Below, piece after piece: positions 1-64,000 of a DNA stretch of 64,000 nt. The notes beneath the pieces are model-generated. The model searched no databases. It had not been told where the DNA came from and saw only the letters and a program-made list of their open reading frames with translations. Source of the stretch: Thermoplasmata archaeon. GTDB taxonomy: Archaea; Thermoplasmatota; E2; JACPAO01; JAHFTW01. A program made the position numbers and the translations under genes. The DNA lies in contig JAXDQS010000005.1 in NCBI GenBank assembly GCA_034667725.1, positions 1 through 64,000 on the forward strand, written 5' to 3'. Positions within the stretch are counted from its first letter, which is position 1. Every line of letters begins with the position of its first letter.

Positions 1-137
1 TGGCGATCTGCTCGCTCGCTGCGGCCCTGACGTGCCGCAGCGTCCGCGCGCACCTTCGGTGCGGCGCTTGAGCAGATCGCCGTCGCGCCTGGATGACCTG
101 GCTGCCGAGCCCTTCGTGCGGCGGAGCGCGCTTCGCG
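1..137 (-). repeat. Structured non-coding cassette downstream of secY, duplicating 13 nt of the secY 3' coding sequence (runs off the window edge)
   Basis: TGGCGATCTGCTC at 1-13 is identical to secY 194-206. Perfect 12-bp inverted repeat at 2-13/70-81 encloses two hairpins (17-42, 49-63). Confidence 0.75.
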
Positions 138-1706
138 CTACTCCGCGCCGAAGAAGCTGCGCAGCACAGGGTGCATTTCCATGGCTTGCTCCTTGGCGAT
201 CTGCTCATACATACGCATGAAGATGCCCACGCACAGCAGCAGGCCGGTGCCGGACGCTTGGCCGACGGTGCCGATCATGTCGGCCACGGCCGCCAGCAAC
301 CCGACGGTGGCGCCGCCGATGATGGTCAGGGTCGGGATGTAGCGGTCCAGCACCTTCTCGAGGACGCGGGGGTCGCGGCGGAAGCCGGGGATCTGCATCC
401 CGGACTTCTCGATCTGCTTGGCGACGTCGCGGGGGCCCATGTTGGTGGTGTCCACCCAGAACTTGGCGAACATGATGGAGCCGCCGACGTAGAGCGTGAG
501 GTAGATGCCGATCTTGACGAGGATCTGCCACCATTTGTGGTCGTACACCAGGCTGGAGTATCTCCCGTCGAACAGCGGCAGGAACCAGTCTTGCAGGCCG
601 CGGTACTGCTGGAGGTACCAGGCGCCGCCGGCGATGGCGCTGGTGGAGCCGGTGCCGGTCTGGTAGGTGCCGATCCACCATTGGTGCCCGAGGCCGGGGA
701 TGCCGCTGAAGGTGGGGTGCTGCCACAACAGCAGGCTGAAGATGTTGATGTTCGCCAAGAGCGCCGCCATCAGGATGACGGGGATGTTCGAGGCGTAGAT
801 GAGGCGCAGCGGGTAGCGGCCGCGGGCGCCGCGGACCTTGCCGTGCGCGAGGGGCAGCTCGATGCGGGTGGCTTCGGCGTACACCACGAAGATGAAGATC
901 ATCACGGTGCCGAAGAACGCGATCAGCGGGTTGGGGAACGCCTGGTTGCCGATGAAGACGGACTCGAAGCCGCCGTCGTGCACCATGCTGCTGAGGTCGC
1001 GGTTCCAGAAGACGTAGAACAGCATCGGGACCGAGCCGACGGGCGGGTTGGTGAAGGGGTTCATGGCGCCCGCGGACGGGTTGGAGGGCTCCCAGGACAC
1101 GGTGCCCTGGAACAGCGCCTGGCTGACGCCGGCGGCGATGAACAGCGAGATGCCCGAGCCGATGCCCCACTTGGAGATGAGCTCGTCCATCAGGAACACC
1201 AGGATGGCGCCGACGGCGAGCTGGGCGATGATGATGCTGCGGGCCCCGAGGTCGCCGACCTGGCCGATCAGGTTGCTGTCCGGGTTGAGGAAGCCGTACA
1301 CCTGGGGGATGGCTTCGATGAAGATGAACAGCAGGACCATGATCTTCTGCGCGCCTTGGTAGATGCGCTTGTCCTCGGTCTTGGTGAGGTCGAGCTTGAT
1401 GATCTTGGCGCCCGTGAACAGCTGCATCACGATGCTGCCGGTGACGATGGGGCCGATGCCGAGGTGCATCAGGGTGCCTTGGCTGCCGGCCAGGATGGCG
1501 CGGAAGCCGGCGAACAGGTCCAGCGACTGGCCCGCGATGCCGAACAGCGGGATGTTGCTGAGGGCGAAGTAGACCAGCAGGCAGACCGTGGTCCACAGCA
1601 GCTTGGTGCGGAAGGCGACGTGTCCCTCCGGCTTGGAGACGGCAGGCCACCGCTTGATGAGGGGGTCCAGCGCGTAAAGGGAGCTTCGGCGTTCGGTCTC
1701 GGCCAT
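138..1706 (-). CDS. secY: Preprotein translocase subunit SecY (archaeal)
   Basis: Motifs LGIGPIVTGSIVMQL, YASNIPVIL, GMQIPGFRRD, GTGLLL; multiple TM helices; follows rpl15. Confidence 0.98.
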   Translation of the reverse strand: MAETERRSSLYALDPLIKRWPAVSKPEGHVAFRTKLLWTTVCLLVYFALSNIPLFGIAGQSLDLFAGFRAILAGSQGTLMHLGIGPIVTGSIVMQLFTGAKIIKLDLTKTEDKRIYQGAQKIMVLLFIFIEAIPQVYGFLNPDSNLIGQVGDLGARSIIIAQLAVGAILVFLMDELISKWGIGSGISLFIAAGVSQALFQGTVSWEPSNPSAGAMNPFTNPPVGSVPMLFYVFWNRDLSSMVHDGGFESVFIGNQAFPNPLIAFFGTVMIFIFVVYAEATRIELPLAHGKVRGARGRYPLRLIYASNIPVILMAALLANINIFSLLLWQHPTFSGIPGLGHQWWIGTYQTGTGSTSAIAGGAWYLQQYRGLQDWFLPLFDGRYSSLVYDHKWWQILVKIGIYLTLYVGGSIMFAKFWVDTTNMGPRDVAKQIEKSGMQIPGFRRDPRVLEKVLDRYIPTLTIIGGATVGLLAAVADMIGTVGQASGTGLLLCVGIFMRMYEQIAKEQAMEMHPVLRSFFGAE

Positions 1707-1845
1707 GGAGGAGGCACCTGGTCAGGGGGTTAGGGCGGCCCAAATGAGCGGGGCTCTTAAGGGCATGGAGTCGGAAGGTTCCGCGCTCCTGGATGATTGG
1801 GGGACGAGGCGAAAACCTTCGGTGGTTGGCTTTCGTGGGGGAGGG

Positions 1846-1860
1846 GGAGGGGAAAAGAAA
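1846..1860 (-). terminator. Pyrimidine-tract terminator candidate after rpl15
   Basis: Minus strand TTTCTTTTCCCCTCC directly after the stop; the motif recurs after other genes. Confidence 0.5.
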
Positions 1861-1873
1861 ACGGCGGGCGCGT

Positions 1874-2443
1874 CTAGGCCTGCTTCTTGCCGTCGGGCTT
1901 GGGGGCCTTGTCAGCCTTCGGCGCCTTGTCGGCCTTCGGGGCCTTGTCCGCCTTGGGCGCGGCCGGCTTGGCGGGCGCGGCGCCCTTGGCGGGCGCCTTG
2001 TCGGCCTTCTTCGGCTCAGGCGGGCTCAGGACCGTGACCTGGCCGCCGGCGGCCTTGACCTTCTCGATGGCGCCAGGCGAGGCCTGGTCCACCTTGACGG
2101 TGACCTTGTGCGCGATGGCGCCGGAGCCCAGCAGCTTGCCGATGCCCGCGGCCTCGAGGTCGATCTCGGCCTGGCCGGGGAACCGGATGGCGAGCTGGCC
2201 GACGTTGAGGGTCTCGGGCTTCGGGTTGCCGTCGCGGGAGCGGTACTTGAAGCCGATGCGGCCCCAGGGGCGCGCCGCCGTGTGCTCATGCTTGCCGCCC
2301 AGCAGCTGGAGCATGAGGTAGCGGTGCTTGTTGGCGCCGGCGCGGCCACGGCCGCCCCGGAGACCCGCGCCGCGGCCGGCCTTCTTGCCGCGCCCGTGCG
2401 TGTGGTTGCCGCGGAAGCGCTTGGCGCGGCCACCGGACGCCAT
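1874..2443 (-). CDS. rpl15: 50S ribosomal protein uL15 with Lys/Ala/Pro-rich C-terminal tail
   Basis: RGNHTHGRG..GGRGRAG, KLLGSG, AIEKVKAAGG. Confidence 0.96.
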   Translation of the reverse strand: MASGGRAKRFRGNHTHGRGKKAGRGAGLRGGRGRAGANKHRYLMLQLLGGKHEHTAARPWGRIGFKYRSRDGNPKPETLNVGQLAIRFPGQAEIDLEAAGIGKLLGSGAIAHKVTVKVDQASPGAIEKVKAAGGQVTVLSPPEPKKADKAPAKGAAPAKPAAPKADKAPKADKAPKADKAPKPDGKKQA

Positions 2444-2985
2444 CAGGCACCCCCGGCCTTCTCGTTGTCGCTGTGCAGCATGCGCTCCAGCAGCTCGTTG
2501 ATGCCGGTGCCGCGGTAGCCGAGGGCGCCGCCGGACTGGACGGAGCGCTTGATGCCTTCCAGGCCCATGCGGGCCGGGTGCAGGCGGAACAGGGGCTTGA
2601 CCTCGGGGATGTCCTTGTAGGCGAAGCTGCCCTCGACGATGGCGGCCGCGAGGGCGTCGATCGACTTGTGGGGCGTGTTCTTCGCGACGTAGGCGTCCGT
2701 CAGGGGCTTGTCGCCGACGAGGCGGCCGCGCGCCTTGATGACGGTGGCGAGCGTCTTGGCGTCGACCTCGCCCCAGGTGACGTAGTCCTTCGCGACCTGC
2801 AGCATGCCCTTCGTGGTCTCGTTGCCCGGGAGCACGACGGCGTGGTTGACGCGGTTGAGGCGGAGGAACTTGAGGGTGTCCTTCGCCTTCGGGTTGAGGT
2901 TCTGGGTGCCGCGCAGGCGGATGACCGTCACGGTGCCCTTGATGGCCAAGGGACCCTGGCGGGCCGAGATGGGCTTGGAGCTCAT
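2443..2985 (-). CDS. rpl30: 50S ribosomal protein uL30 (long archaeal form)
   Basis: True start MSSKPIS at 2985 (ATGA overlap with rps5 stop); IRLRG..LRLNRVN..DYVTWGE..FRLHP..GALGYRG..INELL. Confidence 0.95.
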   Translation of the reverse strand: MSSKPISARQGPLAIKGTVTVIRLRGTQNLNPKAKDTLKFLRLNRVNHAVVLPGNETTKGMLQVAKDYVTWGEVDAKTLATVIKARGRLVGDKPLTDAYVAKNTPHKSIDALAAAIVEGSFAYKDIPEVKPLFRLHPARMGLEGIKRSVQSGGALGYRGTGINELLERMLHSDNEKAGGA

Positions 2986-3998
2986 GCCTGGGCCTCCGGA
3001 GTGGGGGCGGCGGGAGCGGCTTCGGCCGGGGGCTGCTCGACGATGCGGGGCGCCACGGCCTTCTGGGCGCCGGCGACCATCTGGATGCGGCCGCGCTGGG
3101 CGGGCGTCATCTGCATGTCGTTGACGGCCTTGAGGGCGTTGAACAGCGCCTTGGCGTAGTTGGTGGTGGTGCCGGTCTGGCCGCGCGTGTAGATCCACGC
3201 GTCGTGGACGCCCGCGAGCCCGAGGACCGCGCGGGCGGTCTTGCCGCCGACCAGGCCGGTGCCCTGGGGCGCCGGCTTGATGGTGACCTCGGTGGAGGCG
3301 CACTTGCCGAACAGCTTGAACGGCACGGAGTTGGCGGGGGCGCCGGCGCCGGACTGCCAGGAGCCGGAGCCGCGCTTGACCTCGATCATGTTGATCTTGG
3401 CGCGGTCGATGGCGCGCTTGATGGTCGGGCCGACCTCCTTGCCCTTGGCCATGCCGAGGCCGACGAAGCCGTCCTTGTTGCCCGTGACAGCAGTGATGCT
3501 GAAGCGGACGCGGCGGCCGGAGTCGGTCATGCGCTGGACCATGTTGATGTTGAGGACCTCGTCGGCCATCTCGGGCAGCAGGGCGTCGACGATCTCGGGC
3601 TCCCGCAGGGGCAGCTTCGAGTTGAGGGCCTCGCCCATCGTCTTGACCTGGCCGGACTTGACCATCTTGCCGAGGCGGGTCTTGGGCTCCCACGGAGCCT
3701 TCGGCGCGTCGTCGTCGCGGCGGCGCCGGGGGGCGCCGTCGCGGCCGCGGGGACCGCCGGGGCCACGGGGGCCGCCGGGACCGCGCGGCCCGCCGGGGCC
3801 GCCGCGGCCGGGGCCGCCGAAGCCGCCGCGGCCGCCAGGGCCGCCGGGGCCACGGGGGCCGCCGAAGCCGCCGCCGGAGCGGGGCGGGCCGCCGAAGCCG
3901 CCGGGGCGCGGCGGGCCGCGGGGGCCGTCGCCGGCCGGGCGGGGCGCTTCACCCGCGGCGCGAGGCGCGCGCGGGGCTGGTGCGTTGGATTCTGCCAT
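2982..3998 (-). CDS. rps5: 30S ribosomal protein uS5 with long Gly/Pro/Arg-rich N-terminal extension
   Basis: WEPKTRLGKMV, VQRMTDSGRR, PAPQGTGLV. Confidence 0.97.
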   Translation of the reverse strand: MAESNAPAPRAPRAAGEAPRPAGDGPRGPPRPGGFGGPPRSGGGFGGPRGPGGPGGRGGFGGPGRGGPGGPRGPGGPRGPGGPRGRDGAPRRRRDDDAPKAPWEPKTRLGKMVKSGQVKTMGEALNSKLPLREPEIVDALLPEMADEVLNINMVQRMTDSGRRVRFSITAVTGNKDGFVGLGMAKGKEVGPTIKRAIDRAKINMIEVKRGSGSWQSGAGAPANSVPFKLFGKCASTEVTIKPAPQGTGLVGGKTARAVLGLAGVHDAWIYTRGQTGTTTNYAKALFNALKAVNDMQMTPAQRGRIQMVAGAQKAVAPRIVEQPPAEAAPAAPTPEAQA

Positions 3999-4016
3999 GT
4001 TGGTTCACTTCCTCGT

Positions 4017-4574
4017 CTAGCTCGACTTAGCTGCGACGGCCTTCTTGGGGGCCTTGGTGGGGCTCGCGGCCGGCGCCTTGCCGGACTCGATGTTGCCCTT
4101 CACAGCGTTGAAGTTCGTTTCCAGGTCCAGGAACGCCCCGTTGAGGCGCTCTTCACTGGGGTAGATGTCGTCGTCGCCGGCGGCCACCTCGACGCCGGCG
4201 TCCTTGACGCCCTTGAGGGCGGCAAAGACGCGGGAGCCCTTGGTGGGGACGCGGCGGCCGATGTCCAGGACGGCCAGCGAGACGCCGGCGGCCAGGGCGC
4301 GCTTGCCGGCCAGGAGGCCCGTCAGGTAGGCGGCGGGGGTGTTCTTGGGGGAACCCTCCCAGCCCATCTTGGCGAGCTCCTGGGCGACGGCCGTCGCCTT
4401 GACCTCGTCGCCCTCGGGGGCGCGGTCGATGAACTGGACGATGACGTTGGCGCTGGTGCGGCGGACGACGAGGCGGACCTCGCCGGACTTCAGGAGCGCC
4501 AGGCGGCGGCGGTAGTCGGTCTTGCCTTCGCGGCGGCGCCGGAAGGGAACGCGGGTGCGTGGGGACGTTGCCAT
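4017..4574 (-). CDS. rpl18: 50S ribosomal protein uL18
   Basis: FRRRREGKTDYRRRLALL, NTPAAYLTG. Confidence 0.97.
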   Translation of the reverse strand: MATSPRTRVPFRRRREGKTDYRRRLALLKSGEVRLVVRRTSANVIVQFIDRAPEGDEVKATAVAQELAKMGWEGSPKNTPAAYLTGLLAGKRALAAGVSLAVLDIGRRVPTKGSRVFAALKGVKDAGVEVAAGDDDIYPSEERLNGAFLDLETNFNAVKGNIESGKAPAASPTKAPKKAVAAKSS

Positions 4575-5038
4575 TATGCCTCGACCTCCTCAGGGAGCGC
4601 GCCCTCGGTCTTCATGTGGGCGCGCAAGTGGGCGCGGGAGCGGAACTGGCCGCCCTTCGCGCGCACGTAGTAGTCTCGGTAGGTGGAGGCGTCGATGGCG
4701 CCCTTCTCGCGGAGCTCGCGGAGCTCGGAGCGCAGGGCGCGGATCAGGGACATCCAGGTGTCCTTGCGGGGGGTGCGCGCGCCGGCGGCGCCCTTGCGGG
4801 AGCCGGGCCCGCCGCGGCGGCCCTTGGCCTTCTGCTGGTCGTTCTTGCGGCCGCGGCCGCGCGAGACGCCCTGCTTCTGGACGGAGGTGATGACGCCGCC
4901 GGCCACCAGCTTGCGGATGTCGCTGCGGGTGACGGCGGTGGCGACCTCGGCCGCGCGGTCGGGGTCGATGCGGACGCGGGACTTGCCCACGGCCATGACC
5001 GACGAGGCCAGGCGGACCTGGTTCTTCAGGTCGGCCAT
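4574..5038 (-). CDS. rpl19e: 50S ribosomal protein eL19
   Basis: TRSDIRKLV, GPGSRKG, YVRAKGGQF. Confidence 0.96.
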   Translation of the reverse strand: MADLKNQVRLASSVMAVGKSRVRIDPDRAAEVATAVTRSDIRKLVAGGVITSVQKQGVSRGRGRKNDQQKAKGRRGGPGSRKGAAGARTPRKDTWMSLIRALRSELRELREKGAIDASTYRDYYVRAKGGQFRSRAHLRAHMKTEGALPEEVEA

Positions 5039-5580
5039 TACAGCTCACCCCGGTTCAGGACGCGGATGCCGGCCTTGTCGGCGGCGGCCACGATGAGCTT
5101 CTGCTTGCGGGCGCCGACGGTGCCGCCGATGCGAGCCGCCTGCGTCTCCTTCTGGACCTGCGCGAGGTCGGCCTCGTTGTGCACGAGGACCTCCTCGAAG
5201 CCGCTGGGGTGCAGGCCACGGACGGCCTCGGGGCCGCGGTAGCCGATCGACACCAGGGGCGGGCGGTACTTGAAGTGCCGGCGCACCTTGGAGTGGATGC
5301 CGCGGGGGAGGCGCCAGGGGGCGTCCTTGCCGCCGAGGCGCTTGTAGCGCCACCACTCGTGGCGCCGGAAGGCCGGGCGCTGCGCGTCCTTGACGGCGCG
5401 CACGCCGAGGAGGCTCCGGGTCTCGTCGGAGAGCTTGGGCTTGGGGTTCGCCTTGTAGGGCGTCGCCTTCGCCGACGTCTCCACGGGGGCCTTCGCCTGC
5501 GGCGCGTCCTTGACGGACTTGGCGGCCTCCGCTTTGCTCGTGGACGCCGCCTTCGCGGCGCCCTTGGTCTCAGGGCTCAT
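5038..5580 (-). CDS. rpl32e: 50S ribosomal protein eL32 with Ala/Lys-rich N-terminal extension
   Basis: WRLPRGIHSK, GYRGP..RGLHPSG. Confidence 0.96.
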   Translation of the reverse strand: MSPETKGAAKAASTSKAEAAKSVKDAPQAKAPVETSAKATPYKANPKPKLSDETRSLLGVRAVKDAQRPAFRRHEWWRYKRLGGKDAPWRLPRGIHSKVRRHFKYRPPLVSIGYRGPEAVRGLHPSGFEEVLVHNEADLAQVQKETQAARIGGTVGARKQKLIVAAADKAGIRVLNRGEL

Positions 5581-5586
5581 GCTGGC

Positions 5587-6129
5587 TTACTCTCCCTTCT
5601 TCGTGATGTAGACACCGTCTTGGAAGACGCGGATGTCCTTGTTGCGGATCTTGGTGCAGTTCTCGATGTTGGCAGCACTCTGGCTCACGGCCTGGAGGTC
5701 GACGCCCTCGAGGGTCACGTCGGCGCCCTTGACGGTGATCTTGACGCCGGGCTCGATGCGGGCGACGCGGGGGGCGCGCTCGCCGAGGAAGTTCTCGACG
5801 TGGAACTCGTCGCCGTGCAGGGTCATCTTGATGGGGAAGTGGTTGAACACCGCCTTCATCGAGTAGGTCCAGCCCTCGGTGACGCCCACGATCATGTTCT
5901 GGATGTGCGACGCGTAGGTGCCCGCGGTCGCCTTCTCCTTGCGGCGGGGCAGCTCCTTGGACACCACGACGTTGCTGCCGTCGACGCGGACCTTGACGGC
6001 CAGCGAGCGGAACTGCCGCTGCAAGGTGCCCTTGGGGCCCTTGACGGTCGTGCTGTTGCCCTCGGCGACCTTGATGGTGACGCCGGAGGGGATCGGGATG
6101 GTGTGGATGGTCTCGGCAAGTTGGGGCAT
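5587..6129 (-). CDS. rpl6: 50S ribosomal protein uL6
   Basis: VKGPKG, HFPI, NFLGE, KDIRVFQDGVYI. Confidence 0.97.
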   Translation of the reverse strand: MPQLAETIHTIPIPSGVTIKVAEGNSTTVKGPKGTLQRQFRSLAVKVRVDGSNVVVSKELPRRKEKATAGTYASHIQNMIVGVTEGWTYSMKAVFNHFPIKMTLHGDEFHVENFLGERAPRVARIEPGVKITVKGADVTLEGVDLQAVSQSAANIENCTKIRNKDIRVFQDGVYITKKGE

Positions 6130-6140
6130 GTCAAGTCACC

Positions 6141-6530
6141 TCAGTAGACGTACGCCAGAAGGCGTCCGCCGGTCCCGGTCTCCTTGGCCTTGTACTGGTC
6201 GATGACGCCGCCGGTGGTGGTGAGGATCAACGCGCCGAAGTCGCGGGCCGGAAGGAACCGCGACTCCCAGTGGTCGAACTCGCCGGTCTTGATGGCGTAG
6301 CGGGGCTTGATGACGCCGCAGTTGTTGATGGCGCCCACAAGGGTGACCTTGTAGAGGCCGCCGCGGCCGTCGTCCTGGTATTCGAAGGGCCCGATGTAGC
6401 CCTGGTCCTGCATGACCTTGAGGACGCGGCCCACCAGCTTGCTGGCGGGGGAGAGCGTGGCTGCGCCTTTGCCGGAGCGCTCCGCGTTGCGGAGGATGGT
6501 GAGGGCGTCTGCGAGGGGATCGTTTTGCAT
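6141..6530 (-). CDS. rps8: 30S ribosomal protein uS8
   Basis: [26 protein letters not shown]. Confidence 0.97.
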
Positions 6531-6539
6531 CTTGTCACC

Positions 6540-6701
6540 TCAGGAGTACTTGTGGAAGCCGAGGTCGCGCGCGGACTCGCGGAAGCAGTGCCGGCACAGC
6601 CGGAGGCCGTAGCGGCGCACCATGGAGCGCATCTGGCCGCAGCGGCGGCAGCCCTCGTAGATGCCCTTGTGGACCTTGCGGGTCTTGATCTGCAGGCTCA
6701 T
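6540..6701 (-). CDS. rps14: 30S ribosomal protein uS14 (zinc type), absent from the ORF track
   Basis: Manual translation [53 protein letters not shown]; canonical position between rpl5 and rps8. Confidence 0.96.
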
Positions 6702-7294
6702 TGGACCACCTCGATGTTGAACTTGGACACGAGGAATGCCTTGGCTTCCTCGCGGGAGACGCGGTGGCCGTCGGGGACCGAGCGGGCCAGCAGGCGGCGG
6801 CGCTTGATGCGGTGGCCGGGCTTCTCCAGGGTGATGCAGACGTCCATGCCGAACACGCCGGTGTCGGGGTCGTAGCGCTCGCCCTCGAAGTTGGTGTGGT
6901 CCGAGACGCCGAACTGCAGGTTGCCCTGGTTGTCGAACGAGTACTCGTACACCTTGTGCTTGCGGGTGTAGAGGGCGCGGCCGATGAACGACTCCGCGGA
7001 CTCGCCGCGCAGCGTCACCTTGCAGCCGATGGGCGCGCCGGGGCGGACGCCCAGCTCGCGGTTGTTCTCCTTGCCCAGGGTGCGCACCGGCTTGGCACCA
7101 GTGAGCTTGGAGAGGACCTTCTCGGCCTTCTCCAGCTTCTCGCCGCCGTCGCCGACGCCGATGTTGACGGTGACCTTGGCGATGCGCGGCTGCGTCATGG
7201 GGTTGACGCCGGGGTCCGCCTTGGCGGCGGGCTTGGCGGCGGCGCCCTTGGGGGCCGCCTTCTGGGTCTTGGGGACCGAAACAGTCTCAGACAA
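6698..7294 (-). CDS. rpl5: 50S ribosomal protein uL5
   Basis: [30 protein letters not shown]. Confidence 0.97.
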
Positions 7295-8003
7295 TGGACT
7301 TCACCTCGACGGGGAGGTTGGCCTTGTCCCCGATGGGGAAGGCGTAGGGCTTGATGGTGGTGAAGGTCGCGTCGTTGCCCTGCAGGTGCACCAGGTTGGG
7401 CTTGTGGCTGCGGGTGACCTCGATGGCCTTGACGGGGGCGATCTCGCCGGCGTGGCGGCCGTCGGTGATGAACACCTGGGCGCCCGCGTTGAGGGGGAAG
7501 TGGCCCAGGATCTTCTGGGACGGCAGCTCCATCTTCAGCACGTCGCCGGTCTTGTAGTCGTCCTTCTTGACCAGCAGGTTGCGGCCGTCGTGCAGGTTGA
7601 GCTGGGTGGCGCCGCCCTTGATCGTCGTCTTGTCGTTGATCTGGGCGAGCTTCCAGTTGGCGTTCTTGGCGTCGATCGGGGACAGCCGGAGGCGGGCCTT
7701 CTCGTCGACCATGACGCGCCAGGCCTTGCCGACCTTCGGGACGAACACGACGTCCATGAAGCCGACCGCGAACTTGGCGTCCTTGACGACGCGGCCGTCC
7801 ACCTGGACCTCGCCGGCGCCGATGACGCGGCGGGCCTCGCGGCCCGTCTCGGCGAGCTTCAGGTAGTCGCGCAGCACGGTGGCCAGCGGCAGCGCGCGCT
7901 CGACGGGGTGGCCGCCGGGCGAGGGCTTGGTGGTGTAGACGTTGGTCTTGCGGGGCAGGACCCAGCTGCGGGGGGCCGCCAGGCGCTTCATGTGCTTGCT
8001 CAT
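7287..8003 (-). CDS. rps4e: 30S ribosomal protein eS4
   Basis: HMKRLAAPRSW, VGFMDV, LHDGRN. Confidence 0.97.
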   Translation of the reverse strand: MSKHMKRLAAPRSWVLPRKTNVYTTKPSPGGHPVERALPLATVLRDYLKLAETGREARRVIGAGEVQVDGRVVKDAKFAVGFMDVVFVPKVGKAWRVMVDEKARLRLSPIDAKNANWKLAQINDKTTIKGGATQLNLHDGRNLLVKKDDYKTGDVLKMELPSQKILGHFPLNAGAQVFITDGRHAGEIAPVKAIEVTRSHKPNLVHLQGNDATFTTIKPYAFPIGDKANLPVEVKSIV

Positions 8004-8470
8004 GCGGTGGCCTCCTTCTTGGCGGCCTTCTTGGCGGGGGCCTTCTTGGTGGCCTTCTCGGTGCGCTCCTTGCCGGTGGCGCCGCGCTTGCCCGACTCCT
8101 CGGCGGACTCGAGCTTGGTGCGGCGGCGCTGGTCCTCCAGGTTCAGGCGGACCAGAAGCAGGTTGGAGGGGTCGATGGCGCGCGCGACCTCGGTGCCGTC
8201 GGCCTTCTTGTTGATGACGCCCTCCACGGTGACCTTGCGGGCCGAGGCGTCGATGGCGAGCACGCGGCCCGACTTGCCGGCGAAGTCGCCGCGCAGCACC
8301 TTGACCTCATCGCCCTTGATGACGGTGATGCTGCGGCGGTTGTACTTCAGCAGGAGCTCCTCGGAGAGGTGGGAGGCCATCTGCTTGCGGGCGACGTGGT
8401 GGGGCGCCGTGTAGCGCTGGAGGCGCTGCTTGCGGGGCTGGGAAGTGAAGTTCTTGGTCATGGGGATCAC
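8000..8470 (-). CDS. rpl24: 50S ribosomal protein uL24 (start may be ATG at 8461)
   Basis: [20 protein letters not shown] motif, DPSNL. Confidence 0.95.
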
Positions 8471-8868
8471 ACAATCGTGGCGGCGGTCGCGGCGATGCGG
8501 GGCCAGCGGGCGGCGGCCTCCTTGGCAACGGGCCCCTTGATCTGGGAGCCCTTGACCTCGCCGTCGTCCTGGTTGATGATGACGCAGGCGTTGTCCTCGA
8601 ACTGGACGGTGGTGCCGTCGGGGCGCTGGAAGGGGCGGCGCTGGCGGACGACGACCGCGTACAGGATCTGGCGGCGCATCTCAGGGGTGCCCTTCTTGAC
8701 GGACACGATGATCATGTCGCCGACGCCGGCGGCCGGGTAGCGCTTCATGACGCCGCCGAGCTTCGGGACCATGATGATCTCGACCTCCTTGGCGCCCGTG
8801 TTGTCGATGACCTCCATGCGCGCCCCGCGGGGCAGGCCGCGCGTGACGTTGCCGGCGATGCCGCGCAT
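8467..8868 (-). CDS. rpl14: 50S ribosomal protein uL14
   Basis: [26 protein letters not shown]. Confidence 0.97.
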
Positions 8869-9359
8869 TACTGGTCAGCCTCCTTGGGGGCCTTCGGGGC
8901 GGCGGCCTTCTTGGGCGCGGCGGCCTTCTTCGGGGCGGCGGCCTTGGGGGCAGCGGCCTTCTTCGGGGCGGCGGCCTTGCCAGTGGGGGCCGGGGTGGCC
9001 TCCTCGCGGCGCTGCAGGGCAGGGTTGCCGCGGTTCTCGACCACGACGAAGTTGACGGTCTTGGAGATCGGGCGGCACTCCGCGATGGTGACCTCGTCGC
9101 CGACGGCCACGTCGATGTTCGACGGCACGTGGACGGGGTAGCGGCGGGTGCGCTTCTCGATGCGCTCGTACTTCTGCACCATGCGCTGGTGCTGCTTCTC
9201 CACCACGGCGGAGCCCTGCATCTTCGCCGACACCACGGTGCCGATGATGACCGAGCCCCGGACGGGGAGGGAGCCGTTGAACGGGTTCAGGCGGTCGCCG
9301 GGCGCAGGCTCGCGCTTGGGCGCACGCACTTCGATGCCGATGTCGCGGATGGCTGCCAT
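8868..9359 (-). CDS. rps17: 30S ribosomal protein uS17 with (K)KAAAP repeat tail
   Basis: [26 protein letters not shown]. Confidence 0.96.
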
Positions 9360-9575
9360 GCGATGTTTCTCCTGTGTGCGGCGGCAAAGGGTGTCCTCCT
9401 GGGGGAGGATTCCGTTGCCTTGGCACCGAGGGGGTAACGACTCCCCGGCGGTGCGACCCGGCCGTGACGGGCAAGTCCCTTGGGGTTGGAGGCCCCGCGG
9501 GAACGGACCAGGGCTGCGGCGGGAGACGCCGTGACCCTGTTGCTGGGCAGGGCGGAGACCCCGTGGGATATAAGG
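9360..9575 (-). promoter_or_regulatory. TATA-like box plus ~180-nt structured 5' leader of the rps17-rpl15 block
   Basis: CTTATAT (minus) at 9568-9574; hairpin GGCAA..TCCTCC-CCCA-GGAGGA..TTGCC at 9383-9419; AGGAG SD. Confidence 0.6.
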
Positions 9576-9591
9576 GTGAGGGTGGGCGGCT

Positions 9592-10617
9592 TCAGGCCGC
9601 CATCGCGTCCAGGCTGGTCTGGTCCAGCACCAGCGCCGTCACGTAACTTGCCTCCACGATGGTGGCGAACCCTTTCTCGAAGTTCTCCCGCCCCTGGGTC
9701 ACTTGGTAGACGTGGTCCACCGTGTCGAGCGGCATGTGGTATTGGTCGTAGTCCGCGGCGCGCCGGCCGCCGGCGAACCGCAGGATGGGCACGCCGGCCT
9801 CCTTGAAGTTGCGTTCGTCGGAGTTGCGGTCGTGGACGTCGAGGACCTCGACGCCGTCCTCGGGGTAGCCCAGCGCCTTGTGCATGAGGTCTTGCGTGAA
9901 GGCGTAGAGCGGATCGACATGGGGCTCGCCCACCATGACGTACATCTTCCAGGCGTGGCCGGGCCAGTTGATGCCGGTCATGTCGTAGCCTAGCACGAAG
10001 TCGTAGGCGTAGCCCTCGTCGTTCTCGACCACCACGTCCTGGACGTAGGCTTCGGAGGCGGCCAGGCCGCGCTCCTCGCCGTCGAAGAAGATGCAGGCCA
10101 GCGTCCGGTTCATGGGGACGGCCGCCAGCGCCTTGCAGATGGAGTATTCGGCGGCGACCCCGGAGGCGTCGTCGTAGGCGCCGTGGACGGTGAGCGCCTC
10201 GGTGTCGTAGTGCGAGACCAGGCCGATGCGGTGGTCCGGCATCGTGGTGCCTTGCTTGGTCGCGATGATGGCGTAGAGCCGGGCGCCGTCGGCGTCGGGG
10301 AGCACGACGCCTTGCGCAGCACCTGGGTAGGCCCGGACCTCGACCTCGAGGCCGAGCGCTTCCAGGTCGGCCACCAGCCGCTCGCGCAGCTCCGTGTTGG
10401 CGGGCAGGTTCGAGTCGTGCTTCGGGTAGTTGGTGGCGACGTCCGCCCACCAGTCGACCTGGGCGGCGACGTCCCAGGAGATGGGCGGGACCTCGGCGGC
10501 GAGGCGTTCGGCCAGCGAGCCGGAATGGTCCTGGGCGGGCGGGTCGGCGGCGGGGGGAGACTGGGTGCAGCCGGCCACGGCGAGGACGGCAAGGAGGACG
10601 AGGGGCACGACGCGCAT
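9592..10617 (-). CDS. M28-family zinc aminopeptidase, lipoprotein
   Basis: Lipobox LAVAGC; SHYD, GAYDDASG, DGEERGL, YHMPLD metal-ligand motifs. Confidence 0.88.
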   Translation of the reverse strand: MRVVPLVLLAVLAVAGCTQSPPAADPPAQDHSGSLAERLAAEVPPISWDVAAQVDWWADVATNYPKHDSNLPANTELRERLVADLEALGLEVEVRAYPGAAQGVVLPDADGARLYAIIATKQGTTMPDHRIGLVSHYDTEALTVHGAYDDASGVAAEYSICKALAAVPMNRTLACIFFDGEERGLAASEAYVQDVVVENDEGYAYDFVLGYDMTGINWPGHAWKMYVMVGEPHVDPLYAFTQDLMHKALGYPEDGVEVLDVHDRNSDERNFKEAGVPILRFAGGRRAADYDQYHMPLDTVDHVYQVTQGRENFEKGFATIVEASYVTALVLDQTSLDAMAA

Positions 10618-10697
10618 GGGTCGGCCAGGAACGGCCGAGCCATCAAGCTGATGGGGAAGGGGAGGAAGGGACGAAGGGGGAGGAGGCAAGCGGCGGC

Positions 10698-12605
10698 CTA
10701 GAGGCAGACGCGGAAGGTGCCGATCACGACGCCTTGGCGCGGGGGGTCGCAGCCGCTGACGGTGGGCGGGGTTTGGCAGAGGCGCTGGGCGCCGACTTCG
10801 ACGCCGACCTCGCCGGGGCCCGTGCACATCTTGGGCTCGGGGACGCAGGCGCGTTGGCCGTTGACGACCATGCCGACCTCGCCGGCGGCGCAGGGGCCGG
10901 TGGTGGGCTCCGCGACGCAGACGCGCTGGCCGTTCACGATGACGCCGACGTAGCCGGTCTCGCACAGGCCCGCGGTCGGCATCGGGGTGCAGACGCGCTG
11001 GCCGTTGACGATGACGCCGACGTAGCCCGTCTCGCACGGCACCGCCGTGGGGATCGGGACGCAGACGGCTTGGCCGTTGACGACGGCGCCGACCTGGCCG
11101 GTGGGGCAGAGCCCGACCGTGGGCGTGGGGACGCAGACAGGCGTGCCGCCGACGACGACGCCGAGGGTCGGGGGCGGGGTGCCGGTGCTGCAGCTCTCCA
11201 CGCTCAGGGAGCCGGTGCAGACGTTGGCGAAGCCGAGGTGGAAGCCGTTGCCTTCCGCGGGGGTGCAGGGCGTGATCGGCCCGATGCAGGTGCCCGCGGC
11301 CTCGATGCCGCCGGCCGCGCAGGGCGGGTCGTTGGTGGCGCCGTCCACGGCCTGCTCGGCCTGCTCCTGGACGTCGCCGGCAAGCTCGCCGACGGCGCCC
11401 ACGAGGGCCCAGGCTTGCTCCTGGGCGTCGGCGGCGATCTCCCCGACCAGGGCGACGGCGTCGTTGACGGCGTCGATGGCGGCCTGGACCAGGGGGTCGA
11501 CGTCCTGGCAGGCGGGGATGGGGCTGCCGCCCGCGACGACGAGGGTGGTGCCCTCCTGGCCGTCGGGGCAGGACTCGGCGCAGGTCGGCTGGCCGTTCAC
11601 GGTGACGCCGGTGCCGTCCGTGGTCTCGCTGCCGTACCAGGTCGGGTAGCGACAGGCCTGCTCGTAGCACGCGGGCACGTTCTGGCCGGGGGCGACGACG
11701 GTGTAGCCCTCCTGGTCCGCGTAGGGGTAGTAGCTGTAGGCGCCGCAGTTCTCGGCGCAGTACGTCTGCTCGTTCAGCGTGACGCCGGTGCCGTCGGTCT
11801 TGTAGCTGCTCCAGCCGCCGTCGGAGTAGCGGCAGCCCTGCTCGTAGCAGGCGGGGACGCGGGTGTCGCCGACGACGACGCTGTAGCCTTCCTGGTCGGC
11901 GTAGTAGTCGTAGCTGTAGCTTTGGCACTCCTCGGCGCAGTAGGCGGTGCCGTCCTTGCTGACGCCGATGCCGGGGTTGTACGTCGGGTAGCCGTAGTAG
12001 TCGTCGTGGCGGCAGCCGTTCTCGTAGCAGCCGTCGCCGTGCGCGAACGGCGTCACGATGGTGTAGCCTTCGCGCTCGGCCTGGGCGGGGTCGTAGGCGG
12101 AGACGCCGCAGGGCGAGGCGCAGTACTCGTCGCCGTTGAGGGTGACGCCGTCGCCGTAGCGGTAGGGGTTCGTCTCGCTGCCGTCGTAGAAGTAGCAGTT
12201 CATCTCGTAGCAGGCCGGCTGGGAGAACCCGCTGGCGTGCAGGACGTAGCCCTCCGGGTCGCGGTAGGTGCCGGTCGCGTAGTCGTAGTACCAGGTGCAA
12301 TCCTCGGCGCACAGGTCGGTGAGGTAGATGCCGAGGGGGCCGTACAGGATGGTGCCGATCACGGCGGTGGACGGGTCGCTGTCATACTCCTCGCAGGGGT
12401 AGGAGCAGACGACGTTGGCGTCGCCCGTGCCGTTGTCGGGACAGGGCTCAAAGTCGGGGCATTCGGTGCCGGCGCAGCCGAGGCCGCCGATGATGACGAT
12501 GATGTCCTCGGCGGGGCCGGCCGTCGCAGGCAGGGCTCCGAAGCTGGCCAAGGCGAAGGCCGTGGCCACCAGCAGGGTCGGGATGCGTAGCTTGGAAGGG
12601 TCCAT
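10698..12605 (-). CDS. Secreted Cys/Tyr-rich repeat protein
   Basis: Signal peptide; repeated PACYE..GVTLNG..YCA units and ~20-aa C.TG.VGV.VNGQRVC units. Confidence 0.8.
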   Translation of the reverse strand: MDPSKLRIPTLLVATAFALASFGALPATAGPAEDIIVIIGGLGCAGTECPDFEPCPDNGTGDANVVCSYPCEEYDSDPSTAVIGTILYGPLGIYLTDLCAEDCTWYYDYATGTYRDPEGYVLHASGFSQPACYEMNCYFYDGSETNPYRYGDGVTLNGDEYCASPCGVSAYDPAQAEREGYTIVTPFAHGDGCYENGCRHDDYYGYPTYNPGIGVSKDGTAYCAEECQSYSYDYYADQEGYSVVVGDTRVPACYEQGCRYSDGGWSSYKTDGTGVTLNEQTYCAENCGAYSYYPYADQEGYTVVAPGQNVPACYEQACRYPTWYGSETTDGTGVTVNGQPTCAESCPDGQEGTTLVVAGGSPIPACQDVDPLVQAAIDAVNDAVALVGEIAADAQEQAWALVGAVGELAGDVQEQAEQAVDGATNDPPCAAGGIEAAGTCIGPITPCTPAEGNGFHLGFANVCTGSLSVESCSTGTPPPTLGVVVGGTPVCVPTPTVGLCPTGQVGAVVNGQAVCVPIPTAVPCETGYVGVIVNGQRVCTPMPTAGLCETGYVGVIVNGQRVCVAEPTTGPCAAGEVGMVVNGQRACVPEPKMCTGPGEVGVEVGAQRLCQTPPTVSGCDPPRQGVVIGTFRVCL

Positions 12606-12691
12606 TGGGGTTCACGTGCCCATTGGCGGGCAACCACGGGACTCCCTGCCAGGCTTGCCCTTTCCGGGCGGTTCCTCGAAAACGGGGCGGC

Positions 12692-12904
12692 CTACATCCG
12701 GCGGCGGCGCAGGTGGCCGAAGGCCGCGACGTCGGGCGTCTTGGCTTCCCGGAGGTGGTTCTCGAACTGGGCGCGCAGGATCGGGTCGTCGTCCGACCGC
12801 TTGCCCGCCACCACCATGCCCCAGGTGCAGCCCTCGTGCGCCTTGCACTTGATCTCCAACGGCTCGCCCGTGGGGCTCCGGCGCGTCACGACGTACCCGC
12901 TCAT
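12692..12904 (-). CDS. Small hypothetical protein (70 aa), possible Cys/His metal binder
   Basis: ATG overlaps the GNAT stop (ATGA); CKAHEGC...FENH. Confidence 0.55.
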   Translation of the reverse strand: MSGYVVTRRSPTGEPLEIKCKAHEGCTWGMVVAGKRSDDDPILRAQFENHLREAKTPDVAAFGHLRRRRM

Positions 12905-13509
12905 CGGTCCCCCGGGGCGTTGTGCGCGGATAAGGCCATGGGCGCGGCGCCGGCCAGCCGGGCGTCCAGCCGCGAGCGCACCGCCGGCCACTCGGCCTCC
13001 AGGATCGAGAACACGCAGGCGTTGCGCCGGTGGCCGCCGGGCAGGACCATCTGGCTGCGGATGGTGCCTTCGGGGACGGCCCCGAGCCGCTCGATGGCGC
13101 GCCGGCTCCGGAGGTTGCGCTCGTCGCACTTGAGCTGCACCCGGATCGCTCCCAACGCCTCGAAGCAGTGGCCGAGCACGAGCCGCTTGGCCTGCGTGTT
13201 GGCAGCAGTCCGCCGCGCCGACGCCCCGAGCCAAGTGTGGCCGACCTCCATGGTGCGGTGCGGCGACAGGTCGAAGATGCTGGTGGACCCGACGGCCTGC
13301 CCGGTGGCGTCGCGCACCAGGAACGGGAATGCGGTGCCGGCGTCGCGGGCGGCGATGCGCGCGTCCACCCAGGCCTGCAGGTCGGCCGGCGTGCGGACCT
13401 CGTGGATCATGTAGTCCCACAAGGCGGGCTCGTCGGCCGCGGGCCATAGCTCGGCGGCGTGCTCCCGGCGCAGGGGCTCCAGGGTGGCGAACGGGCCGGC
13501 CAGGCGCAT
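12901..13509 (-). CDS. GNAT N-acetyltransferase, RimJ/RimL-like
   Basis: EVGHTWLG, RVQLKCDERNLRSRRAIERLGA; start overlaps the rnp1 stop. Confidence 0.88.
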   Translation of the reverse strand: MRLAGPFATLEPLRREHAAELWPAADEPALWDYMIHEVRTPADLQAWVDARIAARDAGTAFPFLVRDATGQAVGSTSIFDLSPHRTMEVGHTWLGASARRTAANTQAKRLVLGHCFEALGAIRVQLKCDERNLRSRRAIERLGAVPEGTIRSQMVLPGGHRRNACVFSILEAEWPAVRSRLDARLAGAAPMALSAHNAPGDR

Positions 13510-13802
13510 CACTTCACCTTCTTGGTCCTGTCCTCGGGCCGGAACTCGATGGCGCCGCCGTCCACGACCACGGTCCAGTCCTTGGTGGAGAGCTCGAAGT
13601 GGCAGCCGCGCTTGCCGATCCGGGCCTCCCTGCCGTCCGGCCGGCGCACGACGAGGGTCCGGAGCGTCTCGTCCACCACCACGCCCGACAGGCCGACGAG
13701 GCCGGGGTCGGTGCACTGCACGACGCGCGCCGCGAGGCCGACCAGCTCGCCGCGGGCAACAGCGCGGGCGGCGCCCTGGAGGCGGGGGATGGTGCGTTTC
13801 AT
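13509..13802 (-). CDS. rnp1: RNase P protein component 1 (Rpp29/Pop4)
   Basis: ELVGL..G.VVDET.RT..K..F..VDG..I..RPEDR; canonical position after SUI1. Confidence 0.9.
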   Translation of the reverse strand: MKRTIPRLQGAARAVARGELVGLAARVVQCTDPGLVGLSGVVVDETLRTLVVRRPDGREARIGKRGCHFELSTKDWTVVVDGGAIEFRPEDRTKKVK

Positions 13803-13862
13803 GGAACGGCCCGGCCACGGCGGCGGCGCAGAAAAGGAAGGAGGAAAGGGAGAGGATGGAGC

Positions 13863-14156
13863 TTACTCGACCCGGGCCTTGTAGCCCAAGTCCTCGAGGA
13901 CTTTCTGGACCCGCTTGGCGTGGTCGCCTTGCAGCTCGATGGCGCCCTCCTTGATGGTGCCCCCGCAGGCGCACTTCGACTTCAGGGTCGAGAGGAGGTT
14001 GTCGAGCGAGATGCTGGCGTCCTGGATGCCGTCCACGATGGTCATCTTCTTGCCGTAGCGGCGGGAGTCCGTCGAGATGCGGATTTCCTGCTGCTCCCGG
14101 GCGATGTCCTCGCAGACACAGATCTCCTTGGGGAGACCGCAGGTGTCGCAGATCAC
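13863..14156 (-). CDS. sui1: Translation initiation factor SUI1/aIF1
   Basis: CDTCGLPKEICVC, RRYGK, LKSKCACGGT, IELQGDH. Confidence 0.95.
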   Translation of the reverse strand: MICDTCGLPKEICVCEDIAREQQEIRISTDSRRYGKKMTIVDGIQDASISLDNLLSTLKSKCACGGTIKEGAIELQGDHAKRVQKVLEDLGYKARVE

Positions 14157-14407
14157 TTCTTGGACTCCTTCTTGCCCTTGGCCGGGGTCGCCGCCGCCTC
14201 GCCGCGGACGATGCCGTGGCGGTCCTCGTTCTGGATGGTGAGGATGCGGGCGATCTCGCGGCGCAGGGTGCGGATCTTGCCGGGGTTGGGCGTGGAGCCG
14301 CCCATGGCCTGGACGCCGCGCTCCTGCATGAGCTCGCGGTGGAGCTCGACGAGGCGGGTCTTGCGGTCCTCGCGGTTCATGGCGCGGACTTCCTGGGCCT
14401 TGAGCAT
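14153..14407 (-). CDS. rpl29: 50S ribosomal protein uL29
   Basis: NPGKIRTLRREIARILT. Confidence 0.94.
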   Translation of the reverse strand: MLKAQEVRAMNREDRKTRLVELHRELMQERGVQAMGGSTPNPGKIRTLRREIARILTIQNEDRHGIVRGEAAATPAKGKKESKK

Positions 14408-15246
14408 TACTGGTTCCCTCCGACGGTGAACGACTTGCGCTCGCGGCGGCCGGGCACGGCGGCAGGGCCGGTGCTCGGCGCCGGCTCGCGGGGGCCCGTC
14501 GGCGCGGCGGCGGGCGGCGCGCCGGCCGGCTGGGCCGGGGTCGCCTGGCCCGCCTGGGCGCCAGCCATGTCGGGCGCGACGGTCTGGACGCCGGCGGCCG
14601 CCTGGGCGGCGCGCGCCTTGGCGGCGGCCTGCAGGGCGTCCTTCTCGCCCGGCGCGAACAGCTTGACGGTGTCGGGCAGGACGGCGTCCTTCTTCATGAT
14701 GCGGACCGTGCAGCCGATGACGCCGAGCTTCTTCTTGCACTGGGCGTAGCCGACGTCCATCAGGGTGAGGGCCGTCTCGCCGCAGTACTTGACGTGGCCG
14801 GCGATGAACTTCTCGCGGCGCTTGCGCTGGCCCGTGAGCTTGCCGGCGATCTCGACGATGACGCCTTGGGCGCCCGAGGCCATGACGCGCTGGACCGTGG
14901 AGTGGCCGACGCGGCGGAAGTGCCAGCCGCGCTCGAGCGACTCGGCGACCTTGATGGCCATGATCTGGGCGTTGAGGCCCGGGTTGTAGTTGGGCTCCTC
15001 GACCGAGATCTGGGGGTTCTCGATGCCGTACTTGCTGTGCAGCTTGGAGGTCAGCTCGTTGATGGTGGCGCCGCGGCGGCCGATGACCATGCCGGGGCGT
15101 TCCGCGACGATGTTGACGCGGGTGCCGAGCGGGGTGCGCTGGATCTCCATGCCGCCGTAGCCGGCGCGCTCGGTCTCCTTCTTGACGAAGTCCTTGACGA
15201 GCAGGCGGTTGACGGATTCCTTGATGAACTTGCGTTCGACGGCCAT
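14407..15246 (-). CDS. rps3: 30S ribosomal protein uS3
   Basis: RPGMVIGRRG KH motif, LERGWHFRR; start MAVERKF at 15246. Confidence 0.96.
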   Translation of the reverse strand: MAVERKFIKESVNRLLVKDFVKKETERAGYGGMEIQRTPLGTRVNIVAERPGMVIGRRGATINELTSKLHSKYGIENPQISVEEPNYNPGLNAQIMAIKVAESLERGWHFRRVGHSTVQRVMASGAQGVIVEIAGKLTGQRKRREKFIAGHVKYCGETALTLMDVGYAQCKKKLGVIGCTVRIMKKDAVLPDTVKLFAPGEKDALQAAAKARAAQAAAGVQTVAPDMAGAQAGQATPAQPAGAPPAAAPTGPREPAPSTGPAAVPGRRERKSFTVGGNQ

Positions 15247-15248
15247 GG

Positions 15249-15806
15249 TCAGGCCTCCTTCTTCTTCGCGGTCTTCTTGGCCGCCGCCTTCTTGGCGGGG
15301 CGGGAGCCCTTGGGGGTCGTCGCCTTGGCGGCGGCGTCCTCGGTGGTCTCCTCCAACTGGGTCACGATGACCTCGAAGTTGCACATGCGGTTGTAGTGGG
15401 GGGTCGCGCGGCCCATCGCACGGGGCGTGTAGGCCTGGATGACGGTGCCCTGGTAAGCCGTGGCGTGGGTGATGACGAGGCGCTCCTTGTCGAGCCCCTT
15501 GTACTCGGCGTTGGCCTCGGCGGACTCCAGGACCTTGAGGAACCGCTTGGTGACGCCCACCGGCCACTTGCCAGGGCCGAAGCCCTCGCCGCGGCGGTGG
15601 TGGATCTTGCGGTTGCGGACCTTGAAGGGGACCGGGGTCTCGAGGCGGGTGACGCTGGCCAGGAACTCCTTGGCGCGGCCGACCGGCATGCCCTTGATGG
15701 CGCGGGCGACGTTGCGGCCGCTCTTGGGGGAGCAGTCGAGGTCGCGGCCGTAGGCGCGGGCGGTCTGGGCGGGGTCGGCGGGAACGGTGCTGTAGTAGGT
15801 TGCCAT
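15249..15806 (-). CDS. rpl22: 50S ribosomal protein uL22
   Basis: SAEANAEYKGLD, PRAMGRA. Confidence 0.96.
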   Translation of the reverse strand: MATYYSTVPADPAQTARAYGRDLDCSPKSGRNVARAIKGMPVGRAKEFLASVTRLETPVPFKVRNRKIHHRRGEGFGPGKWPVGVTKRFLKVLESAEANAEYKGLDKERLVITHATAYQGTVIQAYTPRAMGRATPHYNRMCNFEVIVTQLEETTEDAAAKATTPKGSRPAKKAAAKKTAKKKEA

Positions 15807-15816
15807 TCTTTCGACC

Positions 15817-16281
15817 TCACTTCAGGGGGACGTGCTTGCTGCCGCGCGTTGCACCGACGCCGACGCCCGAGTGGACGCAGGCCTTGGTGGTGATGGCGAA
15901 CTCGCCGAGGCGGTGGCCGATCATCTCGGGCTGGACGGTCACGTTGAGGAACTCCTTGCCATTGTGGACCTGGATGATCTTGCCCACGAAGCGGGGCAGG
16001 ATGCCCATGTGCCGGTAGTGGGTGCGGATGACCTCGCCCGGCTTGGCGTCGGCGACCTTCTGGAGGAACTTGAGCTCCTCCGCCTTGACGCCGCGGGTGT
16101 ACAGGCGGCGGGTGCGCGACGGCAGCAGGGGCAAGAGCTCGCCCATGGGCATGGCCTGGAGCTCCTCCAGGGTCTTGCCGCGGTAGCTGAACTCCTTCTT
16201 GGCGCGGGTCTCGATGACCGCCTTCGCCTTGCGGAGCTTGCGGCGGGCGGCGCCCGGGTTGTTGATGATGCGCTTTGCCAT
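15817..16281 (-). CDS. rps19: 30S ribosomal protein uS19
   Basis: YRGKTLEEL, MIGHRLGEF, GATRGSKHVPLK. Confidence 0.97.
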   Translation of the reverse strand: MAKRIINNPGAARRKLRKAKAVIETRAKKEFSYRGKTLEELQAMPMGELLPLLPSRTRRLYTRGVKAEELKFLQKVADAKPGEVIRTHYRHMGILPRFVGKIIQVHNGKEFLNVTVQPEMIGHRLGEFAITTKACVHSGVGVGATRGSKHVPLK

Positions 16282-16285
16282 TGGA

Positions 16286-16993
16286 TTACCTCCTCATGCC
16301 GGTGCGGCTGGGTGCGATCTTGCCGACCTTGCGGCCGGGGGGTGCGCCGCGGGCGACCGAGGTCTGCCCGCCGCGGAAGTTGTGGGCGCCGCCACCGTGG
16401 GGGTGGTCGACGGGGTTCATGGCCACACCACGGACGCGGGGCCAGCGCTGGCCGCGGGCCTTCATGTGATGGTAGACCTTGCCTGCCTTCAGGAACGGCT
16501 TGTCGCCGCGGCCGCCGCCCGCGACCAGGCCGATGGTGGCCCGGGCAAGCGGGTGGACGTTGCGGAACTTGCCGGACGGCATCCGGACGATGGTCCGCTC
16601 CGCGTCATGGGAGACGACCTCGGCCGCGGTGCCGGCGGTGCGGACGAACTTGCCGCCGTCGTTGGGGCGGCCCTCGATGTTGTAGATCGGGGTGCCCTCA
16701 GGGATTTTGCTGACGATGGTCACGTTGCCCGGCTGGATCTGCGTCGTGTCGGTGAACGCGACGACCTGGCCGATCGACATGCCCTCGGAGGCGATGTGCA
16801 GCAGCTCGTTGCCCTCCTCGGTCTTGAGGCGGGCCAGGATGGCGGTGCGGCCCGGCATGTGCTCGATGCCCATGACGGTCGCCTTGCCGGTCCACTTGAC
16901 GGGGTAGCTGATGTTGCCCTTGTGCAGGTGCGACGGGCTCAACATGCGCGGGGCGGCCGCGCCGCGGCGCCGCGTCAGGATGCGCTTTCCCAT
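16286..16993 (-). CDS. rpl2: 50S ribosomal protein uL2
   Basis: VRGVAMNPVDHPHGGG, PPGRKVG. Confidence 0.98.
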   Translation of the reverse strand: MGKRILTRRRGAAAPRMLSPSHLHKGNISYPVKWTGKATVMGIEHMPGRTAILARLKTEEGNELLHIASEGMSIGQVVAFTDTTQIQPGNVTIVSKIPEGTPIYNIEGRPNDGGKFVRTAGTAAEVVSHDAERTIVRMPSGKFRNVHPLARATIGLVAGGGRGDKPFLKAGKVYHHMKARGQRWPRVRGVAMNPVDHPHGGGAHNFRGGQTSVARGAPPGRKVGKIAPSRTGMRR

Positions 16994-17256
16994 CAGAACA
17001 CCCCGATGCGCATGCCGATGTCCTCGGCAGAAGTCTCGCCGCCGAACTTGACGACGGCGCGCTTGCCGTCCTTGGTGATGCGGGTGTTGACCTCGTCCAC
17101 CTGGCAGGAGAACAGCTCCTCGACGGCCGCCTTGATCTGCGGCTTGGTCGCGGTGCGGCGGACCAGGAACTCGAGCGAGTTGTTGCGGTCCATCAGCATC
17201 ATGGTCTTCTCCGTCACCATCGGGTGCAGGAGGACCTCGTGGGGGGCGGGGCTCAT
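16993..17256 (-). CDS. rpl23: 50S ribosomal protein uL23
   Basis: PMVTEK, ATKPQIKAAVE, VNTRIT. Confidence 0.95.
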   Translation of the reverse strand: MSPAPHEVLLHPMVTEKTMMLMDRNNSLEFLVRRTATKPQIKAAVEELFSCQVDEVNTRITKDGKRAVVKFGGETSAEDIGMRIGVF

Positions 17257-18008
17257 GCGTAGGCCTCCTTCAGGGCCGCGAGGGCCCCTTGGGTGTAGAC
17301 CGTGAGGCGGCCGGCGTCGCCGCCGGGGGCCAGGTGCTCGGCCGACAGGTCCTTCGCGGAGACCACGTCGACGCCGGCCAGGTTGCGGGCCGCGTCCGCC
17401 TTGCCGTCGGCGGTCACGATGAGGACCGACTTCGGGGTGCGGTAGCGGCGGCCGCGCAGCTTGCCCATGCCGGCCCGGACGTGCACGCCGGTCTTGGCGC
17501 GCTCCAGGTCGGCGCCGAGGCCGATCTTCGCGAGGAAGTCGGCGACCTCGGCGGTCTTGGCGGCCGTGAAGGCGTCGTCCGACACGATCACGGGGAACGC
17601 GAGCTTGGCGTCGACCTTGTGGCCGCGGGCGCGGACGGCCTCGCCGTTGGCGGTGGCCGCGATGGCCGAGGCGATCGCCAACTGGCGCTCCTGGCGCGGG
17701 ATGCGCAGGGTCCAGAAGTGGCGGGACTCGGGCGGGTGGGCGCGGCGGCCCTTGAACGCGTTGGGCACGAAGGCGGCGTCGCTGGCCTGCTTCTTGCGCG
17801 GGGTGCGCGCCATGCCCTTGCCCTTGCCGGGCCACTCGACCGAGGGGCGCTCGCCGGCCACCGGCATGGCGCCGTAGCGCTGGCGGCGGTTGGCGCGCGC
17901 GACCTTGACGGCCTTGCGGATCAGGTCGGTCCGGAGCGGGGTGCTGAAGACGGCGGGCAGGTCGGCGTGGCCGGCGGCCTTGCCTTCCTTGTTGTAGACG
18001 TTGACCAT
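17253..18008 (-). CDS. rpl4: 50S ribosomal protein uL4
   Basis: GRRAHPP, RAGMGKLRGRRY, LAPGGDAGRLT. Confidence 0.97.
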   Translation of the reverse strand: MVNVYNKEGKAAGHADLPAVFSTPLRTDLIRKAVKVARANRRQRYGAMPVAGERPSVEWPGKGKGMARTPRKKQASDAAFVPNAFKGRRAHPPESRHFWTLRIPRQERQLAIASAIAATANGEAVRARGHKVDAKLAFPVIVSDDAFTAAKTAEVADFLAKIGLGADLERAKTGVHVRAGMGKLRGRRYRTPKSVLIVTADGKADAARNLAGVDVVSAKDLSAEHLAPGGDAGRLTVYTQGALAALKEAYA

Positions 18009-18011
18009 GCG

Positions 18012-19016
18012 TTAGGCCCCCTGCTTGCTGGAGGTGCTGATGTAACGGATGTCGGGCGTCTGGACCTCGATGCCGCGGTTGTAGCGGACCGCGTCGCGCA
18101 TCCGGATGAGGCGCTTGGCGGGGCCCGGGATGGAGCCGTGGACCAGCAGGTACTCGTTCCGGACGACGCCGTAGTGCGGGAAGCCGCCGGCGGGGGTGAC
18201 CTCGGCGCCGTCGGCGCCCACCTTGAGGATGCGCTTGTTGTACTCGGTGCGCTGGTGGAAGCCGCGCTGGCCGTCGTTCGGGACCGTGCTCTGGACCCAG
18301 TTGGGGTGCCAGGCGCCCTGGGTGCCGATCATGCGGCGGTGCTTGCTGTTCTTGTGGGACAGCAGCTTGGTGTGGAAGCGCACGACGCGCGACTCGAAGC
18401 CGTAGCCCTTGGTGATGGCGAGCGTGTCCATCATCTGGCCGGTCTTCAGGGCGTCCGCGACGCTCACGACCTTGCCCAGGAGGCCCTTGGCGAACTCGAG
18501 GCGGGCCTTCAAGTCGCCGCCGCCGACGCGGATCTCCATGAGCTCGGGAATCTTGTGGTCGACGCCGGTGACCTCGACGGGCTGGGTGTGGGCCAGCACG
18601 CGGATGTCGGCGACGTTCGCCTCGGCCACGAGCTTCCACTTGGCGGGCGCGTCGGCCTGCTTGCCGAGCGGCAGGCGGTCGCCCAGGCGCTCGTCCACCT
18701 TGTCGGCCCAGACCTCGGTGAGGGTCTTGATGCCGTAGGGGGTGTTCTCGTAGACGCGGACGGCCGCGATGGCCATCGGGGGCGTCTCGATGACGGTGAC
18801 CGGCATGCGCACTTCCTGGCCGGAGGTGTCGCTGGCGGGGCGGTAGTCCACCACAAGCGCATGGGTCATGCCGGCCTTGTAGCCGGCGAAGCCCTGCAGC
18901 TTGGGGGAGCCGCTGGTGTCATCCGCCCACGCCTTGACGTGGGGGACGTTGCTGCGGGCGCGCTTGCGGGGGTAGAATCCCATCGAGCCCTGGCGCGGGT
19001 GAGAGCGTTTTCCCAT
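18012..19016 (-). CDS. rpl3: 50S ribosomal protein uL3
   Basis: GFAGYKAGMTH, GFHQRTEYNK, GSIPGPAKRLIR. Confidence 0.98.
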   Translation of the reverse strand: MGKRSHPRQGSMGFYPRKRARSNVPHVKAWADDTSGSPKLQGFAGYKAGMTHALVVDYRPASDTSGQEVRMPVTVIETPPMAIAAVRVYENTPYGIKTLTEVWADKVDERLGDRLPLGKQADAPAKWKLVAEANVADIRVLAHTQPVEVTGVDHKIPELMEIRVGGGDLKARLEFAKGLLGKVVSVADALKTGQMMDTLAITKGYGFESRVVRFHTKLLSHKNSKHRRMIGTQGAWHPNWVQSTVPNDGQRGFHQRTEYNKRILKVGADGAEVTPAGGFPHYGVVRNEYLLVHGSIPGPAKRLIRMRDAVRYNRGIEVQTPDIRYISTSSKQGA

Positions 19017-19200
19017 GTTTCGTACCTTCTGTGCGGTCCTTCAGGCAACCCCTTGTTGCCGTCCGGTCCTGGTGTCCGAGCGGGTGCCCGAGGGCCCTAT
19101 CGCGCGGGACGGAGGTGACGGTTCCGCCGTGACGCCTGGCGACGGTCCAAGGGGGTCCGACAGGGTCGGACGGGACCGGCGCGGTGGGGTGCATAAAGCA
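19017..19200 (-). promoter_or_regulatory. TATA-like box plus ~160-nt structured 5' leader of the rpl3 operon
   Basis: CTTTAT (minus) at 19193-19198; hairpins GTCCGAC/GTCGGAC and GGCAAC-AAGGG-GTTGCC (19044-19060). Confidence 0.55.
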
Positions 19201-19406
19201 GAGCCCGGCGGCGTCTGGCGAAGTCGCTATTCGCGGCGAGGAAGGGGGGGTATAAAATGATGTGGGGCGGTGAGTCCTGTCCGCAAACTGGCGGCGCATC
19301 CTCGTGGCAAGGTCGCGCGGTGCTTGCTTCGCGGGACGGTCTCCCCCCAAACGTTATCGCCCGTCCCTTTCCTCGTCCGGCTGCCCGCGTGGGCCGTGGT
19401 GTCGGA

Positions 19407-22400
19407 ATGAACGCTTCTGCCGTGCTTTGCCTTGCCTTGTGCGCCCTCCTGTCGGCTCCCGGTTTCGTCCCTGTCGGCGCGTTGCCGGTCCAGCTTCCCG
19501 GACGGCTGGCTCCGTCGTCCGGCGCGCTGCTTCTGCCAGCCGTCGCGGACTCGCCGCTCGCCTTCGAGGCGAACCTGGGCCAATGGGACGCGGCCGCCCT
19601 CTACCGGGCCCACGCCTCCGGCTACGAGGTGTTCCTGGCGCCCGCCATGTTCGCCATGGTCCTGCGCGCCCCCGCCCCCGCCCCAGCCCCCGCGTCTGCC
19701 CCCGCCTCCGGCGCGACCCTGCCCGCTCTCCAGGGCTACGCCATCTTCCAGCGCTTCGAGGGCGCCGACCCTGAGGCCCGCGTGACGGCGGAGGCGCCGA
19801 CCGGCTTCGTCACGAACTACTTCGTCGGCGACGACCCCGCCCGCTGGGCAACGGACGTGCCGCACTTCCGCCGCGTCACCTACCACGACCTCTACCCCGG
19901 CATCGACCTCGTGGCCTACGGGACGCCCGACGGGGACCTGGAGTACGACTTCGTCGTCCAGCCCGGCGCCGACCCGTCCGTCATCCGGATGCGCTTCGAG
20001 GGCGCACTCGACGTGCGCCTCGGCGCCGACGGCTCGCTTGCGGCCGTCACGCCCCTTGGCGAGGTCCGCAAATCGCCCCCGGTCGCCTACCAGGAGGACG
20101 GCGCCGACGGGCGCGTCCCGGTCGCCAGCGCCTACCGGCTGGACGCGCTCGGGACCGCCTTCGACATGGGCGCTTACGACCGCTCCAAGCCGCTCGTGAT
20201 CGACCCTTACGTCGCCTACTACTCGACCTACCTCGGCGGCAGCGGCTGGGACTACGGCGAGGACGTCGTGGGCGACGCCTCGGGCAACGCCTTCGTGGTG
20301 AGCACGACCAGCTCCACCAATTTCCCGACCACGGCCGGCGCGTACGACACGGTCGCCAACGGCGGCTCCGACGTGGCCGTCACCAAGATGAACCCCGCCG
20401 GGGGCTCGCTGGGCTTCTCCACCTACCTTGGGGGAGGGGACGTGGACGAGGGCGCGGCCATCGCGCTCGACGGCTCCGGCAACCTCCACATCACCGGCGT
20501 CACGGAGTCGATCGACTACCCGCAGGTCGGCTGGTTCAACGACCCCTACATGTACACCCGGGAGGCGTTCTACGCCAAGCTGGGCCCGGCGGGCAACTCG
20601 CTGCTGTTCAGCGCGCGGCTTGGCAACTCCGGGCAGCACGAGGGCAGCGACATCCAGGTGGACGGCAGCGGCAACGCCTACGTCGTGGGCCACACCACCG
20701 GCGGCACCTTCCCCACGACGGCGGGGGCCTACCGCACGACGGCGGTGGGGGGCTACGACGCCTTCGCCCTCAAGTTCACCTCCGCGGGCGCCTTGGCCTA
20801 CTCGACCTACCTGGGCGGCGCCGGGTCGGACTTCGCCTACGGGGTCGCCCTCGACGGCTCTGGCAACGTGTACATCACGGGCTACACCGACTCGGCCAAC
20901 TTCCCCGTGACCGCCGGCGTCGTCCAAGGCTCCCAGGCGTCCACCTGGTACGAGGCCTTCGTCACCAAGCTCAACGCCGCGGGCAATGGCCTCGTGTACT
21001 CGACCTACCTTGGCGGCACCGACAGCGACACCGGCACGGCCATCGCGCTCGACGGCTCCAACAACGCCTACGTGACGGGCTACACCGGCTCAAACAACTT
21101 CCCTATCACGGCCGGCGCCTACCGCACCGAGCCCGGCTGGGACGACTACGGCTACGACGTCTTCGTCACGAAGCTGAACCCCACCGCCAGCGCCATCGTC
21201 TACTCGACCTATTTCGCCAGCGACGGGTCGCAGGACGACGCGGCCTACGCCATCGACGTGGACGCCTCGGGGAACGCCTACGTGGCCGGCTACGGCTGGC
21301 TCATGCCGGTCAGCGCCAACGCCTTCGACTGGGGCGGCGGCTACTGCTACTATGAGCACGAGTGCAAGGACTCGTTCTTCGCCCTGTTCAACGCGGCGGG
21401 CAGCGCCCTCGCCTACTCGACCCACATGGCGGGGGACTACGTCGACTCGGCCCAAGGCATCGACGTCGTCAACGGCATGGTCTTCGTCGCGGGCTACGCC
21501 AACAACGTGGGCTATCCGACCATCGCCGGCGCCTACCAGGCCAGCCCCCCGGCCTTGGGCAACGGCGTCCTCACCGCCTTCACGGACGACCTGACGCCGC
21601 CGTCGGCGCCCACCGTCTCCAGCTCGACCCACCCGGTCCAGACGGCCTACGGCGGGGCTTCGGTCACGATGTCGTGGAGCGCCACCGACAACACGGCGGT
21701 CAAGGGCTACAGCTACGACCTCGTCACCTCCACCTTCCCGCCGCTCGACGACGTGCAGGACTCCTCCACCGCAGGCAAGGCCTACTCCGGCGTCGCCACG
21801 GGGACCTACATCTTCCGCGTCAAGGCCGTGGACAAGGCGGGCAACTGGGGCCCCGCCTCCAGCTACACCGTCAACGTGGACGGCACGGCGCCCGCCCTCA
21901 CCGCGGTCCTCAGCCCGACCCATCCGGACTCCGCGGCCTGGTCCACGGCGACGACGGCCACCTTCGTGTGGAACGCCACCGACAACCACAGCGGCATCGA
22001 CGGCTTCAGCCTCGACCTGGTGACGTCCGCCACCCCGCCCGCCTTGGACAGCACCAAGGACGTCGAGGAGACCATCCTGACCAAGACCTACACCGGCCTT
22101 GCCTCGGGCACGCACACCTTCCGCATCAAGCCCCGCGACAACGTGGGCCTGTGGGGAAGCGTCGTGAACTATGCCGTGAAGGTGGACGTCACGGCCCCCT
22201 CGCAGCCGACCGTCTCCTCCCCGACGCACGCCGCGGGCGTCTTCTCGCCGGCCACCACCTTCACCGTCAACTGGGGCGCCACCGACGCCCACAGCGGCAT
22301 CGACGGCTACAGCTACGACCTGGTGACGGGCACGAGCCCGCCCGCCTTGGACACGGTGATGGACGTCGAGGAGACCACCACGACGGACACCTTCGCGTCC

Positions 22401-22919
22401 CTCGGGCCGTTCGCGGAGTACACCTTCCGGGTCCGCGCCGTGGACAACCTGGGCAACTGGGGGCCCGTGCGCACCTTCACCTTCGGCGTGGACACCGTGG
22501 CCCCGGTCATCACCTCGCGGTCGCCCACCCCGGGCACCACGACGGCGGCAGTGTACGCCCCCGTCGTGGTCGGCTACGCCGACGAAGACCTGGGGCTTGA
22601 CCCATCGCCCTCCAAGACCGTGGTGAACCCTGCGAGCGTGCAGTTCCTGGTGGACGGCCGCGACGTCCGCGCCGACTGGGCCGGGTTCTGCGCCCCCGCG
22701 CAGCCCAACGTCCCGTGCTCCTTCACGTTGACCTCCTCCGGCGTCGCCTGGCAGCCGCTCCTGCCTTGGCTCCCGGGGCAGCACACGGTGCACATCTCGC
22801 TCACGGACACGGCGGGCAACACGCTCGTGTCGCAGTGGGGCTGGACGCAGGTGGCGGCGCTCCCGAGCCCGCTGCCGAGTTCGCTGCCCGTGGTGCCGGG
22901 GCCTGGGAGCCTCACGTAG
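19407..22919 (+). CDS. Secreted SBBP (beta-propeller) repeat protein with C-terminal Fn3/Ig-like domains
   Basis: Signal peptide; FEANLGQW N-domain, PLVIDP, repeated YSTYLGG..D.G..IA.D.SGN.YVTG.T.S.NFP; FRVKAVDKAGNW Fn3-like repeats. Confidence 0.9.
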   Translation: MNASAVLCLALCALLSAPGFVPVGALPVQLPGRLAPSSGALLLPAVADSPLAFEANLGQWDAAALYRAHASGYEVFLAPAMFAMVLRAPAPAPAPASAPASGATLPALQGYAIFQRFEGADPEARVTAEAPTGFVTNYFVGDDPARWATDVPHFRRVTYHDLYPGIDLVAYGTPDGDLEYDFVVQPGADPSVIRMRFEGALDVRLGADGSLAAVTPLGEVRKSPPVAYQEDGADGRVPVASAYRLDALGTAFDMGAYDRSKPLVIDPYVAYYSTYLGGSGWDYGEDVVGDASGNAFVVSTTSSTNFPTTAGAYDTVANGGSDVAVTKMNPAGGSLGFSTYLGGGDVDEGAAIALDGSGNLHITGVTESIDYPQVGWFNDPYMYTREAFYAKLGPAGNSLLFSARLGNSGQHEGSDIQVDGSGNAYVVGHTTGGTFPTTAGAYRTTAVGGYDAFALKFTSAGALAYSTYLGGAGSDFAYGVALDGSGNVYITGYTDSANFPVTAGVVQGSQASTWYEAFVTKLNAAGNGLVYSTYLGGTDSDTGTAIALDGSNNAYVTGYTGSNNFPITAGAYRTEPGWDDYGYDVFVTKLNPTASAIVYSTYFASDGSQDDAAYAIDVDASGNAYVAGYGWLMPVSANAFDWGGGYCYYEHECKDSFFALFNAAGSALAYSTHMAGDYVDSAQGIDVVNGMVFVAGYANNVGYPTIAGAYQASPPALGNGVLTAFTDDLTPPSAPTVSSSTHPVQTAYGGASVTMSWSATDNTAVKGYSYDLVTSTFPPLDDVQDSSTAGKAYSGVATGTYIFRVKAVDKAGNWGPASSYTVNVDGTAPALTAVLSPTHPDSAAWSTATTATFVWNATDNHSGIDGFSLDLVTSATPPALDSTKDVEETILTKTYTGLASGTHTFRIKPRDNVGLWGSVVNYAVKVDVTAPSQPTVSSPTHAAGVFSPATTFTVNWGATDAHSGIDGYSYDLVTGTSPPALDTVMDVEETTTTDTFASLGPFAEYTFRVRAVDNLGNWGPVRTFTFGVDTVAPVITSRSPTPGTTTAAVYAPVVVGYADEDLGLDPSPSKTVVNPASVQFLVDGRDVRADWAGFCAPAQPNVPCSFTLTSSGVAWQPLLPWLPGQHTVHISLTDTAGNTLVSQWGWTQVAALPSPLPSSLPVVPGPGSLT

Positions 22920-23553
22920 CGGCGTCCGGGACGCTCCAGGCCGCCAGCACCTGGGCCTCGCCGGCGTAGTTGACGCGCCGGACGTGGTTGCCCGCCTGCG
23001 GGCTGTACCAGGCGTGCTGCAGCGTGGCCCCGTTCGGCGTCCTCACCCAGGTCTCGACGGCGGCGAAGGCGCCCGCCGGCGTCGCGACAAGGCTCCAGCC
23101 GCCGACGGTGGAGTTCGACGGGATGGCCTGGGTGTAGCCGTTGCTCGAGGTCAGGGTGCAGGTGTAGGAGCGGTTCACGAGCGGGAAGACCTGGCCCTGG
23201 GGACAGTCGGACCAGCTGCGCAGGACGCCTTGGTCCTCGATGCGGCCGAGGGTCGCCGCGTCGAACCACGCCACCTCCCGGCGGCCCCCGTAGGCGGGCT
23301 CCGGCCGGGAGTTGTCGAACCGGACGCGGTACGCCTCGAAGCCGCGCCGGGCCTCGGCCGCCTCGACGGTCCAGTTGGACCAGGAGCCGTCGTCGAGCAG
23401 GTAGGACCACGACTGGCCTGGGACCCAGACGGGGACCGGGACCTCGCCGGTCTTCGGGAACGGCGGCGGCGCGGACGGCCCCGTGGCGAGGCAGCCGGCC
23501 AGGAGCGGCAGCACCAGCAGGACCAGCAATGCCGCCCGGCGCTCAGAAGTCAT
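22912..23553 (-). CDS. Lipoprotein of unknown function
   Basis: Lipobox LLAGC; beta-rich, V.TPAG.F and WYSP..G motifs; overlaps the upstream giant gene by 11 nt. Confidence 0.8.
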   Translation of the reverse strand: MTSERRAALLVLLVLPLLAGCLATGPSAPPPFPKTGEVPVPVWVPGQSWSYLLDDGSWSNWTVEAAEARRGFEAYRVRFDNSRPEPAYGGRREVAWFDAATLGRIEDQGVLRSWSDCPQGQVFPLVNRSYTCTLTSSNGYTQAIPSNSTVGGWSLVATPAGAFAAVETWVRTPNGATLQHAWYSPQAGNHVRRVNYAGEAQVLAAWSVPDAAT

Positions 23554-26500
23554 GCTCGAAGAAGGTCTTGCTCCAGGTGTGGTCGCCGATGTCGGGCAGC
23601 AGGTGGACGGGGACCTGCACGTCGATGGGCAGGCTCCAGCCGACGACCGGGGGCACCACGCTCAACACCGTCACCGGAAGCGAGGTGTAGGCCGAGGAGC
23701 CGCCGTAGTCCTTCTCCTGCAGCCCGACGCTGGCGATGTCGCCGCTTTGCGCGAAGCCGAGGACGTAGGAGGCGATGTCGCCGCTGAGGCCGATCTTGAG
23801 CGACTTGACGAGCCACTCCTTCACGGTCTTGGACTTGATGAAGTCCGCGACCCAGTCTGAGACGGCAAGCCCGATGTCCATCCCTTCCGCGAAGGCGGCC
23901 ACGCGCTCGTCGATGTCCAGCAGGTGCAGGCCCGCGCCGACCTCCTGGTGCTTGTGGTCGTCGTTCGGGTCCCAGAACTTGTGGCTGTACGACTTGGTCT
24001 GGTGGGTGCGGTAGTAGGCCTCCGCCTTCAGGTTGATGGCCCAGCCGTTGCTGTCAGCGGTGGCCTTGCCCTGCGCGGGCGGGTTCTGCTTGCCCTTGCC
24101 CGAGGCGTCGGTCTTCTTGTCCTCCGCCGAGAAGGGCGCGCACGGGACGAGGCTCATGTAGCGGCCGCGCTCCGGCTGGGCGCCCGCGACGTCGGACTTC
24201 GACTCCCAGTTGGTGCGGAAGTAGCTGTAGTAGCTGCCCGTGGCCGGCGCCGACTCGGTGTTCTGGTCGAACACCTTGTGGGTCCAGCCGGGGACCTGGT
24301 TGGCCGTGTTGAACAGGGCGTTCTTCTGCCACACCACGTCGGACCAGAGGGTCGTGCTGCTGCCGTCGGGCTCCTCGCGCTTCTTGATGTAGAGCGTGTC
24401 CATCTCCTCCGGGGAGAGGTAGACGAAGGCCTCGTAGCCGTGCAGGTCGGTCACCATCCCTTCGTTGTCCACCTGGCGGTACGTGATGGTGCGGTACATC
24501 ATGTCGTAGTCGTCGCGGTTGCGGTCCACCCAGAGGGTCCACATGAGCTCGCCCGGGTTGTCGGCGCCGTTGTTGACGACGATGTCCGAGTCCGCGCCAG
24601 GGTAGTGGGTGTCCGTGCCGAGGAACAGGCCGCGGGCGCCGAGGTTGCGGTCGGTGATGGTGAACGAGTTGCGCCCCTCCTGGAGGTAGTTGACGGGGAT
24701 CTCGAAGCCGAGCGACTCGTGCGCGGTGCTGCTCCAGGAGCACGGCTCGAAGTCCAGGATGGGCACGCCGTTGACGGCCAGCGTGTGCGAGTAGGTCGTG
24801 TCCGCGGTGCAGCCGGAGGACTTCGCCAGCACCGAGAGCCATGCCTGGGAGACTCCTTCGTGGGCCTGGGCGTGGTACTCGAAGTACTTCGTCATGCGGT
24901 CGTTGGCGCCGCGCGCGAGGTGCTCCGTGTTGCGCTCCTCGTCGTCCAGGCTGTAGCTCGACCAGGACTGGCCCGCGGCCACGTCGTGGACGAACTCCGA
25001 GGTGATCTCGGTGAAGGTGTCCGCCTCGGGCGACAGCTCCTCGTCGGGCGTGTCGTCCCCGACCACGCGCACGTTGTCGAGGTACCAGCCCTCGTAGTCG
25101 TTGTGGTTGGCGTCCCCGCTGTCGAAGTGGAACTGGATGCGGACGTCCTGCCCGGCCTGGTTGGCCAGCGAGTAGCCGCGGCTCTCCCACTGCTGGGCCG
25201 GGTGGGACAGGGGCGCGAAGGTCTGGAGGGGCACGCCGGTCGCGGACAGGATGCTCACCGTCTTGGCGTCGTAGGAGCGGCCGGGCTCGGTCTGGTACCA
25301 CGAGTCGAAGACCAGGTACGGGTCCGAGGCGGGGACCGTGAAGACCGGGCTCACGGCGCTGCCGACGGTCTGGGCGCCGGTCGCGTAGGTGCCCTCCGGC
25401 TCCTTGCCGTACCAGAGGGACTTGGCGCCCACGTCGGCGCGGCGGCCCGTCTGGTCCCAGAGGCCGTCGAGCACCCAGCCGTCGAGCGCCCCCTCGAAGC
25501 CTTCCTCCAGCTCCGGCAGGGGAACGGCCGGGACCTCGATGGTGATGTCGGCGCGGGGCGACCAGCCGCTGGCAAGGTCGCCGCCGTCGATGGCGCGGAC
25601 CCGGACCGAGAAGCGCGCCGCCGAGGCCCAGGTGTGCGCCGCGTTCACGGTGGCGCCGGACGGGGCCGTGGCGGTGCGGCTGGTGGTGCCGTCGCCCCAG
25701 TCGAACTCGTAGGCCAGGCTGTCGCCGTCCGGGTCGGTGGCGGCCGCGGCGAAGGTGTAGGGCGCCTCCGTCTGCCCCAGCGTGGGCCCGGAGGGCACGC
25801 TGGGCGTGGCCGGGGCGCCGTTGGAGGCCGAGACGGTGACGGCCTTGTAGGGGCTCCAGCCGCTCGCGCCGCCGCCGACGTCCTCTGCCATGACGTAGAC
25901 GTAGTAGGTGCCGCCGAAGGCCCAGGAGTGGGTCGCGGACAGGGTGGAGCCGCTGGTGGCGAACGAGGTCCAGGTGGTCGCGCCGTCGCCCCAGTCGAAC
26001 ATGTAGCGCACGTTGTCGCCCTCGGGGTCGGTGGCGCTGGTCGAGTAGGTGTACGACGTGGCGGGGAGCGCGATGGCGACGCCGGTGGGCGCGGACGGGG
26101 CGGCGGGCGCGCCGTTGGGGACGTTCATCGTGTAGTACAGGGTGTAGTCGCCCGCGGTCGAGCCGGAGTAGCCGCGCACGCGCAGGAAGTGGTAGCCCGT
26201 GACGGCGGGGGTGTAGGAGAGGCGGAAGTTGTTGCCGTCGCCGCTGTCGTCGTCGGCCGCCTGCTGCGCGTGGCTGCTGTCGTAGAGGTGCGCGAAGGTG
26301 TCCGTGAGGCCGGTCGCGTAGAAGGTGTAGGTGTTCGACGAGGTGGCGTAGAAGCGGTAGTAGTCCTCGTCCCCCGCGGGCTGGAGGCTGTGCGCCTGGC
26401 TCTGCAGCGAGGTGGTCGGGGAGAGCGCGACGTACTCGGAGAAGCCGTTGTCGGGCTCGTAGGAGTCGCCGGTGCTGCCGCCGGTGTGGGCCTCGTAGAC

Positions 26501-27715
26501 GTAGAGGTCGTCGCGGACGCTCGTCTCCCAGGCGCCGACCGAGGAGCCGGCGGTGGTGTCCGTGAACTCGACGCGGACGCCGGGCGCCCCCGAGAACAGC
26601 GAGGTCGTCACCGTCGTCGAGGAGGCGTCCACGGCGGCCGTGTACTCGCTGCCGAGCACCGTGAGGCGGAAGGCGTGGGAGGTGGTGCCGCCGTTGTTGA
26701 ACACCAGCGTCGTCGAGGTGCCGGCGCTGTCGGTCAGCTGGATGCGGTTGTTGAACGGCTCGAAGCCGAGGCGGACCCACTTGGCGCTGTCGTCGGAGCG
26801 CACCAGGGTGAAGGAGGGCTTGGCGACCCAGGCGCCGCCGGCCACGTTGCGCGCCATCTGGACGGTGGCGTCGACGCCGGTGCTGGAGGAGAACGCCTGC
26901 GGGATGAGGGTGCTGCGGACGTAGGCCTGGGTCTCCTGCGTCTCGCGGACGGACATCTGGAGCCGGGCGCTGGTCTCCGCCACGCCGTAGCCCGCGTTGA
27001 TGACGGTCCACTTCGTGGGGGCGAGGCTGTTGTCGTTGAAGTCGTCGGAGAACAGCAGCGCGCCAAGGGTGGTCGCGCTGGCTTGGACCTGGGGGAGCGC
27101 GACGGGGCCGACGAGCTGCTTGAGGGCCGCCATCCGGGCGCTTGCGTTCTCGGCGGCGCTCTGGAGGGGCCGCAAGGCGACCTCAGGGACGGCGGCAAGG
27201 CCGGCCCGGTAGAGCTCGTTGAGCCGCTCGCGGGTCGCCGGGTCGGTCAGGCTGGCCGACGAGGTGGAGGCGGCGCCGATGCCGCCGGTGCTGCCTTCGA
27301 TGCGGGTCTCCACGTCCTCCATGCTGGAGGTATGGTAGAACGCGCGCGTCGGCAGGGGGCCCTCCTGGAAGCCGATGTCCTCCAGGGGCACGTCGTCGAA
27401 GTCCACCAAGGGGAGGATGCCCGAGTAGAGCTGCTGCTTGTACGTCTCCAGCCGCTCGTCCAGCATCGCCGCCAGCGCGTTGGCGCGCAGGCTGGTGAGG
27501 GTGTCGGGCAGGCCGAGCGGGATGCCGGCCTGGCGCAGCGCCTCGTCCGCGGAGGCCCATGTCTGCGAGACCGTGCCGGTCACTTGGGTGGTGCTGGGCG
27601 TGAGGGTCGTGACGCCGCCGCCCAGGGAGGCGGGGACGGCCAGCGCGACGCACAGGAGGATCGCCAGCAAGCCCTTCGTTCCGGACGCCTTGCGTCCACG
27701 CAACCAGCCACGCAT
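23543..27715 (-). CDS. Giant secreted multidomain protein (lectin-like, PPC-like, two PKD, jelly-roll modules, unique C-terminal domain)
   Basis: Signal peptide; FSDDFND, DSYEPDN..DEDYY, TDPEGD..FDWGDG twice, EGFEG..WYLDNVRV. Confidence 0.85.
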   Translation of the reverse strand: MRGWLRGRKASGTKGLLAILLCVALAVPASLGGGVTTLTPSTTQVTGTVSQTWASADEALRQAGIPLGLPDTLTSLRANALAAMLDERLETYKQQLYSGILPLVDFDDVPLEDIGFQEGPLPTRAFYHTSSMEDVETRIEGSTGGIGAASTSSASLTDPATRERLNELYRAGLAAVPEVALRPLQSAAENASARMAALKQLVGPVALPQVQASATTLGALLFSDDFNDNSLAPTKWTVINAGYGVAETSARLQMSVRETQETQAYVRSTLIPQAFSSSTGVDATVQMARNVAGGAWVAKPSFTLVRSDDSAKWVRLGFEPFNNRIQLTDSAGTSTTLVFNNGGTTSHAFRLTVLGSEYTAAVDASSTTVTTSLFSGAPGVRVEFTDTTAGSSVGAWETSVRDDLYVYEAHTGGSTGDSYEPDNGFSEYVALSPTTSLQSQAHSLQPAGDEDYYRFYATSSNTYTFYATGLTDTFAHLYDSSHAQQAADDDSGDGNNFRLSYTPAVTGYHFLRVRGYSGSTAGDYTLYYTMNVPNGAPAAPSAPTGVAIALPATSYTYSTSATDPEGDNVRYMFDWGDGATTWTSFATSGSTLSATHSWAFGGTYYVYVMAEDVGGGASGWSPYKAVTVSASNGAPATPSVPSGPTLGQTEAPYTFAAAATDPDGDSLAYEFDWGDGTTSRTATAPSGATVNAAHTWASAARFSVRVRAIDGGDLASGWSPRADITIEVPAVPLPELEEGFEGALDGWVLDGLWDQTGRRADVGAKSLWYGKEPEGTYATGAQTVGSAVSPVFTVPASDPYLVFDSWYQTEPGRSYDAKTVSILSATGVPLQTFAPLSHPAQQWESRGYSLANQAGQDVRIQFHFDSGDANHNDYEGWYLDNVRVVGDDTPDEELSPEADTFTEITSEFVHDVAAGQSWSSYSLDDEERNTEHLARGANDRMTKYFEYHAQAHEGVSQAWLSVLAKSSGCTADTTYSHTLAVNGVPILDFEPCSWSSTAHESLGFEIPVNYLQEGRNSFTITDRNLGARGLFLGTDTHYPGADSDIVVNNGADNPGELMWTLWVDRNRDDYDMMYRTITYRQVDNEGMVTDLHGYEAFVYLSPEEMDTLYIKKREEPDGSSTTLWSDVVWQKNALFNTANQVPGWTHKVFDQNTESAPATGSYYSYFRTNWESKSDVAGAQPERGRYMSLVPCAPFSAEDKKTDASGKGKQNPPAQGKATADSNGWAINLKAEAYYRTHQTKSYSHKFWDPNDDHKHQEVGAGLHLLDIDERVAAFAEGMDIGLAVSDWVADFIKSKTVKEWLVKSLKIGLSGDIASYVLGFAQSGDIASVGLQEKDYGGSSAYTSLPVTVLSVVPPVVGWSLPIDVQVPVHLLPDIGDHTWSKTFFEHDF

Positions 27716-27786
27716 AGGCGCGGCAGGCGGGCGTCACGTTATCAGTTTTTGCGAAACCTTGTCGAATCTTCCCTCCCAACCGGCCC

Positions 27787-30700
27787 TCAGACCGGCCCCG
27801 GGCCGGGGAGGGCAGGGGCGGGGGCGGAGTCGTCCTCGAACGCCCAGGACCAGTCGAGGGCGCGCAGGTTGCCCGCGGCGTCGCGGACCTCGAAGTGGAT
27901 CTGGTGCACGCCCGGCGTCCACAGGATGGGTTGGTAGGCCAGCAGGGTGTCGCTGAGGGTGAACACGCACAGGGGACTCAGCTTGGCGCACGCGGGGGCC
28001 CAGTCGCTGCGGATGTCCACGCCGTCCACCAGCAGGAGCGCCGTGGCAAGGACGATGGGGGTCAGCGCGGGGGAGCCGGTGTCGGCGCCGCCGTCCTCGT
28101 CGCCGAACTCGACGATCAAGGTGGGGCGGGCGGTGGCCAGCACGTTGGTGTCCACGGCGACGGTGCCGGTGGGCTCGTAGGCGACGATGTCGGGCGCGAT
28201 CGCGTCGATGTTCACCGCGAAGCTCTGCACGGGGCCCCAGTTGCCGGTGTTGTCCACGGCGCGGACCCGGAAGGTCCAGGTGCCGAAGGTCCCCAGGCCG
28301 GGGTAGCTGGCGCTGGTGGTGGTCTCCTCCACGTCCTTCACCGTGTCCAAGGCCGGCGGGCTCGTGCCCGTCACCAGGTCGTAGCTGTAGCCGTCGATGC
28401 CCGAGGTGGCGTCGCTGGCGGACCAGTGGAGCACCGGCGAGGCGCTGGGATGGTAGGCCGCCGGGCTGGGGTGGGTGCTGGACCAGACCGTCGGCAGGGT
28501 GGGCGCGGTGGCGTCCACCTTGAGCACGAAGGGGCCCGCGACGGGGCCGAGGTTGCCCGCCGCGTCCTTGGCGCGCACCGTGAAGTACCAGGTGCCGTCG
28601 GTGCGGGTGCCAGGCTCGTAGAAAGTGTCGGTGGTGTCCACGATGCTGTCCGGGACGGCGCTGGAGGAGGTGCCCAGGTTCCGGCTGTAGCCCGCGAAGG
28701 GGCTCGTGCCGGGCGTGGAGGCGGTCCACTCGAAGCGGGGCGTGGCGTCGGTCTGCCACGTCGAGGCCGGCAGGGCGGCCCCGCCCGCGTTGGCAAGCGC
28801 CGTCAGGCCGGTCACGGTCTCCGCCTGGTTGTCGTAGCGGATGCGGAAGGCCTGCACCGTGGCGGTGTTGCCGACCCGGTCCTTGGTTTCGAGGGTGACG
28901 TGGTTGTCCCCTTGGTGCAGCGCGGCGGCCGAGGCCTGGAACGACGGGCACCAGCTGGTCTGCTGGCCGCTGAACGGCTGGGTCGGCAGGGCCGTTGCGG
29001 CGAGGTAGTCCGAGCCGCCTGCGCTGCTGCCCACCCAGTAGCGGACGGTGTTGGCGAGGCCGCTGAAGGTGTCGAGGAAGCAGACGCCGCTCAAAGTGGG
29101 GTTGAGGTTGGTCCAGGCCGTGTCGATCGGGGTGGCGCCGCTCACGGTGGGCGTCAAAGTGTCGTACTGGACGACCCACGCCGCGTTGGCGATGCCGTGG
29201 TTGCCCGCGCGGTCGGCGGCGTCCACGTTGACGTAGTTGCGGCCTTGGGAGAGGGTCGTGAGGGTCCACGACGGCGTCCAGGCGGCCGTCTGGCCGTCGG
29301 TGGGCTGCACCGGCATGAGGGTCGAGGCGACGTAGTCGCTCCCGCCGCTGCTGCTGCCCACGGTGTAGCGGACGTCCGCCCGGAGGCCGCTGTAGGGGTC
29401 CTGCCATGACTGCCCGTCGAGGGTGGGCGGCGTGCCGGTCCAAGGCAGCGTCGTCGTGTAGGGGACGGCCGGCGACTGCAGGTCGCACGGGCTGCGTGCG
29501 ACGGTGGCGGAGACGGCGCCTTCGCCGAGCGAGTTGACGGCCGACACGCGGTAGGTCAAGGCCGACGTCTGGTAGGTTGGGACGTCGGTGTAGAAGGTGG
29601 TAACGGAGGTTCCGACCTGGGCGAAGCTCACGCCGTCCGGGCTGCGGTAGACCCGGTAGGAGGTGATGGAGGAGCCGCCGTTGCCGGGCGCGGTCCAGGA
29701 GAGGGCCGTGCCGTGCGGCGAGCCGCAGGAGCCCAGGAGGCCGGTCGGGGTGCCGGGCACGGTGGGGGCGCTCACCTTGGCGACGACCGCGTCCGCGCCG
29801 CCGGGCCGCGTGGTCTGGTAGGCGCCGGCGGTGGTGGGGAAGGTGCCGCCGTCCACGTAGCCTGCCATGTAGGCGTTGCCGGAGCCGTCCACCGCGACGC
29901 CGTAGCCGTATTCGTTGTAGACGTTGCCGCCCAGGTAGGTGGAATAGGCGAGGGTGCCCGTGCCGGTCACCTTGGCGATGAAGACGTCGGAGTAGCCGCC
30001 GCCGAAGGACTGGTACGACCCGTAAGTGGGGAAGTCCGACGACTTGGCGGAGCCCGTCACGTAGGCGTAGCCGCTGCCGTCCACCGCGATGCTGTGCGCC
30101 TCGTCGTCCGAGCTTCCGCCCATGTAGGTGGAGTAGCCGAGGCCGTTGCCGGCGGCGTTGAGGCGCAGGACGAAGGTGTCGTAGCCGCCCGACTTGGTGC
30201 CCTGGAGCGCCCCGCCGGTCACGGGGAAGTTGGTCGAGCTGGTGTAGCCCGTCACGTAGGCATTGCCCGAGGAATCCACCGCGATGTCCTGCGGATAGTC
30301 GTAGCCGCTCCCGCCGACGTACGTGGAGTAGGCGACCCCGCTGCCCGCGGCGTTGAGCTTGACGACGTAGGCTTCGTAGCCGCCGTTGTGGGTCGTGTCG
30401 TAGGCGCCCGCCGTGACGGGGAAGGACGAGAAGTCGGTCACCTGGCCGGTGACGTAGGCGTTGCCCGAACCGTCGAGGGCGATGCTGTTGCCGCAGCCGG
30501 AGCACCCGCTGTAGCCAAGGAGGGTGGAGTAGACGAGGGCGGTGCCGGTGGGGTTCATCTTCGTGACGAACTCCTCGCTGACCCCGCCGGTGCGGTACGC
30601 CCCGGGCGTGGTGGGGAAGTAACCGCCCGAAGTGCCCGTGATGTAGGCGTTGCCCGAAGCGTCGACGGCGATGGCGCCGGCCTGGTCGGTCCCCCAGTCG

Positions 30701-31920
30701 TCCCCGAAGTAGGTGGAGTAGGGGAGGCCCGTGCCCGCCGCGTTGACCTTCGTGATGAAGACGTCGCCGCCGTTGGCGTCCGGGGTGTTGCGGTAGGCGC
30801 CGATGGTGGTCGGGTAATCGTCGGACTGCGTGTAGCCAGTGGCGTAGACGCTGCCCGAGCCGTCGATGGCCACGCCCATCACGCCTTCCCAGCTGCTGCC
30901 GCCGATGTAGGTCGAGTGAACGAGGCCGCTGCCCGCCGCGTTCAACTTCGTGACGAAGCCGTCGGTGCTCCCGTAAGGGGAGGTGCGGTAGGAGCCCGCC
31001 ACCGTCGGGTAGTTGGTGGAGGTGGTGTAGCCGCCGATGTAGGCGTTGCCCGAGCCGTCCACGGCGATGCCGCGCCCGTAGTCGTTGCCGCTGCCGCCGA
31101 CGTAGGTCGAGTAGACGAGCGGGTCGATGACGAGGGGTCGCGTCGGGTCGTAGGCGCCGGGCGTGAAGCCGACCGTGCCGTCCGCGTGGATGGCGTACGC
31201 GTTGGCGACCGGCAGGGAGCCCTGCGCGGTGAGGGGCGCGCCGTGGCGGACGGGGCCGCTGCCGGTGGCAAGGGCAAGGCTGCCGTCGGGCTCCACCGCG
31301 AGGCCGTCCGCGCCCTCGAACCGGAGCCGGATGGCGGACGGGTCGGCGCCGGGGTTGACAATGAAGTCGTACTCCAGGCTGCCGTCGTCGGCGGCGTAGT
31401 AGGCCAGGTCGATGCCCGGGTAGAGGTCGTGGACCGTGACGCGGTGGAAGTGGGGGACGCTGGAGCGCCAGGCGGCGGGGTCGCCGACGAAGTAGTTGGT
31501 GTAGTAGGGGTCGAGGCCGTCCGCGGCGAAGGCGGCCTCAGGGTCCGCGCCCTCGAAGCGGAGGAAGATGGCCGTCTCGAGCACGGTGGCGGCGGGGTCA
31601 AGGGGGTCCGCGGGAGCCTCGCCGTGCAGGACGGTGACGAGCGCGCCGGCCGTGAGGAAGGCGTCGTAGCCCGGGGCACGGAAGCGGTAGAGCACCGGCC
31701 CGTCCCACTGGCCGAGGTTCTTCTCGAACAAGGGACCGTGCGACGCCCGGGACGGCGCGGCCTCGAGGGCGCCAAGCGGCAGGGAGGCCAGGCTGCCGAG
31801 GTCCAGGGTCGGCGGGGCGACGGCGGGGGCCGCCGGAAGGGACGCCGCGGCCCCGAGGGGCAGCAGGAGCACGACCGCCGCCGCGACGGCGGACTTGGAA
31901 AACTTCGTCAGGGAGCCCAT
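27787..31920 (-). CDS. Secreted SBBP-repeat protein with Fn3/Ig-like domains, paralogue of 19407-22919
   Basis: Start MGSLTKF at 31920; FEKNLGQW, YSTYxGG repeats, Fn3 PGTPTGL..YRVSAVN. Confidence 0.9.
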   Translation of the reverse strand: MGSLTKFSKSAVAAAVVLLLPLGAAASLPAAPAVAPPTLDLGSLASLPLGALEAAPSRASHGPLFEKNLGQWDGPVLYRFRAPGYDAFLTAGALVTVLHGEAPADPLDPAATVLETAIFLRFEGADPEAAFAADGLDPYYTNYFVGDPAAWRSSVPHFHRVTVHDLYPGIDLAYYAADDGSLEYDFIVNPGADPSAIRLRFEGADGLAVEPDGSLALATGSGPVRHGAPLTAQGSLPVANAYAIHADGTVGFTPGAYDPTRPLVIDPLVYSTYVGGSGNDYGRGIAVDGSGNAYIGGYTTSTNYPTVAGSYRTSPYGSTDGFVTKLNAAGSGLVHSTYIGGSSWEGVMGVAIDGSGSVYATGYTQSDDYPTTIGAYRNTPDANGGDVFITKVNAAGTGLPYSTYFGDDWGTDQAGAIAVDASGNAYITGTSGGYFPTTPGAYRTGGVSEEFVTKMNPTGTALVYSTLLGYSGCSGCGNSIALDGSGNAYVTGQVTDFSSFPVTAGAYDTTHNGGYEAYVVKLNAAGSGVAYSTYVGGSGYDYPQDIAVDSSGNAYVTGYTSSTNFPVTGGALQGTKSGGYDTFVLRLNAAGNGLGYSTYMGGSSDDEAHSIAVDGSGYAYVTGSAKSSDFPTYGSYQSFGGGYSDVFIAKVTGTGTLAYSTYLGGNVYNEYGYGVAVDGSGNAYMAGYVDGGTFPTTAGAYQTTRPGGADAVVAKVSAPTVPGTPTGLLGSCGSPHGTALSWTAPGNGGSSITSYRVYRSPDGVSFAQVGTSVTTFYTDVPTYQTSALTYRVSAVNSLGEGAVSATVARSPCDLQSPAVPYTTTLPWTGTPPTLDGQSWQDPYSGLRADVRYTVGSSSGGSDYVASTLMPVQPTDGQTAAWTPSWTLTTLSQGRNYVNVDAADRAGNHGIANAAWVVQYDTLTPTVSGATPIDTAWTNLNPTLSGVCFLDTFSGLANTVRYWVGSSAGGSDYLAATALPTQPFSGQQTSWCPSFQASAAALHQGDNHVTLETKDRVGNTATVQAFRIRYDNQAETVTGLTALANAGGAALPASTWQTDATPRFEWTASTPGTSPFAGYSRNLGTSSSAVPDSIVDTTDTFYEPGTRTDGTWYFTVRAKDAAGNLGPVAGPFVLKVDATAPTLPTVWSSTHPSPAAYHPSASPVLHWSASDATSGIDGYSYDLVTGTSPPALDTVKDVEETTTSASYPGLGTFGTWTFRVRAVDNTGNWGPVQSFAVNIDAIAPDIVAYEPTGTVAVDTNVLATARPTLIVEFGDEDGGADTGSPALTPIVLATALLLVDGVDIRSDWAPACAKLSPLCVFTLSDTLLAYQPILWTPGVHQIHFEVRDAAGNLRALDWSWAFEDDSAPAPALPGPGPV

Positions 31921-32012
31921 GCGAACCACACGACGCCCAGGCAAAAGGCGGGAAATAAACGCTTGGAGGAAAAGGGTGCAAGCTGGCCGAAGCTTCCCGC
32001 CCTCGCCCCCAT

Positions 32013-32111
32013 CTTTAAGTATGGGTCCTGTGTCGGCCGAGCCTGCACACCCCTGTTTTGCAGGGGGAGGCACCGATCCTGGGCCCCTTCGAGGGCCCGG
32101 GGGAGTCTACC
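32013..32111 (+). promoter_or_regulatory. TATA-like box and hairpin-rich 5' leader of the rps13 operon
   Basis: CTTTAAG at 32013-32019; hairpins CCCCTG..CAGGGG and GGGCCC-CTTCGA-GGGCCC. Confidence 0.55.
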
Positions 32112-32624
32112 ATGGCGAACAAGCAAGAGGAATTCGGGCCGGACTTCCGGCACTTGGTCCGCATCCTGAACACGGACCTGGACGGCAAGAAGAGCGTCGG
32201 GACGGCCCTGGCCTACGTGCCGGGCGTCGGCAAGCGGCTGGCCTACGTGGTCGCCCGCAACGCCAGCCTGGACGCGAAGCAGCGCATCGGCGACATTTCG
32301 GACGCCGAGATCGCGATGCTGCACACGGTCATCACGGAGCTCACCGAGACGCTCCCCGTCTGGCTGGTCAACCGCCGCAAGGACCCCGAGTCCGGCGAAG
32401 ACCGCCACATGGTCGGCCCCGAGATCACCATCATGCTGCGCGAGGACCTCAACCGCCTCAAGAAGATCCGCAGCTGGCGCGGCCACCGCCACGAGAAGCG
32501 CCTGCCCACCCGCGGCCAGCGCACCAAGAACAACGGCCGCTTCGGCGCCGCCGTCGGCGTCCAGCGCAAGGTCGAGGGCCAGGCCGGCGCTCCCGCCAAG
32601 CCTGCTGAAGGGGGCAAGAAGTAG
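32112..32624 (+). CDS. rps13: 30S ribosomal protein uS13
   Basis: VRILNTDLDG, WLVNRRKD, RGQRTKNNGR. Confidence 0.97.
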   Translation: MANKQEEFGPDFRHLVRILNTDLDGKKSVGTALAYVPGVGKRLAYVVARNASLDAKQRIGDISDAEIAMLHTVITELTETLPVWLVNRRKDPESGEDRHMVGPEITIMLREDLNRLKKIRSWRGHRHEKRLPTRGQRTKNNGRFGAAVGVQRKVEGQAGAPAKPAEGGKK

Positions 32625-33224
32625 ATGGGCCAGCCCAAGTTCCAGCGCAAGCACTTCGACACGCCCAGCCACCCGTGGCAGGGCGACCGCATCAAGGCCG
32701 AGAACGAGGTCAAGACCAAGTTCGGCCTCAAGAACAAGACCGAGATCTGGAAGGCCCAGACCCGCCTGCGCGAGATGCGCGGCCAGGCCCGTGAGCTCGT
32801 CGCCCGCACCCGCAACCCCGCGGACACGCAGGCCCAGCGGGAGGCCCAGCTCCTCATCTCCCGCATGCAGCGCCAAGGCTACCTCGGCGAGGAGCCGACC
32901 CTGAACGACGTGCTCGGCCTCGACCTCGAGCGCATCCTCAACCGCCGCCTCCAGAGCCAAGTCTACCTGAAGGGCCTCGCCCGCACCCCGAAGCAGGCCC
33001 GGCAGTTCATCAGCCACGGCTGCATCAAGATCGGCGACCGCCGCGTCACCGTCCCCTCGTACGTGGTCCGCCGCGGCGAGGAGGAGCTCATCGCCATCGA
33101 CCCCACCAAGGCGCTGGCCGACGAGAACCACCCGGTGCGCCCCAAGGCCGCCGGCTTCGAGCCCCCGGCCCCCGCGGCGCCCGCCCCTGAGGCGGCGCCC
33201 GCCACCAAGGAGGTCACGGCATGA
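32625..33224 (+). CDS. rps4: 30S ribosomal protein uS4
   Basis: [29 protein letters not shown]. Confidence 0.97.
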
Positions 33225-33607
33225 GCGACAAGAAGGGCATCGCGCACATCTTCGCGAGCTACAACAACGTCCTGATCACCGTGACCGACGCCACCGGCGC
33301 CGAGACCATCGCCAAGGCCTCCGGCGGCATGGCCGTCAAGTCCGACAAGGACAAGGGCGGCCCGTTCGCGGCCATGAGCGTTGCGCAGCGCATCGCCGAG
33401 GCCCTCAAGGAGAAGGGCTTCACCACCGTCGACATCCGCGTCCGCGGCTACGGCGGCAACAAGGCCCGCAGCCCCGGCCCCGGCGCCCAGGCCGCCATCC
33501 GTGGCCTGGCCCGCAACGGCATCCTGGTCGGCCGCATCGAGGACGTCACCCCGATCCCGCATGACGGCTGCCGCAAGAAGGGCGGCCGCCGCGGCCGCCG
33601 CGTGTGA
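33221..33607 (+). CDS. rps11: 30S ribosomal protein uS11
   Basis: [29 protein letters not shown]. Confidence 0.98.
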
Positions 33608-33620
33608 GCGGAGGCATCCC

Positions 33621-34409
33621 GTGAAAATCGAGATCAAGCACATCACCGACCGCGAGTGCAAGCTCGTCGTGGACGGCGTCCACCCGTACTTCGTCAACGC
33701 CCTGCGCCGCACCCTGCTGTCGGAAGTCCCGAAGCTGGCCGTCGACAAGGTGACGTTCTACGACAACACCTCCGCGCTGTTCGACGAGATCATCGCCCAC
33801 CGCATCGGCCTGCTCCCCGTCCCGACCGACCCGTCCACCCTGAACCTCATCGGCCAGGCGGACGCCGACGGCAAGCCGACGTACGTCGTGCGCTACACCC
33901 TCACCAAGGAAGGCCCGTGCACGGTGTACAGCGGCGACCTCGAGCCCGAGGACAAGAAGTTCGCCATCGTCGACCCCAAGGTCCCGATCGTCGAGCTCCT
34001 GGCCGACCAACGCCTCATCCTCGAGGCCGAGGCCGTCCTGGGCCAAGGCACGCAGCACGCCAAGTGGCAGGTCTGCTCCGCTGTCGGCTACAAGTACTTC
34101 CCGACGGTCACGATCGACGCCAAAAAGATCAAGCCGGAGCAGGCCCAGCTGGCGGTCCAGCGCAGCCCCGCCGGCATCCTCGGCGTCGACAACGGCAAGC
34201 TCGTCGTCCTCCAGATGGACGAGGTCAACCGCGCCGACGAAGCCGAGAAGATCCTCGGCGACGGCTTCCGCATCAAGTACGACGACCGGAAGTTCGTGTT
34301 CCGCTTCGAGACCGACGGCTCCCTCAAGGCCGAGGACGCCCTCATGAAGGCCCTCGACCTCCTGAAGGAGCGGTTCGAGCGCTTCCAGGAAGCCGCCAGC
34401 GACCTGTAA
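33621..34409 (+). CDS. rpoD: RNA polymerase subunit D (Rpo3)
   Basis: GTG start; NALRRTLLSEVP, DEIIAHRIGLLP, HAKWQ, FETDGSL. Confidence 0.96.
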   Translation: MKIEIKHITDRECKLVVDGVHPYFVNALRRTLLSEVPKLAVDKVTFYDNTSALFDEIIAHRIGLLPVPTDPSTLNLIGQADADGKPTYVVRYTLTKEGPCTVYSGDLEPEDKKFAIVDPKVPIVELLADQRLILEAEAVLGQGTQHAKWQVCSAVGYKYFPTVTIDAKKIKPEQAQLAVQRSPAGILGVDNGKLVVLQMDEVNRADEAEKILGDGFRIKYDDRKFVFRFETDGSLKAEDALMKALDLLKERFERFQEAASDL

Positions 34410-34505
34410 GGTTCATCAAGCGCGACTTTTCCCCTCCACCCACCCCCGGGACGGCTGACTAACCGCCCAGGGCCGGCCCGCCGCAAAAGGCGAGGCCGAA
34501 TCTCC

Positions 34506-34587
34506 GCACAGGTAGTCAAGTGGCCAACGACGGGAGGTTCAGGGCCTCCTTCTTCGTGATTCGCAGGTTCGAATCCTGTCCTGTGCA
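34506..34587 (+). tRNA. tRNA-Leu(CAG), no encoded CCA
   Basis: Acceptor GCACAGG/CCTGTGC+A; D arm GTC..TGG..GAC; anticodon arm GGAGG-TTCAGGG-CCTCC; long variable region; T arm GCAGG-TTCGAAT-CCTGT. Confidence 0.93.
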
Positions 34588-34588
34588 C

Positions 34589-34988
34589 TAAGCAAGGGTC
34601 GCTGCGCGAAGCGCCAGCGCCCGGTCCTGGAGTGTTGGACAGGATTCGCCGAGCGATGCGAAGCGAGCGAGGAATCCCTGCGCGACCGAAGGGAGCGCAG
34701 GGTCGAATCCTGTCCTGTGCACTCCAACAGCCAGCGATGCGCAGCGAGCGGTGCTGCGGAGTCGCACAGGGCAGGATTCGCCGAGCGACGCGAAGCGAGC
34801 GAGGAATCCCTGCGCGACCGAAGGGAGCGCAGGGTCGAATCCTGTCCTGTGCACTAGAACAGACAGACGTGTGCGCGCAGCGCCACACGCTGGTTTCGAA
34901 GGGCTGGGCAGGATTCGCCGAGCGCCGCAGGCGCGAGGAATCCCTGCGCGACCGAAGGGAGCATAGGGTCGAACCCTGTCCTGTGCAC
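34589..34988 (+). repeat. Array of three 83-86 bp structured repeats, each ending in the tRNA-Leu 3' end, separated by unique ~46-51 bp hairpin spacers
   Basis: Units 34637-34722, 34769-34854, 34906-34988; period 134/132/134 bp from the tRNA 3' end. Confidence 0.92.
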
Positions 34989-35088
34989 CTCGCCAACGTG
35001 CGTGGCCGCCCGCCAAGAGCAGGACCCACGGTTGAGGGCGGCGCCCCCCTTGGAGGAGACATTTTGTGCAGGACCCTGTGGCGCATCC

Positions 35089-35652
35089 GTGGCCTGGCTG
35101 GAGTTCGCCTCCGCGTTCCTTCTCGTGCTCGTCGCGGAGTTGGGCGACAAGACGCAGTTGGCCGTCGCCGTGATGGCGGTACGCGGCAGAGCCCTCCAAG
35201 TCTTCGCCGGCGCGGCCGCCGCGTTTCTCGTGTTGACGTTGCTTGCGGTGACGCTGGGCGCGGCGGTCGCGAGCGCCGTTCCGGCAAAGTGGACCAACCT
35301 CGCGGCGGGTCTGCTGTTCCTAGGCATGGGGGCGCTGGCCTTCTTGCGCAAGGATGACAAGGAGGCGGAAGAACTGGTCCGAGGCGCGACAATGGGCAGC
35401 GCGTTCTTGGCCGTGGCCTTGGCGGAGTTCGGGGACAAATCGCAACTGGCGACGAGCGCACTCGCCGCGCAAGGGGATGCCTTCCTCGTGGGCTTGGGCG
35501 TCCTGCTTGCCCTGTTTGTGAACGCCGCCTTGGCCGCGGTCTTAGGAGCCAAGCTCTTGTCCCGTCTGCCGGCGCGGACGTTGAAGGTTGTCTCTTGCGC
35601 TCTGTTCCTGGTCGCCGGAGCCTGGTTGCTTGCCGCGGCAGCCGCCGGTTAG
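35089..35652 (+). CDS. TMEM165/GDT1 (UPF0016) Mn2+/Ca2+ transporter
   Basis: Two signature motifs ELGDKTQL and EFGDKSQL; six TM segments; GTG start at 35089 inferred. Confidence 0.9.
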   Translation: MAWLEFASAFLLVLVAELGDKTQLAVAVMAVRGRALQVFAGAAAAFLVLTLLAVTLGAAVASAVPAKWTNLAAGLLFLGMGALAFLRKDDKEAEELVRGATMGSAFLAVALAEFGDKSQLATSALAAQGDAFLVGLGVLLALFVNAALAAVLGAKLLSRLPARTLKVVSCALFLVAGAWLLAAAAAG

Positions 35653-36010
35653 CCAGTTCCGGTCCTCGATTCTCTAGGCTTCGACTTGAAGTGGAATGAG
35701 GTGGCGCGGCTGGAGGCGGAGCGCTTCCGGATTCTGGCCGACCATGCCCACCTCGCAGCCACGCTGCGGCGCTGCCGCCCGTGCGGCCCAAATCCACCAC
35801 TACCCTCGTTGCTCAATCCGGCTTGGCCGCTGAACGCGAGGCGCGTCGTGGCCCCGCCGGGGGCTTAAGCCGAGTGGAGCAAGGGCGGGCAATGGTCTCG
35901 CCCCAACAGGAGGGAAAGCCATGTGCCCGCCATTGCTCCAAGGCGCTTTTCCCCGGTGGGGGAATCGTGTCCTTTGGCGGCTCCGGCTGCCAGAAAAACA
36001 GGTGAAACCC

Positions 36011-36253
36011 ATGAATACCACGAAACGCGTCATCGCCATCGGATTCGTCCTCGCCGTCTGCGCGGTCGCCCTCACCCCGTCCGCCACCGCCTGGACTGTC
36101 GTCGGCACCGGCACCAAGTTCTGCGACTCGGGGGCCGCCGTCGCGACCAACTGCACCTACTGTCGCGGCTACAGCGACAGCTACTGCCGCGACCACCCCG
36201 AGTACCAGTTCGTCTGCCAGTACATGGTTCTCGGGAACTGCATCCTGCAGTAG
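36011..36253 (+). CDS. Small secreted Cys-rich peptide (80 aa; 6 Cys in the mature part)
   Basis: GGTGA SD; signal peptide ending ATA; GC3-rich codons. Confidence 0.8.
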   Translation: MNTTKRVIAIGFVLAVCAVALTPSATAWTVVGTGTKFCDSGAAVATNCTYCRGYSDSYCRDHPEYQFVCQYMVLGNCILQ

Positions 36254-36306
36254 CCCCGACTGCCTCGGCCCTTCTCCCCTCCACCTTCGCATCCAGGTGA
36301 CTTCCC

Positions 36307-36369
36307 ATGAGGTCCATGAAGCGCATCGTCGCCCTCGGCGTGGCCCTCGTGCCGTCTGTCACCGCATGA
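36307..36369 (+). pseudogene. Truncated paralogue of the Cys-rich peptide (signal peptide only)
   Basis: MRSMKRIVALGVALVPSVTA-stop vs MNTTKRVIAIG..VALTPSATA-W; same CAGGTGA..CCCATG context. Confidence 0.55.
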
Positions 36370-36500
36370 CCAGTCAGAAAACGCTCGGAATCTTCAGGAA
36401 CAGGGGCAAGCCTGTCCTGTGCGCCCAGCGCCAAGGCTCCGGTTGCTTTCTCTAGCCGCCCGGGTTCCAGCTTCGGCGGCGCGGCCGCGAGCGTGCATCC

Positions 36501-37034
36501 ATGGCCACGAAGAAGAGCGCAAAGAAGCCTGTCCGCAAGACCGCCAAGAAAGTCGCCCGGCGCGCCGTCGCCAAGCCCGCCAAGAAGGCCGCCGCCCGTG
36601 CGGGCGCCAAGGGCGAGCCCACCAAGATCTTCGTCAACCTGGCCGTGCAGGACTTGGCACGGTCGAAGGCGTTCTTCGGCAAGCTGGGCTACAAGTTCAA
36701 CCCGAAGTTCACGGACGAGAACGCGGCCTGCATGGTCATCTCGGACGACATCTACGCCATGCTTCTCGTGCCTAGGTTCTTCCAGAGCTTCACGTCGAAG
36801 GCCATCGTCGACGCCCGTGCCAGCGTGGAGGCCATCCTGGCCCTCAGCCTGCCGTCCCGCAAGGCGGTCGACGCCATCGTGGCCAAGGCCTACGCCGCCG
36901 GCGGCCGCAAGTACCGGGAGCCCCAGGATTTCGGTTTCATGTACAGTTGCGCCTTCGAGGATCCGGACGGCCACCTCTGGGAGTACGTCTGGATGGATCC
37001 CGTCGCGGCGGCGAACGGCCCGCCCAAGGCGTAG
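36501..37034 (+). CDS. VOC/glyoxalase-family protein with Lys/Ala-rich N-terminus
   Basis: IFVNLAVQDLARSKAFF, FEDPDGHLWE. Confidence 0.9.
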   Translation: MATKKSAKKPVRKTAKKVARRAVAKPAKKAAARAGAKGEPTKIFVNLAVQDLARSKAFFGKLGYKFNPKFTDENAACMVISDDIYAMLLVPRFFQSFTSKAIVDARASVEAILALSLPSRKAVDAIVAKAYAAGGRKYREPQDFGFMYSCAFEDPDGHLWEYVWMDPVAAANGPPKA

Positions 37035-37042
37035 GGTCGCGC

Positions 37043-37945
37043 GTGGGCATCGCCGCGCTCAAGAAGCTGCTGCCGACGCAGCCCTTCGACCCAAGCGCGC
37101 TCCGGGGCAAGACCTTGGCCGTCGACGCGGACAACTTGATCTGGTCGTTCGCGACGGCGCTTGCGGCCTCCAGCGACTTCCCCAAGGCTCCGGACGGGCG
37201 GACGGTCACCCATCTTTACGGCCTGGTCGCGCGGCTGACGCAGTACGCGAAGTGGGGCGCGCGCAGCGTCTGGGTGTTCGACGGCGTGCAGCCCGAGTTG
37301 AAGGAGGCGACGCTGGTGGGCCGCGCGGAACGCATCGAGGCGGCGCGCGCCGCCGGCGACAACCCGCAGGCGATGGTGATGGTGGGCGAGCCGGAGTTGG
37401 CGGAGTGCCGCGACCTGCTCACCCTCCTTGGCGTGCCATGGGTGGTGGCGCCGGGCGAGTCGGACGCCCAGTGCGCGCACCTCGTGGAATCGGGCGCGGC
37501 GTGGGCGGCCGTGACGCAGGATTGGGACATCGCGCTGTTCGGCGCGCCGCGGGCGCTGCGGAACCTGACGCTGAGCAAGACGCGCACGCCGGAGCTGCTG
37601 GAGCTTGCGCCGGCGCTCGCGCACGCGGGCCTGACGCGGGCGCAACTGGTGGACGCGGCCATCCTCATCGGCACCGACTACAACGAGGGCGTGCGCGGCG
37701 TCGGGCCGGTCAAGGCCGTGGCGCTCGTCAAGAAGCACGGCGACCTGCCCAAGGCGCTCGACGCGCTTGGCGTCCGGATGCCGGACGCGGACCAGGTGCG
37801 GCGGCTGTTCCTCCATCATCCCGTCGACGCGGCGTTCGCGCCGCGCTTCGGCACGCCGGACGAGGCCGCGCTGCGCGCGTTCCTCGCCGGGCGTGGCCTG
37901 TCGGCGAAGCGCGGCGACGACCTGCTTGGCGCCATTCGGGCCTGA
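37043..37945 (+). CDS. fen: Flap endonuclease-1-like nuclease (XPG/FEN1 family), short form
   Basis: GTG start; LAVDA, WVFDG, APGESDAQCA, QDWD.ALFG, GTDYNEGVRGVGPVKA. Confidence 0.88.
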   Translation: MGIAALKKLLPTQPFDPSALRGKTLAVDADNLIWSFATALAASSDFPKAPDGRTVTHLYGLVARLTQYAKWGARSVWVFDGVQPELKEATLVGRAERIEAARAAGDNPQAMVMVGEPELAECRDLLTLLGVPWVVAPGESDAQCAHLVESGAAWAAVTQDWDIALFGAPRALRNLTLSKTRTPELLELAPALAHAGLTRAQLVDAAILIGTDYNEGVRGVGPVKAVALVKKHGDLPKALDALGVRMPDADQVRRLFLHHPVDAAFAPRFGTPDEAALRAFLAGRGLSAKRGDDLLGAIRA

Positions 37946-38064
37946 GGACTTGGACGCCGGCCCCAGCGCCGCGCCGCATCGCGTGTTGTCCCCACCGTGG
38001 TAGGGCGGCTTGGCGGGGTGAGGGCAGGGCCGGCGACGCCCCAGTCGGCTTCCCGGCCAAGAGC

Positions 38065-38220
38065 CTACCGTCGAGCCCGGTCGATGCAGCCGGCCGCGCC
38101 GCAGCCGCACGGGGTCGCGTAGCTGCATTGGAACGGGCACAGGCCGCAGCCCCAGTCGAGGGTGTGGCCGGCGGTTCGCATCGCCTTGGCCAAGCATTGG
38201 GTGGGCAGGGTCGCCTGCAT
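38065..38220 (-). CDS. Possible Cys-rich microprotein (51 aa)
   Basis: MQATLPTQC..WGCGLCPFQCSYATPCGCGAAGCIDRARR, 7 Cys, in otherwise empty intergenic space. Confidence 0.4.
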   Translation of the reverse strand: MQATLPTQCLAKAMRTAGHTLDWGCGLCPFQCSYATPCGCGAAGCIDRARR

Positions 38221-38296
38221 GGCGGCAGGCATTGGCTTGCGGGCTTTGGCCGCTTGCGCCAAAGACTCGTGGGGCCTCTTGCTCGTCCCGGAAAAG

Positions 38297-38599
38297 CTAG
38301 GCTGGCGGCACCAGGTCGGCAAGCTCGTCCAGGAGCGCCTCGATGCGGCGCAGGTCCTTGGCGCGGCCTTTCTCCGGCTTGAGGCGGACGGCGCGGAGGG
38401 CCTTGCGGACCTTGTCCGCGTCGGGGAGCTGGCGCGGCTTGCCCTTGGGCCCGGGGGCGCGCAGCGCGGCCAGGGTCTCCTGGAAGCGTGCCTCGACGCG
38501 CAGGCGGTGCTGGTCGCGGGCTTCCTTCCAGTCGCGGTGGAGGGTGGCAAGCTCGGCGGCCAGTTCCGCGGTCGGGTGCGGCTTGGGCTTGGGGGTCAT
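38297..38599 (-). CDS. Small basic helical protein, fourth gene of the ppx cluster
   Basis: ATGA overlap with the upstream kinase-like gene; Arg/Lys-rich. Confidence 0.7.
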   Translation of the reverse strand: MTPKPKPHPTAELAAELATLHRDWKEARDQHRLRVEARFQETLAALRAPGPKGKPRQLPDADKVRKALRAVRLKPEKGRAKDLRRIEALLDELADLVPPA

Positions 38600-39297
38600 G
38601 GGAGGGCTCCTTGCCAGTTGGCGAGCACGCCGACCATGCGGCGTTGCAGGTCGCGTTGGACGCTCTTGATGGTGCGGTTGGCGTTGACGACGTCGAAGCC
38701 GTGGCGTTCGGCGAGGGTGTCGAACTGGCGGCGCATCCGTTTCTGGTAGCCCAGGAACGAGGCCAGCCAGTCGCGGCTGAGGCCGAGGTCCATGCCGGAT
38801 TCCCAGTAGTCGAGCTCGGGGTGGTTCCCGAGGCGGTGGTCGAGGAGGGTGCGCGGGCTGGCCTGGAGGTAGAACAGCGCGTCGGGCACGATGGCCTTGG
38901 CGTACAGGTTCTCGACCCAGGCGGGGTCGGCGCCGCGCACCAGGTCGCGGGCCATGAGGGTGAAGACGTAGCGGTCGGCCAGCACGACGGCGCCGCTGCG
39001 GAGGGCGGGCACGATGCGGTTCTCGAGCTGGTCGTAGAAGTCGGTGGCGTAGAACAGGCTCATGGTGCGCGGGCTGAGGGTGTTGCCTTCGCGCGCGGCC
39101 GCAAGCTCTGGGGCGACGAGGTCGCTGCGGCGCAGGCCGGTCTCGACGACGGCGTAGCCTTCTTTCTGGAGCCACTTGGACAGGACGCCGACGTGGGTGC
39201 TGCGGCCGGAGTTGTCCTGCCCTTCCAGCACGACGAGCAGGCCGGTGAGGTCGCGCAGGTCGACGCCGGGCGGCGGCATGCCGTAGGCCTGCTTCAT
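38596..39297 (-). CDS. Thymidylate-kinase-like protein with degenerate P-loop (putative PPK3-type regulatory subunit)
   Basis: EGQDNSGRST (Lys to Arg), LADRY, YWESGMD. Confidence 0.85.
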   Translation of the reverse strand: MKQAYGMPPPGVDLRDLTGLLVVLEGQDNSGRSTHVGVLSKWLQKEGYAVVETGLRRSDLVAPELAAAREGNTLSPRTMSLFYATDFYDQLENRIVPALRSGAVVLADRYVFTLMARDLVRGADPAWVENLYAKAIVPDALFYLQASPRTLLDHRLGNHPELDYWESGMDLGLSRDWLASFLGYQKRMRRQFDTLAERHGFDVVNANRTIKSVQRDLQRRMVGVLANWQGALP

Positions 39298-39974
39298 GGG
39301 GCGCCGCCGCGGTTGCGCTGGTAGCGCGACAGGTCGATGCGTTCCTGGACGACCGAGCGCATCCGTTGCTGCATCGTGTGGATGCCCTCGTTGGCGTCCA
39401 CCCGCACGAACGGGTACTGCCCCGCCATCTCGAGGTAGTGCGTCATGATGCGGCCTTGGAAGATCTTGAACGACTCGCGGATGTCGCTGTGCAGGTCGAG
39501 GTCCATGCCGGCCTCGTGGTACTTGAGGCGGGGGCGGCCGGAGAGGATGCGTTGCAGGCTGACGTCGAGCGGCACGTCGTAGTAGAACGTCAGGTCGGGC
39601 TCCTGCGCGAACGAGTAGAGCCGGGTCAGCCAGGCGGGCTCGCAGCCGCGGACGCGGTCGCGCGCGAACGCCGTGTACTTGTAGCGGTCGCACAGCACGA
39701 TCCATCCCGCTTGCAGGCGCGGCAGGATCTGGCGCTCGTAGCGGTCGGCGAAGTCGGTGGCGTGGATCAGGCTGAACGTCGTCGGCGTCAGCAGCTGGCC
39801 CTTCTTGCCGCGCTTGGTGGCGTCCTTGACCAGGTCGCTGGAGTTCCATTCGCTGAAGTGCACCTTGCAGCCGAGGCTCTGGAGCCAAGTGTGCAGCAGG
39901 CGAATCTGCGTCGATTTGCCGGAGCCGTCGACGCCCTCCACGGCCACCAGGAAGCCTGGCGTCCCGTCCGTCAT
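39294..39974 (-). CDS. Thymidylate-kinase-like protein (putative PPK3-type catalytic subunit)
   Basis: EGVDGSGKST, EWNSS, LCDRY, YHEAGMD. Confidence 0.88.
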   Translation of the reverse strand: MTDGTPGFLVAVEGVDGSGKSTQIRLLHTWLQSLGCKVHFSEWNSSDLVKDATKRGKKGQLLTPTTFSLIHATDFADRYERQILPRLQAGWIVLCDRYKYTAFARDRVRGCEPAWLTRLYSFAQEPDLTFYYDVPLDVSLQRILSGRPRLKYHEAGMDLDLHSDIRESFKIFQGRIMTHYLEMAGQYPFVRVDANEGIHTMQQRMRSVVQERIDLSRYQRNRGGAP

Positions 39975-41494
39975 GCCCGTCCCGCCTCCAGCTGCAAGCC
40001 CACCTTGAAGATCCGCTCGAACAACCCGCCCTTCTTCTGCAAGGCCCACTGCTCCAGCAAGAGGTCGCCCTCGCCGACCGCCTGCAGCGTGAGCTTGCCA
40101 CGGCCCCGCTTTACCCGCAGTTCCCGGACGGCGGCGTGGTGGCTGCGGTCGAGCGCGTCCGCCACCCGCAGCAGGGCGGCCATCCGCTCCACGCGGTCCT
40201 GGTCCTCCTTGGAAAGGGCGGCGAACGCCTCGTGGTCCGTCGTCGGCTCCTTGCGGCGGTGGTAGCGCGCCACTTGGCCCACCAGCCCGACGTCCTCCTG
40301 CGGGAAGCCCGGCAGCTCGGAGGCGGCGATGAGGTATTGGGAGTGCTTGTGGTGCTTGCGGCCCGACACGATGCGGCCCACGTCGTGCAGCAGGGCGGCG
40401 GCGTGAAGGATGCGCCGGTCGGGCGCGCCGAGGCCGTGCTCCTTCCGCAGCGCGTCGAACAGGGTCAGCGCCAGCCGCGCCACTTGGCGGCCGTGCGCCT
40501 CGTCGAACTGGTGGCGCCGGCCCAGGCCGATCGCGCCGGCCTCGACCACCTGCTCGGTGCGGCGGGGCGCGTCGCCGCCCAGTTGCCCGACCAGGTCCAG
40601 CAGCACGCCTTCCTTGAGGCCGACCTTGGGGACGTGGATGGCGGGCACGGCGGCCATGCGGGCGACGTGGAGGTAGACGTGCGCCGCGGGCAGGATGACG
40701 TCGGCGCGGTCGGGCCGCAGCCCGAGCTTCTCGACCCGCTCCTGCTCCGTCATGCCGGCGAGCTTGTCCGCCAGGCGCTCCAGCTCGCGCACCGGCAGGG
40801 GTCCGCCGCCGTCGCCGCCGGCCAGCCTGGCGAGGTCCTCGATGTTGCCGCCGGTCGCCGCCAGCCCGCCCAGCCGGCGGCCGTCGCGGCCCGGCAGCCG
40901 CAGCGGGCCAAGCACGTCGCCCACCAGGCGGGCGAACCGGGCGGGGTCGCGGGCGGCGGCGCGGAACTCCTCCAGCAGGCGGACGCTGCCCATCGGGTGC
41001 GACTCGGTCCAGGCGACCCCTTTGCGGTCGAGCAGGCTGACCTCGAGCGAGCCGCCGCCGAGGTCCATCACGAGCCACGGCTTGCCGTCAAGCTCGAGGC
41101 GGCCCGCGACCGCGAGCGCCACCAGGCGGGCCTCCTCGCCGCCGCCGATGGGCTCGACCCGCACGCCGGCCTCCTTGGCGGCGCGGCGCAGGAACGCCTC
41201 GCGGTTGGCGGCCTCGCGCACCGCGCTCGTGGCCACGATTCGCACGGCGCGCAGGTTGAGCGCGTCCATCTGCCCGCGGAAGCGCGCCAGCGCCTGGACG
41301 GCCTGGTCCATGGCGGCGGGCGCGAGGGCGCCGTCGCGGAACACCGACTCGCCGAGGCGGACGGGCGCGCGCTCCTGCAAGAGGACAGTGCTGTGGGCGG
41401 GGTCCGCGAACTCGGCGGCCATGCAGCGGACGCCATTGGAGCCGATGTCGATGCAGCCCACCCGCAGCGGGAACGGCGTGGACGCGCGAGGCAT
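39971..41494 (-). CDS. ppx: Ppx/GppA exopolyphosphatase with C-terminal HD domain
   Basis: IDIGSN, ATSAVREAAN, EEARL, DLGGGSLE, RADVI, LLHDVG. Confidence 0.94.
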   Translation of the reverse strand: MPRASTPFPLRVGCIDIGSNGVRCMAAEFADPAHSTVLLQERAPVRLGESVFRDGALAPAAMDQAVQALARFRGQMDALNLRAVRIVATSAVREAANREAFLRRAAKEAGVRVEPIGGGEEARLVALAVAGRLELDGKPWLVMDLGGGSLEVSLLDRKGVAWTESHPMGSVRLLEEFRAAARDPARFARLVGDVLGPLRLPGRDGRRLGGLAATGGNIEDLARLAGGDGGGPLPVRELERLADKLAGMTEQERVEKLGLRPDRADVILPAAHVYLHVARMAAVPAIHVPKVGLKEGVLLDLVGQLGGDAPRRTEQVVEAGAIGLGRRHQFDEAHGRQVARLALTLFDALRKEHGLGAPDRRILHAAALLHDVGRIVSGRKHHKHSQYLIAASELPGFPQEDVGLVGQVARYHRRKEPTTDHEAFAALSKEDQDRVERMAALLRVADALDRSHHAAVRELRVKRGRGKLTLQAVGEGDLLLEQWALQKKGGLFERIFKVGLQLEAGRA

Positions 41495-41557
41495 GGGGGC
41501 GGCCTGGGAAAGCCGGCCTTGCCTTTGGCTGTTCCTCCCGAGACAACGCGGCGGACG

Positions 41558-42445
41558 TCAGACGAACTTCATCAGCGTCGGGGTGACGTCGACGTTCCGG
41601 ATGTCCTGCTGGTAGAGCGGGACCTCGCCGGTCGCCATCGGGTAGGCGTCCTCCAGCGTGGCCAGCTTGTCGTTGCGGTAGAGGGTGCCGAGCGCGATGT
41701 TGTTCTGGCCCCACTCCAGCGCCTTCTCGAACGCCTTCACCTTGTTGGTGGGGTCCCAGTCGGCGGGCAGCTTGACGCTCTGCTCCTTGTACCACGCGTA
41801 GGTGTTGACCTTGTTGAAGGTGACACAGGGCTGCAGGATGTCGATGAGCGCGAAGCCCTTGTACTCCATGCCGGCGCGGATGGTCTCGGCCAGGTGCTTG
41901 GGGTCACCGGACGAGCTGCGGGCCACGAAGCCGGCGCCGCACGCGATGGCGAGCGCCAGCGGGTTGACGGGCGCCTCGAAGTTGCCCTTCGGCGTCGTCT
42001 TGGTCTTGTGGCCGAGGTCGGTCGTCGGCGACGCCTGCCCGGTCGTGAGGCCGTAGATCTGGTTGTTGTGCGCCAGCATCGTGAGGTTCACGTTGCGGCG
42101 GGCCGCGTGCACGAGGTGGCCGACGCCGATGCCGTAGCCGTCGCCGTCGCCCGAGATCACGATGAGGTCGTTCTTGGTGTTGGCCAGGCGCATCGCGGTG
42201 GCGATCGGCAGGGCGCGGCCGTGCAGCGTGTGGAAGCCGTAGGTGTTGAGCCAGTGGGGGAGCTTGCTGCTGCACCCGATGCCGGCCACGACGCTGACCT
42301 CGTGGGGCTGCTTCTGCAGGTCCACCAGGACCTTCTTGAGCGCGTTGAGGATGCCGAAGTCGCCGCAGCCGGGGCACCAGTCGGGCTTGCTCTCGGTGGT
42401 GAAGTCCTTGACGGTGAGCTTGGCGGCCTGGGCGGTCTCGGTCAT
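41558..42445 (-). CDS. korB: 2-oxoacid:ferredoxin oxidoreductase beta subunit
   Basis: WCPGCG, GIGCS, HGRA, GDGD, YGLTTGQ, QPCVTFN; substrate not determinable. Confidence 0.93.
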   Translation of the reverse strand: MTETAQAAKLTVKDFTTESKPDWCPGCGDFGILNALKKVLVDLQKQPHEVSVVAGIGCSSKLPHWLNTYGFHTLHGRALPIATAMRLANTKNDLIVISGDGDGYGIGVGHLVHAARRNVNLTMLAHNNQIYGLTTGQASPTTDLGHKTKTTPKGNFEAPVNPLALAIACGAGFVARSSSGDPKHLAETIRAGMEYKGFALIDILQPCVTFNKVNTYAWYKEQSVKLPADWDPTNKVKAFEKALEWGQNNIALGTLYRNDKLATLEDAYPMATGEVPLYQQDIRNVDVTPTLMKFV

Positions 42446-44301
42446 CACTTGGCCTCCTGGGTGGCGTACGACTCGGTGGCGATCGCGAGCACGTCGCTGA
42501 AGCTGCCCTTCGTGACCTTCATGAGGTCGCGGTAGAGCTGGATCGGGTTGAACGGCCGGCCGTCGAGGCGGTGGATGCGGGCGTCGCAGCCCCGGAGCAG
42601 GTGCTCGCGGATGAGGCCCTCGAACTGGCCGAGGTGGTTGGCCTCGACCATGACGGTGCGCTTGCACTTCTCCAGCATCTCGCCCAGCACGGCCGGGAAC
42701 GGCCAGATGTACATCACGTGCAGCACGTTCGCCTTGATGCCGGCCTTGTGCAGCAGCTTCAGCGACTCGATGGCGGGGCCCTTGGTGCCGCCCCAGCACA
42801 CGATGGTCAGGTCGGCCGCCTCGGGGTCCTTGTCCTCGACGACCTCCAGGTGCTTGCCCTGCTGCGCCCAGGTGTAGAACTTGGGCGGCGGCAGCGCCTT
42901 GGCCATCGCCTCCATCTTGCGGAACCGCTTCAGCATGCGCTCGGTGCGGTTGGTCGGGTCCTCCGTGATGTCGCCGAACTTGTTCTGCTCGTCGGACGCC
43001 ATCGTGTGCAGGCCGCCGGGCTGGCCGGGAACGGTGCGGGGGGACACGCCGTCCTTGGTGAACTCCAGGCGCGCGAACTTGCGGTACTCGGGGTCCACCT
43101 TGGCCTCGCCGTGCTTCAGGAGCTTGCCGCGGTTGATGACCAGGCCCTTGGTGTTGTAGGGCTCCCAGGTCTGGTGGTGCTCGGCCAGGTTCTTGTCCGT
43201 CATCAGGATGACCGGCACCTGGAACATCTCCGCCAGGTTCAGCGCCTCGAAGGCCGCGTAGAAGCACTCCTTGGTGTCGCCGGGCGCGATCACGAAGCGC
43301 GGGAACTCGTCTTGGGACGCGTGCAGGATGAAGCGCAGGTCGGCCTGGCCGCTCCACGTCGGCAAGCCCGTCGCGGGGCCGGCGCGCTGCACGTCGACGT
43401 AGACCATGGGGACCTCGGCGATGGCCGCCAGGCCCAGGCCCTCGACCATGAGCGCGAAGCCGCCGCCCGAGGTGCCGCACGCGGCGCGCAGGCCCTGGTA
43501 GTTGGCGCCGATCGCCATCAGGCCGGCCGCCAGCTCGTCCTCGGTCTGCTTCGCGATGACCCCGTAGGGCTCGCCATACTGGATGAGCGTCTGGAGGATG
43601 GCCGTCGCCGGCGTCATCGGATAGGCCGAGTACCACTTCAGGCCGCCCTGCACGAACCCGATCGCCGTCGACTGGTTGCCCGTGATGAGCATCCGCTTCG
43701 GCGCGTCCTTGTGCTCGCCGACGAACTTGGCGACCTTGTCGGCGAAGTTCTTCTGCACGAACTCGAAGCCCGACCGGCCTGCCGTGACGTTCATCGTCAT
43801 GACGTCGCCGCCCTTCTTGCCGAAGATCTCCCCGAGACCCTCCTCGATGTAGTGGAACGGATAGCCGATGAAGGCCAGCATCGCGCCGACCGCCACCGTG
43901 TTCTTCGTGATGGCGCCGCCCGCCGCCTCGGACAGCTTCTTGAGCGGGATGCTGAGGAAGAACACGCCGCGCGCTTGGTGCTCTGCGTACGCCGGGTCGT
44001 TGGCCTGGACCTCGTCGCCGTCGTACACGATGACGCCGCCCTTGACGACGTCCTTGATGTGCAGGTCGATGGTCTCCTTGTTGAGCGCGATCAGGCACTG
44101 CAGCTCAGGATAGTACGACACGATCGGCTCGTCGGAGGCCGTGACGTGGATGGCGTTGTGCCCGCCACGGATGAGCGAAGGATACTCGATGTTCGTGTAG
44201 ACCCAGAGGCCGCCATGCGTGAGGCACTTGGCCAACAAGTCGCCCGAGGACATGATGCCGAAGCCAGCCTCGCCGCCGATCATCGCAGAGACGCGTCCCA
44301 T
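42445..44301 (-). CDS. korA: 2-oxoacid:ferredoxin oxidoreductase alpha(gamma) subunit
   Basis: GGEAGFG, IRGGHN, YPMTPAT, EDE, QRAGPATGLPT. Confidence 0.93.
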   Translation of the reverse strand: MGRVSAMIGGEAGFGIMSSGDLLAKCLTHGGLWVYTNIEYPSLIRGGHNAIHVTASDEPIVSYYPELQCLIALNKETIDLHIKDVVKGGVIVYDGDEVQANDPAYAEHQARGVFFLSIPLKKLSEAAGGAITKNTVAVGAMLAFIGYPFHYIEEGLGEIFGKKGGDVMTMNVTAGRSGFEFVQKNFADKVAKFVGEHKDAPKRMLITGNQSTAIGFVQGGLKWYSAYPMTPATAILQTLIQYGEPYGVIAKQTEDELAAGLMAIGANYQGLRAACGTSGGGFALMVEGLGLAAIAEVPMVYVDVQRAGPATGLPTWSGQADLRFILHASQDEFPRFVIAPGDTKECFYAAFEALNLAEMFQVPVILMTDKNLAEHHQTWEPYNTKGLVINRGKLLKHGEAKVDPEYRKFARLEFTKDGVSPRTVPGQPGGLHTMASDEQNKFGDITEDPTNRTERMLKRFRKMEAMAKALPPPKFYTWAQQGKHLEVVEDKDPEAADLTIVCWGGTKGPAIESLKLLHKAGIKANVLHVMYIWPFPAVLGEMLEKCKRTVMVEANHLGQFEGLIREHLLRGCDARIHRLDGRPFNPIQLYRDLMKVTKGSFSDVLAIATESYATQEAK

Positions 44302-44475
44302 ACCAGGTGGCGACGATGGCAGGTTGTATCTAAAGGTAAGGGGGGCGGCGGCCTTCCCAGGCGTTGCGCTGCCGTCCGGCGGGCAGCGGTCGCTCACAAC
44401 CGCGAATTGGCTTTCCCCAAACGGCACCACCATTCGCCAATAACTCTAAGTCGAATCCATCAGTCAATCGCAACA

Positions 44476-46599
44476 ATGGGTTTCAGCGCATGGAAGGTGG
44501 CCAAGGTTTGCGCCGGCCTGTTGACCGTTGTTTCCCTTACGGGGTCCTTGTTACCGGTCCCGCCGCCCGCTCCAAGCCTTCCGCTGGATTCATGCGCAGG
44601 GGCCGCCGCCGAGGGCGCGACATTCACAAGAATCTCCACGGCCGACCTGCTGGCCGATGCCGCCGCTGGCGTTGCGCGGCTGACGCACCGCGGCAAGACC
44701 TACGAAGTCCCCGTCGAGCAAGTCTCCGTCCACGGGAACTTCACGGATGGCGTGGAAACCAAGACCTGGAACGAAGTCATCCCGATCCACTACGTTGGCG
44801 AGAACAAGACGACCGAGGTCCGCGCCTTGCTGGTCGGAACCGAGGACAACCTGGTCGTCATGTTCAGCAGTTGGCACGGCATGGTCCTCGCGACCGCCGC
44901 GTCCAGCATCGCCTCGACTTCCGCCGGCGACTGCTACCTCATCGGTGGCGCCGCCCGGGCGCCGCACACGGGAGGCGAGCTTCCAGGCGCCCATGTTCCA
45001 ACGATGACCCCCTTGGAGATTCCGTCCACTGCCCCCGTGCAGTGCATTCCCTTGGCAGACCGCGACGAGGTTTGCGTCCCATCCTGTGCGGGCGGCGTGC
45101 GCCAAGTGGAAAGCACCGTGGTGTTCTGCGGCGACGAGGTCGAGCCCTGCCCAGGCGGCATCAGCCTGAGCACCAACGGCGGCGCCTTGGTGTGCGGCCG
45201 GCCGGTCCAACCATGCCGCCGGGACCCGTGCGTCCCCATGCCCGAATGCCTTGAAGGAAACCCACAGGAGGACGAGCCGGAAATCTGCGGCTACCCCATC
45301 CCAGAATGCGACCTGGACGCGAGCCCGGGGACTCCTTGCGGCCTGCACCCCTGCCAGGGCAGCATCTGCGACAACCCCTGCGTAGAGGCCCTTGGCAGCA
45401 TCGTCGAGAACGGCCAACTGGCGTTCATCAGCAGCGAAGGCGAGGACGACGCGCCGGTCCTGCTTGACGAGTGCGTAGGAGGTTGCCCGCCCGCATCCCC
45501 GGAGTGCTGCTCTGCAACCGACCGCGCCTTGGGCAACTGCTGCGGCGACGCCAGCGACGACTGTTGCGACGGCGAGCTGGCGCCCATCCTCTCGGAGCTT
45601 CGGGACCTGGGCCTCCCCGGCATGTGCGAAGGCTGCGAAGGGCCGCTCGTGAGCGTCCGAGCCCTTGACGATGCGTGCCAGACGGGCGACCCATGCGGTT
45701 CAGGGTGCGACCTGTTCCTCCACACGTATGGCGACTCCAGGTTCTGCACCACGTACCACGATGACTTCTACTGGGCCTTCATGATGGGCGTCGGGACGGC
45801 CATCACGCAAGACGTATGGGACGCCACCGGGTTGAACACGCGGTTCTACCAGAACGGCGACTGCGGGACATGGAACCCCACCACGCACACTTCCACCACT
45901 CCGTGGCTGAACTCCACAACTTGTCCCACGGTGAACGACGCGGCAATCGACTTCGAAGACACAATCATGAACGATACTACCTCGACATACTACAATGACG
46001 AGCGGAACCACCTGTTCTTCCTCTACATGGCCCCCACGGCGCCCAACTTCTGCGGCGGCGGTTCGTTCTGCCCCGGCAACAAAGGCCACGCCGACATGCG
46101 CCCCCTAGGCGACCGCGGCTACGGCACCACCGATCCCGACCTCAGCGACTACGACCTGCACAACCGCCAAGCCGTGGACCTGACCTTCGTCCTGGCCCAC
46201 GAACTCGGCCACAACCTCTGGGGCACACACGACGGCTGCACACCCGGAATCAACCCACGCAACGAGGACAAACCCGAGTTCGAGCCGCCAGTGCCCCAGG
46301 CCGACCGGTTCGCAGGCGCTGACGGCTGCACCGAACTCTCAAGCAGCCCGGCCGTCATGTTCAGCGAGGCTTGCTATGACATCATGGGCAGCCGCCCGAC
46401 GGGTCCTGAATGGGACGACCGCGACACCATCCCCCGCTACTCGGACGGCTATCACAACGAGAACCCCTCGTTGAGCAACAAATACTACATGCAATGCGAG
46501 ATTGCGTGGAAAATCACTGGCGACGACCGCTACCACACCGCCGACGGATGCGCCCAAATGCATGGAGCCACTACTGCCTTCTCGCCGGCGCTCCCATGA
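44476..46599 (+). CDS. Secreted metzincin (reprolysin/M12B-like) metalloprotease with Cys-rich central region
   Basis: Signal peptide; HELGHNLWGTH at 46198-46230; Met-turn DIMG; many Cys. Confidence 0.82.
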   Translation: MGFSAWKVAKVCAGLLTVVSLTGSLLPVPPPAPSLPLDSCAGAAAEGATFTRISTADLLADAAAGVARLTHRGKTYEVPVEQVSVHGNFTDGVETKTWNEVIPIHYVGENKTTEVRALLVGTEDNLVVMFSSWHGMVLATAASSIASTSAGDCYLIGGAARAPHTGGELPGAHVPTMTPLEIPSTAPVQCIPLADRDEVCVPSCAGGVRQVESTVVFCGDEVEPCPGGISLSTNGGALVCGRPVQPCRRDPCVPMPECLEGNPQEDEPEICGYPIPECDLDASPGTPCGLHPCQGSICDNPCVEALGSIVENGQLAFISSEGEDDAPVLLDECVGGCPPASPECCSATDRALGNCCGDASDDCCDGELAPILSELRDLGLPGMCEGCEGPLVSVRALDDACQTGDPCGSGCDLFLHTYGDSRFCTTYHDDFYWAFMMGVGTAITQDVWDATGLNTRFYQNGDCGTWNPTTHTSTTPWLNSTTCPTVNDAAIDFEDTIMNDTTSTYYNDERNHLFFLYMAPTAPNFCGGGSFCPGNKGHADMRPLGDRGYGTTDPDLSDYDLHNRQAVDLTFVLAHELGHNLWGTHDGCTPGINPRNEDKPEFEPPVPQADRFAGADGCTELSSSPAVMFSEACYDIMGSRPTGPEWDDRDTIPRYSDGYHNENPSLSNKYYMQCEIAWKITGDDRYHTADGCAQMHGATTAFSPALP

Positions 46600-47051
46600 A
46601 CAAGCTCTTGGTCGCGGCAGTGTTGCTGGCCAGCCTACTGGCGGGTTGCGGCTCCAGCGTCGAGGACCCCACGACGACCACCACCGCCACCATCCGGACA
46701 GGTCCACCGCCAACCGGACCCTGCAAGCACCTGTATCAGCCCTCCACACAAGGTCAGGTGCTGGTCGAGGTTAGTTTGAGCCAGGGGCCGGCGGAGGGGA
46801 TGGATATCAGTGGCCACCTCATCCGCATCGAGGGCTCGGACATGATTCCCGGCGGGGACGCGCAGGTCGCCGGCACCTGCATGCGCGCCGAAATCCCCCA
46901 AGCGGGGCAATATTTTGTCTCCGTCCGCACGCCGGACAACTACACCGGCGGGGAGAACTGCTACTGGCACGGGGGGACGGGTCGCTTCAATTTTGACCAG
47001 CAGGCCTACAAGGAACTGCACGCGACCCTCAATTTCCAGTGCACGCACTAG
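46596..47051 (+). CDS. Lipoprotein paralogue 1
   Basis: LLAGC lipobox; ATGA overlap with the protease stop. Confidence 0.88.
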   Translation: MNKLLVAAVLLASLLAGCGSSVEDPTTTTTATIRTGPPPTGPCKHLYQPSTQGQVLVEVSLSQGPAEGMDISGHLIRIEGSDMIPGGDAQVAGTCMRAEIPQAGQYFVSVRTPDNYTGGENCYWHGGTGRFNFDQQAYKELHATLNFQCTH

Positions 47052-47059
47052 ACGTGACC

Positions 47060-47512
47060 ATGAACAAGTTCTGGGTGACGGCAGTGTTGTTGGCCAGCCT
47101 ACTGGCGGGTTGCGGCGGCAGCGTCGAGGATTCAACGACGACCACCGCGGCGACAGTCCGGACTGGCCCACCCCCTACGGGGCCGTGCAAGCACCTCTAC
47201 CAACCCTCAACGCAGGGTCAGGTCTTGGTTGAAATACGGATGAGCCAAGGGACCACGCAAGGGCTGCAATTCACCAGCCAACTCATCCGTATCGAGGGTT
47301 CTACCCAGCTTGAGGAAGGGGATGCCCAAGTTCTAGGTTCGTGCATACGTGCCATCATCCCTCAGGCGGGGAAATACATGGTCTATGTGCGGACGCCGGA
47401 CAATTACAGCGGTGGGGAGAATTGCTACTGGCACGGAGGCAAAACCTTCGATTTCGCCGAGCAGGTCTATCTCGAACTCCAGGCGGTCATGAACTTCCAA
47501 TGCGCGCACTAG
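47060..47512 (+). CDS. Lipoprotein paralogue 2
   Basis: Shares GPCKHLYQPSTQGQVLVE and RTPDNY.GGENCYW with paralogues 1 and 3. Confidence 0.88.
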   Translation: MNKFWVTAVLLASLLAGCGGSVEDSTTTTAATVRTGPPPTGPCKHLYQPSTQGQVLVEIRMSQGTTQGLQFTSQLIRIEGSTQLEEGDAQVLGSCIRAIIPQAGKYMVYVRTPDNYSGGENCYWHGGKTFDFAEQVYLELQAVMNFQCAH

Positions 47513-47520
47513 GCGTTGCC

Positions 47521-47979
47521 ATGAACAAACTCTGGGTCACGGCGGTGCTGGCCGTTCTCCTGGCGGGTTGCGGCGGCAGCGTCGAGGATTCAACGACAAC
47601 CACCGCGGCGACCGTCCGGACTGGTCCACCGTCCACTGGCCCCTGCAAGCACCTGTATCAGCCTTCGACGCAAGGCCAGGTCTTGGTCGAGGTCCGCCTG
47701 AGCCGAGAGGCCGAAGACCAACACTTCATCGGCCGGTTGGTGCGCATTGAGAACAACACCCCGATTACCGAGGCTGAGGCCGACGTGCAGGTCGCAGGCT
47801 CCTGCGTGCGGGCTGAAATCCCTCGGGCAGGGAATTACATGGTTTCTGTCCGAACGCCAGACAACTACACTGGCGGGGAAAACTGCTACTGGAGCGGAGC
47901 CACCAGTCGCTTCGATTTTGACGCGCAGGCATACAAAGAGCTACCCGCGACCCTCAATTTCCAATGCGCGCACACCTAG
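47521..47979 (+). CDS. Lipoprotein paralogue 3
   Basis: Same conserved framework and four mature Cys. Confidence 0.88.
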   Translation: MNKLWVTAVLAVLLAGCGGSVEDSTTTTAATVRTGPPSTGPCKHLYQPSTQGQVLVEVRLSREAEDQHFIGRLVRIENNTPITEAEADVQVAGSCVRAEIPRAGNYMVSVRTPDNYTGGENCYWSGATSRFDFDAQAYKELPATLNFQCAHT

Positions 47980-48012
47980 CCGGAGGCCAATCTGCGGGCC
48001 CCTGGGACGCCG

Positions 48013-48855
48013 TCAGGCTGCCTTCATCGTCGAGTGCACCACGACCTCGACCACGACGCTCTGGTTGGGGGCGCCCGAGTACACCGACACGAAGTAGCTC
48101 GCCGTCCCCTCAGGAACAGCAAGAACAACGCCGTCGTTGCTCTCCACGGTCCCTTCCGTCGCGGCTCCAGAGATCGCGGTCCCGTCGGGGGCGCACAAGG
48201 CGATCTCGCCTGTTCCCGAAACAAAAGTCGCCGTGATGTAGGTCGCCCCCTCGTACACGGGGAACAGCCGCGCCGCCCAGTTGGTGGCGTCGACCTGCGG
48301 GACGCCGGAGGCGCCTTCGCAGCTTTCGGCCTCGGCGACCGTCGACGGCAGGGCGCCTTGGAAGTTGGCGCCGGCGCCCAGGGTGAGGTTCAGGTCGACG
48401 TAGGCGTGGGTCCGCAGGTTGGTGAGGCCGTTGCGCTTGTCGACGGCGGACACGGTCACGTTGACGGGGCCGGGCACGCGCATCTGGAAGGTCTGGGGGG
48501 TCGAGGCGCCGCCCGAGTAGAGCAGGCGGGCGGGCATGGTGCCGTTGGCGTCCGTGAGCGCGATGGCGATGGCGGAGATGCCGTCGCCGTCGGGGTCGAA
48601 CGACTGGGAGGCGTCGAAGGTGAGGTTGCCGCCCACGACGGTGACGTTGCCGGCGGCGCCGTTGGCGGTGACGTTCAGGACGATGCGCGGGAACTCGTTC
48701 GGCCTGGCCGTGGTGGTCGGGCCCGTGGTGGTGCCCGTCGTGCCGTGGGTGTGGCCGGTGCCGTCGGTGTGGGTGTCGTCCGTGGTGCCGTCGTCGGAGC
48801 CGGAGCAGCCGGCGAGCGCCAGCAGGGCGGCAAGGAGGAGGGCGAGCTTCCGCAT
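48013..48855 (-). CDS. Lipoprotein with PKD-like domain
   Basis: LAGC lipobox, Thr/His-rich linker, FDASQSFDPDGD. Confidence 0.8.
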   Translation of the reverse strand: MRKLALLLAALLALAGCSGSDDGTTDDTHTDGTGHTHGTTGTTTGPTTTARPNEFPRIVLNVTANGAAGNVTVVGGNLTFDASQSFDPDGDGISAIAIALTDANGTMPARLLYSGGASTPQTFQMRVPGPVNVTVSAVDKRNGLTNLRTHAYVDLNLTLGAGANFQGALPSTVAEAESCEGASGVPQVDATNWAARLFPVYEGATYITATFVSGTGEIALCAPDGTAISGAATEGTVESNDGVVLAVPEGTASYFVSVYSGAPNQSVVVEVVVHSTMKAA

Positions 48856-48950
48856 GGGCGCCGGCAAGGGCTCGTGGCTTAAGCCTCGCGGGTGGCGCGC
48901 GGTTGACTTGTGGCGGGGCAAATGCCCAAGAACGACGCCCCGGTCGCGCC

Positions 48951-51338
48951 ATGATGACGGGCCCTGCCGCCGCGAACCTGGAGAAGTGGTCGGTCGAGCT
49001 GGAGGCCCGGGTCGCCGCCGAGCTTGCCGCCCGGCCGGTGCGGTTCGTCGGCGACGGCGAGCGTCCCGTGTGGTCGATCGACACGCCGCCGCCCTATCCG
49101 TCGGGCAAGTGGCACATCGGCGCCGTTGCGGGCTATTCGCTCATCGACGTCATCGCGCGGGCGAAGCGGATGGAGGGCTTCGACGTGCTGTTCCCGTGGG
49201 GCGTGGACCGCAACGGCATCAACATCGAGCTGGCGCTGGAGAAGAAGGCCGGCAAGCGGATGCAGGACTGGCCCGGTGGCCGCGAGGCGTTCAACAAGGC
49301 GTGCGCGGAGGAGATCCAGAAGTTCTCGGACGACATGGTGCGCATCGCGCAGCGTGTGGGGCTGTCCGCCGACTTCACGGGGCCGCTGGCGTATGCGACC
49401 GACGCGCCGGAGTACCGCGCCTTCAGCCAAGCCTGCTTCTTGCAGCTGTTCGAGGCGGGGCTCGTCGTCGAGGACCTGCGCCCGAACGCCTACGACCCGA
49501 AGCTGGGCACGGCCATCGCGGACGCGGATATCTACTACGACGACCGCAAGACGCGCCTCAACCACGTGCGCTGGCGGCTGCAAGGGTCGGACGCGACCAT
49601 CGTCATCTCCACCACCCGGCCCGAGCTCTTGGGCGCCTGCCGCGCCGTCCTGGTCCATCCCGACAACGAGGCCACGCGCCACCTCGTCGGCAAGACCGCC
49701 ATCGTGCCTCTTGTCGGCCGCCCCGTCCAGATCCAGGCGCACCCGCACGTGAAGGCCGACTTCGGCTCGGGCATCATGATGGTGTGCAGCTACGGCGACC
49801 AGGCGGACGTGGCGTTGTTCCGGGAGCTGCGGTTGGAGCCCATCGCCGCCATCGGCCTCGACGGGCGCATGACGGAGGCCGCCGGCCCGGTGGCGGGCAT
49901 GAAGGTCGAGGAGGCGCGCAAGGCCATCATCGAGCAGCTCGAGAAGGACGGCCTCATGGAGGGCCACGCCGTGGTGGACCAGAAGTTCCCGATCAGCGAG
50001 CGTTCCGGCGCCGCGGTCGAGACCATCCTCCTGAAGGAGTGGTACGTCAAGCAGACCCACTGCACCGACGACCTGCGCCGCATCGCGGGCGAGATGGAGT
50101 TCCACCCGCCCAAGCACCGCCAGCTCTTGTTGGACTGGATCGACACGGTGACGATCGACTGGCCGGTCTCGCGCCGCCGCTACTACCACACCGAGATCCC
50201 GCTGTGGCACGTTGTCGGCCCGAACGGCGACGAGACCGACGCTGTCGTCGTGCCCCCGCCCGGCCCGTACCACCGCCCTTGGCTGGAGCAGCCGCCCGCG
50301 GGGTCGCGGGTGCTGTCGCGCGCCGCCCGCAAGCCGCTCGGCGACCTCGGCGCCTACCTCCAAGGCCACCCCGGCCACACCGTCGTCGGCGAGCAGAAGG
50401 TGTTCGACACCTGGATGGACTCCAGCGTCTCCAACCTCTACATCCTGCGCCAGTTCCGCGGCACGGCCTGGGGCAAGGACCACGTCTGCTCCGTCCGCCC
50501 GCAGGGCCGCGACATCGTGCGCACCTGGCTCTACTACACCACCCTCAAGACCTGGCTGCTGCGCGGCGAGAAGGCGTTCGAGCACGCTTGGATCACCGGC
50601 CTCGGCATGGACAAGCAGGGCCGCAAGATGTCCAAGTCGCTGGGCAACGTCATCGACCCCGACCTCATCGTCCAGAAGGTCGGCTCCGATGCGTTCCGGC
50701 TGTGGATCGCGGGCGAATCGACCGTCGGCGACGACTTCCGCATCAACGAGGAGAAGATCGCGGGGGCGGGCAAGTTCATGCAGAAGCTCGCCAACGTGGC
50801 GGCCTTCGTGGGCAAGTTCCCCCAGCAGCCCCTCCGCCCCGCCCGCCTCCAGCCCGCCGACGAGTGGATCCTGGGCGAGCTCGACGCCACCATCCGCACC
50901 GCTGTTGCCGCCTACAAGGAGCTGGACTTCTTCACGCCCGCCAACACGGTGCGCTCGTTCGTCTGGAACACGTTCGCGCCGCACTACGTCGAGATGGTCA
51001 AGGGCCGCGCCTACAACGGCGACCCCGCCGCCTGCTGGACGCTCCACGAGGTCCTGAAGTCGGTCTTGCTGCTGTTGGCGCCCATCACGCCGTTCGCCAG
51101 CCACTACTACGCCAACGGCATCTACGGCCTCGACGTCCACCGCGCCCCCTACCCGCACCCCGTCGGCGCCCAGCACGACCCCAAGCGCACCGAGGCCATC
51201 GTCGCGTTCAATTCCCAGGTGTGGAAGGCCAAGCAGGAGAAGGGCCTCAGCCTCGGCGCCCCCCTCGAGGGCCTGCCGGTCCCCGCCGACCTGAAGCCCT
51301 ACGAGCCAGACCTCAAGGACATGCACAAGCTGGCGTGA
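48951..51338 (+). CDS. valS: Valine--tRNA ligase (archaeal type)
   Basis: DTPPPYPSG..HIGA, TTRPEL, DTWMDSS, PQGRDIVRTW, KMSKS. Confidence 0.92.
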   Translation: MMTGPAAANLEKWSVELEARVAAELAARPVRFVGDGERPVWSIDTPPPYPSGKWHIGAVAGYSLIDVIARAKRMEGFDVLFPWGVDRNGINIELALEKKAGKRMQDWPGGREAFNKACAEEIQKFSDDMVRIAQRVGLSADFTGPLAYATDAPEYRAFSQACFLQLFEAGLVVEDLRPNAYDPKLGTAIADADIYYDDRKTRLNHVRWRLQGSDATIVISTTRPELLGACRAVLVHPDNEATRHLVGKTAIVPLVGRPVQIQAHPHVKADFGSGIMMVCSYGDQADVALFRELRLEPIAAIGLDGRMTEAAGPVAGMKVEEARKAIIEQLEKDGLMEGHAVVDQKFPISERSGAAVETILLKEWYVKQTHCTDDLRRIAGEMEFHPPKHRQLLLDWIDTVTIDWPVSRRRYYHTEIPLWHVVGPNGDETDAVVVPPPGPYHRPWLEQPPAGSRVLSRAARKPLGDLGAYLQGHPGHTVVGEQKVFDTWMDSSVSNLYILRQFRGTAWGKDHVCSVRPQGRDIVRTWLYYTTLKTWLLRGEKAFEHAWITGLGMDKQGRKMSKSLGNVIDPDLIVQKVGSDAFRLWIAGESTVGDDFRINEEKIAGAGKFMQKLANVAAFVGKFPQQPLRPARLQPADEWILGELDATIRTAVAAYKELDFFTPANTVRSFVWNTFAPHYVEMVKGRAYNGDPAACWTLHEVLKSVLLLLAPITPFASHYYANGIYGLDVHRAPYPHPVGAQHDPKRTEAIVAFNSQVWKAKQEKGLSLGAPLEGLPVPADLKPYEPDLKDMHKLA

Positions 51339-51340
51339 CC

Positions 51341-51694
51341 ATGGCCTCCGACGCCGCGTTCCTCCAGGTCGCCTTGCTGGCCGCCCGGGCCGACGGCAAG
51401 CTCCAGCCCGAGGAGCTGCGCGCCATCGCGCAACGCATGGGGCACCCCGCCACCGAGGCGGCGCTGCGGGAGGCCGCGGCCTGGCTCGACCAGACTGACC
51501 CGGAGGACCTGTTCGACGCGCTGCCGCGCGAGTTCCCGACCCGCGCCGAGCGGATGCAGGCGCTGGCGCTGGCGTGCAAGGTCGCCGACGCCGACGGGAT
51601 GCTGGCGTGGAGCGAGACGGGCGTCCTGACCCGGATGGCGCAGGCGTTCGAGATGGACCCGCGCGACGTCCGCCGGGTGCTGGCCGGGCGATGA
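51341..51694 (+). CDS. TerB-like protein
   Basis: ARADG..EE and VADADG..SE motifs. Confidence 0.75.
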   Translation: MASDAAFLQVALLAARADGKLQPEELRAIAQRMGHPATEAALREAAAWLDQTDPEDLFDALPREFPTRAERMQALALACKVADADGMLAWSETGVLTRMAQAFEMDPRDVRRVLAGR

Positions 51695-52587
51695 CGCGCG
51701 CGACGACGGGCATCCTGCTGGCCTTCGCCGCCTACGCGTCGTGGGGCCTGCTGTCGCCCGTCGGCAAGCACCTCTTGGCCACCGAGGCGCCGATGGGGCT
51801 CAACGCGCTCCGCTTCACCCTCGCGGCCCTCCTGGTGCTCGCGGCCATCGGGCCGGAGGCCGTGCGCGCCTCGTTCGCCCTGCTGCGCGACCGCCGCCTG
51901 TGGTGGGCGAACCTGCTGGCCAACGTCAGCCTGACCTTGTTCCTCTACAGCCTGCAGCTGCTGCCGCTTGCGACCTACGCGACGCTCGGCTTCTTCACCG
52001 CGCCGTTGTGGACGGCGGCGCTGGCCCACCGGTTCCTGGGCGAGCGGGCGGGGCCGTGGTTCCTGCCGGCGTGCGGCGCCATGATGGCGGGCGGCTGGCT
52101 GGCGCTCTTTGGGCTGGCGGGGCCGCCCGCGGGCTTCGACGTCCTGGGCATGGCGCTCGCGGTCGCCTCGGGCCTGCTGTGGGCGGTCTACTCGGTCGAG
52201 CTTCGGAAGGCCGCCCCCTCGATCCCGCTGCGGCCGCTCATGGGCGCGTCGTTCGTGATGGCCGCCCTGTACTTCGTGGCGCTCGCCCTCGTCGTCGAAG
52301 GCCCGCCCAACCTCCTGCACCGGGACACCGCCACCTGGGCGTGGCTGGCGCTCTACGTCGCCGTGCCGACCCTGGCCTCGTTCGTCCTGTTCAACGCCGC
52401 CCTGCAACGCGCCGGCGCGGGGCCGGTCAACCTGCTGGTGGGCGCCGAGCTGGCCTTCACCGCCCTGTTCGCGTGGCTGCTGTTCGGGGACGCCTTGGGC
52501 CTCGCCCAGGCCGCGGGGCTCGTCCTCGTCCTCGGCAGCGTCACCGCCTACCTGTTCAGCAGGTCGGCGCCGGAGCCCGCCCTTTAA
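51691..52587 (+). CDS. DMT/EamA-family transporter
   Basis: Two EamA repeats, about ten TM segments. Confidence 0.88.
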   Translation: MTRATTGILLAFAAYASWGLLSPVGKHLLATEAPMGLNALRFTLAALLVLAAIGPEAVRASFALLRDRRLWWANLLANVSLTLFLYSLQLLPLATYATLGFFTAPLWTAALAHRFLGERAGPWFLPACGAMMAGGWLALFGLAGPPAGFDVLGMALAVASGLLWAVYSVELRKAAPSIPLRPLMGASFVMAALYFVALALVVEGPPNLLHRDTATWAWLALYVAVPTLASFVLFNAALQRAGAGPVNLLVGAELAFTALFAWLLFGDALGLAQAAGLVLVLGSVTAYLFSRSAPEPAL

Positions 52588-52613
52588 GCCCAAGGCGTCG
52601 GCTCCTGGCCTGC

Positions 52614-53894
52614 ATGGAGGAGCGCGGTGCCTGGGCCGACGGCCTGGCCTCGGGGCGCATCGAGGCCGCCGTGCTGCTGCGCGGCTACGAGCGGCTGCTG
52701 GACGCCGCGTTGGCGCACCTCCGCCTCGACGAGATGCTCCCCGAGCTGCTGCAGCGCACCCGGCAAATCCTCGGCACCGACGCCGCCGGCGTGCTGTTCC
52801 TGGAGGAGGACGGCCTGCTGCACCTGCGCGCGCTGGTGGGCATCGAGGGCGTGGACGCCGGCACGGTCAGGGTCCATCCGGGCGCCGGCTTCGCGGGCCG
52901 CATCGTTGCCTCCGGCAAGCCGCTCGTGCTGCACGACGTCCAGGCCGGCACCGTGGTGCAGCGCTTCTTCGTCACGGCCGGCTACCAGACCCTGATGGGC
53001 GTCCCCCTCGTCGTCGAAGGCCGCGTCCTCGGCGTCCTGGAGGTCGGCAGCGTCGACCACCGCCCGTTCAGCGACACCGACCTGCGCGTGCTGGAGCTGG
53101 TGGCCGACCGGGTCGCCGTCGCGCTCGACCGCGCCCGCCTGCTGGAGCGCGAGCAGCAGCGCCGCGCCGAGGCCGAGCAGGCCGCCCAGTTCAAGGGCGA
53201 GGTCCTGAGCATGGCGAGCCACGACCTCAAGACCCCGCTCACGGCGCTCAAGCTCCAGTCCGCCTTGCTGGGCACCGACCTGCCGCCGGAGCAGCGCGCC
53301 AAGGCCGCCGCCGTGGTGCAGCGCAACCTGCGCCGCCTGGAGCTGCTGCTCGACGACTTTCTGGACATGGCGCGCCTGGAGGCCGGCAGCTTCGTGCTGC
53401 GCGCCGGCCCCGTCGACCTGGCCCACCTGGCGCGCGACTTGGCCGAGACCTTCGCCGGCGAGGCCGAGGAACGGGGCCTGCGCCTCCTGGTGGACCTGCC
53501 CGGCGCGCTGCCGGCGGCCGGCGACGAGCGCCGCCTGGTGCAGGTCCTGAGCAACCTCATCTCGAACGCCATCCGCTACACGCCCGAGGGCGGCAGCATC
53601 GCCGTCTCGGGCCGGGACGCGGGCGGCTGGGTCGAGGCCGCGGTCCAGGACACCGGCCACGGCCTCACGCCGCGCCAGATGGAGCGCCTGTTCCAGCCGT
53701 TCACGCAGGTGCAGGGCGTGCGCGACAACCGCGCCGGCGCCGGGCTGGGCCTGTGGATCGCGCACCAGGTGGTCGCGCAGCACGGCGGCGAGCTCGTGGC
53801 CCACAGCGACGGCGAGGATCAGGGGAGCACGTTCACGCTGCGGCTGCGGCGGGCCGGGCCGGACGGCGTGGCCGTCAGGCCGCGCGAACCGTGA
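52614..53894 (+). CDS. GAF-domain sensor histidine kinase
   Basis: GAF (GVPL..GVLEV), SHDLKTPL, NLISNAIRY, DTGHG, GLGL; CTTTAAG about 30 nt upstream. Confidence 0.92.
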   Translation: MEERGAWADGLASGRIEAAVLLRGYERLLDAALAHLRLDEMLPELLQRTRQILGTDAAGVLFLEEDGLLHLRALVGIEGVDAGTVRVHPGAGFAGRIVASGKPLVLHDVQAGTVVQRFFVTAGYQTLMGVPLVVEGRVLGVLEVGSVDHRPFSDTDLRVLELVADRVAVALDRARLLEREQQRRAEAEQAAQFKGEVLSMASHDLKTPLTALKLQSALLGTDLPPEQRAKAAAVVQRNLRRLELLLDDFLDMARLEAGSFVLRAGPVDLAHLARDLAETFAGEAEERGLRLLVDLPGALPAAGDERRLVQVLSNLISNAIRYTPEGGSIAVSGRDAGGWVEAAVQDTGHGLTPRQMERLFQPFTQVQGVRDNRAGAGLGLWIAHQVVAQHGGELVAHSDGEDQGSTFTLRLRRAGPDGVAVRPREP

Positions 53895-54756
53895 CGGGCA
53901 GCATGCTGCGCAGCTGCTCGTCGCCCAGCGGCTTGCGGAGCACGCCGTGGACGCCGGCGGCGCGGGCGCGCACCTCGATCTCCTGCGCCACGTAGCTCGT
54001 CATGAGGTAGCGCTTGGTGCCGGGCTGGACCGTGCGCGCCATCCGCAAGAGGGCGATGCCGTCCAGGTCCGGCAGCCGCAGGTCGCACAGCACGGCGTCG
54101 TAGTGGCGCTGCGGCAGGGCCTGGATGGCGGCCTTGCCGTTGGCGGCCGTGACCACGTCGATGCCGGGGTGGCGGGCGCGCAGGTAGGCCTCGAAGCCCT
54201 CGCGGGCGTCCACGTCGTCCTCGACCAGCAGGATGGCGGGGCGGTCGCCGCGCGACTGGCGCCAGGCCTGCATCCGGTCGCCCAGGCGCTCCAAGAGCGG
54301 GCGGTGGTCCGCGTTGGCGCGCAGCGCGGGCTTGTCGGGGAACAGGTCGCGCACCGACTCGAGGCGGGTGCGCTGCATCTCGTCGCCGTGCTCCAGCACC
54401 AGCCAGCGGGCGGACAGGCGCATGCCGCGCCAGGCGTCCTCGACGGCGTAGTCGGCGTCCAAGACGTCGCCCTTGGCGTTGAGGAACAGCTCGCCGGCGC
54501 GCCGGCCGGCCATGCCGCAGGCGGCCATGTCCTGCAGGAAGCGCTGGGCGCGGCGCTCCAGCACCGCCAGCGCCAGCTTGTCCGAGACGGTCCACGGGCC
54601 GGGGCTGTCGGCGAGCACGGGCGGCGGGAAGGTGACGCGCAGCTCGCCGTCCGGGTCCGCAAGCCAGGCCAGGCAGTCCGCGAGGACTTCCTGTTGCTGG
54701 ACGATGCGCTCGCAGAGAGCCTCATAGGAGGCCGGCGGGGCGTCGGCGGCGCTCAA
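53875..54756 (-). CDS. Response regulator with uncharacterised N-terminal domain and C-terminal REC
   Basis: LLVEDD, DLRLPDLDG, KP; TTG start uncertain. Confidence 0.8.
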   Translation of the reverse strand: MSAADAPPASYEALCERIVQQQEVLADCLAWLADPDGELRVTFPPPVLADSPGPWTVSDKLALAVLERRAQRFLQDMAACGMAGRRAGELFLNAKGDVLDADYAVEDAWRGMRLSARWLVLEHGDEMQRTRLESVRDLFPDKPALRANADHRPLLERLGDRMQAWRQSRGDRPAILLVEDDVDAREGFEAYLRARHPGIDVVTAANGKAAIQALPQRHYDAVLCDLRLPDLDGIALLRMARTVQPGTKRYLMTSYVAQEIEVRARAAGVHGVLRKPLGDEQLRSMLPVTVRAA

Positions 54757-54871
54757 CGGCCCAGCCTAGCGGGGACGGCCACTATCATCCACATGTCGCG
54801 TTACCCTCCTGCCGAACCGGTGCCAACGTTGTCCCTGAACCGCTATGGGCCGCCGTGGACGACGAACGCCT

Positions 54872-55765
54872 ATGGACCGGACCCCCACCCTCCTTCTCGG
54901 CTGCTTCACCGCCTTCGCCACCCTTCTTGCCATCCCTGTCGCGACCGCCCAGGACGCCGGCGCCGAGTGTGACGTGCACACGGAGCTCCTGGCCGACATC
55001 CAGTATTACCTCGACGGCGGCCTGGTCGCCTCCGGCACCGCGCTGCAAGGCAACGTCCAGACCGGCGGCAACCTCACCGCCCAGGTCACCGTCGCCGAAG
55101 GCTGCGAGGCCCAGGTCGCGCTCGTGGCCTACGACGTCGACGCCGCAAGCGACGTGGCCGCCGCCGTCTCGGTGGACGCCCAGCTGCTCGGCGAAGGCAC
55201 CCACAACCTGACCGTCGCCGTCCCCGACTGCCTGTTCGAGGTCACCCTGGTCGCCGGCGCCGTCCTCGAGGCCGCCACCAGCCCCGAGGTGCTCTACCAG
55301 GCCGAAGGGCGGCTGATCGCGTTCGCCACCGGCGGCCTCGACTGCACCGTCCAGGTGCTGCCCGACCTCCCCTGCCCCGGCAACGTGGTCGTGAGCGCCC
55401 AGGCGGACGGCACGGTGCTGCTGGAGTTCTTGGGCGCCATCGACGGCGACCTCGGCCTCGACCTGGACGCCACCGCCACCACCGAGACCGCCGCCTTGGC
55501 CGTCCTGCGCGCCACCCCCGGCGGCGCCTTCGAGACCATCGCCACCGTGTCCACGGGGACGACCTCCTACCTCGACACCACCGCCGCCGAGGGCGAGGTG
55601 TACCTGTACGCGGTCGTGCTGGTCCAAGGCGACCTCGTGCTCACGCTCGACTGCCCCGTGAACGAGGTCACCACCATCCCCGACCTGCCCACGGGCATCG
55701 CCGTCGGCGCCGCGGGCATCCTCGGCACCGGCGCCTACGCCCTGCTGCGCCGCCGCAAGGCCTAG
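54872..55765 (+). CDS. Acidic secreted surface protein with PEF-CTERM-like anchor (IPDLPT)
   Basis: Signal peptide, Fn3-like domain, IPDLPT-TM-RRRKA. Confidence 0.82.
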   Translation: MDRTPTLLLGCFTAFATLLAIPVATAQDAGAECDVHTELLADIQYYLDGGLVASGTALQGNVQTGGNLTAQVTVAEGCEAQVALVAYDVDAASDVAAAVSVDAQLLGEGTHNLTVAVPDCLFEVTLVAGAVLEAATSPEVLYQAEGRLIAFATGGLDCTVQVLPDLPCPGNVVVSAQADGTVLLEFLGAIDGDLGLDLDATATTETAALAVLRATPGGAFETIATVSTGTTSYLDTTAAEGEVYLYAVVLVQGDLVLTLDCPVNEVTTIPDLPTGIAVGAAGILGTGAYALLRRRKA

Positions 55766-55894
55766 GCCCGCCTCTGAAGCCTCCCTCCTTTTTCCCCCTC
55801 CCATAAGGGACAAGAACCGTGCACAAACCGGCCCCGCCGCCGCGCTTTCCGCCCCAAAGGACATTAACGATCCCGCCTCCTCTGCCCGTATCGG

Positions 55895-58024
55895 GTGTTT
55901 CTGGTGAAGGACCATCTCCTCCAACTTTACGAGGACGACCGGTTCCTGGTCGAACGGGTGGCGCGCCACCTCGCGGAGGGCGCGGCCTTGGGCGAGCCGG
56001 CCGTCGTCATCGCGACCCCCGCCCACCGCGCCGCCCTGGCGGGCCTGGCGCCGGCGGGCGTCCGCTTCCTGGACGCCGCCGACACCCTCGCGCAGTTCAT
56101 GGCCGACGGCACGCCCGACCCGGCCCGCTTCGAGGCCGTGGTCGGCGGCGTCGTGCGCGAGCTCGGCGCCGGCGGCCGGCGGGTGCGCGCCTTCGGCGAG
56201 ATGGTCGCCCTGCTGTGGGCCGACGGCCGCAGCGAGGCCGCCCTGGCCCTGGAGGAGCTGTGGAACGGCCTCGGCCAGCGCCACCAGATCCTGCTGCTGT
56301 GCGCCTACCCGATGGACGCCTTCGGCGGCGCCAGCCAGGCGGCGGCGTTCCTGCGCGTCTGCGCCGCCCATGGCGAGACCCGGCCGAGCGAGGCGTTCCC
56401 GCCCGAGGGCGCCGACCGCGGCCGCTACGTCGCCCACCTCCAGCAGCAGGCCCGGGCGCTCGCCGGCGAGGCCGGCCTGCGCGCCCGCCTCGCGGCGTCG
56501 CTGGCGGAGCGCGAGCGCGAACTGGCCGACTTCTGCGAGAACGCCGTCGAAGGCCTGCACAAGGTCGGCGCCGACGGCCGCATCTTGTGGGCCAACCAGG
56601 CGCAGCTCGACCTGCTCGGCTACACCCGCGACGAGTACGTCGGCCGCCCCATGGCCGAGTTCCACGCCGACCCCGCCGTCCTCGAAGGGGTCCTTGAGCG
56701 CCTGCGCCGCGGCGAGGCCGTCACGAACCAGCCCATCCGGCTGCGCGCCAAGGACGGCACCATCCGGCACCTCATGGTGTACTCCAACGCCCACCACGAG
56801 GACGGCAAGCTGGCGTACACCCGCTGCTTCATGCGCGACGTGACCGACTCGATGCGCCTGGAGCAGGAGCGCGTCCGCCGCATGGAGGAGCTGGCCGACG
56901 CCGACCGCCGCAAGGACCAGTTCATCGGCATGCTGGCCCACGAGCTGCGGAACCCGCTCGCCCCCATCCTCATGGCCTCCGAGCTGGTGCGCCGCAACCG
57001 CGCCGACCCCGACAAGGTGCTGGCCTGGACCGCCACCATCGAGCGCCAGGCCAACCAGATGCGCCGCCTCGTGGAGGACCTGCTGGACGTGTCCCGCATC
57101 ACCTCCGGCAGCTTCCGCCTCCAGCGCGCCCCCGTCCCGCTCCACCAGGTCGTCGAGACCGCCATCGAGCAGGCCCGCCCTGTCCTCGAAAGCCGCGGCC
57201 ACGCCTTCGCCCGCGACATCCCCCCCGACCCCGTCCTGCTGCTCGGCGACGGCGCCCGCCTCGCCCAGATGGTCGGCAACCTGCTGCACAACGCCGCCAA
57301 GTTCACCCCCGCCGGCGGCCGCGTCCGGCTGCTGGCCCGCGTCCACGAACACGACGGCGGCCAGGACCTCGCCCTCGAGGTCGAGGACTCCGGCATCGGC
57401 ATCCCGCCCGAGGCCCGCACCCGCATCTTCGAGCCGTTCGTCCAGGCCGCCGCCTCCCCCGACCAAGGCCCCAGCGGCCTCGGCATCGGCCTCGCCGTCG
57501 TGCGCCGCATCGCCGAGCTGCACGACGGCACCGTCGTCGCCGACAGCCCCGGCGCCGGCCAAGGCAGCACCTTCCGCGTCGTCATCCCCCTGCCCGCCCA
57601 GCCCGCCCCGCCGACGGCCGCCGACCCGCGGCGGCCGGCAGGCGCCGGGCGGCGCGTGCTGGTGGTCGACGACAACCCCGACGTCGCCGCCTCGCTGCAA
57701 GCCTACCTGGAGGCCGAAGGCCACCGGGTGCGGACGCGAGGCGACGGGGCGTCGGCGCTCGCGGCCGTGGCCGCCGAGCCGCCGGAGGTCGCCATCCTGG
57801 ACATCGGGCTGCCCGGCATGGACGGCCACGAGCTGGCCCGCCGCATCCGGATCGCCTGCCCCGAGACCGAGCTGGTCGCGCTGTCCGGGTACGCCCAGGC
57901 CGCCGACCAGGCACGCTCGCGGGCGGCAGGGTTCCAGCACCACTTGGCGAAGCCGCCGGACCTGGCACGGCTCTTGGGGATCCTGGCGCCGCGCCGGGCC
58001 CCGGCGATTGTCCCTGAAACGTGA
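55895..58024 (+). CDS. Hybrid histidine kinase MEDS-PAS-HisKA-HATPase-REC
   Basis: VRAFGEMVALLW..LEELWN (MEDS), PAS, AHELRNPL, NAAKFT, DIGLPGMDG. Confidence 0.92.
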   Translation: MFLVKDHLLQLYEDDRFLVERVARHLAEGAALGEPAVVIATPAHRAALAGLAPAGVRFLDAADTLAQFMADGTPDPARFEAVVGGVVRELGAGGRRVRAFGEMVALLWADGRSEAALALEELWNGLGQRHQILLLCAYPMDAFGGASQAAAFLRVCAAHGETRPSEAFPPEGADRGRYVAHLQQQARALAGEAGLRARLAASLAERERELADFCENAVEGLHKVGADGRILWANQAQLDLLGYTRDEYVGRPMAEFHADPAVLEGVLERLRRGEAVTNQPIRLRAKDGTIRHLMVYSNAHHEDGKLAYTRCFMRDVTDSMRLEQERVRRMEELADADRRKDQFIGMLAHELRNPLAPILMASELVRRNRADPDKVLAWTATIERQANQMRRLVEDLLDVSRITSGSFRLQRAPVPLHQVVETAIEQARPVLESRGHAFARDIPPDPVLLLGDGARLAQMVGNLLHNAAKFTPAGGRVRLLARVHEHDGGQDLALEVEDSGIGIPPEARTRIFEPFVQAAASPDQGPSGLGIGLAVVRRIAELHDGTVVADSPGAGQGSTFRVVIPLPAQPAPPTAADPRRPAGAGRRVLVVDDNPDVAASLQAYLEAEGHRVRTRGDGASALAAVAAEPPEVAILDIGLPGMDGHELARRIRIACPETELVALSGYAQAADQARSRAAGFQHHLAKPPDLARLLGILAPRRAPAIVPET

Positions 58025-58052
58025 TGGGCCAGGCTGGGCAGACCCCAAGGCC

Positions 58053-64000: not shown

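Follow-up and report, generated by a model that had tools for sequence, protein, structure and literature searches.

Small folded DNA cassettes with target-matched stems behind secY and other conserved genes in a family of Thermoplasmatota

What occupies the short stretch between the end of secY and the end of its contig in a Thermoplasmata archaeon? We analyzed a 64,000-nt stretch of DNA (the window), whose position 1 is the end of contig C5 in a genome of 2.3 Mb and 71% GC (G000, 90% complete), together with genomes of the same family, all incomplete Thermoplasmatota metagenome-assembled genomes. An initial annotation had proposed a target-duplicating folded element behind secY, and the repeats from which it argued are present. 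The 13 nt at 194-206 recur exactly at 1-13, at a spacing of 193; an inverted copy lies at 70-81, and the arms 2-13 and 70-81 enclose an 80-nt span holding one inner hairpin with a C(GAA)G cap. The mini-hairpin GCGAAGC (127-137) stands right behind the TAG stop codon (138-140). This arrangement is not at the chance rate: a direct plus an inverted copy, even at 10 nt, arose in only 7 of 5000 dinucleotide shuffles of 1-206. The unit is best read as a gene-free mobile cassette of 120-230 nt, built of a gene-end copy, a GNA loop, an antisense copy, hairpin 1, GGA and hairpin 2 (Table 1).

Table 1. Features of the secY locus, the tRNA-Leu array and the HNH gene; positions refer to the window unless a locus is named.
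Feature	Position	Strand	Basis
secY CDS, host gene	138..1706	-	ORF list; Pfam SecY E 6e-71; stop TAG 138-140
Working secY end, last 22 codons and stop	138..206	-	Same peptide as two stranded C8 copies, 10 and 9 silent differences
GNA mini-hairpin (GCGAAGC) directly after secY stop; turn of tail:antisense rod	127..137	-	Sequence; circular fold
Antisense copy of distal secY end, worn and shortened	82..126	-	Global alignment p 0.0002
Antisense arm, perfect 12 nt, adjoining junction	70..81	-	Inverted-repeat match
Inner hairpin 1, cap C(GAA)G	46..67	-	Fold; base pairs kept in alignment A3
Unpaired GGA of near-invariant GGAC junction motif	43..45	-	Alignment of 52 copies
Inner hairpin 2	17..42	-	Compensatory changes in 9/10 pairs (52 copies)
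Start of stranded older secY end, running on into contig C8 7708-7774	1..13	-	Repeat match and C8 overlap
tRNA-Leu(CAG), host of sister array	34506..34588	+	tRNA call
Three sister cassettes, same plan, other junction sequence	34590..34988	+	Periods 134, 132, 134
HNH gene	L001:4027-4542	-	
HNH gene	L007:656-1201		

Folded as single-stranded DNA, the minus strand of 1-81 is predicted to form a three-way junction (-39.1 kcal/mol, z -7.3, equalled by 0 of 200 shuffles). Positions 82-126 are not a neutral linker: they align as antisense of the remaining secY end with a score of 38, compared with 12 ± 5 in shuffles (p 0.0002). A distal antisense copy is likewise found in the relatives L033, L034 and L036 (p 0.001), and is without significance in units E2, V, L035 and L039. 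Because 82-126 is antisense, the whole unit amounts to one long imperfect rod, made of gene end, GNA loop and antisense copy, with two short hairpins. Closed into a circle, the secY unit is predicted to be about 70% paired with three arms, and circularized units have fold z-scores of -2.6 to -7.7.

The initial annotation had suggested reading beyond position 1, and the array does go on there. The end of contig C8 overlaps window positions 1-89 (89 nt, 2 mismatches), unit-specific bases included, and carries more units and secY ends. The joined array 3′ of secY comprises three cassettes and three further gene ends, which on the secY strand run in the order end a (working), E1, end b, E2, end c, V, partial end. 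The E2 core is 98% like that of E1, and near-identical cores stand in tandem with different tails; V differs from both and its arm matches codons 14-17 of end c. The last, partial secY end is identical to end a over 39 nt. Since the finding touches contig position 1 and the C8/C5 overlap of 89 nt has 2 mismatches, an assembly artefact at the contig end might be suspected. We give this almost no credence: Logan contigs of the probable source run, assembled independently, contain 1-86, 57-158 and the joins to C8, and 25 further genomes show the same plan. The architecture is not an artefact, and only the exact unit count behind secY is uncertain. Related units are also present in Logan contigs of two other soil runs; the RNA run that we examined contained distant secY only.

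The three complete secY ends date these events. Ends a, b and c, of 69 nt each, encode the same 22 residues and differ pairwise at 10, 9 and 7 bases. All 26 of these 26 differences are silent, whereas a random change is silent in 19% of cases; they include a serine codon switch, and the three stop codons are all different. Because decaying dead copies would not give differences that are all silent, each of the three ends must once have been a working secY allele. The proposed duplication of the target site does not hold, the two ends being different alleles that differ only silently. These C8 alleles, together with an arm that tracks the upstream copy in relatives, suggest that the working end is the 5′ part of the newest cassette. 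Between working and stranded secY ends in relatives, 54 codons differ silently and 3 are changed. Comparison of filled with empty loci, also suggested at the outset, showed that secY is either filled or empty in relatives, with at least 4 different insertion sites in its last 23 codons.

To find further copies, we used a covariance model of the core (hairpin-GGAC-hairpin), built without arm or gene end. It found 14 places in G000 at E < 0.06. After refinement it had about 100 matches within this Thermoplasmatota family (26 of 32 genomes) and none in 6 genomes from other families of the same order; in one of those six, a similar unit at secY (L048) was recognized by eye. The predicted non-autonomous family therefore exists, with many target-matched copies in G000 and its relatives, and a given site may be filled in one relative and empty in another. 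Copies lie directly 3′ of rps7, nusA, TFB, rpl12, thermosome, EF-2, atpD, spt5, ftsZ, secY and tRNA genes and, as the initial annotation had it, each stem matches its own host gene, which stays whole. A less conserved gene has been given a longer, non-synonymous C-terminus by its cassette (L063, G000:C4:25350-26200). Nested units at nusA and secY stand in the order expected if newcomers enter the working gene. Cores L095, L276, L259, L275 and L292 lie behind non-coding stretches for which ARAGORN makes no call, possibly structural RNA genes.

In an alignment of 52 copies, the junction motif GGAC is conserved at 98%, 100%, 100% and 100%, in part through the way the model was constructed. In the same alignment, which was fitted to the model so that conservation and covariation lean towards it, 9 of the 10 pairs of hairpin 2 carry compensatory changes. 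Among well-closed triloops, C(GAA)G (20) and C(GCA)G (4) predominate. One subtype (L033, L078, L096, L103, L104, L109, L110) has a third hairpin three bases 3′ of the core, and those three bases vary with how the cassette's own gene end begins.

Could the cassettes be host RNA elements, such as terminators or stabilizers of mRNA and tRNA 3′ ends, that arose by local duplication and were kept for expression? Most copies do lie on the sense strand just 3′ of highly expressed genes, and hairpin 2 covaries. Nevertheless, we consider this account very improbable. The cassettes have no T tract, no terminator match and no Rfam family, and many relatives lack them. Their triloops are of a DNA type: the GCGNAGC mini-hairpin has been described for DNA, and its RNA counterparts are much less stable (PMC13037366). 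Dead copies that differ only silently are impossible by local duplication and decay. Cassettes at tRNA-Arg, -Leu, -Lys and -Ser genes (L084, L107, L132, L127, L123; G000:C2:79200-79520) stand on the antisense strand; they duplicate the 5′ end of the tRNA together with its promoter and include a copy of the anticodon arm, and in L132 four of them form a tandem. These antisense-strand copies fit DNA rather than a transcript signal, and together with the triloops they point to a single-stranded DNA intermediate.

With which gene end does the arm pair? The core model knew nothing of the arm, and comparing the arm with the two ends is therefore a blind test. Among 79 blind core matches, 70 have an arm whose pairing with the upstream end is better than that with the stranded one, and in 1 it is worse (better in 27 of 31 and 43 of 48, worse in 0 and 1, in the two parts of the set); the upstream side had more search freedom, for which the controls correct only roughly. 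The 12 bases before the core match the upstream end at 10 or more positions in 84% (n = 31) and 69% (n = 48) of cases, against 4.7% in the control, and the downstream end in 10% and 8%. At the level of sequence, the data show apparent selection mainly for pairing of the arm with the cassette's own end. Because the arm complements mainly the end that the cassette brought, it serves above all as the stem that closes the cassette's own fold. The earlier idea of an antisense, guide-like copy of the target is right in that the arm is target-matched; as for guiding, the arm could also pair with the resident target during exchange.

A second array in the window, behind tRNA-Leu, had been read as a parallel case. 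The plan is indeed the same, with perfect 12-nt arms (34637-34648 and 34704-34715) 79 nt apart. The core sequence differs. Because the plan is common but the core is unmatched by core models R1 and R2, we place the tRNA-Leu units in a sister subfamily. Similar units occur in Halorubrum (L185, L194), where a cassette with a hairpin, an antisense arm and a second copy of the tRNA end follows tRNA-Arg. With sister types included, 33 gene ends in G000 recur within 350 nt at a score of at least 20, compared with 4 in shuffled pairings, and for 11 tRNA genes a second copy of the 3′ end lies within 160 nt. An armless type of about 11 copies ends in a GGGGC-GNA-GCCCC hairpin, with a stranded gene end behind it that is mostly synonymous (sites include G000:C5:82723, C3:174677, C3:515560, C4:18606, C10:211380 and C10:330944), and a third type has a fixed motif starting AACATGCC ahead of the stranded end (G000:C3:517509 and C3:550371). 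In sister family B, gene ends as long as ~150 nt are duplicated in the absence of an arm, and hybrids connect the cassette types. A distinct, dispersed and AT-richer palindromic repeat, CACAGA / TCTGTG, forms intergenic arrays (G000:C3:57583-57812, C5:135054-135412, C10:119039-119272, C3:382200-382450).

The cassettes are mobile between lineages, as presence or absence and foreign alleles demonstrate; they replace gene ends, they place the newest unit first and their fold is conserved. How might they move? With modest confidence, we favor a cassette of folded single-stranded DNA that brings a gene end with it, relies on a fork-reading enzyme supplied in trans and has its target chosen by homology. 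The unit would travel as single-stranded DNA, probably as a closed circle that folds into three arms, with the arm paired to the cassette's own gene end. Having recognized the conserved fork rather than the stem sequence, the enzyme would carry out a single-strand exchange between the foot of the stem and the homologous position in the resident gene, and replication would complete the insertion. The gene would thereby gain the cassette's end, the old end would be left behind the core, and repeated arrivals would yield arrays headed by the newest unit. Target choice would rest on homology of the cassette's gene end to the host gene, which would account for the hits in strongly conserved genes. 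New specificities would probably arise when the mini-hairpin behind the stop codon primes fold-back copying. No circle junction was seen among the assembled contigs.

More tentatively, and with rather more doubt than belief, the cassettes could form a new protein-free class of mobile element whose site is defined by shape and whose closing stem sets the target by base pairing. Such a shape-read system would be naturally reprogrammable, since fold-back copying of any gene end would give a new specificity, and the C-termini of essential genes would be rewritten as the element spreads.

Several observations count against the favored account and bear on an alternative. At guaA-A (L343, G000:C2:2350-3680, minus strand), two full tandem paralogues of 193 amino acids each are followed by a cassette whose arm matches the second gene, yet the end of the first gene follows it (36-nt repeat); the unit thus holds a whole second gene while the first has kept its end, unlike simple circle integration. 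Some copies have merely 2-3 bases of resident target after the core, too little for site choice by homology, and family B duplicates ends without an arm. These cases are better explained by one-ended copy-in, in which the 3′ junction between core and resident gene is made at a fixed site, and the 5′ side is joined by homologous recombination, occasionally elsewhere, with donor DNA of variable length upstream of the core; rolling-circle one-ended transposition and homing with co-conversion are examples. Host recombination together with a structure-specific nickase such as those of the Ssn or HNH type would be enough, and SsnA is a known hairpin-directed single-strand nuclease (PMC11893778). We nonetheless regard copy-in, the main rival, as rather unlikely. 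Codons upstream of the duplication start give no clear sign of foreign usage (p 0.06 over five codons, with no signal beyond them), the stranded copy as a rule begins right where the arm has its foot, and the model does not need an arm kept complementary to the cassette's own end. Small GIY-YIG genes, moreover, are found in 4 of 38 genomes and without flanking cassettes.

Those GIY-YIG genes, between purE and guaA-B, encode proteins of about 200 amino acids (L307, L334, L335, L336) with a zinc-finger-like part and a C-terminal GIY-YIG domain; in G000 the only GIY-YIG match is UvrC-sized, and a weak match to the small type proved to be the opposite strand of another gene. The other enzymes that the initial annotation had suggested looking for did not turn up either. 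Y1 HUH transposase (PF01797) is found in 0 of 25 family genomes and is present in 3 distant members of the class; reverse transcriptase and IS110 were not found in G000. DUF559 and Cas1 were likewise not found in G000, which also has no nuclease-like gene flanked by cassettes, and one G000 resolvase is unlinked to them. The search of these incomplete genomes thus yielded no cassette enzyme. A single-copy HNH gene near secY, adjoining a chloride-channel gene, is specific to the family (19 of 25 family genomes, 0 of 66 outside) and is a weak candidate: it was not found in the cassette carriers G016, G017, G019 and G042, and it also stands at empty loci.

The units themselves hold no open reading frame. 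Might they be integrase-less, immobile remnants of larger integrative elements that inserted in gene ends and accumulated in tandem, with the core a leftover of the attachment region? Tyrosine recombinases are common in the family, and replacement of a 3′ end by an attP-borne copy is textbook behavior for integrative elements. In G000 a single tyrosine recombinase was found, at tRNA-Pro on C10 and not at any array (G000:C10:26900-28234; its last codons overlap the antisense 3′ end of the tRNA gene). Derivation from such elements appears quite improbable: a single core serves more than 10 unrelated targets and several secY sites, always in units of 120-230 nt; no recombinase, nuclease or other gene recurs inside or beside the ~80 copies inspected; near-identical cores stand in tandem with different tails; and viral contigs have no match to three core patterns. 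Plasmids match at chance level only, and bacterial matches in a GTDB pattern scan were rejected because they are without arm and second hairpin.

How do the cassettes compare with known systems? They are akin to CTXphi attP(+), integron cassettes and elements that restore gene ends, and are members of none of these groups. CTXphi attP(+) is a single strand folded into a forked hairpin whose stem consists of two inverted target-like sites; one strand is exchanged, and integration leaves one working site together with inverted and direct dead copies (PMC3089051). The cassettes share the plan of X, reverse X and X with a two-hairpin fork, including a forked hairpin closed by inverted sites. They differ in that the CTXphi stem is a fixed dif-like XerC/XerD site in the phage genome and its target is dif, whereas here the stem is target-specific and of any sequence, the targets are gene ends (secY, nusA, rps7, EF-2, TFB, ftsZ, tRNAs) and the unit is <230 nt.

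In integrons, the inverted arm of attC matches the cassette's own start. Integron cassettes are circular, have a folded single-strand attC and build tandem arrays with the newest first (PMC3053210). A folded single-strand site and an inverted arm matching the cassette's own start are found here too. By contrast, the core RYYYAAC ... GTTRRRY is absent, stems are target-derived and unrelated between loci, there is no attI, adjacent IntI or cargo gene, and the unrelated targets number dozens. When e14 and phage 21 integrate in icd, an attP-borne copy replaces the 3′ end of the gene, and tRNA islands are similar. Partial tRNA copies are linked to integrative elements (PMC9897764). These elements resemble the cassettes in bringing a replacement end, stranding the old one and accreting in tandem. 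Yet they are of kilobase size with one integrase per site, while the cassettes have no integrase nor evident decay from one, and they lack the antisense end copy and shared folded core that cassettes have.

Other groups are more distant. IS200/IS605 elements, PATEs and REP/RAYT systems have single-strand hairpin ends, non-autonomous copies and base-pairing between element and target (PMC6006769, PMC3119063, PMC3733652). They use a four-base guide (GTAG/CGTC or other) 5′ of the hairpin and do not duplicate the target, whereas in the cassettes up to 69 nt of gene end is present twice, the motif is a GGAC between hairpins and no Y1 enzyme was found in the 25 family genomes searched. Ssn nucleases act with NTS/SRM hairpin repeats that work as single-stranded DNA and affect recombination (PMC11893778); there, a fixed-sequence repeat flanks the nuclease gene and no gene end is replaced, and no gene flanked in this way was found here. 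MITEs have fixed terminal inverted repeats and an identical short target duplication, whereas here the arm varies with the target and the ends are different alleles. CRISPR arrays and casposons involve Cas1 and a constant repeat, and G000 has no Cas1. The 178-bp repeats at E. coli tyrT are tandem units of similar size, each ending in the last bases of the tRNA, and are possible relatives of the cassettes. To our knowledge such E. coli repeats are known only at tRNA genes and are unexplained, with no target-matched arm reported and no protein-gene targets.

The cassettes are real, widespread in one archaeal family and, as far as we found in the open literature, undescribed. The secY locus adds end replacement by foreign alleles in protein genes, the blind test of the arm and a full-length antisense rod. 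Because silent differences date and orient the events, protein-gene targets can be tested from sequence, whereas tRNA targets cannot. If our best reading is true, a 60-nt folded core would be inserted by an enzyme at freely chosen sequences set by a DNA stem of ~12 bp, leaving the gene unbroken. This would be DNA-programmed, scar-tolerant integration that goes beyond the four-base guides of IS200/IS605 or fixed attC and dif cores, and it would explain the long-unexplained tandem repeats behind tRNA genes. For the archaea that carry them, the cassettes are a route by which the last codons of secY, nusA, EF-2, ftsZ and rpl12 are exchanged between lineages, sometimes with an altered C-terminus.

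What the first reader, a model, noticed from the sequence alone, without database searches (positions are those of the whole stretch)
34506..34988. CRISPR-like array of tRNA-3'-end repeats with unique hairpin spacers
Seen: three 83-86 bp units at 134/132/134-bp period. Each ends in the tRNA T-arm/acceptor sequence TCGAATCCTGTCCTGTGCAC (one mismatch in unit 3) and begins with its reverse complement GG(A/G)CAGGATTCG (extending to 17 bp in unit 2). The ~46-51 bp spacers differ in sequence, yet each folds around GCGAAGC or GCGCAGC. Unit 3, farthest from the tRNA, is the most diverged, consistent with polarised addition at the tRNA. Known: tRNA 3' ends are integration sites, and E. coli tyrT has tandem repeats containing a tRNA 3' end. 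Inference: serial integration of mini-cassettes, or a transcript cut by tRNA-processing enzymes into small RNAs with variable segments.
Basis: partly seen in the sequence, partly recalled or inferred. Interest (0 to 1): 0.86.

Follow-up and report, generated by a model that had tools for sequence, protein, structure and literature searches.

The report
Tiny gene-less insertion cassettes behind tRNA-Leu
Behind a leucine tRNA gene of an uncultured soil archaeon sit three copies of a 133-base, gene-free, tightly folded DNA cassette that each carry a spare copy of the tRNA's tail; the same cassette family sits behind many tRNA genes and some protein genes of related species and behaves like a miniature mobile element, not like a CRISPR array.

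Summary
tRNA-Leu(CAG) (34506-34588) is followed by three units ending at 34722, 34854 and 34988 (period 134/132/134). Each has an arm complementary to the tRNA T-loop and 3' strand, two inner hairpins, and a direct copy of the tRNA tail. An independent assembly of the source run confirms every junction.

It is not CRISPR-like. The genome has no Cas1, and the spacers match nothing in phage, plasmid or viral collections. They are hairpin modules of the same cassette.

A covariance model found 62 copies in the family (Thermoplasmatota): 48 lie behind 19 different tRNA species, five at protein genes. The arm always matches the local target. Pairing is 93.9%, 23 of 24 pairs covary, and G-U outnumbers A-C 85 to 11 on the tRNA-sense strand.

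At protein-gene ends the two copies of the gene end differ almost only synonymously (16 of 17 changed codons). The distal copy continues into the ancestral downstream sequence, and orthologous sites in sister species are empty.

Best reading (0.6): serial att-type insertion of gene-less miniature cassettes that each bring a replacement target end. The recombinase is unknown, and a single-stranded folded intermediate is inferred only. Earlier notes of this scan describe look-alike cassettes in other archaea.

The parts
33381..34409 (+). Upstream gene: archaeal RNA polymerase subunit D/Rpo3-like. Its linkage to tRNA-Leu(CAG) is conserved in 8 relatives.
   Evidence: Pfam RNA_pol_L and RNA_pol_A_bac; tblastn to relatives
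34506..34588 (+). tRNA-Leu(CAG), the target gene. Its T-arm and 3' acceptor strand (34562-34588) are the first copy of the repeated end.
   Evidence: ARAGORN; Rfam tRNA 47.8 bits; 27-nt match to the units
34589..34636 (+). Spacer S0: hairpin module centred on GCGAAGC (34606-34612).
34637..34722 (+). Unit 1: arm 34637-34648, hairpin A 34649-34672, AAT linker, hairpin B 34676-34702, copy of the tRNA tail 34703-34722.
   Evidence: -46.9 kcal/mol, z -6.05; 94.4 bits
34723..34763 (+). Spacer S1: hairpin module around GCGCAGC.
34764..34854 (+). Unit 2: 17-nt arm 34764-34780 (reaches the acceptor strand, one G-T pair), hairpin A 34781-34804, hairpin B 34808-34834, tail copy 34835-34854.
   Evidence: -59.5 kcal/mol, z -8.0; 92.1 bits
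34855..34905 (+). Spacer S2: hairpin module around GCGCAGC.
34906..34988 (+). Unit 3 (distal, most decayed): arm 34906-34917, hairpin A 34918-34938, hairpin B 34942-34968 (one mismatch, one wobble), tail copy 34969-34988 with T to C in the T-loop. Read as the displaced older end.
   Evidence: z -2.5; 98.6 bits
35056..35652 (+). Downstream gene: GDT1/UPF0016 cation transporter. It is not syntenic in relatives, so the tRNA 3' side is a variable hot spot.
   Evidence: Pfam GDT1; no tblastn match next to the orthologous tRNA in 9 relatives

Best explanation
The array is three tandem copies of a gene-less miniature integrative cassette of about 133 bp, lodged in the 3' end of tRNA-Leu(CAG). One cassette consists of its own copy of the target's end (from the T-loop TCGAATCC to 1-2 nt past the discriminator), a short hairpin module (the 'spacer'), an arm complementary to that end, and two inner hairpins. 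Hairpin A has the form CCGAG-stem-GNA loop-CGAGG and is followed by a WAT linker; hairpin B is variable and G-rich at its 3' side. Insertion happens by a fixed-point, att-type exchange at the start of the T-loop. The gene is completed by the cassette-borne end, and the previous end is pushed downstream. Repeated insertion, with unequal crossing-over or gene conversion among units, builds the array. The distal copy is the oldest and decays.

Shown: family membership, target-matched arms, empty orthologous sites, a fixed left border, and replacement-type end copies at protein genes.

Inferred: this tRNA array arose the same way; the enzyme is a trans-acting recombinase, of which a tyrosine integrase is the simplest candidate; and the tRNA-sense strand folds as a single strand (probably DNA) during the reaction, so that arm plus end copy mimic the duplex target.
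For: (1) The same three-way junction was found 62 times in the family. 48 copies lie within 520 nt downstream of 19 different tRNA species, on the same strand. The arm always matches the local tRNA. In this genome that includes tRNA-Leu(TAG), with arm GGGGCAGGATTCG, and tRNA-Pro(GGG).

(2) Structure is maintained: 93.9% of cells are paired, 23 of 24 pairs change on both sides, 313 cells are compensatory, 0 of 500 shuffles reach the observed values, and slid controls give 33-48%.

(3) Folding is strand-specific. G-U/U-G outnumber A-C/C-A 85 to 11. The sense strand is the more stable in 55 of 57 copies with RNA parameters and 54 of 57 with DNA parameters.

(4) Protein-gene targets show replacement ends. 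These are acyl-CoA dehydrogenase in G002, G008, G009, G011 and G013, and an A/V-ATPase subunit in G007. Between the two copies of the gene end, 16 of 17 changed codons are synonymous or stop-to-stop. In G002 the distal copy runs on into sequence homologous to what follows the intact gene in G007.

(5) Nine of 13 congeneric orthologues of that dehydrogenase have an empty site. Three of nine orthologous rpoD-linked tRNA-Leu(CAG) loci have none of the cassettes either.

(6) The left border is fixed to the nucleotide: G-rich end of hairpin B, then TC. It is ATGG|TCATCGC in five diverged cassettes and T55 of the T-loop at tRNAs.

(7) Repeat length varies from 17 to 44 nt and always runs to the end of the gene. 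This fits att identity blocks and does not fit a fixed staggered cut.

(8) Distal units are the more decayed in several arrays.
Against: No enzyme is tied to the cassettes. G000 (90% complete) has one weak tyrosine-integrase match, beside tRNA-Pro(TGG). It has no Y1 transposase, no above-cutoff TnpB-type (Cas12f1-like_TNB) match (only three sub-threshold hits), and no Cas1, IS110 or HUH Rep match, though the controls for the Rep and Y2 models rang nowhere. Integrase counts across the family do not track cassette counts.

No free or circular form and no strain-level gain or loss was seen. A 133-bp duplex circle is physically awkward.

How a cassette acquires an arm and end copy for a new target is unexplained.

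The arm pairs only slightly better with the upstream copy than with the downstream copy (22 against 15 differing positions).

The G-T excess could partly reflect strand-biased deamination and not selection.

The replacement-end evidence comes from protein targets in relatives, not from this tRNA array itself.
Confidence: 0.6

Rival explanations
1. Structured RNA. The units are co-transcribed with tRNA-Leu and cut out by RNase P, RNase Z or the splicing endonuclease into roughly 130-nt RNAs. These RNAs, or the trailer they form, would have a function such as processing control, 3' protection or tRNA mimicry.
For: The orientation is always sense to the tRNA. Covariation is strong and G-U pairs are tolerated on the sense strand. 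G(CUUG)C-type tetraloops occur 11 times. No oligo-T lies inside this array, and the first TTTT is at about 35061.
Against: The same cassette sits at protein-gene ends and once at a gene start on the opposite strand. In some members an oligo-T tract lies between the tRNA and the cassette, or is itself part of the duplicated end. Presence varies among congeners, so the cassette is dispensable. No Rfam family matches, and the tRNA models do not match the units. Loops are dominated by C-GNA-G triloops and not by GNRA or UNCG tetraloops.
Confidence: 0.13
2. Scars. Each unit is the leftover att-flanking DNA of a large integrase-bearing element (virus or plasmid) that integrated at the tRNA and later lost its interior. 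The mini-units themselves would never move.
For: tRNA 3' ends are classic integration sites that leave partial tRNA copies (PMC9897764). The genome has integrase-less islets at other tRNAs (and earlier notes) and an integrase abutting tRNA-Pro(TGG). In G012 an integrase sits beside a cassette-bearing tRNA-Gln, and a second, inverted partial array lies 39 kb away.
Against: Independent deletions would not give the same tight spacer-arm junction and 110-140-bp size at dozens of targets in many species. The hairpins stay paired through extensive divergence, which scars would not. No full-length element with the cassette halves at its two ends was found. The core motif does not occur in viral contigs, and the 1-kb tRNA-Met islet lacks the junction.
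Confidence: 0.12
3. Recombinase-free origin. The duplications would arise by replication template switching or fold-back synthesis, staggered-cut transposition, or homology-facilitated illegitimate recombination with DNA from relatives.
For: No dedicated enzyme was found. An inverted plus a direct copy of the flank is what fold-back synthesis would give. The near-perfect match between arm and end copy suggests templated copying.
Against: Repeat length is variable and always ends at the gene end. The two copies of a coding end differ synonymously. The left border is fixed at nucleotide resolution in diverged cassettes. Core motifs (CCGAG...CGAGG-WAT) are conserved across targets.
Confidence: 0.1
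4. A CRISPR-like adaptive array that stores invader-derived variable segments between tRNA-derived repeats.
For: Only the layout resembles one: conserved repeats alternate with dissimilar 41-51-nt segments, and the oldest unit is distal.
Against: The repeats are 86 nt and branched. No Cas1 was found. No spacer matches phage, plasmid or viral collections. The spacers are self-folding modules that share a GAGCG(N)AGCGAG-type core across species and are duplicated intact in some arrays.
Confidence: 0.02

Closest known systems
attL/attR partial tRNA duplications made by tyrosine-integrase elements of archaea and bacteria (Reiter 1989 and Williams 2002, as cited in PMC9897764; examples in PMC9897764)
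   Same: The target is the 3' part of a tRNA gene, with a direct repeat running from inside the gene to its end. The incoming DNA restores the gene end. The identity block has variable length. The exchange point lies in the T-loop, which from my own knowledge is a known sublocation for integrases. Protein-gene 3' ends are targeted in the same way.
   Different: There is no integrase and no other gene. The whole insert is about 110-140 bp, against 9-23 kb in PMC9897764. It carries an inverted copy of the target end and two conserved hairpins that form a three-way junction. One family covers at least 19 tRNA species plus protein genes.
Integron cassette arrays with folded single-stranded attC sites (archaeal integrons: bioRxiv 10.1101/2022.02.06.479319 / PMC9668308); also CTX-phage-type folded attP used by Xer (own knowledge)
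   Same: Tandem array at one platform site. Each unit ends in an imperfect palindrome with a variable inner structure. The units resemble each other while the segments between them differ. Folding is strand-specific. By the observed decay pattern, new units are added at the platform-proximal end. No recombinase gene lies inside a cassette.
   Different: There are no R''/R' boxes (RYYYAAC/GTTRRRY); the stem sequence is instead a copy of the local target. No intI lies next to the array. The 'cargo' is a 20-50-nt hairpin and not an ORF. The repeated segment is 17-44 nt, not a 7-nt core.
REP/BIME, MITE and other small palindromic repeats, including MJRE elements of Methanocaldococcus jannaschii
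   Same: Small, gene-less, GC-rich hairpin repeats at gene ends, dispersed in many copies and variable between relatives. The hairpin A core also occurs in simple palindromes in relatives. It also occurs in 117 soil metagenome stretches, and in the 80 loci returned none of the occurrences lay within 600 nt of a tRNA.
   Different: The termini are not fixed; they are copied from each target. There is no fixed-length target-site duplication. The cassette carries a functional replacement gene end. No RAYT or Y1 transposase is present in the genome.
T-shaped hairpin termini of parvoviruses (AAV ITR) and other HUH-nuclease origins (resemblance from my own knowledge only)
   Same: A long stem bears two small inner palindromes in a three-way junction. 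GAGC-type repeats lie beside the junction. The loops are of a type that is very stable in single-stranded DNA: the GCGNAGC mini-hairpin (PMC13037366) and the d(GNA) loop closed by C-G (PMC3201870).
   Different: No Rep or HUH gene was found (with uninformative controls for three of the models). The elements are chromosomal inserts and not genome termini. No homology is claimed.

Membership tests
CRISPR array | Short (about 23-50 bp) direct repeats separated by similar-sized unique spacers | tested here: not met
   The repeats are 83-91 nt branched units and the spacers are 41-51 nt self-folding hairpins.
CRISPR array | Adaptation genes (cas1/cas2) in the genome | tested here: not met
   PF01867 has no match in the 90%-complete genome; the control rang in 7 known genomes.
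CRISPR array | Spacers derived from mobile elements | tested here: not met
   There was no match in phages, plasmids or viral contigs. These collections are poor in viruses of this lineage.
Integron (attC cassette array) | attC with conserved R''/R' boxes (RYYYAAC ... GTTRRRY) | tested here: not met
   The stem sequence changes with the target gene. GTTGGAC occurs once, by chance, at unit 1 only.
Integron (attC cassette array) | Integron integrase gene beside the platform | tested here: not met
   The only PF00589 match in the genome is on another contig, next to tRNA-Pro(TGG).
Integron (attC cassette array) | Cassettes carry promoterless ORFs | tested here: not met
   The spacers are 41-51 nt and the ORF list shows only GC-rich spurious frames.
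Integron (attC cassette array) | Recombination site acts as a folded single strand, strand-specifically | tested here: inconclusive
   Fold stability and wobble pairs are strand-specific. Whether the folded strand is the substrate cannot be tested with these tools.
Integrase-type integrative element (att duplication) | Direct repeat equals the 3' part of the target gene, and the incoming copy keeps the gene intact | tested here: met
   The tRNA tail is repeated. At protein targets, 16 of 17 changed codons are synonymous and the distal copy is joined to the ancestral downstream DNA.
Integrase-type integrative element (att duplication) | Element encodes its own integrase | tested here: not met
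   The cassettes are 110-140 bp and have no ORF.
Integrase-type integrative element (att duplication) | Presence/absence polymorphism with clean empty sites | tested here: met
   The acyl-CoA dehydrogenase end is filled in 4 and empty in 9 of 13 congeners. tRNA-Leu(CAG) has no cassette in G001, G004 and G011.
Integrase-type integrative element (att duplication) | Excised circular form or attP junction | not testable with these tools
   Only contigs of one DNA run cover the locus.
MITE | Fixed terminal inverted repeats and a fixed-length target-site duplication | tested here: not met
   The inverted arms are copies of each target. The repeats are 17-44 nt, end at the gene end, and differ synonymously.
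REP/RAYT or IS200/IS605-derived repeat | Cognate Y1 (HUH) transposase in the genome | tested here: not met
   PF01797 has no match; the control rang in 6 genomes.
tRNA or tRNA-like RNA gene | Cloverleaf recognised by tRNA models | tested here: not met
   ARAGORN finds only the true tRNA. The Rfam tRNA model does not hit the units at E up to 10.

The most novel reading that the evidence does not exclude
The cassettes are the visible part of an undescribed archaeal recombination system. A gene-less element specifies its own target by carrying a folded, single-stranded copy of it: the stem formed by arm and end copy stands in for the duplex site. A host or helper recombinase, bound at the conserved CCGAG/CGAGG-WAT junction, exchanges strands at the first bases of the copy. 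tRNA genes and some protein-gene ends would then act as integron-like platforms that stack and swap 'spare ends'.
Probability: 0.2. Interest if true: 0.85.

Novelty: new variant of a known kind. Interest (0 to 1): 0.7.

Why it matters
If the reading holds, about a quarter of the tRNA genes of this archaeon (about 12 of 45), and many in its relatives, carry a class of mobile DNA that annotation pipelines do not see. The class has no genes, is about 130 bp long, is tailored to each target, and replaces the end of the gene it enters.

This would explain recurrent 'partial tRNA' signals and duplicated gene ends in archaeal genomes. It would mark tRNA 3' flanks as recombination hot spots; synteny breaks exactly there. 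It would also point to a recombination activity that is either unknown or borrowed from an integrase.

The three-way junction has invariant junction motifs and a freely variable target-matching stem. It is a compact natural substrate that could be tested directly for programmable site-specific insertion.

Earlier notes of this scan describe look-alike cassettes in DPANN, Micrarchaeota, haloarchaea, Asgard archaea and M. jannaschii, so the phenomenon may be general in archaea. I did not test those notes.

Tried and rejected
- **RNA evidence:** no RNA holder was listed for the stretch, so expression could not be examined.
- **Other runs:** X2-X4 cover only the tRNA and conserved gene parts of other organisms and gave nothing on array variation.
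- **Spacer origins:** there was no match in phages, plasmids or viral contigs.
- **Core motif in viral contigs:** none found.
- **Core motif in metagenome contigs:** this returned a different, abundant palindromic repeat (TGTCATC-hairpin A-GATGACA type) that is not tRNA-linked and has no Rfam family. It did not lead to a parent element.
- **Gene islet at tRNA-Met (C5, about 88.2-89.3 kb):** it has no arm or hairpin junction before its repeat, so it is a different kind of insert.
- **Arm versus the two end copies:** the test of whether the arm pairs better with the upstream copy gave only a weak lean (22 against 15). I do not rest on it.
- **Enzyme candidates:** Y1_Tnp, the TnpB Zn-ribbon domain (only three sub-threshold hits), Cas1, IS110, Viral_Rep, Rep_1 and Y2_Tnp gave no above-cutoff match in G000. 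The last three had controls that rang nowhere and are uninformative.
- **Integrase counts across the family:** they do not separate cassette-rich from cassette-free genomes.
- **Wrong-frame query:** my first protein query for taxonomy was in the wrong frame. It still recovered one Thermoplasmatota MAG contig, and I use it only for the phylum name.
- **Wider distribution:** the order-level model search found nothing outside family f1, but only 6 other genomes were available.
- **ARAGORN false positive:** the 'tRNA-Gly' at C6:57750 lies inside a coding region and is a false positive.
- **Literature:** searches found no description of such cassettes. Williams 2002 is not held.

Full report
**What is there**

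The window lies in contig C5 of a 2.32-Mb, 71% G+C, 90%-complete genome. The only named relative recovered is a Thermoplasmatota MAG, and the run that holds the stretch is a soil metagenome.

tRNA-Leu(CAG) lies at 34506-34588, just after an RNA polymerase subunit D-like gene and before a GDT1-family transporter gene. Three units follow, ending at 34722, 34854 and 34988, which is a period of 134/132/134. Each unit has four parts:
- an arm complementary to the tRNA's T-loop and 3' strand (12, 17 and 12 nt);
- hairpin A, of the form CCGAG-stem-GNA loop-CGAGG, followed by AAT;
- hairpin B;
- a 20-nt copy of the tRNA tail. Similarity to the tRNA reaches 27 nt.

The units fold as three-way junctions at -41 to -60 kcal/mol, z -2.5 to -8. 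Units 1 and 2 are 97.7% identical and unit 3 is 88-91% identical to them. The spacers are only 60-63% identical, against 50 +/- 4% for shuffles.

Contigs from an independent assembler for the holding run bridge every junction without a difference. That run is probably the source sample, so this is the same read set.

**It is one member of a large family**

The same genome has two more units behind tRNA-Leu(TAG). Their arm and tail follow that tRNA's sequence (GGGGCAGGATTCG pairing with CGAATCCTGCCCC). One more unit lies behind tRNA-Pro(GGG). About 12 of about 45 real tRNA genes carry a second copy of their tail 70-270 nt downstream, behind hairpin-rich inserts.

I built a covariance model from 11 units. 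It found the junction in 15 of 32 genomes of the family and in none of the 6 genomes of the two sister families. Of 62 collected copies:
- 48 lie within 520 nt downstream of a tRNA of 19 different species, on the same strand;
- most of the others are cut by contig ends or follow partial tRNA ends;
- five lie at protein genes.

**The structure is under constraint, on one strand**

On the 61 distinct copies, 93.9% of cells are paired and 23 of 24 pairs show changes on both sides, with 313 compensatory cells. None of 500 shuffles reaches these values, and sliding the partners gives 33-48% pairing. The alignment is fitted to the model, which inflates the figures, but the margin is very large.

G-U/U-G cells outnumber A-C/C-A cells 85 to 11. 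The tRNA-sense strand is the more stable one in 55 of 57 copies with RNA parameters and in 54 of 57 with DNA parameters. Of 114 hairpin loops, 64 are triloops and 43 are C-GNA-G. The stems contain tandem G-A pairs (CCGAGC over GCGAGG).

GCGNAGC mini-hairpins and C-G-closed d(GNA) loops are known as exceptionally stable single-stranded DNA structures (PMC13037366, PMC3201870). That is a hint towards a DNA strand, not proof. Eleven G(CTTG)C loops would equally suit RNA.

**The cassettes bring a replacement end**

The clearest evidence comes from protein-gene targets in relatives. Cassettes sit at the end of an acyl-CoA dehydrogenase gene in G002 (two in tandem), G008, G009 and G011, at a paralogue in G013, and at an A/V-ATPase subunit gene in G007.

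In each case the last 8-11 codons and the stop codon are present twice. Of the codons that differ between the two copies, 16 of 17 are synonymous or stop-to-stop, and the one exception sits on the border. In G009 the distal copy encodes ...KGT*, which is a natural variant seen in other congeners. Both copies have therefore evolved as coding ends. A staggered-cut duplication followed by neutral decay would not give this pattern.

In G002 the distal copy continues into sequence homologous to what follows the intact gene in G007. So the distal copy is the old chromosomal end and the proximal one arrived with the cassette. Nine of 13 congeners have the empty site.

The left border is identical to the nucleotide in five diverged cassettes (...GG|TCATCGC). 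It corresponds to T55 of the T-loop at tRNAs (...GGG|TCGAATCC). Repeat length varies from 17 to 44 nt but always runs to the end of the gene, once including 16 nt of trailer. All of this matches att-type site-specific integration into the 3' part of a gene with restoration of that gene. The differences are that the insert is only 110-140 bp long and has no gene.

**Applying this to the array in the window**

By analogy, each cassette is made up, in order, of its own tail copy, a spacer module, an arm, hairpin A and hairpin B. On this reading the tRNA's present tail came with the newest cassette, and the tail copy at 34969-34988 is the displaced older end.

This fits the decay of the distal unit. 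It has a T-loop change that breaks pairing with its arm, and one mismatch plus one wobble in hairpin B. The same trend appears in the TAG array and in arrays of G008, G012 and G013.

Units 1 and 2 are near-identical while their spacers are dissimilar. Gene conversion between the long homologous units, or insertion of related cassettes that differ in the fast-evolving first hairpin, would explain this best. I cannot tell these two apart.

The 3' side of the rpoD-linked tRNA-Leu(CAG) is a synteny break in all nine relatives examined. It carries none to about three copies of the cassette.

**What it is not**

It is not CRISPR-like in mechanism:
- The repeats are long and branched.
- No Cas1 was found.
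- The spacers match nothing in phage, plasmid or viral collections.
- In relatives the spacer is a short module with a shared GAGCG(N)AGCGAG-type core, sometimes duplicated intact.

It is not an integron in the strict sense. There are no R boxes, no adjacent integrase and no ORF cargo. The layout does resemble one: a platform, structure-defined repeat sites, dissimilar inter-site segments, and the oldest unit distal.

It is not a MITE or a REP family. Its termini are copied from each target, and no Y1 transposase is present.

The tRNA-processing idea remains untested, since no RNA run was listed. It is weakened by the protein-gene targets and by members that lie behind an oligo-T tract.

**Open points**

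No enzyme is linked to the cassettes. G000 has a single weak tyrosine-integrase match, abutting tRNA-Pro(TGG). In G012 an integrase lies next to a cassette-bearing tRNA-Gln, and a second, inverted partial array lies 39 kb away. This hints that the repeats are recombinationally active.

How arm and tail are rewritten for a new target is unexplained. The near-perfect complementarity suggests a templated step. The G-T excess might owe something to strand-biased deamination.

Hairpin A's core also occurs in simple palindromes in relatives. It also occurs in an abundant palindromic repeat in soil metagenome contigs; none of the occurrences in the 80 returned loci lay within 600 nt of a tRNA, and no Rfam family matches it. 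So the module is older or more widespread than the tRNA-linked cassette.

**Relation to earlier notes of this scan**

Other first-stage notes on this genome describe the same stretch, the TAG array and the tRNA-Tyr duplication. Follow-up notes on other archaea describe 'tiny hairpin cassettes that replace gene ends'. One bold reading of that kind was later marked down on a bacterial family.

I reached the replacement-end reading from then on and tested it here on this family. I did not test the other genomes. My literature searches found no description of such cassettes. The nearest published matter is the ordinary integrase-made partial tRNA gene (PMC9897764) and archaeal integrons (PMC9668308).

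**Verdict**

I rate it a new variant of a known kind, namely site-specific integrative DNA reduced to a folded att site. Interest is 0.7 and confidence in the best explanation is 0.6.

Noticed in passing
G000 contigs C3, C4, C5, C10 (outside the window), e.g. C3:223583-223840, C3:236019-236228, C10:349920-350122: About 12 of about 45 tRNA genes of this genome carry a second copy of their own 3' part 70-270 nt downstream. A second cassette type ends in ...CCTCGCCG|AATCC (tRNA-Lys-CTT, Asn, Gln-TTG). tRNA-Tyr has a perfect 44-nt duplication that includes 16 nt of pyrimidine-rich trailer.
   Followed up: partly
Metagenome loci L115-L194 (e.g. L133, L162, L116): The exact hairpin A core (CCGAGCGCCGNAGGCGCGAGGNAT) occurs in 117 soil metagenome stretches. 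In the 80 loci returned it is mostly embedded in a different palindromic repeat (TGTCATC-core-GATCTGCTTTT...GATGACA) on contigs of about 63-70% G+C, and no occurrence lies within 600 nt of a tRNA. No Rfam family matches. The host organisms are unknown.
   Followed up: partly
L096 and L097 (G012:C2, about 141.1 kb and 179.4-181.1 kb): tRNA-Gln(TTG) has two cassettes downstream and a 391-aa tyrosine integrase gene directly upstream, divergently oriented. A partial copy of the same array lies 39 kb away, in inverted orientation and without a tRNA body. This suggests an inversion between the repeats.
   Followed up: partly
L252 (G000:C10:25500-29500): The only tyrosine-recombinase match in the genome (27 bits) ends right at the 3' end of tRNA-Pro(TGG), like an integrated element's int gene beside attL. 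No second copy of that tRNA's tail is present in the assembly.
   Followed up: partly
L113 (G002:C9, about 204.4 kb): One cassette sits at the START of a gene on the opposite strand and duplicates its first codons (MAKIA versus MATIA). Gene 3' ends are therefore not the only targets.
   Followed up: no
L075, L083, L103: 'Armless' variants consist of hairpins A and B flanked only by TGG...TCCA or CGG...TCCG, behind tRNA-Ala, tRNA-Lys and another tRNA end. They may be a basal form of the cassette.
   Followed up: no
G000:C6:57750-57838 and G000:C2:27139-27233: ARAGORN calls an 89-nt tRNA-Gly and a 95-nt tRNA-Leu here. The first lies inside a coding region and is a false positive. The second was not checked.
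   Followed up: partly
window 34589-35060 and orthologous loci L019-L031: The rpoD-tRNA-Leu(CAG) linkage is conserved in the relatives examined, but the gene downstream of the tRNA differs. The tRNA 3' flank is a synteny break point.
   Followed up: partly
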